Positions 1 to 37,334 of a stretch of DNA of 37,334 bases are shown here, piece after piece. Source of the DNA: Conidiobolus incongruus B7586 (lineage: Eukaryota); NCBI GenBank assembly GCA_000697335.1, contig JNEM01010363.1, positions 1 to 37,334 of the forward strand, read 5' to 3'. The position numbers were made by a program, and so were the translations under genes. The number at the start of each line of letters is the position of its first letter. Positions within the stretch are counted from its first letter, which is position 1. Under the pieces are notes generated by a model. That model was not told where the DNA came from and did no database searches. It was given only the letters and a program-made list of their open reading frames with translations.

Positions 1-589
1 CCCAAGGCTCCCAGCTAAGTATAGATCAATAACATGGAGACTGATGTCGGGCTCCTTCTTTAATAACAAACTCCGTAAAGTCGAAGATCAAGCCAGATGG
101 GGCCCATGGAAATGCGGAGAAACTGACAGTCCTATACACCGATACATCGACTGTGAAAAAATACAAAAATTCTGGGATACTATAGCAACCATCCACGGTA
201 ACAAACTGGTCAGAAGAGTACCATCTCTACTTCGAAAAGACTTAAGAAAACCAGCATTACCCCCAATTAATTCATTACACTTTAATCAAGCAATATTCTA
301 CATTCATTCTCTTTATCTGCAAACCATCTTCACAGAAACACCAATAACACCCCCATCAGAAGAAGACGCAAGAAAATGTTTTAGACAAGAAATTACTCAA
401 AATCCGATAGATATCGTTACGTAATTACACGAAAAACATAACACAAGATAATGAATTCCACATTCTCTAAGCAAATAATTAATTAGCAAATTTAAATTAG
501 TAATATATCACACTTGTCTATCAGACGAAGTGACGGATTTATTAAGTCGATCCCATAAATTGTCGAATAAATCCTTTCCTCATAAAAAA
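1..589 (+). mobile_element. 3' end of a non-LTR (LINE-like) retrotransposon ORF2, zf-RVT-like zinc-knuckle region, probably degenerate
   Basis: Frame 2 is open from the window edge: PRLPAKYRSITWRLMSG...WGPWKCGETDSPIHRYIDCEKIQKFW. This fits the zf-RVT pattern (P.K....W......CxxC...E...H....C......W), with the first Cys apparently read as Gly (GGC). Stop at 424, AATAAA at 566-571, short A run at 584-589. Confidence 0.65.
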
Positions 590-770
590 CTTTGATATAA
601 AACATTAATATTACATAAATAATTAACTATTACTTTTTTAGATAATAGAAAAAAAATATTAACTATAATATCTTAATATAATTTGACTTTCTTAAATTAA
701 ATATACATTAAAATCAAATTATACCTGTAATAATTATTAGTTAGTTCTATACAATCATAAATACCATATT

Positions 771-2012
771 ATGAAAGCTTCTTCAAATTCCGATGACCCG
801 CCGCTTTTAAATGTATACTTTGTAATTTATCATATCCTATAACATACTGAATTCCTTCAACTAGTTTATTTTGGCTGGTGGTATTGGTGGAGGTACTGCA
901 GATTTCACGATGCATGGGTAAATTCAATATTTTTTACATGATCTATTTCCATTCATATTGTGAAATTAGAATAGATACCGTTAAAACGAGACTTCAAGGC
1001 CAGCCATATCCTCCAAAATATACAAATTTAACTCACACTTTCAAAACTATATTAAGGGAGGAAGGTGTCTTTCGAGGTTTATATGGAGGCGTTGTACCTG
1101 CTATGATCGGTTCTGGTATGTTCTTTAAACTCTTTAACATAATATACTTTTGTGATTTTACTAAAATGCCATTTCATAGTATGTTGTACTTCTCTTTATT
1201 TTGGAACTTATGAAACCCTAAAAAAGCAATTTCTAAAAACCAAATTACCTGAAAGTGCTCAGCATTTGACATCAGGTGCATTAGCAGAATTAGTCATTTC
1301 TGTGATCTATGTCCCTACTGAGGTGGTTAAAACAAGAATGCAGCTTCAGGGAAGGTATAATAATCCTCATTTTGTGAGTGGTTACAATTATAAGAGTACT
1401 ACTGAAGCTTTTACTACAATTATTCAAAATGATGGTATACACTCCCTATTCAGAGGATATCGAGCCACTTTATTAAGAGATGTACCTTGTACAGCAATTC
1501 AATTTGCACTTTATGGTAAGATAAAAGGACTTTTTAATATTCATTTAATTGATTGGCTTTATTTAGAATTTTTCAAATCGACTTATTTATCAAAATATAG
1601 CAAAGATAAAGTAACAATGGGCTTTTTCCCTGAAATGGTATTTGGCGCGCTTGCTGGATCCATTGCAGGAGGAATAACAACACCTTTAGACGTGGTGAAA
1701 ACTATCCTTCAAACGCAGCATCATCCACCTAAGCGCTCAAGGAGCTCTGCACCAAATCCTCCTCAGAAACCCGCCACTTTAACCGAATCCCTCACTTCTA
1801 TGCCCAATACACCCCGGACCAAGACTATTTCTAAACTTCCCTCTTCAAAATCCACCATCATTGGAGCCTTACAAAACAGCTACAAAAAGTTTGGTGTTTC
1901 AGGTTTATTCAGTGGTTTAGCACCTCGACTTGTTTGGACTGGATGCCAATCTGCCATCATGTTCGTAGTCTATGAGGAGGCTTTTTCTATTATTAACCAA
2001 TATTTAAATTAA
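771..2012 (+). CDS. MME1: Mitochondrial carrier family (SLC25) protein, Mme1/YMR166C-like Mg2+ exporter; multi-exon
   Basis: ATG at 771, exon 1 771-812, introns at about 813-864, 918-969, 1116-1179 and 1516-1566. Spliced sequence LAGGIGGGTADFTMHGIDTVKTRLQG, then VPTEVVKTRMQLQGRYNNPHFVSGYNY and TTPLDVVKTILQ (three carrier repeats). The GRYNNP..SGYNY motif is typical of Mme1 orthologues. Confidence 0.88.
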
Positions 2013-2399
2013 AATTTTTATTTAATCAAAAAATTTTTAAAATTATCTTGTATAATTAAACCCTATAATTTGACATTATTTGAATTTTAAATTATGAATC
2101 ATTCTTTCAATAATTTTGAATTTTTTTTCATGATTTATAACGAAGCTACACTTCATTTTGATTTTAGAAATATATTAGCAAATTGAACTAATTAGGGCTG
2201 CACCCATTTTCAAAAAAAATCCTAAATTTTTCATTATGTAAATTAACTATTGATCATAGTTAAAAATTCAAAAAAGATTTATTACAATTTAAAAATATCC
2301 AAAATATGTATATATGATATAAAATTAATAGCCACGATGATTGTCTATATATGTTTTTCAAACTTGAAACAAGTTTCTTATTCCAAAAAAATACATCTT

Positions 2400-3362
2400 C
2401 ATGATTTATAGTAGAATTTAACTTGAAAATTTCAACTTTGATAAATTTAGTAAATATAAACCTTCAAGCCTCTTCTTTTTAAGAGCCAAAGGTAATGTAA
2501 TTGTAAAGATTATAATGAAGGAAGTACGGCTATTGGAGTAAAGATGACCAATTCTTTTGATTGAACAAAGCGGTTATTAGCTTTGCCTTATAACTTCTGA
2601 CACTATTTTGTTAATGGTTGATTTGTTAATTTTTCCTAAGTTGCCCATTTGAAAATATTCCTAAATGAATTAGCATTATAGTGATATAAGCTCATGACTA
2701 CAATTTCAAGCAAAAGTTTATGAAACGCTATTCCATTATAATCCATTCCAATTATCCAAAGAATCTCATTTAAATATACTTGGATTTTGATAGCTTAAAT
2801 CTGGGTTTATTTGATCTTAATCAAAATCTGAATTTATTAAAAGGTTATCAACTGTCAATAACAATCGGTTAAAGAAATAGCAATAATTTGATCTAATAGA
2901 CTAGGATATTATTTATCATTCCTTAAGCTCTGCCTTGTAATAGAGACCCCTTTAGCATTTAGTTTATCAAGTAAAAGATGGTTATCAATTTCTTAACTTT
3001 TTTTGATAAAGCAAGATGAATTTTGAGTATGGTAAAAAAATTGATGAATAATTTAGAGTTTCATATCTAAAGCTCTAAGTGAAAAATTGGGAAACATTTC
3101 AATATATTTTTTGACAATTTTATTTTCCACCCAGGAATTGGTGGTAGTAATTAGAAAGATTAGGCCGAATTTCAACAGTCTATTGCTCTTAAACATACTA
3201 ATCTAGCATTTAACTCTACAATGTGACAGAACCTTATCACTTCAAGCAAATAACAAAGTTAGATGGATTTGATTCACTCAGTGTTTTGCAATAAATTAGA
3301 TTTTAATGAGGTATTTTTGAACTTAGATATCAAATTTTGAATTATTTTGATTTTGGTTCATG
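2400..3362 (-). pseudogene. Possible decayed F-box/LRR-like gene remnant
   Basis: The minus strand gives coding-like peptide fragments broken by many stops and frameshifts (MNQNQNNSKFDI*, LLEVIRFCHIVELNARLVCLR, EMFPNFSLRAL, IAISLTDCY). The family assignment is weak inference. Confidence 0.25.
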
Positions 3363-3722
3363 TTTTCAAAATATGATATTATTATTAAATAAAAGAAATA
3401 TTGATTATTTATACCAAATTAATTATTCGGAACTCAATATGAAGTTTTAGAAAAACTTGAAATTTAAAAAAAGATTTGATATTTAATTTTCACTTTAAAG
3501 AATAGAAAAATAAATAACTTTGATTAGATATAATTGACTTGTTATAAATTTAATAAACAAATCCATTATTTTATAGTTTTTATCATTTAATTCGATTATT
3601 TGAATGGATCTATTTTTATTTTAAAAATTTATAGGCTTAAATAATTAATCAATATGAATTATTAATAAAATAAGATAGTGCACAATTTTGATTCATATAT
3701 TATATTTTGTATGAGGATTTTC

Positions 3723-3747
3723 ATATATATATATATATATATATATA
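3723..3747. repeat. (AT)n microsatellite
   Basis: Uninterrupted AT dinucleotide run. Confidence 0.95.
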
Positions 3748-3964
3748 GCTCACTCAAACAAAATTAAATACTATTTAATTAAACATATTGATTTTATTGA
3801 AATTTTTTAATAACATGGTTAATTTTTCAAAGAAATTCAAAATATTATAAGTTTAAAATATTAAATTGTTTTATTAAACATATATTGATATTCAAAACTT
3901 ATATATAGTTGAAATTTAAAATATAAACATACTATTATAATTTGATATAATTGAACTGTGAAAT

Positions 3965-4745
3965 AAATGTATATAACTCGATTTTGTAAAATCAATTTAT
4001 TAGAAATATATCAAGCATTAATAAATTATTCAAGCTAAGTATGCTATCACCGTTCGTGGATATTAATAATAAAATCCTAAATAGAACAGAAAATGTGTTA
4101 ATAAATCGAATAAGAATTAATATAAAATTTTAAATAGAGAGATCATATAAAATGAGCAAATAGAGTATAGAATCCATAAAACACAAGAGCAAATCTTTAT
4201 AATTTGAGTTAACAAATTATTGTTAAAGGCTTCAATACAAAAAATGAACCAGTATTTCAAATCAAATCCATTGAACGCCAATATTTAGAAAAAGAAAAGT
4301 TCTATCAACTCCAAGAAAGAATTAATAGAACATAAATCTTGAAAAGATTCGAATAAAATAAGAAAAATTGTCAAATAAAAACTGAATCAATTTAAATTTG
4401 ACGGTAGTTAGATAATTAATTTTGCATTGGTAGAATTCAATTATCAAAATCATTTCAAATTCACCACGTGAAAATCAAGTATTATAGTTCAAGCTAACAC
4501 AAGAGCGAATCTTTATAAGAACATGAGTCCTTATTGTTGACTTGAAATACTCGATATCACTTATGCAAAACTAAATTCATCTAAAGTGACAAATATGGCA
4601 AAATGATTTTGAATCACTTTGATCATCAAAATGAGTCAAAGCAATAATGCGTAACAAGTATCACGCATGAACGGATTAGGGTTAGTAAATGGTATATAGT
4701 ATACCATCGAACAGGGATGTGATACATAGAAATACTGGCTCTGGT
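3965..4745 (-). ncRNA. Candidate telomerase RNA (TER/TR); 5' end not defined
   Basis: Minus strand: template CUAACCCUAA (4685-4676) lies 3 nt after an 8-bp hairpin (4707-4689). Two P5/P6/P6.1 three-way junctions (4538-4496 and 4224-4180) each contain A-AAGA-UUYGC-UCUU-G. Candidate H box AUAGCA (4047-4042), hairpin and ACA (3970-3968). Many helices pair through G-U only on this strand. No ORF. Confidence 0.8.
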
Positions 4746-5061
4746 AGCTCAGAGTTTAAATCATTTGGGTAAAATATTGATACGAATTCAAAAAATCAAT
4801 ACTTACATTAATGGAATCTATAGAATAAGCATTAAAATACAAAGTTCATATTAAGTGGATATAATATATATTGGTTACCATTAGATGTTTGTGCACCAAA
4901 GCCTAACCGAATCAAATAAAAATTAATCATAGAACAGTTGTTAGAAAATAGTATCTATGATTAAAATTTGAAAAACAAAATCAGGATCTGGTAATATTAT
5001 TGATTTTGAAAAGTTCATGTTGAATTCTATTAATATGTATTAGTGTATTTGTAGTGATTGA

Positions 5062-6325
5062 TCATTGTTCTTTTTCTTCAAGTTTTAGATCTTTCATTAA
5101 TTTGTTCAGAGATTCTGCTTTCAAAGCTTGCTCTGAAGCCTCCTAAGATAAAATTAGAATATTAATATTGGTATTAAAAATTTCAATACCTTTTGCTTGA
5201 TTCGTTCTAATAAATCTTGCTTATAATCACTAGATCAAACCAATTAGCAAGTTATATTATGGAAATAATATTTAAAAACCGTACGTTTCATATTCTTCAG
5301 CAGCTTCATTTACAGCTTTCATGAAATCATCCATTCCGCTTCCTGTAACAGATGAAACTCCAACAACCTAAAAAAGTTAAAGCATGTATATTGTCTTAAA
5401 TTGATATATGAATACCTTCAAATGTTGGTAAAATTCATCCAAAACTAATGACATCGAATACATAAATGTGGACATATAAGTTTGATCTTGTTCGATATCA
5501 GCTTGGAACTTTTGAAAATCTTGCATCCAATCAACAGCGAACTGATGGTCTTGTACGTCGGTTTTATTAAAAACAAGAATAAAAGGTAATCTTGTTTTAT
5601 AAAGAATACTATACAAAGAAATTAGGACCAATCATAGATATTTTAAGAATAATATTACCTGCAAGCGTAAAGCATATTGGACATAAAAGTAGCAGGACTA
5701 GTAGTTCTAGGGGTATCAATAATATAGGCAATAACAGTAGGATAGGAAAGCGCTAAGCTTTCAGTGATAATGGCACCAGAAGCAGACCATGTAAAAATTT
5801 CAATTTGACCAGGAGTATCAATCAAAATATGGCTAAGGGAAATAAATAAATAAATATATATATATATATATTGAGAGATATAGTTCTAACTTACTCAAGC
5901 TTATCTTCTTTCTTTTGAATAATGTCGAGAACTTGTTCGAATTTAGTAGTAAACAAGTTAAGACTGGTTAAGATGGCTCCATTAGGACCTAACCCATATC
6001 TGCAAAAGTGAGTAAATGAGCAAAATAAAAACATATATTATATTTACTCTTTCATAACGACTTTATAATTAACGGTATCTCTGATATCCAAGTTAGGTTT
6101 ATAAGGGACATTATAAACAGCAGGATCCAAGTTAATAATATAGGGATTTTTATTAGTTTTTTGTTTGAAATAAGAATTAATTCTCTAAAAAAATATTTAA
6201 TAAAAGTGTGATAATATTTTATATAGTAATAGTACTTGATTAAAGGTAGTTTTGCCTGACCCTGCCATACCAATAGAAATAATACAGACAGGTTTAGATG
6301 TTGCGTTGGAAGTAGATTCAGACAT
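5062..6325 (-). CDS. GPN1: GPN-loop GTPase 1 (Npa3/XAB1); multi-exon
   Basis: ATG at 6325. Spliced motifs [11 protein letters not shown] (P-loop), [32 protein letters not shown] (GPN loop), [47 protein letters not shown]. Ends [12 protein letters not shown], with TGA at 5064-5062. Confidence 0.95.
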
Positions 6326-6530
6326 CGTGTGGTATTTAAGAATCAAACTAATTGAGTCAAATAAATTGATGATTAATCTAATTAATTAGCCCATTTATAC
6401 ATAGTTTAATAAATATTAAATGTTTCATAAAGATTATGGGATATTAGTTTATTCAAATAATTTATCATCATTTAATAATTTTGCTTATTCAATTAGTAAA
6501 TACATCAATCCCAAAAATTATATATTTATA

Positions 6531-6533
<3 letters not shown>

Positions 6534-6564
<31 letters not shown>
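6534..6564. repeat. (TTA)n microsatellite
   Basis: About 10 tandem TTA units. Confidence 0.9.
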
Positions 6565-7509
6565 CATATATTCACATAAATTAAATTAAAGTGGATAAAG
6601 GGAAGTAATGATAATAGTTTATGGAAATCTTCTCGCCATAATTGGCTTCACTCAAAGACCAGAGAGCCAGTCAAGTCATCAATCAAACGAATCTACCACA
6701 GTAATTTTATTTGTTCTTTGTTTAAATTAATCTGACTCTTAATTTATCATATAATTATTGAATAAATTTGACAAAGAATTTATTCTTACAAACTATAATA
6801 TTTTCGACTGGGTTCTTGATTGGATACAAGTGCTTCATCCAAAAAAATATAAAAATATTTTATAACATACAATGATTATAATGTTTTTCATTAACTTTAT
6901 AATCAATAGTATTCAAATCTGAATTAATCATAAAATAAAATTCTTTAGGTATAAATTACTTCATGGTTATTCTATTGTTATATTTTATTTTAGATATTAG
7001 AGTAATGCCTTCAACAAAATATCTGATTTATATACTTTGTCCTTTGTACTATATTTACATTTAATACCTGATTTTTCGTATCAAGTTCATTATTTATATT
7101 TCCAACATTTCAATTGATAAAAAAAATAATATTTTAAATTTTCATTACTATTTATACCAATCAAAGTGTGTTGTCATGATTATAATATATATTATTAGGA
7201 TAATTGAATAAAAATCAATAATTAAAATTGAATCATAAATTATAAACTAATATAATGCATTTGCGATATCAATTTGGTAGTATACGAATGTTAAAAATAT
7301 TTTAAAACATTATCAAATGTTACATTTCTTATGAATAATTAAATTTCAGTTACCTTTATTAATTATTGATATATAATCCCATATATTATTTAATTAAATT
7401 TAATTATTAATACCCTTTGATCATGGTTAGTCAAATATAAAAATCCTTTTCAAATTATATCCAATTATTCACATTCAAATAAATATTACTCAATTTAGCT
7501 CTATAAAAT

Positions 7510-10341
7510 ATGGGCAGAAAATATCCTCAAAGATTTAGCTACACTCCAGCCAATTCTGAATTAAAAGAAATTCCAGATAAGGTTAATTCGTCAACTGGAC
7601 TATTGAATGACGTAGAATCGGAGAACCCTGAAAATAAACTACGCTCACGTCCTATACAAAATTTAATTGGTATGAATAGCTCTAGACCGATGAGAAACTC
7701 CTATCCAGATGTTTATTCACGTGTCAATCCTCCAGCGACAGAAAATGACAAAATTTCCCCTCAGCAGCAGGTATATCATCAATTATGAAATATTAATACT
7801 GTATTCATATGTAACAATAGCTAAGAAGACTGTCATCAATATTACTAGATCAAAAATTATCCAGCAGTGATTTTACAAGTTACCAACTGGGAGTTTCCAA
7901 CAATTCGGATTTAGACAAATATGCAAATGGCATTCGCTCCCCTGAGTTGCTACAATCTATATCACTGATGGCCAGTATGAGGCTAAATCAATTGCAAAAA
8001 GGCGAGAGACCACCAACTCCCCAAGCGCTCCTTCGCCAATTAGTCAGAGCCATTAACTCTGAACGGTTAGCAGACAAAAATGAAATACAAGAAACTGTTC
8101 GAAATACATCACATACTGCTATTTCCCAGAAACTAACAATATCATCTAAAACGATTGATGTCAGCGATAGCAGTAGCGATAGTCCAATCGCCTTTAAGAT
8201 AGACGACTTTGATCCTTCAGCTTATAATCATCAAGTTGACAAGCTAATTGACGAGATCCCTAATATAAGCTTAATAGACCTTGAATCAATAGAAAATCTG
8301 GAAGCATACTCCAATATGAACATCAGTCACCGCTCCTTGAGAGATATCAATATTGAAGTTCCATCCTTACCCGACCACGATCTTAGTGAATCCAATAATA
8401 TTGATCAATATTTTAACAACTCTTTGAACACCGATCAAGATCTAGACAAGCTATTTCTCAAAGATGCGCTTCCCACCCCCGAGCGAAAATTTATTGACAT
8501 TTCCGACCAATTAACAGTCAATTCAAGTTTTGTCAACTCCAGTATTGCACAGGATCGAAGTTCAGTCGCAGAAAATTCCAGATTATCTATTAATGACTTT
8601 CCGGACCCTAATGTTGGCACATTCAGCCTATCTCTAACCGACCACGATGAGCAAATTGTGCAATATAATGATCTAACATCAGTTTCAGTGGGGCTTGATT
8701 TAAAGGAACCTGATGATACTTCCAATATGCCAGTCGTGGACTTGGAGGAAGATAAGAGCAAATCAGTGGATCTCTCGATGCTTGACAAGGCATTTATTCA
8801 GACCCCATTCAACAATCAATCTGGTTTGGACATATCACTTGACTTGAAAAATGAACTGGAGGGATTGCAGCACGAAATTGAATCAAACATTAATGATCTT
8901 GTAGTCCCTGAAGAATTAAGCCCTCCTCCTAACGTTGAAACTAGTCAAACAATCGACCAATTGATTCATACCAAGGAAGATGAAAAATCAGAATCAGCCT
9001 TCTCAGTAGATAATACTCATCAAGATGAAGCTAATCCACTTTTACCCGAATATGAGCCAGAATTGAAAAATCATATTCCCGATCAATCTCTTGATCTTTC
9101 TGAACCAATTGGAGACATCACTTCCGACTCTATTGATCAAAACATTAAATCCGACTTACAACCTCAGTCAGAGCAGGGTCAAGAAATTAAATCTGACGGC
9201 TCAACAGAGCCATCAATCGAACCAGAGCCTGAAATTGATGATGCTGTTCATAATGAGGAAAACGAAAAATCTCCAGTGTCAACAAAGTCAAGCCCCGCTT
9301 CTGAATCAAGTGAATCTTCCGATGAAGAATCTACTATCGATTTACCAGCCCAAAAAATTGATCAAGATCCAGATATTGATCTACCCAGTGTTTCTGAAAC
9401 TTCTGAGACAGCAGCTTTAATACATCCGCAAATTGAAATTGATGCAAGCTCAATAATTGAATCCAATGAACCAACAGACGCGATTGAGGAAACCCCCTTG
9501 ATAGATCAAACAAACAATACTGAAGTAGTCGCTGTATTGGAATCAGATAACCTAATTGAATCAAATAAACTAGATGCACTTTCCAATTCAACTCAAGATG
9601 CAACTTTATTAAGGTATATCTTTTTATCACATTTTCCATTTATTGCTTACATATTCTTAGTGTCAATCCCCCTGTTTCACCCAACGCTTCTTTTACCGAC
9701 AATTTGGGTGAAATACCCAATGAGAATATAGATGCTGTGAGCAAGGAGAGTGATATTTCTGATGGTTTTATTGACATAATCCGTGATAGTTCGACCAAGC
9801 CAATTTTATCTCCCGTTTCACCAGGCTCAGTTCCTACTCTTCCTACATTACACACCTTTAGGAAACAACGCAAGATTGATTTTAATCAAATTTCTAAAAG
9901 TTCTGCATCACTGTGAGTTAGATATTTTGAATTAATATTTACTGAAGCTAACTCAATTTTTAGAAATAACTTGCCTGCTTCGCAAGTAAAATCACTTGTA
10001 CAATCAATGGCAAATACCAGGATATCCCAGGCTACATTAAATAGTTTTTTATATGCTACAGATAAATATTTTGAACAAGTTTCTGGAGATTTGTTATCCT
10101 ATGCTAAACATGCTCAAAGAAAGACGGTCAACGAAGAGGATGTTTTATGTTTATTTAAAAGGTATATACATGTGTTACATGTGTTATAACATTGATAATA
10201 ACCTTGAAACTTAGACAAAATAGGATTAAAAACCCTGAGATGAGTGATTGGATTAGTTTAGCTCAAAAACAACTCCCAAGGGATTTATGGGAGCCTTTAG
10301 CTGAAGCAACTAATCCATCAAAGCGAAGAAAGAAGAACTAA
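7510..10341 (+). CDS. CENPT: CENP-T/Cnp20/Cnn1-like inner kinetochore protein: long acidic disordered region plus C-terminal histone fold
   Basis: Exons at about 7510-7770, 7821-9612, 9661-9912, 9964-10161 and 10215-10341 join in frame. C-terminus LPASQVKSLV...TDKYFEQVSGDLLSYAKHAQRKTVNEEDVLCLFKRQ...LAQKQLPRDLW is a CENP-T histone fold. N-terminal TPQALLRQLVR resembles the conserved CENP-T TP.xLLR helix. Confidence 0.8.
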
Positions 10342-10576
10342 GAAGATGAACTGTGGTTATAATAATAATAATCATACCGTCACTCAATATTTAATAAATA
10401 GTTTACTTTTGTATATGTAATATCAATATTGTCCCCTCATCCCGATTTTAGATACTAGAAATTTATTTCAATAAAGTACATTGTAATGTAATTGTTTTTA
10501 TATAACAATGATATAAGAACTGAAGCAAAATATGTTTATTAAAATAATAATATTAAGATTAAAATGTATTAGAAAA

Positions 10577-13500
10577 TTAAAATTGGCTTGCCCAATTGGA
10601 AAAAATATTTTTCAAATGCTGGAAAGAGCTACGCTTCTTCTTTTGGACAACTTTGGATCCGCCTAATTGTTCCGGCAAAACTGAATTAGAACCACGATGC
10701 GAATAAATAGTTTGTCTCTGAGTGGGAGCAGCAGTCAACGGGTCAGATAAATTTCTTAATTGTGGTAAATGAGTCGCACTTCTCAATTCACCACTTGCTC
10801 GATGACCCAAAGCGTTACGAGCTTGACCCAAAAATGGACCCTTCTTTCGAGCAAAAGATCCTGAAGGAACTAAAGGAGTACCAGTGGAATGAAGAGAAAT
10901 TCTTCCATCGCGAGTCACCCTAACAAACGATTTCACCTTATGAAGATAAGGATGAGATACCTTAGTAACTGGGAAATGGAGTCCAAACAAACTTTCCAAG
11001 ATAGCTTTATTGTAGTAATGCTGTCTTCTAAAATAAGCAATAGATCCTCTTAACATGCAGTGTGAATATAGTAAATTTTGCATCAGATATCCTTGGAATA
11101 AGAAAGGTAATTGATAATCCTGACCAACTACACTGGGATGCTCTGGTGTCAAAAGGACTAACTCTGAAGCAGGCAAAATATTAGATAAAGGAGCACAGCT
11201 CACTCTACTTCTCATCATTAAACTACAATATAAGTTAGAAATTGAATAAAACAAATGTTAACAGTGAAATTTACCCAAACTTCCCCTTATTACCAGTGAG
11301 TATACCATGTACTAAAGCAGAATGGTTATCCAAAAAATATTTTGATGGATCGGTTTCAATATCTTCAACAAAAGTTAAACTGACTTCGCTCTAAAGGTAT
11401 AGTAATGTTAGAAGGGTTATCAAAAGAATAATATATGTTACAAATTACCCTGACTCTAGTCTTTTGGTAATCCTTTTGTTCCATTACAAAGAAATAAAGA
11501 GAAACATCATTAATAACCTTTTGATACAAACTACATCCGATCTCTAAAATTATCAATAAGCATAGGTAGGAGTCAAGTAGCGATTAAATTACCTAAAGCT
11601 CTATTTTCAGCTCTTAAGTAGCTAAATTTATTAATAAACTGTTGCTTAATTTGGAACATTGGGGTAGTATAATAATGGATCGCTTGAGAGTCCCAATAGA
11701 TATCTTCGACAGCAGTACTATTAATTTTCAAATAAAATCCATGGTTTTTGCCTAAAGCAAGTTAATAAATTTGAATAGTATTATAATAGTAATAAATATG
11801 AATTTACCTATAGTTTGGCCATCTAAAATATCCACGTCATTCAAACTTATCCAAGACACAAATAAATATTTGAACTTTTTATTGGAATTAAAAGTTCTTT
11901 GAGCAACCATAATATAATCGTTGAATAAAAATAAAGTCACTTCTGCTTGAAATGAAGATTTGCAGATATCTCTCTCGTCACAGTCAATTTGAGTGATTAG
12001 TTTACGAGAGGCATGCACCAGACTAGCCTAAAAGAGAATTGTTTTAATATTGATAAATAGCTCAACGTTAATCAATCATTACTGGACAATCCTCTATCTG
12101 ATACAATAATTTAGTTAATTCCATGACGTGTTCTGAAGTTTCATTCTGATCTAAGTGACTAATATCATTAGCAATATTAAGAGCTTGGAACAATGGTTTA
12201 TAATCCGGATGATCTTTGGGAGTTAATTCTAATAAATCTAAAATCAATATAATTAGTCATCAATATGAATCAGTTAAATTTAAAATTACCAGTAAATAAT
12301 AGCACATAACGCGGAATTCTTTGTACAGGCATAACTAACAAATCTTTAATACCCAGTTTAAAGCATAAATCACTCTCTCTAGCTTCTCTTAAAAATTCCC
12401 AATACTTAGTATTTTTCTTCTCCAAGTCACTCGAGTATTTTTCGGAATGCTTGTAACCCATGATATAATTTTGATAAACATTGAAATTCTTTAAGTGTTT
12501 AAGACATACTTCGCCCAATCCATCGCCATTTTCATTTAGCTGACTTAAGTCTTCGCAGAAGCTCTTATTCACATCGTGGATTTCCTCGATATGCTTGAAG
12601 ATTGAAGTGATATCATATTGTGAAATGATCTTGTTGTGGGATAAACTACTCGATTGCAATGGATTAAGGTATACCTGAACAATTGTTAATATAAATAAAT
12701 ATAAAAATATGATATTCTGAACTGACTTGAATAAATCCTTTAAGTTTTTTTAAATAAGAATCTTCAGTTTTGGTGAGTTCATGAATAATATCTCTCCTCT
12801 TTTCAGCAACCTGAATATGTATTAGTAAAATGGTGAATGACATCATCATTTAAAATTTTTGTTACCTGTTCATCATTTAAATTAATAGGTTTATCTAGTT
12901 TTACCTGGTTGGAAGACTTAGAAACTATTTTAACACCATCTTTAACCAAGGGAGATCCTAGCATTCTTCTAAACATTTTAAAAGTATCCTTTTGAGCTAA
13001 ATCTCTCTGATTAGCTCCTAAAAGCAGGATGACGTCGTTATAATAATACTTTTTCATCATCATCACTTCAGTCAATTTGAGTGGACTTAAAATGGAGAGA
13101 TCATCGGACGATTCCAACCCAGACACAATTCTGTTTAAATTGGATTTGACTACTTCAATGGTTGCGATATGAAGTCTAATTTTGTTCAATATGTCCTTGG
13201 ATGAGGTTTCATTTTCAGCTGGATTCAATGTCATCGGCTCACCCATTGATGGACATTGAAATTGGGTGGATTTATACCATTTTTCCAATTGAAACCATTC
13301 ATCTTCTAATTCAGTGAGATATTTTTCAAAGGCCAAATATATGATAATGTTGCATGCTTTCGGTGATAATACATTTTCAGGTTGACCCTTTGTAGGTACA
13401 AGTAAGGCATTATCAATGGTAACAGCCTTAAACTTCCATATAGTTCTAATATAAACCAAATATTTCTTTTCTTTCTTTAATAATGAAACACATATAGGTC

Positions 13501-13975
13501 CCAAGTCTTCGTCATATCCCAAATAAGTAGAATGAGCTATTTAATGCTTTATTAAAAAACTCCTTGAATATAGTTTCAATATTAAATTACCTTTATGGAG
13601 GAACGAGTTAGTCCAAAACTCTTTAGTATAAAACTCATTTGTAAAATTCTCATTACAAATTTTATCTAAATTCAAGCTCTCTATCTTGGCACCAGGAGTG
13701 GGTACTGAAGCGGAACGAGGTCTACGATTAGGACTAGAATCAGGTCTAGCAAAATTTGAAGAGAGTCTCTTTGGTTTAGGACTCACACTACTCACCAAGT
13801 CAATAGTGTATCCTTTTTCTTGAAACTGATCATGAACTAACTAAACATTACAGATCATCAGTTAATATTTATTCAATATTTAGTTTAGTCAGATATGAAT
13901 GTAGAAATAGCTTACAGATATAAAGTTATAGTCAATAGTATCGTATTGTATTGGTAAAGGACCGCTATTTGACAT
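10577..13975 (-). CDS. DH-PH Rho guanine nucleotide exchange factor with RapGAP-like flanking segments; multi-exon
   Basis: ATG at 13975. DH motifs KRRDIIHELTKTEDSYLKKL, IFKHIEEIHDVN and IKDLLVMPVQRIPRYVLLFTDLL; PH motif VTLFLFNDYIMVA. Several short introns join the ORF-track fragments. Stop at 10579-10577. Confidence 0.85.
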
Positions 13976-16900
13976 TATTTTAAGCTATGACAGTATCAAA
14001 CTGTGAAAAGGAAGTATGATTAAATAATAATGAAGTGGCTTTTAATTAAGTTATTACAATGAATTAATTGACGATTTTATTCCTAACAGGAATCAGTGAT
14101 TCTATATTAGATTATATATAATAAATACTAGATACTAAATAAAAAATAAAGGATAATATAAAGAACAAAAATTCAATCTCTAAACTTTATTGAAATTTCC
14201 TTTCATACATTTAGCATATTTATATATTCGTTCTTGTTAACACGCATAATCAAATTCTCATATTATAATTTTGTTAATATTAATCTGTGATTTTCAAATA
14301 TAGTTATATTTCTAATTTTAGATTTTCTAATTTCTATGTTAAAATATTTTATATCATGGATTAAATTGAAATTAAAATCAACATTTTTAAAATTTAAAGA
14401 CATATTGGAATAAAATTAATAAGGTTTATCCATTAATATGATTCAATACAGTAATATTTATATATTTTTAAATATATTATTACAAAAAATACAAAATAAT
14501 ATAATATGTAATAATTCAAGTAATTGGCGAATAATTTTTTTGTTGAATATGTTAATTAATCTTCGAATACTGTCATGTTAAATGATATCTCTAATTTGTG
14601 GTTATTTTCTTGAATTAAATAATATTATTCTAATGCTTTTATTATATTAAAACATATACTTTATATGATAATATCTTAATATAGAAACATTAAATGACAT
14701 TTCAACATTAGTTTTAATTTAAATTATAATTGATATATATTATAATCATTCTGTTAGCAAAGTCATATATGAATATATTAAAAATCTAATTTATTAAACA
14801 TTATCTTATAATCTTGATATCTTGATATTTATTTAAAATTGTTTATCAATGTATAAATTATCCACTTTCAAAATAAGTTCCGAATTTGATAAAATTACTA
14901 AATATAAACTGTATCAAATATTATACTTTAGAAATCCTTTATATTAATATTACTGTGAGAAAAAATGATCACATCTACATCATCATACTCATAGATATAT
15001 TAAAAAATAACATTTTAATAATTTTATAACCTTGATCCAATTTTAACATATACCAATAAAATAATATTTTAAAATCATTTGATGTATATAAATTAAAATT
15101 GAATGCACTTTACCAATTGAATTAATTTTGCAAATTTTCAATATATTTGTCACAGTTTTGTAAATAAATTTTAATTTTGAAATTAGCAGTAAACAATTGA
15201 ACTTAAAGATTTAATAAAGTAATGGATCAATTAAATAATATTTCAGAGATATTTCTTTTTTAATAGGTTAAATTAAGTTTGGCATGATAATCTTATTGAG
15301 TGATAACTTTTGCAATTATAAAATATCATATTGGTTCTTTTAACATAGAATAACCGATCTTCCAACAATATAATCAAGTGTTTATTATCAATATCAGAAT
15401 ATCATAATATGGGATGTATTATAATCATAACAAAACAGTCTGATGAACATTTAGTAGATTAAATTCGTATCAATTGAAGTGATTATTTCACACTTTGTGA
15501 AAATATGATATTCGTTATTATTTTTTTAAATTTTCAAATAAATTGAATATGTTTGTTGAATGATATATGTAATTTATTTGTCATTAAATATATTATTGTT
15601 AAAATTAAGCATATTATTCTATCGTTAATATGGCGTTTGAACTTTGTAATTAATATATTATTTTAATATTTTTAATAATAAAAAGGTTTCGCAGTATAAG
15701 GTATATTTTGTGTTTTAAGCAACTAGAGATTAAGTTACTTGTTTGACTAGTTATGTAGATAACTTTATTTAATAATATTCATATTTGTTTATTATATGCA
15801 AATCTGAAATTTTGTAAATGCCACATATACAACAAAGAATTTAATGATATTATTGATTTTTAACCCTGAATATATTATTTCCATATTACATTATTTTATC
15901 TAGGCAATTTAACTTGAGATCTATATTACAACTATCATAATTATTCAATATTTTAATTAATGTTTAGCTTGAGTTATAAATAAACATATAACTAACTCCT
16001 TAATTTTATATTTGTTATTATCCAAATTTTTATTTTTAACAAGTTTTAGTATTAAAATGAAGTTGAAAAATAAGTTGGTATGCTGAATATAACTATCATA
16101 ACTGTAATTTAATACTATGATTAAAGCTTGCTTCAAATATACTTTATATCATAATTTAGCTTAATAAAAAATATATAAATATTGAATTTGTAGTTCTTAT
16201 GTAACAATAGAATATCTTTTTTAATGATGATATACCATAATGGCCTTATTAGTATTATATTATTATATCAATATAAAAATCACAAATACATAATGGATAA
16301 TAATTATTTGAAAAAATTGCTTTTTAATATTCAATATCTATATTGATATAAATTATATTTCAAATAAATCCAAATAGCCATATTATTATATTTGATGAAT
16401 TTGATTATGTTGCTCATCTATAAATTAATTGATATACATTTTTTCAAGATATTATTGATATTGAAAATTTAATAAAAGTTGATACAGATTTGATTTGATT
16501 ATAACATATGATATTCATCATTTTACTGCTCTATTATAAGTAATAATTTAAGTTATTAAATAAACTTAATTTTCATGTTATAGTAACTTAATAAATCTTA
16601 TAATAATTAAAGGATATTAATTTGTTTTAACTTAGAATTTCACTGAATTAGGTCAATATATAAAATAATATTATTAAACCAAGCATTTTTGTGTTTAATA
16701 GCTTATATATTGCACTATAACATATTACTATAAATATCGCTTATACCTCGACCATAATACCCTTTTTTATTATGATTCAATCAAAGTAGTTTTTATAATG
16801 TTAATAAATTTTATTAGAGAAATAATGAAACTCAAGTTATTATTATTAATTTTGGATTTAATAATACATATTAGCTATCTAGGTTTATTAACATTTTAAT

Positions 16901-18911
16901 TGATACACATTGATATTTAATGCTGATGTAATATTTTTAATCAATAGGATTATTTATGAATTTCAATACTCTGAATTTTTTAATTTTCCTGACATAATTA
17001 AAATATGATTAAATCTTTTTAATATAAAATATATAGAAGTTAAATGCTTAAATATCAAAAGAAAAAGTAAGAGTCTATTATGAGAGGTTATGAAAATCAA
17101 CTCTAATAAAAGTTACTTTCAATTATAAAAACTCTTGAAAATAATAATATTTTTATAAGATTATTTATCAATAGCATTATATATAAATAATTTGGTTTTA
17201 TGAATATTGTTTCAAATATTTATTTGTTAGACTAGATTTATATAGTTATTGATATACTTTAATGCATTGAATATGTCATTATAAATTGTTCCCTAATAAA
17301 TAAAAAATATATAAATTATGGTAATTCGATAATAGAAATTGTATCAATTTTTCCAATTTTATAAATTTTTGACCAACTCTTTCATTAGGTATGATATAAT
17401 ATGTTATATATTGCTACACGATAGGAACCTCCATTCTCATTAAGTATCCTTATATCAACCCAATATAATTGTTATTCTCCCCTCGAATACAGATTCACTT
17501 ACTCTTCATTCGTTGGTTGACTATACAGCCAAGCCACTGAAGTAACTCCCAAATCACTTTACCTGATTTACTTTATAAAAACCCAGAATTTTGATGATTA
17601 ATTTCACCGTTAGCTCGGTCTGACCTTTCACTATTTAACATAATCAATGAAACACTCTTCCAACGCATCTTGTAGTTCAATATCCGGGATCAACCCCTTT
17701 CATAATTCTGGTCAGAGCTCTACTACTTCAAGTAGGATTTATAATTTTTTAATAAATTACAGCATCAATTTAGTATTAATCGATGACAAAAGTATATTTA
17801 GAATTGATTTATCTTTGACATTAATATTTAGAATGTATTGTTATTTTCAAAATGGCTAATAATAAAAATTATTTTTGTCACTTCGATGGTTTTCACTCAT
17901 ATGTATCATAATAATTATTTTCATTGCCAAATCACTGCTTTGATCAATTAATATAAATATTATGAAATATAGTGATTTGAATATTTAGAGATCATTTCAT
18001 TATTAAGAACCAATAAAGCTGTATTTAAAAATTAAAATATAATTGAAAATCACTTTTATTGTGTTTGTCAAAAGTTATTACAATCAAAACTTGATACTTT
18101 GTTTACAAAAGTCATAGTCGCTACATAATCATAATAAGACAGAATCAAATTTATTTGTCCGAATTTTGATTTAATCGAACTAGTATATTAGTGGAAATTT
18201 TTAGACTTGAGAAAATGTATTGGATTAATTAGGCAAATAGAAGCACACTTGAACTCATTATAGATACGTGATAACCGAATGATTTGTATGAATTAAATTG
18301 TTCATTATTTTAAAACATTAATCTTTTAATTCGATTAATACGAAAAATATTGATGATATTACAAGATTGTGTTTCAAAATAGATAATAAAATATGATAGA
18401 TAGTTAATTTTGATATAACCAAATACTGATATTTACTTTGACAATTAAATATTCAACCATATTTATTCTCTTGATCCAAAGCATATGGTTACATCTTTAT
18501 CCACTAGAACTTCCCAACAGCGGAATGTGAAGGTACCTCAGTCTGAAATTTAATTACTTTTGATATCAAAAAATATAATACATAACTATTATTAATACTT
18601 ATACCAATTTAGCAATATTTTATTTGAATAATTTGTTCTGTATAAAATTCATAGTATTAACAGACCTAAATCAGGGTCAATATTATCTCTTTATTACTAT
18701 ATCATCAACTGATCATATGATATAATGATTGGTTCAGGATTAATGTTTGTGAAACTCACCCCAATTGGCTTCCAAATCTGAACTTGTTTGTACATTAAAT
18801 GGGTGCAAATTTTGTCTATAAATACACTGGTGTGGTCCAATTTTGGGTTTGTCAATTCTTTCATTGACCATAGAGAATACACAATAAATTGATAGTTAAC
18901 AATATTAAATA

Positions 18912-21349
18912 ATGTGCTCTAACCATTTTAATAAACAATCTGTTCTTATTGATAATGAAAATGCCAATACTCACAATGGCCATGAACACGCTGACATTAA
19001 TAGAAACTATGAATTAGACACCGATCACTCTGATCAAGAAGACGATATTGTCGAAGATCACCTTAATCCCAATGCTATTAAAAATAAGTTTGCATCTATC
19101 CCTGTCCCCTCCAAGCCAGCTGATCTTCAAAGCAATACTTCTCAAAATTCCCCTTATAATAGCTATTTCTCTAATAGAACTTACATTGAGGTAAGCTAAT
19201 AGCTATTTATGTTTATCATTCTCAAAATACTAAGTATATGATCTTTTAGGAGCAATTGAAGAAGCTAGCTCAAAACAGCTTTTCCAATTTAAGACCTGAG
19301 CACTTTAAGCAAGTCAACTACCAATTGTTGGAAAAGCTCTCTGAAAATTTTGCAAATTCCAGTAGTTTTACCCCCGATCGTATTCAATCGGACCTTCAGA
19401 ATCTCTTTGGAAAGTTAGAAGCCTGCTCCAAATTACGTGAAAAGTATATGAAAGACAGTTTACAACGCGTCGAAGACAATCCTGCTAACCAAGATGACTG
19501 GGAAATTTATCCACCACCTCCTCCCAGTCATTGGTCTCCTAAGGATGGCAATGGAGTTGAATTCGACTTCTCTCACTGTCAAATCCCCGGCCCTATTGAC
19601 CAAAGCTTCGAATTGGATGAAACTGGTGTATATAAAATTATCCAAAATGATGGCTCCAAGACTCCTGTTTTCCCCAATAAGGTGCCCAGTATCAAGCAAT
19701 ACTTTATGGATTTGGATTCTATTTTGCAAATTATCTCCGATGGTCCCATTAAAAGTTTTGCCTATAGACGTCTTCGCTACTTGGAAAGCAAGTTCCAGCT
19801 CTATTCTCTTTTGAACGAATACCAGGAATTAGCTCAAAGTAAGAGTGTGCCCCATCGTGATTTCTACAATGTCCGTAAGGTTGATACTCACGTCCATCAT
19901 TCCGCTTGTATGAATCAAAAGCACTTGCTCCGCTTTATCAAGTCTAAATTGAAGAAATGCCCAGATGACGTTGTCATTTACAGAGATGGTAAATATCTCA
20001 CCCTCGCTGAAGTATTCGAAAGTTTGAATCTTACCGCTTATGATTTAAGCATTGATACTTTGGATATGCACGCCCATAAGGACTCTTTCCACAGATTCGA
20101 TAAATTCAATCTTAAATACAATCCTGTTGGAGAGAGTAGATTGAGAGAAATCTTCTTAAAAACCGATAATTTCATTAAAGGTAGATACTTGGCTGAGCTT
20201 ACCAAAGAAGTTGTATCTGATTTGGAAGCTAGTAAGTATCAAATGGCTGAATATCGTATTTCGATCTACGGTAGAAGTGTCGATGAATGGGATAAATTAG
20301 CTAGTTGGGTTATTGACAACTCTTTGGTCTTCCACAACGTAAGATGGCTTATTCAAGTTCCCAGATTGTATTCAATTTATCAACAAACCAAATCCGTCAA
20401 GAGCTTTGAGGAGATCGTTCGCAACATCTTCCAACCTTTATTCGAAGTCACTCAGAATCCCCAAAGCCATCCCAAATTACACGTATTTTTACAGCGTGTC
20501 GTTGGTTTTGATAGTGTAGATGATGAATCTAAAGCTGAGAGAAGAATTCACAAAAAGTATCCTTATCCCAAAGATTGGACCATGCAACTTAACCCTCCTT
20601 ATGGTTATTACTTATATTATATGTTTGCTAACATTGCTATGTTGAATCACTGGCGTAGAGTTAGAAACTTCAACACTTTTGTGCTCCGCCCTCATTCTGG
20701 TGAAGCTGGTGATCCTGAACATTTAGCTGCTGCTTTCCTCACTTCTCAAGGTATCAGTCACGGTATCTTATTAAGAAAGGTCCCCGCACTCCAATACCTT
20801 TACTATTTGAATCAAGTTCCAATTGCTATGTCCCCACTCAGCAACAATGCTCTCTTCTTGAAATATGAGCGTAATCCCTTCTATCACTACTTTGAAAGAG
20901 GACTCAACATCTCTATCTCAACTGATGATCCTCTTCAATTCCACTTCACCAAAGAACCCCTTATTGAAGAATATTCTGTAGCTGCTCAAATTTGGAAGTT
21001 ATCTCCTACCGATATGTGTGAAATCTCTAGAAATTCCGTTTTGCAAAGTGGTTTTGAATTGCAAATTAAGAAGAAGTGGTTAGGTGAAAACTGCTTATTA
21101 CCTGGTGTGAGTGGCAACGATATGCAAAAGACCAATGTCCCAGATATTCGTATTAATTTTAGACACGAAACTTTATTGGAAGAAGTGAATATGATCAAGC
21201 ATTTTACTCACTCTCAAGACTTAGAAGATCTCACCCTTCCTCAAAGCGAAGTCTGCACCCCAGAACCCATTATCACTAGAGCTGACTTACCTGCCAAAGG
21301 TAAAATGGTTGGTGTAGAAGTTGATGAAGATGATGATATTGAAGTCTAA
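18912..21349 (+). CDS. AMD1: AMP deaminase
   Basis: Exon 1 18912-19190, intron 19191-19249, exon 2 in frame. Motifs PHRDFYNVRKVDTHVHH, FHRFDKFNLKYNP, GFDSVDDESK, LRPHSGEAG, SPLSNN and STDDPLQFH. Confidence 0.97.
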
Positions 21350-21929
21350 CTTTGCTAATTTACTGTATCAAACCTTTGTAATATTATCCAAATTCAAATA
21401 ATGTATAAAAATTTTCTATTTTATAATAATAAATACCAAATACAACAATTTATTCAACAGATTATCTTAATAAGTATTTCTAATATAATAAGCTATTACA
21501 ACCTATTATATTTTTATCGACTAATACATTTCAACATTATTAATTCAACTCAATAATTAAAAAAATTTTATTTTTTAAAATAATTAAATATATTATATTA
21601 TTGTATAAGTAATGTTCATTCCCATTATCATATAAAATCATCAATTCGATAGATAGTAAAAGTTTATCTTTATATTCAAAATAGATATGTTAATTCATTC
21701 ATGATATTATTACAAAATGAAATTTAAATATTTCATCCCATAAAAACTAACTGTAAAAAATCCAATAAAGAACATTCAATCAAGACAAAATCAACTTTTA
21801 AAGATTAATTACATAATAATAGACCATTATTAATTATTGCTTTATTTATTTTTAAATAATATATTTATATTTTCCTTTTATTATGTTTTAAAAATATCCA
21901 TTTAGTTATATTACTTGATACATTTGCAA

Positions 21930-24163
21930 ATGAATAAACTACATTTAATAGAAACTGAGTATTATAATTTATTACAATCTGATAACTCTGAAAATGATAC
22001 CAAGTTAGAAGAATTAAGGATAGAGTAATAATGCGATACTATTCTATGCTTTTATATTTTAATAATATTATATTAATTTAGATTGAGCGAGATTTACTTT
22101 GATCTTATAGTGGACAATGTAAATTCTAGTCAAATGTATAATTTTGAGGAAAGATGTTGGAAAATTGTGTTTTATTCACATTTAACCAAATTAAGGAGCT
22201 CATCACAAGTATATTATTTGAATTATTTTTTACATTCAATATTAATTGATCGCAATAGGATTCAAATGAGATATCAGAGCAGGACCTCTCGCTTCAATTA
22301 AAAGATTGGTTTTATTTCGGACTAGGCTATTTTAATTCTCTATTCTTATATATTGGTAAATCCAATAATGTGAATATTAATTCCTTTCCTTTTGAGCTAC
22401 TTAAATCCAAAGAATCAAAGCTAATTAACTTAGCTGAATCTTTGCAAAAATGCTTAATCAGTTTAGGGAACCTACATCGATACCAAATCCCTGCAGCAGA
22501 TCCTTCTTCAAATGGCTTCGAATCCGATCCTAATTTTAAACAGGCTGAGCAATGCTATTTAAGATCATCATTTATCAATCCTTTAAATGGGCGTGCGTAT
22601 AGTCAGCTCGGTATTCTAAATGCCAATACTCAATATCCTGTAAAATTTTTATTTTACTATTCTCTTGGACTGATTTGTGAGAATTCATGCATTATATCTG
22701 ACAAGAACCTTAAATTCATCCTCAACAAATATACTAATCATAGCCAACCACCTCAGGATGCGAAATCGAGTATATTGGTGCTTGAATATAAAATGATTGG
22801 GTTCTATGATCTAATAACCTGTCAAAATTCATGGGACCTTATTATTGATCGCGTCAAGAAATTTGGTCCGATATTTGTCGAGGATATGGAAAATCGTGCT
22901 TCTGATATTGATTCATTAATGGAAGAAACGTATTCAGATCCCCACTGGTCTGAAACCATATTCCACATCGTCATCATTCTTCTCTTCAATTGCTGGCGAC
23001 TAGCTCAATTTAAGAAAGATTTGCCCAACAACACACCATCATTTTGTATGGATATCCTATTCAAGATCCAGTATCACTGCTTCAAGCTCTCTATCAGAAC
23101 TATGAATTTGCTGATAGAAGATATTGGATCCAATTCCAGCTCCAAATTAGATTTGGTATCTATCTTTAGTGATTTTTGGATATCTAATAAGGAGCTGTGT
23201 TTCAGATTCTGTGAAGATAACACTGTTAAAGCAGAACTGCTCAACTTTATCATTAAAATTTCCAAGATATATAACTCGCTTTATCACATACATATGGGAA
23301 AATCTCAACTGAGTGTCGATGAACTTAAAGAGTTGCATCGAAGACCTTCTCGCCACGATTTCATTGTATGGGGAGTTCTCCCGTTAGCCAACTGCCACCG
23401 TCAGTTGGATGCCAACTATAGTACATTGACCAACAATGACTCTTTGGCCACAATGATTCTCATTGCCAGATGGTTTCAAATGGTCAATTCAGTGCATCAA
23501 TCGCCTGAATTCACTCTTTCATTTCCAGTTAATGCTCAGCTTCTTACCATAGGACACCAGAACCATGCAAAAGCACGTAATAAAGTGAATGATATGATGG
23601 TTAAGATGGCTGAATTAAGACTTCAGGACCAGGTAGAAAAACTTGAGAAAATGCTGTTGAAGAAGATTCCCATCCAAATCATACCCGATGCTCATGTATT
23701 ATTAACGCATTTCAATTGGGTAGAAGATTGGATTAAAAGGGCTAAAGTTCGAGTGATTATTACGAAATCAACTTTAGACGAGTTGGATGAGCTAAAAAAG
23801 GGGACAGACAATGTGAACTTTCAAGCTAGGAATATTGTTCGAAAATTCGATGCTTGGGGTACTAAGTACAATAAAGACAGAATATTTATTGATGCATCTG
23901 ACTACTCCAACCTCAATTTATTGGACTCTAAACACATTACCAAGGTTGAACAAAATGACCAATTGCTTGAAAGTTTTGAAAAATACCAATATTTATTGAA
24001 TGAACTGGCTAAAGTCACTCAGGATGTCAAGCTGAATGTCACGAGCAAATGGGAGACTTATCTGACTACCGACTCTCCTGCGCTCCTCGAATTAGTCGAC
24101 ATCTTTGGTCTTCAAGGTATTAAGGCAAATAAGGTGATATCAAAATTGAAGCAAAATCATTAA
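21930..24163 (+). CDS. EST1/SMG5-7 family protein with 14-3-3-like TPR domain and C-terminal PIN domain (SMG6-like)
   Basis: ATG at 21930; introns at about 22025-22081 and 22209-22258. Motifs FEERCWKIVFY, CLISLGNLHRY and AEQCYLRSSFINPLNGRAYSQLGIL (EST1/SMG TPR). PIN motifs IIPDAHVLL, TLDELDELKKG, QARNIVR, QNDQLL and LTTDS. Confidence 0.85.
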
Positions 24164-25556
24164 GTTGATTAGTATATCAATTAATGATAATATTTATTTA
24201 TTTGAATAATTCACTTGGCGTAATAAATATTATTATTAATCCATTTACTTTTCTTTTTTTCATTATATTTTACAAACATACTAATCGTTTTAATAAACTT
24301 TCAGATTAAAGCCAATTCCAGCGATCATCTCGCATTAATTCAGGTATCGTTCATACCATATTTTATCTCTTATTTTTCAATTGATCATTTTCTCAATTTT
24401 ATTTATTCAAAATTATTTAAAATTAAATTTGTTTTTTCAACTTGTATAATGGGTAATAACAAGTTTATAGCTTAAATTTACTTTGCAATTATAAATGAAT
24501 GCAAATATTCCAACGAATATAACTTAAATACTATTGAAAATTATTAACTTTGAAAATATAGTATAATTATACCTGAAAGCTTTATATAAAATAACTAGTT
24601 AGTAGAAAATTTTTTCAATTTGAATTAATGGATTAATATTATTCGATATAACAAAAATCCGTATATATTATTTTTATTGATATGCTAGGATCATTAATCA
24701 AAAATTTTTTAATATTAAGTATGTTCAATATATATTAATTAATATTGACTTAATTTATTAAAACTGTAAACATAAATATTTAAGATGTTAAATATTAATC
24801 AAAAATATAAGGGTTTGTACTTTAATGCAAAATGATCTAAGTTAATTATTTTCTTAACTTGTAATCCATAAAACCAATACCTTTTTTTCATTAAAATAGC
24901 AATATTTTTTAATATTTATATTTTTAATCATTATATAATATAGATTAATATTTGGAACCCTTTTATTCACAATATTCCTTTTATTACTTTGAATTTGAAA
25001 CAAATTTTTTGATCATCTTTTTAAAAATATAAAATAATAAAATAGCTTAAAATTTGAATCAATTAAATTAATTAACCTATGAAATCATAAATTATAATAC
25101 ATATTTTATTCATGTAAGCCAAAAGTAATAAGAAATTTTGTGTAACAAAAACAATATAATTGATTTTATAAAATTATTTAAATAATTTTAAAAATAAAGA
25201 TAATTAATATATTATTAAAAGTAATTAATTGTATAATAATTATAAAGAAGCAATATAAAATTAAAATTATATCAAAAATTAACTTAATCGAACCAATAGA
25301 GTGTTTCATTTATTGAATGTATGTCAATTTAGATAAATTAAATAATTTGGGTTCAGTTAGAAATTTATCCAATCTCGTCAAAAGCACAAATCAGGCAATT
25401 TGAGTGGTGCTATAAATAAATCTCTTACTGCGAATTAAACGAATTTATATTGAGCTTTTAGTCTCCTTTTAATCCTTAACATTTTAAAAAACTTTGTTAA
25501 TTAATTTCCTACTTTTTATCAATTTTAAGTTTTTATATTTTTTTTATTCATTCGTT

Positions 25557-26624
25557 ATGGTCGAGTTCGGTAAATACGACCAGCTATGTAAAGCAGGTCC
25601 ATTAACTGTCTGTCCCCTTCTTAGCAGCAGAGGCTTTCTTGGAATTGATCCTGTATGTTATGCAAGAGCTTTCGGTATCGGTGATCGAGTAGTATTTGAA
25701 GCTGCCACTTTAGCTGTTTATATTATTGCTTTATTAATGACTATCTTCATGATTTTATCTATCAAATCCAAATATACCGCTGTTGGTAGAAAAGAAGTAT
25801 TATTATTCTTTTATCTTTATGCTTTAATAACCATCATTTCTTTTTTCCTTCAATCTGGAATTATTCCCACATATCATGTATTATATAAAGTAAGATTACA
25901 TTCAAAAATCACTTATTTTTGGAGAATAATTACTTATTGATTGCTTAGTGGTTTACAGCTGCTCACATTGGCTTAATTACAGCTGCTTGTTGGTGTTTAT
26001 TTTTAAACGGCTTTGTTGGCTATCAATTCATTGAAGATGGTACTGCATTTTCTCTTTGGGTAAGCATTATTCAATTTAATTAATACCAATAGCTATTCTA
26101 ATGATATCCATTATAGTCTATCAGATTATCCAGTTTAGCAGTATTCTTAGCCAGTGGTGTTATTGCTTTAGCTACCTTCAATAGCTGGGGATTTTTCTCA
26201 CCAACCAATACTATGGGTTTATTCGTCGTTCATTTAGTTATTAATGGTGTTTTGTTACTTATTTACTTTATTACTCAATGTATTTTGGTATTCAGAAATT
26301 TGGACGACCTTTGGCCTTTGGGTAAGTCTCTTTTAGTTCATATATTTGACATAATTATTAATATTAAATTTAGGTAATATGATCTTGTCTTTATTATTCT
26401 TTGCTGCTGGCGAAGTTATTTTACTCCAATTCTCTTCAATGATTTGTGATTTAATGAAGCATTACTTTGACGGATTATTCTTCGAAAGTATTTTGACTTT
26501 ATTAGCTGTTATGATGATTTACAAGTTCTGGGATTCCATAACTAAGGAAGATTTAGAATTCTCTATCGGTGGCAAGCTTAACGTTTGGGAAGTTAAAGAA
26601 GTTGAAGATGGCTATTATCACTAA
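25557..26624 (+). CDS. CHS7: Chitin synthase export chaperone
   Basis: True start ATG at 25557 ([20 protein letters not shown]). Motifs [42 protein letters not shown] and [18 protein letters not shown]; three short introns. Confidence 0.95.
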
Positions 26625-27514
26625 AACTTTTATATTCTTTATATCCTTTATAATATTTCGTATATATATAAATACACTTTTTACCATTCAATTCTCAATC
26701 CATTATTTTTTAAATTGATAATATATTCATTTTCCAATTATACATATAATAGTTGAGTGTTTGAAAAATAATTCATGGTACACTCACATAATTCTTCTAT
26801 AAATCATCTAAAATGAATTTAAATAATATAATTCAGACTGATCAATTATTCAGTCTGTATATTTTTAGTTAATAATATTGAGCTAATTAAAGAGCTAATT
26901 GCTTGATAAGTATTTGGTAAATATTCTAGAGTTGAGACTTATATCTAAACCAAATTATAAGTCTCTATAATCGATTAATGTACAAATTCTTATTCAGTTT
27001 TTCCCAATAAATTAGCATTACCTAAGTTTATTAGGTTCAATTTTTTACTAAACAATTGCAATAATTTAAATTGATAATAATAAGAATGTGGTAGTTAAAT
27101 ATGCCAAAAATTATATTGCTTGTATAGTTTAATTGTATTATCCTTGTAATCAAGATGATAAAATATCAACAGAATAGATTTCCATAATTAGCTAAAATAA
27201 TAATTTAATAATAGATATATTGATATATTAAATAAGTTTGAATAAATACTCTAACTGATCTCTTCTGAAATCATATATCATTAATAAAAAATATTTATCT
27301 GATTTTACATATTTATCAAACAATTTGTTGATTCGCTAAAATTCAACTCTGTAAATATTCATCAAGATTGATATATTAATTCAAATTTGATTTTCCAATT
27401 CTATTAATCAATATTATTGGTATTCATCATTATAGTGGATAGCTTATTATTACAATATTAATAAACCTTATTTTTTTTGTTATAATAGGAGTTTGTATAT
27501 TTGATTTATAATTG

Positions 27515-27516
<2 letters not shown>

Positions 27517-27555
<39 letters not shown>
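27517..27555. repeat. (TA)n microsatellite
   Basis: About 19 uninterrupted TA units. Confidence 0.95.
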
Positions 27556-27558
<3 letters not shown>

Positions 27559-29760
27559 TTTAGAACCATAAATAATAATGAAAGTTGAGGTTGTAAGTGT
27601 GATATCTTGTTTACAGTAATTGGACTTTGACTATAAAAAATCTGATTAATGACTGTAAAAGGTTCTAATGTTTAAATATTGTTATTTTATTTTATTCATA
27701 TGTAATATTTAAATGATATATTAAAACTTCAAAAATAACTGTACCTAAATATAACATTGACTATATAATTTTATGTTTATAATTGAACAAAAATAGTGAA
27801 CTTTAATATAATATAATAATAGGCATGTTAACTAATCGATTTATCCAAATTTTATAGTTGTGTATTTTTGGAATATCTGAATCATTCATTGATTATCTGT
27901 AAAAACTTGGATTAATATTAAAATATTTTCGGAACATTATGAAAATATTACCATTTAAAACATTTTATTGTTTAATTATACTCCAATTGTTTTTGATTTT
28001 AGTTTGATTTTTTAAATTCTGTCATTCTCAAACGTAGAATTATTTCAGTATTATTCCTGGCTTGAAAATGAAAATACTTAGTTAAGTGAAGATCAATGAT
28101 GTTTAATTATTAAAATACTTATATAAATATCTTTGCATTTCAACTGTATAATTACATTTGTATAGAGTGTTTAATAGAACTAATAATAAAACACCAATAA
28201 TATTTAACATAGTATTCAAATGATTACATTTGCGCCCAGAAAATATTACATACTATTCATATGTGTTTTTTTTCACAACATTTTGAAATGCTAAATTGAT
28301 ATAACCTCATATTTGATTTTATTAAGCTAAAATGCTTAAAAAACATTATATAGAATATAAATTATAACCTGTTATACATTAAAATCAATGAATTTTTCTA
28401 TAATCTTTTGAAATCATTCTACTAATTAAAAATATGAATTATTTTTTTAATTGATGAATCTAAAATTATAGTTTTAAAAATTGCAAATTTCTAACTTACA
28501 TATCAAAGATTTTAACTTTTACCTAATTCCACTGTATTAAATAAAAAAATGATCAGTCAGCACATCCCTATGTCAATATTTTTAATTTGTAATAAATGAT
28601 TAAATATATACGTGATAAACGTTTTATATTCCTCAATCTTCTAGAAGCTAAGATCCTCTGAATAACTCGTTAATTAGTTGGCAGCAATACGATTTCCCTA
28701 ATACAAAAAATATAATAAAATCTAGAATGCTTGGCTTTGTAAAATATAAGGTATTACCATTTTTAGAGATCTGAAATATAAGTTTTATTATTCCGAAATC
28801 ATCTAAATTTAGATATATAGCGAAAATCGATCAATGATTTTTTTCTAATGTATAAATTCAATATTATCAAAAATTTAAACTTATAATTAATATAATTAAA
28901 ATTTGTACAGTAAGCGATATGACGAGTGGTATTTCAAGGCAATGTTCTCCAATTCTAGTTTCCTATATTGTTTTCTAGACTTATAAAATATGGATAAAAA
29001 TAAGAAATAATTGGGACATAATTAAAAAAATTAGAAATTAGTATAAAAAGTTTAAATGATTTTAGTTGTTTTATATTACTATTCCTCTAGATTATTCTAG
29101 TCAAGAGGTTCACCTGAATACATGTCTATAGTTTTTTGAAATGTTCAACCTTATTCTAATAATTTAATCATCTGGCTAACATAATTCATCCATTATCTTT
29201 ACCAATCTGAAAAATTAATTTTAGATTGCCAATCAGATAAAACAAATTACGGACCAAAAAATAATCTCAATATTTAGTATTTTAATAATTCAGAGTTACG
29301 GACAAAGTTAACCAAAATAAATTTGTAATAATGGATAATAACAGTAGATTCTTGAAATAATTGCACCCATCAGTTTAAAATTGATTAGTGTTTGATATTA
29401 ATTTTCTTTGATTTATGGCTTATTCTTTAATATACACGTTATTTATTAAAACTTTTCTGTCGATTTTGTTTAATTTCAAATATATATGATTTATTTCAAT
29501 TGGATAACTAATCTGTTTCTATTGTTTTTTTTATATATATTAAAATACGGGTATTTAAAAATCTAACTAATAAGGATATTAGGATTTGGATTCCCATTAT
29601 TAGTTAATTATCCATAACAATTGCATAAAAAAGAAACCAGTTTTTCAAAAATTATATAAAAAGGTCATCAATCATCATTGTTAACCAAGAAACCGGCAAA
29701 TAAATTTTTTATTCACCTTATTTCTAACAAAGTATATATTCCAATACATCATCAATTTCA

Positions 29761-30942
29761 ATGACCAATTTAACTCCGTTCAGACTTGAAAGATTCTTTG
29801 CCAAATATGAATTCAAGACAAAGTATCTTATGTGTACCTCTGATCCCGAATCAATGACTATCAAAGAGCTCTTTGATTTGACTGGCAATAGCGAAGCTCT
29901 TTGGGAGGAGTTTAGCAACCTTCCACTTTGTTACACTGAATCGAGTGGCCATCCCGAGCTGAAACAACTCATTGCTAAGCTTTATCATCCTGGCAAAATC
30001 TCTGATCAAAATGTTTTGGTCCATACTGGTGCAGAAGAGGTGATCCTCACCGCATTTACAGCTCTTGTGAATCCACAAGATCACATCATTTGTGTCACTC
30101 CCTGCTATCAATCCTCGGTAGAAGTTCCCAAGACTCGCGGTTGTGAGATTGACGAATGGTCCGTAGAACTTAAAGATGGTAAATATATTCTGGATTTCCA
30201 CAAGTTAGAGGCCTTGATCCGTCCCAATACAAAATTAGTCGCTATCAACACACCTCACAATCCTACTGGCCTTCACTTCACTAAGGAGGATCAAGATCGC
30301 TTGGTTAAGATTTTGGAGCCCAAAGGAATAATATTAATAGCTGATGAGGTGAATCGACTTTCCGAACATGATCTAAGTTATAGAATTCCCAGTTTTGCAG
30401 ATGTATATTCTAATACTGTCTCAATCGGTGTTATGTCTAAATCATTGGCATTGCCAGGTATTCGTATTGGCTGGGCTGCTTCTCAAAGAACTGATATCCT
30501 TGATCAAATGGCTACCATTAAGGACTATACCACTATCTGTAATCCTGCACCCTCTGAATTCCTTGCTATTGTAGGTTTACGCTATGTTGATAAATTACTA
30601 AACAGGTTATTACCCATCTACCATCACAATCTTGGTCTCTTGGATGAATTTTTTGCTCAACATCAAGATAAATTCGAATGGATTAGACCTAATGCAGGAA
30701 TTGTGGCCTTTGTTAGGCTCAAGCCCGAATTTTGGAATAGCTTACTTCCTGGAGATGGTCCATTGGCTGAACGATTCTCAAAGGATGTGTTAGATAAAGT
30801 TCAAGTCCTTGTTGCTCCTGGATCACAATTTGATGCTTTGGATAATGGTGAATGGAGCGATTATTTCAGATTGGGCTATGGCCGTAAGAATTTACCTGAG
30901 GTGCTGAATGAATTTAAACGCTATATATCTTTGATTCAATAA
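29761..30942 (+). CDS. PLP-dependent aminotransferase class I/II (capreomycidine-synthase/aspartate aminotransferase-like subgroup), intronless
   Basis: 393-aa single ORF. Motifs PFRLERFFAKYEF, YTESSGHPEL, TGAEE, INTPHNPTG, ADEV, GVMSKSLALPGIRIGW (PLP lysine) and FRLGYGR. Confidence 0.9.
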   Translation: MTNLTPFRLERFFAKYEFKTKYLMCTSDPESMTIKELFDLTGNSEALWEEFSNLPLCYTESSGHPELKQLIAKLYHPGKISDQNVLVHTGAEEVILTAFTALVNPQDHIICVTPCYQSSVEVPKTRGCEIDEWSVELKDGKYILDFHKLEALIRPNTKLVAINTPHNPTGLHFTKEDQDRLVKILEPKGIILIADEVNRLSEHDLSYRIPSFADVYSNTVSIGVMSKSLALPGIRIGWAASQRTDILDQMATIKDYTTICNPAPSEFLAIVGLRYVDKLLNRLLPIYHHNLGLLDEFFAQHQDKFEWIRPNAGIVAFVRLKPEFWNSLLPGDGPLAERFSKDVLDKVQVLVAPGSQFDALDNGEWSDYFRLGYGRKNLPEVLNEFKRYISLIQ

Positions 30943-31661
30943 ATTTAATATCTTATAACATGATTTATATTATTGATAAATTTTTGTTTAAAATTATTTT
31001 AATAAATCGTATTAACTCTATTCATAAGGTTAATTTTAATCCCAGTTATAAATAAACCTCCATTAAAATTTTGACATTTCATTTTAATTAATTAATGAGT
31101 ATATATATATATATTATTAAATCCATGTAGTCAACTTTACATTTATCACCATTGTAATTGATCAGATGTATTATTTGTACAAAAAATGCATATAGTTTAA
31201 TATCATAATTGTCAAGTGTATCACTTGGATTGAATGGTCATTTGAAGAATTTAAAATATTTATATATTGATATTTAATTATAACAATGATATTTGAATAA
31301 TTATATTAATACCAAAAAATATATTATTAAAATATTTTGAATTTTTAAATATCAAAATATTTTTCAATTTGAATAAAATAAAATATCACCAAAAAAAATT
31401 CACATTCAATATTAACTTCAAATAATGTAAAATTGGAATTGGTGAATTTTTATAAATGATATAGTAACAAGTCCCACAACTGAATAAATCAAAAATTCAA
31501 TTCATTATCATTCTTCTTCATCATCCTTTAATTGAATTATAAAACAACATAGAATCTTTATTCTACGTCACTTTATTTGATTTAATTTAAATTAAACTAT
31601 TATTAATTAAATATAATATTATTAGTCAAAGTATTAGTGATTTTAATAAACACTTATTAAA

Positions 31662-34493
31662 ATGGGTTATTCCAGTTTAAAAGGTATAAATTTCTTGTTA
31701 ATATTCAATCAATTTATACCAATCTAAATATCTATTTTAGATTTGATTAAAGCTGTAAGAAATTGTAAAACTCTTGCTGAAGAAAGAAATGTTATTCAAA
31801 AAGAATCCGCTAATTTACGTTCTGAATTCAGGAATGAAAATATTGAAACTCGTGCAACCAACGTTAGCAAACTTTTATATATTCATATGTTAGGTTTCCC
31901 ATCCCATTTTGGTCAAATAGAATGTTTAAAATTGGTTGCTTCTCCAAGATTTACCGATAAACGAATGGGTTATTTGGGTATAAGTATGTTGATTGATGAA
32001 AATCAAGAAACTATTACTCTCGTTACCAATAGTTTGAAAAAGTAATTTTACCTCTAATTATCATAATTTATGATCTAATTCAATATTCTTTAATTTAGTG
32101 ATCTTAACCATACAAACATGTATATTACTGGATTAGCTTTAAGTACAATTGGTAGTATTGCATCTGTTGAAGTTTCTAGGGATTTAACTGATGAGGTTGA
32201 AAAACTGATGGAAAATTCTAATTCATATATTAGAAAAAAGGTAAAACAAGTTTGTCCAAGTTTGTAGAATTTCATTCTAATTTAATTTGAATTAGGCAGC
32301 ATTGTGTGCGATCAGAATCATAAACCGTGTTCCTGATCTTTATGAACAATATATCAACAAGGCTATCGCTTTATTGAGTGATAAGAGTCATGGTGTCATG
32401 CTCACTAGTGTGACTTTAATTGAAGAAATTTGTAGACTTCACCCCCATACTATCGATGAATTTAAGCAAGCAGTTCCTATCCTTGTCAGAAGACTCAAGA
32501 CTTTAGCCACAACCTCTAGTTTCCTTCCTGAATTAGATGTTAGTGGTGTTACTGATCCCTTCTTACAAGTCAAGATTTTGAAACTTTTACGTACCTTGGG
32601 TATTGATGACCTTGAAACCAGTGAATCCATGAATGATGTCTTGGCTCAAGTTGCAACCAACACCGATTCTACCAAAAATGCTGGAAACGCTATTTTATAC
32701 GAAACTGTTTTAACTGTGATGGATATTGAATCTGATTCCGATTTGAGATTAATGGCTATTAACATTTTAGGAAAATTTTTAGGTAACAAAGACAACAATA
32801 CACGTTATGTTGCTCTTACAACATTACACCGTGCTGTTAGTATTGATTTGGCTGCTGTTCAAAGACATCGTGATACCATTCTTGAATGCCTCCATGACGC
32901 TGATGTTTCCATTTGTCGTCGTGCTTTAGATCTTACTTATGCCTTAATCGATTCAGAAAATGTCAGAATATTAATGAGAGAACTACTCGCCTTTTTGGAA
33001 GTCACTCAAGATCCCGAAGTTAAGGCTGATATGGCTGTTCAACTTTGTATTGCTGCAGAAAAGTTTGCTCCCAATCGTAGATGGCACATCGATACCGTTG
33101 TCAGGATTATGAAACTTGCTGGTAATCATGTCCATGAAGATATTGTATCCTCATTGACTCGTTTAATCGCACACTCCAATGAGTTACATTATTACAGCGT
33201 TTCAAAGCTTTATCAAGCCTTGAAATCCGACTTAACTCAAGAATCATTAATTTTGGTTGGGGTTTGGATTTTGGGAGAATTATCTAATGTTTTAACTGAA
33301 TCTAATGTCATTTCTGAAGAGGGAGAAAATCAACAAAAAGTTACATGTAGCGACATCTTAGATTTAATGGAACAAATTTATTCCGTTAGACAAAGATTCA
33401 CTAATTCTTCAGTTCAACAATATTTGGCAACATCTTTAGCAAAATTATCTGTTCGTTTCTCTAATCAGCCTGATTCAGAAAGTCTTAAGCAGAGAATTAC
33501 TCAATTACTCCACAAGCTCACACAATCTAATGATGTTGAGGTACAACAAAGAGCTCTTGAGTACATTGAACTCCTTAAAATCAACCCTATGTATCTTGCC
33601 ATTTTGGAGCCCATGCCCTCTCCTAAGATTTCTGAAAATTCTAAACTCGCTTCTAGGGGTCATAAACCTCACCGCGCTTCAAGAAGTATTAATGGTGGTA
33701 GCGGTCGTAGTAAGAAATCATCCCAACAAAATCTCTTGCTTGACTTGATGATGGGTGAGGAACCATCTGATGCTACCAATGGTACAAATGCATCTACTCA
33801 AGCTTCAGGTGGATCTTCACTTGATCCTTTGGATGGTCTTTTCGGAGCCGGGCCTGGTGCACCAACTTCATCCTCTAAACCTCAAACTGACAGTATCATG
33901 GACCTTCTTGGTGATTTAGATCTTGGTCAACAGCCTTCCAGCACATCACCACCTTCTCAAACTTCTCACAATGTATCTTCTTCTAATAATGATTTATTCT
34001 CCTCATTCAACGCACTTGACTCTACGCCTACTCCCCAATCGTACACTGTCTTTGAGAATGACGGACTGAAGATTACTATGACTCCTACCAAGGATGCATC
34101 CAATCCTAATGTTACAAACTTTGAAACCCATTTCACTACAACGAATGGTGGTACAATTTCTGATCTTATGCTACAAATTGCTGTTCCCAAAGTAATCATT
34201 TTAAACATTTTTATTGAAATTTCGAAACTAACCATTTTAATTATAGTCCCAAAAGATTCAAATGCTTCCTCCCTCTTCCACCGTTGTTCAACCTGGAGAT
34301 AAAGTAACTCAAATTGTCAAAATATTGAATCCCACACAAGTAAATCTATTTAATATCAATTATTTTTTCAATTTAAATCTAATTTAAATTTTAGTCCACA
34401 ATCAAATTACGTTTAAAGATTAGTTTCCAATCTAACTCAGGTCCCAAAGAGCATTTGATTCAATACTCTGGATTTCCAGAATCTTTACATTAA
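31662..34493 (+). CDS. APL4: AP-1 adaptor complex gamma subunit; multi-exon
   Basis: ATG at 31662 ([23 protein letters not shown]). Motifs [37 protein letters not shown] and [11 protein letters not shown]; hinge with LLLDL/DLLGDL motifs; ear-domain AVPKSQRFKMLPPS. Stop at 34491-34493. Confidence 0.96.
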
Positions 34494-35321
34494 ATCGGAA
34501 TTATTGATTTATTTAATGATTTATATATATTTAAATCAATATTATTTTTAATAAAAATAGTTTCATTTTATTTCTTGTTTTATTGAATTATTTAATTAAT
34601 TTAATTTTATAATAGAATATCCTATTAATATATTAACTAATGATTTTTAATTTTTTATTTAATTTTACCTTATATTCTTATTTATTTTAAGACACAATTA
34701 AGCATTATATTTAATCTCTTGATTGAAATATCATATATCATATATTTTAAATTTATTGTGTTAAATACTCTGAAAAAATTTGTGAATTGCTGAAGTGTAT
34801 ATATTATTAATCAACCTAGAATCAAAATGTATATTTATCTGTAATACACACATTTATATTATTTTATATATTTTTACATCAACTTCAAACTAGATTTTAT
34901 TGTATTGTAAAAATATTGTAAAGGCTAAAATATAAGTAATAATAAGGTTAATTCTTTATTAAAAAGTAATTATAGGGAATAAATAGCAAATTTCAAAGAA
35001 TAAATAAGATTATATATCAGAGCTCTTTAGACAGTTTAGGTACAATGGATAATTAAATAATTGAGATTAATGAAAAAGAAAATATTTCAATTCATATTAT
35101 TTTAGTATATTAAATTTTAGAATATATATATATATATATATATACCAAAAATACAACTTTAAATCTAGATAAAGCAAAAATGCAATGTAAAAGAGAATGA
35201 AATAATAAAATAAATAATTGTGGAATAGAAGCTGATTTGCAAATGAATTTAACTAGAAAAGTTAAAATAAATATGTAAATATATCAACTTATATTTTGGT
35301 ATCAAAATGTGGATATATAAT

Positions 35322-35395
35322 GCTCCCATACCTCAGCTGGTTAGAGGCTGGTGCTAATAACACCAGGGACGCAGCTTCGATCTTTGTTGAGAGCA
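35322..35395 (+). tRNA. tRNA-Ile(AAT), probably degenerate or a pseudogene
   Basis: GCTCCCA-TA-CCTC-AGCTGGTTA-GAGG-C-TGGTG-CT-AAT-AA-CACCA-GGGAC-GCAGC-TTCGATC-TTTGT-TGAGAGC-A. D and anticodon stems are intact; there is one C-A mismatch in the acceptor stem and the T stem lacks the G53-C61 pair. Confidence 0.85.
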
Positions 35396-37026
35396 TTTCT
35401 TGAATATACCATTTATATATTATTTTCATTATTCATTTTAATATTATTTGTAATGTTTTTGAGTAGTAATGGGTATAAGTGTTTTAATATTGGTTTGTAT
35501 TTTTGATACAGTTTATAACCAAACAAAATATATATTAACTACATGTTATAAACATAAGTCGTAATTTTATAAAATTTCTTCAATTAGCCTCACTTTAAAA
35601 ATACATATTTGTAGTTTATATTAATAATATAATGCTGACTATAAAATGAAAATTATTGTTTGTTTTTATATAATCTTTTTGCGATTATTCAAATCTCTAA
35701 AGCAAACTCTAATACAATATTAAAATAAATATAATTATCTAGTATTAATATCCTTAAAAGTTTGAAATAATTATGTGGTGAATATGTAATACCTAATTAA
35801 AAGTAGCAACAGAAATTATAATCAAACGTGATTCATTTATATAATTTAGTCAATTATCAAATGAAAAAATTCGATTCAAACTAAATTCAGAAAATATTAA
35901 ATTTATTTTAAAGTCACACATATTTACATAAATACTAATGAACCATACTAACTCAAAATTACTTAAATCAATTGCATCAATCAAGATAAATATTATATAT
36001 TAAAACTATGTTACTAGTGTTTAGCTTTAATCATGTATTAATTAATTAGATAGAATATATGAATTTTTACTTAGCACTAATGTCTACATTAAAGCAGTGC
36101 AAAATAAATAGATTGTTGTTTACATATTTAAGTTAGTAACACTCATCTCTATAGTCACTTCATTTTAACAGAGCTATCATTAACTTGATGGATTGATAAT
36201 ATGTTTAATGAAAATTTAAAATATTGTTGATATCATATTCAAAACAATACATTAACTACATGGTATATTTGGAAATTGATAGATGAATTCCTATAGCCTA
36301 ACTTGTATTGTGCCATAGTTCTTAAAATAAATTTATAGTAAAGATCCTCCTATTTACTAGCTCCGATTGATGATTTAGACACTTACATTGATAACAAAAT
36401 CAAATAAAAGATTTGTTTAATTTTATATGTATAATAGCCAAATTTGAAATATTGTTTATATCAATCTCTTATACTTTGATATACAAAAATATATTAGCTT
36501 TTTATTAAATATCTTTAAAAAAATACGAATTGACAAATTATAATATCATTCCACAATATAATTTTGTAAATATTCAGTTTTTCAATAAGATAAATATTAT
36601 TACCATTTTTATAAGAAAATTTTGCCAAATGACATAACTAGAAAATATGAGACTTTCTAATGATTAGCAATATGGTTGATTATATTGTTATAATGATAGT
36701 TGATTAGTTTTTCAAAATTGAATCCTAAAGTATTTCAAACTGTTGTCGCGTGATTTGATGGAAAAACGAAAAGGGAATTATTTGGAATTTTGGATTTTCA
36801 TTAGTATATTGAAAGGCAAAATTATGAAATTCAGTAAATTGACGTAATTTTCAAAATAAAAGAACTTGATTGGAAAGAAATCAGGAATAATTTTCCCATA
36901 GTAACTAGATTTTCAAAATTAATAAGTGAATAAAATCTGAATAATATATTGATTTCAATATATAAAAGGAACTCAAGACAAATCTGATTTTTTATTAAAT
37001 TTAATTAAATTACTATTAATATCAAA

Positions 37027-37334
37027 ATGAGTTTACCGGAGCTTAGATTTGCTTCAAAATTAATTCAAGATCAATTAGTATCAGAAGTTGATGGTGTTAT
37101 TTACATTGTCGAAACTCTCGATCACTTGTACAGTACCTCTTCTCTTTTGAAAGATGCCAGTGGCGTTGAAGCTTTCAAATTTCTTGCTCAAGTGGACGAA
37201 GCATTTGGAAATGAACCCACTTTAGTTCACAATCCTCAAATTCCTGGAAGCAGAGCTATTGTCATTTTGACTGGTTCCCTTAATTCGGATGTTGATGACG
37301 TCAGAAGATTCTTTGAAGCTGCCAATAATGCTAC
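37027..37334 (+). CDS. 5' part of a probable M17 leucyl aminopeptidase (W07G4.4-like subfamily); runs off the window
   Basis: Open frame from ATG 37027 (missing from the ORF track): MSLPELRFASKL...IPGSRAIVILTGSLNSDVDDVRRFFEAANNA. The TG.L..D.DDVRRF..AA motif is characteristic of that subfamily's N-terminal domain. Confidence 0.7.
   Translation, partial: MSLPELRFASKLIQDQLVSEVDGVIYIVETLDHLYSTSSLLKDASGVEAFKFLAQVDEAFGNEPTLVHNPQIPGSRAIVILTGSLNSDVDDVRRFFEAANNA

Follow-up and report, generated by a model that had tools for sequence, protein, structure and literature searches.

A candidate telomerase RNA gene with two CR4/5-like junctions downstream of GPN1 in Conidiobolus incongruus

Does the spacer downstream of GPN1 in Conidiobolus incongruus B7586 hold the telomerase RNA (TER) gene of this fungus? 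The published fungal TERs that we found belong to Ascomycota and Basidiomycota, plus one uncorroborated proposal from Lichtheimia, and a literature search returned no telomerase RNA described for Conidiobolus or Zoopagomycota. A first-pass annotation of the stretch of DNA analyzed here, which we call the window (the full 37,334 nucleotides of contig JNEM01010363.1), had proposed a minus-strand telomerase RNA of an early-diverging fungus with an H/ACA domain at its 3′ end. Anatomy and chance controls lend good support to the identity, and support for the H/ACA 3′ domain stays at chance level. We assign a probability of roughly 0.88 to the reading that minus 4741-4166 encodes the telomerase RNA of this fungus. 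The locus likely holds a compact telomerase RNA with a boundary of fungal type and, unusually, a duplicated CR4/5. The letters themselves show the template, the complementary strands, a junction in two copies, and no reading frame. RNA features described below lie on the minus strand, and their coordinates run from high to low in the 5′-to-3′ direction.

The GPN1 spacer and its strand

GPN1, a multi-exon gene for a GPN-loop GTPase, occupies 6325-5062 on the minus strand with its stop codon at 5064-5062. The RNA core starts 320 nt past this stop on the same strand, and the GPN1 transcript is a possible host transcript of the RNA. One GPN1 exon encodes 64 amino acids with 100% identity to Conidiobolus coronatus NRRL 28638 CONCODRAFT_50801, the remaining full-coverage matches listed reach at most 77% identity, and the ends of the GPN1 protein differ from those of CONCODRAFT_50801, which makes the host a close relative of C. 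coronatus, within Entomophthoromycotina. Across the 3′ end of the gene (5120-5319, minus), where two short introns lie, one 200-nt segment reaches z = -4.8 on the minus strand, and the adjoining segments lack such strong folding. Head to head with GPN1 lies a long acidic gene (7507-10189, plus) with a CENP-T histone fold at its end. From the opposite side of the spacer, a mitochondrial carrier gene is convergent and ends at 2012. The intergenic stretch 2400-3400 has 25 to 32% GC against about 15 to 20% nearby, contains no long frame, and gave no match in a Pfam scan with stops read as X; it is possibly a decayed element.

Other genes in the window include an Est1/SMG5-7-like gene at 22259-24163 (plus), some 17.5 kb away from the RNA locus, in which EST1_DNA_bind and PIN_4 exceed their cutoffs and EST1 falls slightly under. 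In yeast, Est1 is one of the telomerase subunits; the gene here is probably a nonsense-decay factor that lies close to the RNA by chance. One tRNA-Ile(AAT) gene is found at 35321-35396 (plus), and a class I/II aminotransferase of 404 amino acids occupies a single frame at 29728-30942 (plus), without an apparent intron in an intron-rich genome.

A protein-coding reading of the spacer was rejected: the longest stop-free frames reach at most 67 codons in 2100-5050 and at most 55 codons over the RNA core, and Pfam scans of all six frames of 4100-5061 returned no match. Folding bears out the minus strand, as first claimed: 4160-4745 scored z = -9.1 on the minus strand versus -3.9 on the plus strand (40 shuffles each). 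Segments of 200 nt within 4220-4719 ranged from z = -2.8 to -5.0 on the minus strand, none of those starting at 2020-4020 fell below z = -1.6, and those starting at 3920 and 4020 scored -0.1 and -0.4. Of the extent originally given to the RNA, 4745-3965, structure is supported over about 4741-4166. The four helices drawn in the first-pass annotation were all recovered in place, with 1 to 3 G-U pairs each.

A predicted closed template domain with two CR4/5-like junctions

The strongest helix in 4770-4120 had been overlooked. Strands 4741-4729 and 4258-4246 pair over 13 bp (-21.8 kcal/mol; pair probability, 0.97 to 1.0), with a strength equaled by 1 of 300 shuffles and by none of 46 control stretches, and the pair probability stayed at 0.95 to 1.0 across all seven choices of ends tried. 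We read this as P1, the predicted core-enclosing helix, which would close about 495 nt of RNA into one domain. Both the minimum free energy and centroid folds also contain a second, weaker enclosing helix, as two 4-bp stems between 4723-4714 and about 4269-4260. Within P1, the order is boundary hairpin, template, a 9-bp hairpin 3′ of the template (4668-4647), pseudoknot region, long arm, further hairpins (including one of 14 bp with three G-U pairs at 4331-4299), and the 3′ strand of PK2. Three 5′ helix strands, 4741-4729, 4600-4591, and 4555-4544, share a similar motif (CCAGUAUUU / CCAUAUUU / CGAGUAUUU) and are able to cross-pair with one another's partners, which suggests an older internal duplication or alternative folds.

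The template CUAACCCUAA at 4685-4676 is 10 nt long (1.67 repeats), specifies TTAGGG, and is predicted to be single-stranded with a probability of 0.85. [quoted passage not shown] As previously asserted, CTAACCCTAA is present at minus 4685-4676; it is the sole copy in the window and the only permutation of the repeat of at least 9 nt on either strand. Because CTAACCCTAA was found in 7 of 100 shuffles (0.07 copies expected in the window), the template is weak evidence by itself. The Mucor telomere repeat is TTAGGG, and a literature search for a Conidiobolus telomere sequence found none. Directly 5′ of the template, across a 2-nt spacer, stands the boundary hairpin that had been proposed (4708-4688), with 9 bp and a pair probability of 0.95; a hairpin as long arose in 32 of 2,000 shuffles. 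Boundary helices in Aspergillus have about 8 bp and mostly lie 2 nt off the template (PMC3603654, available text), and the hairpin here is a boundary element of the fungal type.

With P1 predicted to close the template domain, one CR4/5-like junction (junction 2, 4238-4166) falls at the usual position, directly 3′ of P1, and the other (junction 1, 4545-4489) sits on an arm inside the core. Both had been proposed, and both are there; a junction of this kind is predicted to bind TERT. In each, a P5 of AACA/UGUU is followed by a P6 of 8 bp, an A left unpaired, a P6.1 of 4 bp, and an unpaired G. Junction 1 comprises P5 at 4538-4535/4499-4496, P6 at 4534-4515, A4514, P6.1 at 4513-4501 with the loop UUCGC, and G4500; junction 2 comprises P5 at 4224-4221/4183-4180, P6 at 4220-4199, A4198, P6.1 at 4197-4185 with the loop UUUGC, and G4184. 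The P6.1 consensus is a 4-bp stem with an NUNGN loop in the available text of PMC3592445, and the two copies agree with it. In the motif AAGAGTTGGGCTCTG (PMC10035886, available text), P6.1 is flanked by A and G, as in both junctions here. Since hairpins resembling P6.1 occur often on their own (40 on the two strands of the window), the evidential weight rests on context. The pattern AAGANTNGNTCTTG, which was derived from the candidate itself, has 2 matches versus 0.04 expected, and none of 100 shuffles contained two. Junction 1 folds in every context (P6, 0.97; P6.1, 0.81). Junction 2 folds in some contexts only: it forms alone at -12.3, its 53-nt core misfolds alone, and its P6.1 reaches 0.56 to 0.75 when the RNA starts at 4745 and 0.01 to 0.27 when it starts further upstream.

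The two junctions are identical at 22 of 23 nt, with the one difference at an N position of the loop, and, simple repeats aside, the window has no other same-strand repeat of this kind. A tandem duplication of the whole gene was rejected, as the 5′ parts score 29 against 28.0 ± 4.0 for shuffles and the 3′ parts score 54 against 53.4. Because the flanks align at shuffle level, we see a local duplication and not a second gene, and junction 1 likely arose in this way. Flanks that have diverged around nearly identical cores indicate that both junctions are probably under selective maintenance, judging from sequence comparison. The distal P6 sequence differs between the copies yet pairs in each, with uncertain homology of the columns; a claim of four compensatory changes there lost force, since the MAFFT alignment of this section contains indels. 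We know of no duplicated CR4/5 domain elsewhere.

A candidate pseudoknot has its 5′ part at 4640-4583, with PK1 at 4620-4613/4590-4583 (8 bp), a loop ending in UUUU, and the 5′ strand of PK2 at 4600-4591. The 3′ strand of this long-range helix, 4286-4276, begins with AAA and carries one bulged U (G-C end pair probability, 0.99). PK1 and the 10-bp PK2 (one bulge) abut without a gap, and their 18 bp were reached by 13 of 200 shuffles. PK1 competes for the same strand with a local hairpin at 4640-4608 (probability, 0.83); releasing the strands of PK1 takes 12.0 kcal/mol versus about 11 gained, and the two states are nearly equal in energy. Whereas the human pseudoknot loop is described as having 4 to 5 invariant uridines, the UUUU of the candidate is displaced 9 nt from PK1 and is not adjacent to it. 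The large second loop would contain the long arm (4584-4408), whose tip bears junction 1 and which has a side hairpin at about 4467-4430 (4400-4760, z = -5.8), and insertions in such a loop are common according to the available text of PMC3592445. An alternative candidate, in which the pseudoknot loop is a canonical CUUU (4648-4642/4628-4622 with 4637-4629/from 4455), crosses the long arm. A perfect 12-bp complement between 4612-4601 and 4455-4444 (minus) also crosses it, linking the pseudoknot loop region to the unpaired 14-nt loop of the arm hairpin; it may represent a tertiary contact or a coincidence.

The joint occurrence of these elements was assessed with a relaxed descriptor of template, boundary helix (at least 7 bp), junction (within 1,500 nt), and enclosing helix (-18 kcal/mol or better), run on both strands of 3,000 block shuffles amounting to 224 Mb. 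The C. coronatus genome measures about 40 Mb. Among 2,085 templates in the shuffles, 329 had a boundary helix, 22 had a junction, 2 had both, and none had boundary, junction, and P1 together or two junctions, counts that serve as a guide and not as a p-value because the thresholds were set post hoc and shuffles lack real repeats.

Homology searches added no relative. No telomerase family in Rfam matched up to an E value of 10 and none reached its gathering threshold; other Rfam families matched at 0.26 or worse, none at threshold. Viral, metagenome, and prokaryote collections, which contain little fungal DNA, yielded no homologue among the matches listed and therefore no covariation, and no relative turned up when the GPN1 locus was sought in the viral and prokaryote collections. 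Pattern scans of viral contigs gave 19 matches to the P6.1 18-mer, 14 to a loose pattern, and 0 in two other scans; metagenome contigs gave at least 117 matches and prokaryote genomes 0. When at least 135 loose-pattern matches in at least 131 loci were scored for stems, 9 were taken on to folding, and 5 of the 9 lie in a stop-free frame. BLAST against at least 150 loci gave, among the best 25 rows, seed-sized matches of 19 to 30 nt only.

The 3′ end, biogenesis, and competing readings

Within the telomerase RNA reading, about a third falls to a sub-case in which a single junction works: either the RNA stops near an AU6G motif and relies on junction 1, or junction 2 is the working copy, with junction 1 a mere passenger. 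We regard this as somewhat unlikely. The AU6G at 4245-4238 comes directly after P1, an Sm site marks the end of fungal TERs (PMC3603654, available text), and junction 2, unlike junction 1, depends on a 5′ end near 4745. However, the motif reads AU6GU and not AU5-6GR, and ATTTTTTG occurs at chance frequency (14 seen versus 12 expected). Furthermore, the two copies resemble each other only within the junction, and an 8-bp P6 persists in each despite different distal sequence, a pattern that neutral decay would disfavor. An ascomycete-type end, with an Sm site and spliceosomal cleavage, was not found either, since a GTATGT at 3932 has no branch point matching RCTRAY in 4170-3400. An AATAAA lies at 4001, and none of the 3′-end signals sought rises above chance.

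An animal-like H/ACA telomerase RNA, extending to 3965 and matured by dyskerin, is another sub-case of the telomerase RNA reading and a very unlikely one. The H-box/hairpin/ACA tail claimed by the first-pass annotation (4165-3965) can be drawn, with an ANANNA box at 4047, a two-stem hairpin, and an ACA at 3970, but this best candidate folds at -7.7 kcal/mol (z = -0.6), and an H...ACA candidate can be found in 70 of 72 AT-rich controls and is at least as stable in 38 of 72. The surrounding 3940-4180 folds at z = +0.2. The animal-type succession of hairpin, H box, hairpin, and an ACA 3 nt from the end, directly after the CR4/5 stem, is not supported: the box at 4047 stands about 120 nt from junction 2, and a nearer box at 4148 is served by a hairpin of only -0.9 kcal/mol. 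The segment has no support above chance and may fall outside the mature RNA, and the H/ACA end should be dropped.

Could the locus instead produce some other structured RNA, such as an element of the GPN1 3′ untranslated region (UTR) or an unknown noncoding RNA, with coincidental telomerase-like motifs? GPN1 does lie on the same strand with its stop 320 nt away, the template alone turns up in 7 of 100 shuffles, and the locus has no Rfam support. A template predicted to be unpaired, a helix at the place of the boundary, an enclosing P1, and P6/P6.1 after it are, in contrast, a combination seen 0 times in 224 Mb, and no non-telomerase Rfam family came up at threshold, so that we consider this explanation highly improbable. 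A silent or secondary gene copy, with the working gene elsewhere in the genome, would fit a locus rearranged by internal duplication and a canonical pseudoknot that is not clean, but it is very unlikely given that nothing in the template, the boundary, P1, or either P6.1 loop is broken and that the long-range helices are near perfect.

Under the favored reading of 4741-4166 as telomerase RNA, TERT would bind the closed template domain and copy the 10-nt template onto chromosome ends. The telomere end would align on 3′-AAUC, CCAAUC would be copied to add GGTTAG, and synthesis would stop at the boundary hairpin. The bands expected on (TTAGGG)3 would be +4, +10, and +16, in a register of the human type, as judged from templates given in the available text of PMC3592445. 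Runs of five to six U stop polymerase III, and because the RNA has four such runs internally, transcription would be by polymerase II. The RNA may have a promoter of its own within the 320-nt spacer, which a TATATA at 4870 permits, or be released from the GPN1 3′ UTR. Position and strand would permit the latter, by an mRNA-derived route of the Ustilago type; in Ustilago maydis, processing of TER from the 3′ UTR of emi1 mRNA has been shown (PMC9564094, available text). TERs of this type derive from an mRNA that is capped and spliced, and they carry a 5′ monophosphate.

Comparison with known telomerase RNAs

In its fullest form, the candidate would be the first well-formed TER outside Dikarya, with two working CR4/5 domains, one of them inside the pseudoknot loop, and cut from the 3′ UTR of GPN1 mRNA; we find this version doubtful. 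If it were true, one RNA could use either junction to engage TERT or could carry two molecules of TERT, and mRNA-derived biogenesis would extend to a lineage older than the split of Ascomycota and Basidiomycota. As Zoopagomycota stand on an earlier branch, the candidate bears on the ancestral fungal telomerase RNA, which would have had a hairpin boundary and P6.1 and apparently no H/ACA. It could serve as a seed for covariance-model searches in zygomycetes and chytrids and as a first handle on the TERs of early-branching fungi, and a natural CR4/5 duplication would provide a test case for the position of the domain and for one RNA serving two TERTs.

Vertebrate TER places the junction directly after P1, as with junction 2 here. 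The candidate also has the same 5′ boundary register of the template, which ends at C, and the same P6.1 layout of A, stem, NUNGN, stem, and G. In contrast to vertebrate TER, its boundary is a local hairpin, it has no supported H/ACA domain, and its template is 10 nt rather than 11.

The putative TER of Lichtheimia corymbifera (PMC4133162) is the sole proposal from outside Dikarya that our literature search found. In the available text, that RNA is near short ciliate RNAs and has no homologue in another basal fungus, whereas the candidate carries the fungal/animal core.

Pezizomycotina TERs, as represented by Neurospora crassa and Aspergillus in the available texts of PMC3592445 and PMC3603654, differ from the candidate in size (2,049 nt in N. 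crassa versus about 580 nt of supported structure here). [quoted passage not shown] Common to both are a TTAGGG template, a hairpin boundary about 2 nt 5′ of it, core-enclosing helices, and a P5/P6/P6.1 junction with a 4-bp stem and an NUNGN loop.

Compared with the TERs of U. maydis and Malassezia (PMC9564094, PMC10035886, and PMC12506658, available texts), the candidate differs in its neighbor gene, in having two junctions, and in lacking a convincing terminal Sm site. These TERs share with it a location 3′ of a same-strand protein gene (emi1 there, GPN1 here), the boundary element, and P6.1. The Malassezia TER, estimated at 483 nt in the available text, is near the candidate in size and likewise has two stems between template and pseudoknot.

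Follow-up and report, generated by a model that had tools for sequence, protein, structure and literature searches.

Two P5/P6/P6.1 junctions in a probable telomerase RNA of the fungus Conidiobolus incongruus

A two-domain plan, with one template core and one distal activator, has been described as universal for telomerase RNA (PMC9564094). In the DNA studied here (37,334 nt of Conidiobolus incongruus, called the window), a preliminary description had claimed two motifs of 43–45 nt with the P5/P6/P6.1 layout of this activator, also known as CR4/5. The question is whether one telomerase RNA carries two such junctions, and what two of them could do. Both motifs were present letter for letter on the minus strand, and the layout claimed for them was found in each: a closing P5, a short P6, an A, a 4-bp P6.1 with a 5-nt NUNGN loop, and a G.

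4496..4538, minus strand: junction copy 1 (4538-4496; P5, P6, A, P6.1 with NUNGN loop, G), borne by a 16-bp stem (4555-4474) within the enclosed core
4180..4224, minus strand: junction copy 2 (4224-4180), 3' of enclosing helix 1, the usual place of CR4/5

The P6.1 element of copy 1 is A-AAGA-UUCGC-UCUU-G, and that of copy 2 is A-AAGA-UUUGC-UCUU-G. Studies have defined P6.1 as a 4-bp stem with an NUNGN loop (PMC3592445) and have described an unpaired A in P6/P6.1 junctions (PMC8096264). A 19-mer pattern common to the copies, and derived from them, had two matches against 0.06 expected, and 0/100 shuffles reached two. We also used a structure descriptor, in which the junction A and the NUNGN loop were fixed and pairing was required for P5 (4 bp), P6 (at least 7 bp) and P6.1 (4 bp); it was composed with the motifs known, and the P6.1 definition in PMC3592445 supplied its sequence terms. 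When both strands of the 37,334 nt were searched, the descriptor found just these two sites, with a mean of 0.03 and a maximum of 1 in 60 window shuffles. After 3000 local shuffles, one site was found in three and two sites in none. The concern that the motif might be a dispersed repeat was not borne out, since the two sites in the window both belong to this locus and no third locus appeared in four whole sequencing runs, where 45-nt matches can be missed.

When each copy was folded in its own arm, all three helices formed together in 843/1000 sampled structures for copy 1 and 763/1000 for copy 2, and the minimum free energy (MFE) structure of the isolated 43-nt copy 1 held P6 only. In folds of the whole RNA, the pair probabilities of copy 1 were 0.75–0.99 in all three, whichever RNA ends were used. 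Copy 2 depended on the ends, and it held in one fold (0.68–0.89) and was displaced in two (0.04–0.23). The two junctions are approximately 300 nt apart, on different arms, and each folds separately.

Both motifs lie in a gene-free gap, and no stop-free frame of more than 55 codons was found in 3800-5060. The nearest elements are as follows.

4123..4790, minus strand: candidate telomerase RNA gene, approximately 500–670 nt with approximate ends, MFE z of -7.3
5062..6325, minus strand (the same strand as the RNA): upstream GPN-family GTPase gene, with seven introns read by eye and Pfam ATP_bind_1 on 2/2 exons tested

For the RNA region, 0/20 shuffles were as low in MFE as the real sequence, and its z was the lowest of 30 tile-strand folds; the next value outside that tile was -3.2 (a rough scale, from 6 shuffles each). 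The spacing between the GPN stop and the RNA core is only 320 nt (4742-5062, minus strand), and the RNA may possibly be processed out of the 3' region of the GPN mRNA, as in Ustilago. The genes of the window are intron-rich, AT-rich and fungal. The best named homolog of its AMP deaminase was that of Neoconidiobolus thromboides (71%), followed mostly by Mortierellaceae at about 67% among the 120 homologs listed. Judged by these best hits, the host would be an early-diverging, probably entomophthoralean fungus.

Elements of the kind expected of a telomerase RNA core were found or predicted around copy 1.

4676..4685, minus strand: 10-mer resembling a template for TTAGGG (1.7 repeats), mostly unpaired (0.58–0.99)
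4688..4708, minus strand: template boundary hairpin of 9 bp, on the 5' side of the template at a spacing of 2 nt, pair probability 0.77–1.0
4729..4741, minus strand: 5' strand of core-enclosing helix 1, 13 perfect bp with 4258-4246
4246..4258, minus strand: 3' strand of core-enclosing helix 1, pairing with 4741-4729
4715..4723, minus strand: 5' strand of core-enclosing helix 2 (predicted, weak), 8 bp with 4269-4261 in the MFE structure, -5.9 kcal/mol
4647..4668, minus strand: 9-bp hairpin 3' of the template, in whole-RNA folds
4583..4620, minus strand: candidate pseudoknot, with PK1 at 4620-4613/4590-4583 and the PK2 5' strand at 4600-4591
4276..4286, minus strand: candidate 3' strand of PK2, 6 nt before the enclosing helices; helix 4600/4276 has a probability of 0.46–1.0
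4408..4584, minus strand: long arm carrying copy 1, with a 20-bp helix (4584-4563/4427-4408, -16.9 kcal/mol)

Apart from the template at 4685-4676, neither strand of the window has a match of at least 9 nt to the TTAGGG repeat. Template and hairpin together occurred in 0/5000 shuffles, and the 10-mer alone in 3/5000. A TTAGGG telomere repeat has been shown for Mucor, which belongs to another phylum, and the telomere repeat of the present lineage was not found in the portions of the literature searched. No helix of the region is stronger than enclosing helix 1 (-17.7 kcal/mol; pair probability 0.82–1.0). Because the template, the boundary hairpin, the enclosing helix and P6.1 stand in the right order and on the right strand, we believe that the locus is very probably a telomerase RNA. 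The candidate pseudoknot has the expected place, a contiguous junction, a U-A run and a bulged U, and its loop 1 has no U-rich 5' end; among the best 25 of 154 relaxed candidates, no convincing canonical triple-helix pseudoknot with a U-rich loop was found.

CR4/5 usually lies beyond the template core on its downstream side, as copy 2 does and copy 1 does not. The place of copy 1 within the enclosed core is a stranger feature than the doubling that was noted first. In the folding model, copy 1 would occupy the downstream loop of the candidate pseudoknot.

The comparison of the copies bears on how they arose. Within a 23-nt block that they have in common they differ once, and a 5' block of 8 nt is also shared; their cores agree at 31/32 positions, the sole change falls at a free loop position, and their flanks show no homology (p 0.25–0.83). 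The distal P6 differs between them (GGAC/GUUC versus UUUG/CAAA) yet pairs in each. This had been described as four compensatory pairs, that is, internal covariation, a claim that was not upheld: MAFFT aligns the two equally well by placing two gaps, with a 5-mer in common. Because the gapped alignment fits as well, the difference may reflect one or a few events, not four independent changes. A distinct centre flanked by two identical blocks would argue against simple gene conversion. Without selection, 32 sites would carry at most one change with a probability of 0.05–0.34 for a divergence of 15–7%, and selection on both copies is only suggested.

A second version of the locus was found in four runs (X1–X4) of a single sample; the window itself may derive from this sample, so that the runs are not independent. 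In all four, a second contig for the GPN gene and the RNA region (3933-6400) was present at similar depth, approximately 82–88% identical in the aligned pieces, and the two versions collapse to a single sequence over 5280-5702. The genome thus appears to be hybrid, heterozygous or duplicated, with a homogenised tract. In 4/4 runs, the second locus joins 4481 to 4531 without letters between, so that 4482-4530, 49 nt of copy 1, are absent, and there is a 4-nt microhomology at the joint. Sequence on both sides of the gap is retained, and among the 60 positions of that piece that are not listed, at most five differ. In copy 2 of the second locus, the 5' strand of P6 is unchanged (8/8), and that of P5 differs at 2/4 positions. 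Of ten changed pairs with both partners visible, read by hand, six stay paired, two of them by a double change, and four are broken; in hairpin 4647-4668, three of six changed pairs are kept and three broken. Substitutions are not depleted at paired sites (10/72 paired versus 6/35 unpaired, in two listed zones). We found no second-locus matches to P6.1 of copy 2 or to the template, which is not counted as evidence, as short pieces can be missed. One of the double changes that keep pairing is at pair 4581/4411, in the arm of copy 1. A smaller core closed at 4554, with copy 1 outside it, was rejected, since its closure would cross the 20-bp helix of the arm, in which this double change lies.

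In all likelihood, the second locus is a partly decayed sister that lost copy 1 by deletion, and such a loss means that both copies likely predate the split of approximately 15%. The copy 1 region may instead have been inserted in the lineage of the window, and differences near piece ends are unlisted. The lack of copy 1 in the sister also bears on a rather unlikely explanation, namely that copy 2 is the working CR4/5 and copy 1 a young or structurally tolerated duplicate without a TERT role. Copy 2 occupies the usual position, and the near-identity of the copies may just mean youth, with a neutral probability as high as 0.34. However, copy 1 has a 16-bp carrier stem of its own, unrelated to the flanks of copy 2, and its P6 differs yet is fully paired; the sister looks decayed, with 4/10 changed pairs broken, so a loss there says little.

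The sister bears equally on the very improbable view that the candidate locus is no working telomerase RNA; it would then be a structured RNA of a different kind or a dead paralog, and the real gene would be the second locus or a third. The Rfam telomerase models gave no match to the locus, even at E 10, the candidate pseudoknot has no U-rich loop, and a second locus exists whose template was not seen. The insensitivity of Rfam for so distant a lineage would be expected. Against this view, the telomerase elements stand in the correct order and strand, and the window copy has perfect helices, whereas the other locus has broken ones. Moreover, 4120-4770 was matched by only two records per run in 3/4 runs and by three in the remaining run.

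Two further searches concern relatives. Runs X5–X7, which carry a related label, match GPN exons only and not the RNA region, and are uninformative on the RNA. A metagenome scan with a 17-base pattern gave at least 117 loci, among which none had a P6 of at least 7 bp together with P5; as candidate two-copy relatives these matches were rejected as chance matches, having no junction, and one of them had a template-like word only.

The extent of the mature RNA decides how many copies it would contain, and two Sm-like sites are relevant.

4236..4245, minus strand: Sm-site-like A-U6-G (4245-4238) between the core and copy 2, weak, overlapping a possible 5' splice site
4123..4129, minus strand: second and weaker Sm-like site, with four U only; the pattern is common (2.7 per kb)

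In S. pombe and Ustilago, telomerase RNA's 3' end has been reported at such an Sm/splice-type site, and A-U6-G at 4236-4245 could mark the mature 3' end here. The window, read on both strands, contains the pattern AT{5,6}GTA six times, and the possible 5' splice hexamer is that of the last GPN intron. A mature RNA ending there would hold copy 1 alone. It is unlikely that the junction was relocated in this way, with the RNA ending at about 4238, copy 1 as the sole working junction and copy 2 as a leftover in the trimmed 3' part. Copy 1 is the stabler copy in the folds, and the RNA shortened at the Sm-like site folds unchanged. On the other hand, every junction position of copy 2 is intact, the G of the Sm-like site differs in the second locus, and 5' splice sites are degenerate in this genome, with seven different hexamers in seven GPN introns. 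With both copies or with copy 1 alone, the mature RNA would be unusual either way.

In this study, we give a little less than an even chance to the explanation that these are intact copies of one junction in a likely telomerase RNA, produced by internal duplication and both kept by selection as interchangeable docking sites for one TERT. Studies have shown that P6/P6.1 binds the RNA-binding domain of TERT, that it requires the A of the junction and the U and G of the loop for activity, and that the element is active in trans (PMC3592445, PMC8096264); in Neurospora, a 39-nt P6/6.1 piece is active in trans (PMC3592445). The downstream pseudoknot loop tolerates large insertions (PMC3592445). An internal duplication probably doubled one P5/P6/P6.1 junction within the likely telomerase RNA gene. 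By analogy with known telomerases, TERT would hold the template core and wedge its RNA-binding domain between P6 and P6.1. Because P6/P6.1 works even in trans, copy 1 on its long internal arm could reach TERT; either copy would then activate the enzyme, and the loss of one would be tolerated. Several results count against the interchangeable sites, namely the Rfam result, the Sm-like site before copy 2, the instability of copy 2 in 2/3 whole-RNA folds, the lack of a canonical pseudoknot, the second locus without copy 1 and the failure to find a two-copy relative among the at least 117 metagenome loci.

Simultaneous occupation, with two TERTs per RNA, or with copy 1 as a decoy or assembly site tuning activity, is the hardest of the alternatives to credit. 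Two complete, separately folding sites lie on different arms, and a 15-bp alternative helix (4551-4537/4265-4251, minus strand, -16.3 kcal/mol) would compete with the copy 1 stem and the enclosing helix and could switch both off. However, the probability of this helix was 0.0 in all three ensembles, there is just one template, and human telomerase typically has one TERT per RNA (PMC7618144). An improbable extension would be that both activation domains work, one of them in the template-pseudoknot core, with one RNA holding two TERTs or switching docking geometries, in what would be the first telomerase RNA of Zoopagomycota.

Like the telomerase RNA of Neurospora crassa and other Pezizomycotina (PMC3592445), the candidate has a TTAGGG template, an adjacent boundary hairpin, which is of the fungal type (PMC4993307), two core-enclosing helices (the second a weak prediction here), a short P6, a 4-bp P6.1 with an NUNGN loop, and an insertion in what would be the downstream pseudoknot loop. 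In contrast, the Neurospora RNA is described with one junction, outside the core, whereas two are present here, one of them inside; the present RNA is about one third as long, and the U-rich pseudoknot loop of Neurospora was not found in it (PMC3592445). The CR4/5 of vertebrates agrees in the A, in the 4-bp stem, in U2 and G4 of the 5-nt loop and in the final G, and the RNA is of similar overall size (PMC10035886, PMC4993307). Vertebrate RNA differs in its single CR4/5 and in its boundary, a P1 tether and not a local hairpin (PMC4993307); it also differs 3' of copy 2, where no stable H/ACA-like hairpin folds in our candidate. The RNAs of Ustilago and Malassezia are likewise compact, lie downstream of a same-strand protein gene, and have a putative Sm site and a CR4/5 with P6.1, but they belong to Basidiomycota, are described with one CR4/5, and show or suggest read-through from the upstream gene (PMC9564094, PMC12506658). 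Two repeats of 90 bp occur in U. maydis ter1, and the available text of PMC10035886 does not describe them as junctions. Plant paralogs (PMC12133305) arose by duplication that gives redundancy, and a second locus is likewise present here, but whole genes were duplicated there and one domain within one RNA here.

According to the available text of a 2025 paper, the known fungal telomerase RNAs are those of Ascomycota and of some Ustilaginomycetes (PMC12506658). For Lichtheimia, one unconfirmed ciliate-like candidate has been proposed (PMC4133162). In the literature searched, as judged by titles and the starts of abstracts, no duplicated or tandem CR4/5 was found, and no telomerase RNA of Zoopagomycota appeared among the papers listed for telomerase RNA outside Dikarya. 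On sequence grounds, the feature is real, and it rests on one genome. If the reading is true, two activators, or a sole activator in the core, would show how freely an essential domain is copied and moved, and with a two-junction RNA the stoichiometry of RNA to TERT could be tested directly. Such an RNA would also be a compact candidate from a fungal phylum for which we found none described in the literature searched.

Other features of the window were observed as well. A distance of 18 kb separates the candidate telomerase RNA from a gene for a protein with an Est1 DNA/RNA-binding domain and a PIN domain (SMG5/6-like; 22259-24163, plus strand), and this closeness is probably a coincidence. 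An acidic low-complexity frame of 636 codons (7821-9731, plus strand) is without a Pfam match. A class I/II aminotransferase gene without introns (29728-30942, plus strand) is surrounded by intron-rich genes, and a tRNA-Ile(AAT) lies at 35321-35396 (plus strand).

Follow-up and report, generated by a model that had tools for sequence, protein, structure and literature searches.

A very probable telomerase RNA with two CR4/5-type junctions in a Conidiobolus fungus, and the candidate signals for its 3' end

How does the telomerase RNA of a Conidiobolus fungus acquire its 3' end? The fungal telomerase RNAs (TERs) described in the accessible accounts use Sm sites or spliceosomal cleavage, while animal TERs use H/ACA domains (PMC3603654, PMC11892584, PMC9564094). 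In the accessible parts of the published accounts, Sm sites and/or spliceosomal cleavage were found for all Dikarya TERs that were compared (PMC4299874, PMC3603654, PMC11892584, PMC9564094), and the origin of the animal H/ACA versus the Dikarya Sm/spliceosomal maturation is stated there as open (PMC8480181). A validated telomerase RNA from the Zoopagomycota or other early-diverging fungi was not found in the accessible literature, with most subscription papers lying outside of the search, and the nearest case is an unconfirmed ciliate-like telomerase RNA candidate in Lichtheimia (PMC4133162). The first-pass annotation of the stretch of DNA analyzed here (the window, 37,334 nt, or 74,668 nt when both strands are counted) had proposed an animal-like H/ACA 3' domain on a fungal telomerase RNA candidate. 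All letters and coordinates that it had given are correct, i.e., AUAGCA, both stems, ACA, and the Sm-like AUUUUUUG at 4245-4238.

The locus and the core of the candidate RNA

The candidate RNA is located in the gap between the GPN1 gene (minus strand) and a mitochondrial carrier gene (plus strand, end at 2012). The GPN1 stop at 5064-5062 is about 320 nt upstream of the enclosing helix of the RNA.

5062..6325, minus strand: GPN1/Npa3 GTPase gene, the same-strand upstream neighbor, with seven introns of 47-62 nt

The window comes from a Conidiobolus species closely related to C. coronatus. In comparison with the latter, one GPN1 exon is identical across 66 residues and 275 of 300 residues are in exact blocks, with a different N-terminus. 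The AMP deaminase encoded in the window has 94% identity to a cluster with the C. coronatus protein and 74% identity to Neoconidiobolus thromboides. A metagenome scan with the C. coronatus GPN1 yielded 99 pattern matches, which led to two distant loci (62 and 55% identity), and the template 9-mer and the junction pattern described below are absent from both of them. The 23-nt junction motif had no match in viral contigs and none in prokaryote contigs. Between the GPN1 stop and the core no AAUAAA is present, and therefore release of the RNA from the GPN1 3' UTR is possible; a TATA-like box is found at 4870. From the sequence, an own promoter as well as an Ustilago-type release from the 3' UTR would be compatible with the locus. 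The predicted length of the RNA is about 600-800 nt.

Several observations were made around the locus. A perfect 11-bp hairpin (4923-4964, minus strand, p 0.98), 100 nt past the GPN1 stop, is possibly a 3' UTR or processing element. A weak Rfam match to a C/D snoRNA at 4638-4555 (E 3.3) was rejected, as it has no D box. The stretch 2400-3350 stands out by a raised G+C content (25-34%) and contains neither a long ORF nor a Pfam match nor a folding signal; it may be a small gene with introns or the remains of a decayed element. A long acidic low-complexity gene at 7507-10189 (plus strand) with a C-terminal CENP-T histone fold is likely CENP-T and is divergently oriented to GPN1. An ORF at 22259-24163 (plus strand) with EST1, EST1_DNA_bind and PIN domains represents an Est1/SMG5-7 family gene, and its presence 18 kb from the RNA is probably a coincidence.

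The core of the RNA contains the following elements:

4715..4741, minus strand: 5' strands of the predicted enclosing helix, 13 bp (4741-4729/4258-4246, p 0.98) and 4+4 bp (4723-4715/4269-4261)
4246..4269, minus strand: 3' strands of the predicted enclosing helix
4688..4708, minus strand: predicted template boundary element of the P1.1 type, a 9-bp hairpin (p 0.95; z -4.4, 0 of 200 shuffles)
4676..4685, minus strand: predicted template CUAACCCUAA for TTAGGG repeats (unpaired p 0.85)
4583..4620, minus strand: candidate pseudoknot, stem 1 4620-4613/4590-4583, stem 2 4600-4591/4286-4276

The folding of the core (4745-4240, 506 nt, minus strand) has a z-score of -10.1, and none of 100 shuffles was as good. 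For 4800-3960 the z-score is -9.6 on the minus strand versus -3.7 on the plus strand, and 12 other 500-nt stretches of the window had values from -2.5 to +3.1 (eight shuffles each). CUAACCCUAA is the sole exact 1.5-repeat site in the window, and the mean number of exact template 10-mers expected per shuffled window is 0.033 (60 shuffles). The boundary hairpin 4708-4688 stops 2 nt short of the template, and the boundary element in its ancestral form is a helix next to the template (PMC8480181). The template call presumes TTAGGG telomeres for Conidiobolus; a published report of its telomere repeat was not found, and TTAGGG is described as the ancestral repeat (PMC7857110).

Neither of two pseudoknot candidates is present in the minimum-energy fold. 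The candidate at 4620-4583 stops 6 nt short of the enclosing helix; its junction contains three U-A pairs, and about two triples could form with its loop. An equally good candidate was found in 19 of 400 shuffles, and an equally good stem 1 in 8 of 3000 when stem 2 was given; the opening cost is 13.5 kcal/mol versus a gain of 6.9-10.2 kcal/mol. Another candidate (4591-4555/4427-4416), which had the top search score (0 of 40 shuffles) and competes with a 20-bp nested arm, was demoted because the opening of its strands costs 14.3 kcal/mol for a gain of 7.0 kcal/mol. Separately, 14 bp of complementarity between 4599-4612 and 4444-4457 (minus strand, -12.7 kcal/mol) might form a long-range pseudoknot with an A-run on its 5' side; the 3' strand is mostly in a hairpin loop.

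Could the locus be something else? The 10-mer might be a Tbf1-type telomere-like DNA box, or might occur by chance in another structured RNA or in a long GPN1 3' UTR, in which case the H and ACA boxes would be chance occurrences, too. This would agree with the uncertain pseudoknot, with the absence of a match to any Rfam telomerase family at E up to 5 or 10, and with the 2.25 template matches that are expected per window when one mismatch is allowed. However, the 10-mer is exact and unpaired inside a fold with a z-score of -10, it is 2 nt from a hairpin with a z-score of -4.4 and 630 nt from the H box, and two P6.1 junctions with NUNGN loops are on the same strand as the template. In addition, eight short ORFs within 3861-4954 gave no Pfam family above the threshold and one sub-threshold match. 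We regard it as distinctly unlikely that the locus does not encode a telomerase RNA, and very probable that it is the minus-strand telomerase RNA gene of a Conidiobolus fungus. The premise that this is a fungal telomerase RNA has thus received stronger backing than the first-pass annotation had claimed for it, from the template, the boundary hairpin, the enclosing helix, the two P6.1 junctions, and the z-score of -10.

A duplicated CR4/5-type junction

The paired junctions at 4180-4224 and 4496-4538 (minus strand) had been absent from the first-pass annotation. They belong to two larger elements:

4475..4554, minus strand: CR4/5-type three-way junction, copy 1, inside the core, with P5, P6 (4534-4515) and P6.1 (4513-4501); z -4.2
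4165..4238, minus strand: CR4/5-type three-way junction, copy 2, with P6 (4220-4199) and P6.1 (4197-4185); z -1.9

Both are built around a 23-nt direct repeat, each copy of which contains a 4-bp stem with a NUNGN loop (4513-4501, 4197-4185), and this is the definition of P6.1 (PMC3592445). Copy 2 is at the canonical position, 3' of the enclosing helix, and it is also 3' of the Sm-like site. When folded alone, the minimum-energy fold of both copies is the P5/P6/P6.1 arrangement, and copy 1 is more stable (-22.2 versus -12.3 kcal/mol). In long folds the P6.1 of copy 2 is weaker (p 0.03-0.57). A single A separates P6 and P6.1, and a G follows P6.1, as in the vertebrate junction.

The two copies have 30 of 31 junction bases in common. 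Four distal P6 pairs are changed on both sides between them with the pairing kept, and the flanks align loosely (4596-4432 versus 4284-4113, score 81; best of 200 shuffles 66). The junction pattern with a P6 of at least 8 bp has six matches in the window, two of them here, with a shuffle mean of 2.2. Therefore, one junction match is weak evidence, but two homologous ones beside a template are not. Both copies have presumably been kept by selection. It is likely that CR4/5 has been duplicated within one telomerase RNA, and no such case was found in the accessible parts of the published accounts compared. Two preserved CR4/5 domains would bear on the question which activating domain is chosen by TERT. 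The region 4112-3949 was also considered as a further, degenerate copy of the 5' core, and this was rejected (score 59, shuffles up to 71).

Candidate signals for the 3' end

Two sites resemble the signals that are used at the 3' ends of fungal TERs:

4233..4245, minus strand: Sm-like AUUUUUUG (4245-4238) with a one-base overlap with GUAUUG (4238-4233)
3927..3932, minus strand: GUAUGU, a hexamer resembling a 5' splice site, 33 nt beyond the proposed end at 3965

AUUUUUUG directly follows the enclosing helix, and its last bases can also serve as a P5 strand of copy 2. It reads AU6G followed by a U, where the consensus AU5-6GR has a purine, and in long folds it frequently has a low probability of being unpaired. 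Of the six occurrences of AU5-6GUA in 74,668 nt, one is the site discussed here. Hexamers of the GUAUGU type occur 15 times in 74,668 nt; the one at 3932 is just after a U-rich tract, and the only element before it is a non-canonical U-tract. A canonical Sm site is absent 3' of copy 2.

In S. pombe, the Sm site and the 5' splice site have one base in common, and the cut RNA is released through a long distance between branch point and 3' splice site; in two fission yeasts the splice site is 14 and 27 nt past the mature end (PMC4299874). An S. pombe-type 3' end would mean that the spliceosome cuts at GUAUUG (after 4239), that the U-tail is bound by Lsm2-8, and that the mature RNA uses copy 1, with copy 2 and the boxes in the discarded part of the precursor. 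The AU6G/GUAUUG overlap right after the enclosing helix would be in agreement with this, and intron 7 of GPN1, its last one, also uses GUAUUG as its 5' splice site. With a branch-like UUAAC at 4212 and no YAG before 4079, the site matches the long-distance rule (PMC4299874). The very strong folding signal stops at about 4240 (z -1.4 for 4240-3960), and copy 1 is the more stable junction. However, the near-identity of the copy 2 junction bases, the re-paired tip of its P6 and its poorly aligned flanks would be unexpected in a discarded segment, and the base composition is gene-like to about 4030. Taken together, an S. pombe-type end after 4239 is quite unlikely. The RNA probably extends past 4238, because copy 2 lies 3' of the Sm-like site. 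The composition turns very A+T-rich after about 4031 (best estimate; range 4047-3951, which includes 3965 and excludes 4238), and this break and the second junction fit an RNA that extends towards the boxes.

An additional pairing was observed between 4892-4904 and 4227-4239 (minus strand; 13 bp, -15.2 kcal/mol, four G-U). If the transcript starts upstream of 4904, this pairing would mask GUAUUG together with the end of the Sm-like site. It might be a switch in the precursor or due to chance.

The boxes and stems of the H/ACA 3' domain proposed in the first-pass annotation are present:

4042..4047, minus strand: H box AUAGCA (fits ANANNA), one of 50 ANANNA in 5100-3700
3968..3970, minus strand: ACA, one of 19 in 5100-3700, leading into the U-rich tract 3967-3960
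3974..4037, minus strand: proposed 3' hairpin, lower stem 4037-4030/3981-3974, upper stem 4027-4019/4002-3994
4050..4089, minus strand: robust 5' hairpin of 6 bp, a 6x2 internal loop and 4+3 bp (z -2.2; p 0.77-0.99 in 11 of 12 contexts)

Folded alone, 4047-3965 has the proposed 3' hairpin as its minimum-energy fold (-7.7 kcal/mol), with a lower stem of 8 bp (two G-U), a one-sided loop of 11-12 nt, an upper stem of 9-10 A-U bp, and a terminal loop of 16 nt. This is no better than chance, as 90 of 200 shuffles are at least as stable (z 0.06), and the pair probabilities are about 0.55 for the lower and 0.37 for the upper stem. The lower stem drops to p 0.04 when 35 nt are added on the 3' side, has p 0.53-0.66 when the fold starts at 4092, and has p 0.00-0.16 in all ten contexts that start at 4125 or farther upstream. 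In long contexts, the 5' arm is paired with 4113-4102 instead, and the 3' arm becomes part of a local hairpin at 3995-3978. Protein binding could alter the stability of the hairpin beyond the fold prediction. The H box is unpaired with p 0.59-0.81 in 14 of 14 contexts and forms the hinge between two hairpins, the 5' hairpin 4089-4050 stopping 2 nt before it. The 128-nt unit 4092-3965 alone folds into hairpin-hinge-hairpin-tail with both boxes unpaired (unit z -0.28).

How unusual is this layout? In 74,668 nt (both strands) 40 H-arm-ACA elements are at least as stable as the proposed one, which is included in this number, and eight two-hairpin units in the window, including 4092-3965, are at least as stable as this unit. 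A pattern fitted to the proposed stems has five matches in the window and was found in 3 of 300 local shuffles. Shuffles of 4164-3865 contained a two-hairpin unit in 3 of 1989 cases. With the 5' hairpin fixed, shuffles of 4049-3930 had an H box within 6 nt, an arm and an ACA in 483 of 33,365 cases at any energy and in 189 of 33,365 at the observed energy, so that the overall range is 0.6-1.4%. These thresholds are post hoc, set at the values of the first-pass annotation itself, and three to four hairpin ends could have been tried. Because of the post hoc thresholds and the several possible hairpin ends, we infer that the true chance of a hairpin-H-arm-ACA layout is 2-5%. Therefore, the arrangement of the boxes is a little out of the ordinary, but the 3' hairpin taken by itself does not exceed chance. 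Hairpin-H-hairpin-ACA units that are more stable than the proposed one are present at 17399-17545 and 36425-36570 (minus strand; z -0.4 and -0.8) as examples of chance layouts. Other pairings of H (4148, 4123) and ACA (4098, 4096, 3987) did not form a compact hairpin.

The geometry was compared with that of known H/ACA RNAs. Human H/ACA RNAs have 24-28 nt from the terminal loop to the box, and the accumulation of hTR is inhibited by an altered length of the 3' hairpin (PMC5207380); here, the distances are outside of that range, 32 nt for the 3' hairpin and 18 nt for the 5' hairpin. Guide RNAs have pockets of 9-13 nt on both strands at a distance of 14-16 nt to the box (PMC1865073), while the candidate has a 6x2 loop 10 nt from H and a 1-2 x 11-12 loop 22-23 nt from ACA. 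The 16-nt terminal loop has no BIO motif, as it is without the U-G wobble and the terminal U, and it has no CAB box, as it contains UGAU, whereas the CAB consensus used here ends in AG. To our knowledge, CAB and BIO in the 3' terminal loop are not universal outside of mammals. The geometry rules were derived from human RNAs and those of the yeast type, and a fungus with A+T-rich DNA may follow them less strictly.

An H/ACA end would imply that the RNA ends at 3965, 3 nt after ACA, and that two sets of Cbf5-Nop10-Nhp2-Gar1 assemble on 4089-4050 plus H and on 4037-3974 plus ACA. In the animal layout CR4/5 is inside the 5' hairpin of the H/ACA domain; here, it would be followed by a self-standing two-hairpin module appended on its 3' side. 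The fold of 4092-3965 alone, the local chance of 0.15-1.4%, the copy 2 that implies an RNA past the Sm-like site, and the composition break that spans 3965 would all be compatible with such an end. Furthermore, all metazoan TRs studied, including those of sponges, carry H/ACA domains (PMC8480181), and short 5' hairpins are known from AluACA RNAs (PMC5207380). On the other hand, the unit and the 3' hairpin have z-scores near zero, the latter is displaced in longer contexts, the distances from loop and upper stem to the box deviate (18 and 32 nt instead of 24-28 nt, 10 and 22-23 nt instead of 14-16 nt), the pockets are one-sided, CAB and BIO are lacking, seven other two-hairpin units in the window are at least as stable, and the thresholds had been fitted to the element with several hairpin ends to choose from. 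What stands of the proposed H/ACA domain are its boxes and stems; its hairpin is not better than chance, is lost in context, and has the wrong geometry. The animal-style processing signal is more likely a coincidence than a function, and a functional H/ACA end is rather unlikely.

Instead of being the end of the telomerase RNA, 4092-3965 might be a separate H/ACA guide snoRNA, encoded after the telomerase RNA or cut from a shared transcript. The size of 128 nt and the two hairpins fit a snoRNA, but both hairpins lack a two-sided pocket at 14-16 nt from the respective box, and no Rfam snoRNA family was found on the minus strand here at E up to 10, which makes this reading barely plausible.

The best explanation, although we place it somewhat short of an even chance, is a telomerase RNA that runs past copy 2 and has an Sm/Lsm-type or another non-H/ACA end, with coincidental H and ACA boxes. 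In this model TERT would contact the template-pseudoknot core together with one P6/P6.1 junction or both, and its copying of the template would stop at the boundary hairpin. Given the apparent preservation of both junction copies, the mature RNA would continue beyond the Sm-like site, and its end would fall somewhere in the interval from about 4160 to 3950. A ring of Sm proteins might load onto a single-stranded AU6G linker between the core and copy 2. Stem-loops can also follow the Sm site in snRNAs. Alternatively or in addition, spliceosomal cleavage at GUAUGU (3932) might be followed by trimming to the U-rich tract at about 3967-3960, yielding an Lsm-bound end. The proposed 3' hairpin might partly be a by-product of the internal duplication, because its 5' arm (4038-4009) can be aligned to the 3' strand of P5 in copy 1 (4497-4474) with ten exact bases followed by 10 of 11. 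As this double match arose in 1 of 500 shuffles, the arm may be a duplication relic. Against an Sm/Lsm-type end, the box layout is found in only 0.6-1.4% of the conditional shuffles, the composition break includes 3965, and an Sm site far from the 3' end is without precedent in the accessible accounts of the published TERs compared.

The locus thus likely encodes a telomerase RNA in which CR4/5 is duplicated, from a fungal phylum that had not been sampled, and for its 3' end the H/ACA tail is a still viable minority hypothesis. A reading in which a Zoopagomycota TER, about 800 nt long and with both CR4/5 domains functional, is matured via H/ACA, possibly with an internal Sm site in addition, appears doubtful. 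If the H/ACA reading were true, H/ACA biogenesis would predate the animal-fungal split or would have arisen twice, and the Sm/splicing route of the Dikarya would be derived. As both maturation routes leave candidate signals in one RNA, the locus could bear on the ancestral state.

Comparison with known telomerase and H/ACA RNAs

The following comparisons apply to the systems as they are described in the accessible parts of the cited accounts. With box H/ACA guide snoRNAs the 3' region shares the order hairpin, hinge (ANANNA), hairpin, ACA, and a size of about 128 nt (PMC1865073), but it lacks two-sided 9-13-nt pockets, has the wrong pocket-to-box distances, and has no Rfam match. The metazoan H/ACA TRs (vertebrate, cnidarian, sponge) have the same order of template core, CR4/5, H, hairpin, and ACA (PMC8480181, PMC5207380), and a P1.1-type boundary hairpin is also found in basal metazoan TRs. 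Unlike in these RNAs, the H box of the Conidiobolus candidate follows a separate small hairpin and is 115 nt past CR4/5, and the 3' hairpin is weak, too long in comparison with 24-28 nt, and devoid of CAB and BIO.

The Ustilago maydis UmTER is likewise located just 3' of a same-strand protein gene, and a release from the 3' UTR of an mRNA, as in Ustilago, is possible for the candidate (PMC9564094). The putative Sm site of UmTER is 9 nt from its 3' end and it has one CR4/5, in contrast to the candidate, which additionally has a TATA-like box upstream.

The TERs of Pezizomycotina and Taphrinomycotina (N. crassa, Aspergillus, S. pombe TER1) are longer (900-2400 nt versus a prediction of about 600-800 nt) and have the Sm site at their end, whereas the Sm-like site of the Conidiobolus RNA is 5' of a CR4/5 copy. 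The latter also differs in having two CR4/5-type junctions, one of them in the core, and a pseudoknot that is only a candidate. The similarities comprise the TTAGGG-type template, the template-adjacent boundary helix and the core-enclosing helix (PMC3592445, PMC3603654, PMC4299874), as well as the compact P5/P6/P6.1 junction with its 4-bp stem and NUNGN loop. And, as in S. pombe TER1, the Sm-like site overlaps with a 5'-splice-site-like hexamer by exactly one base.
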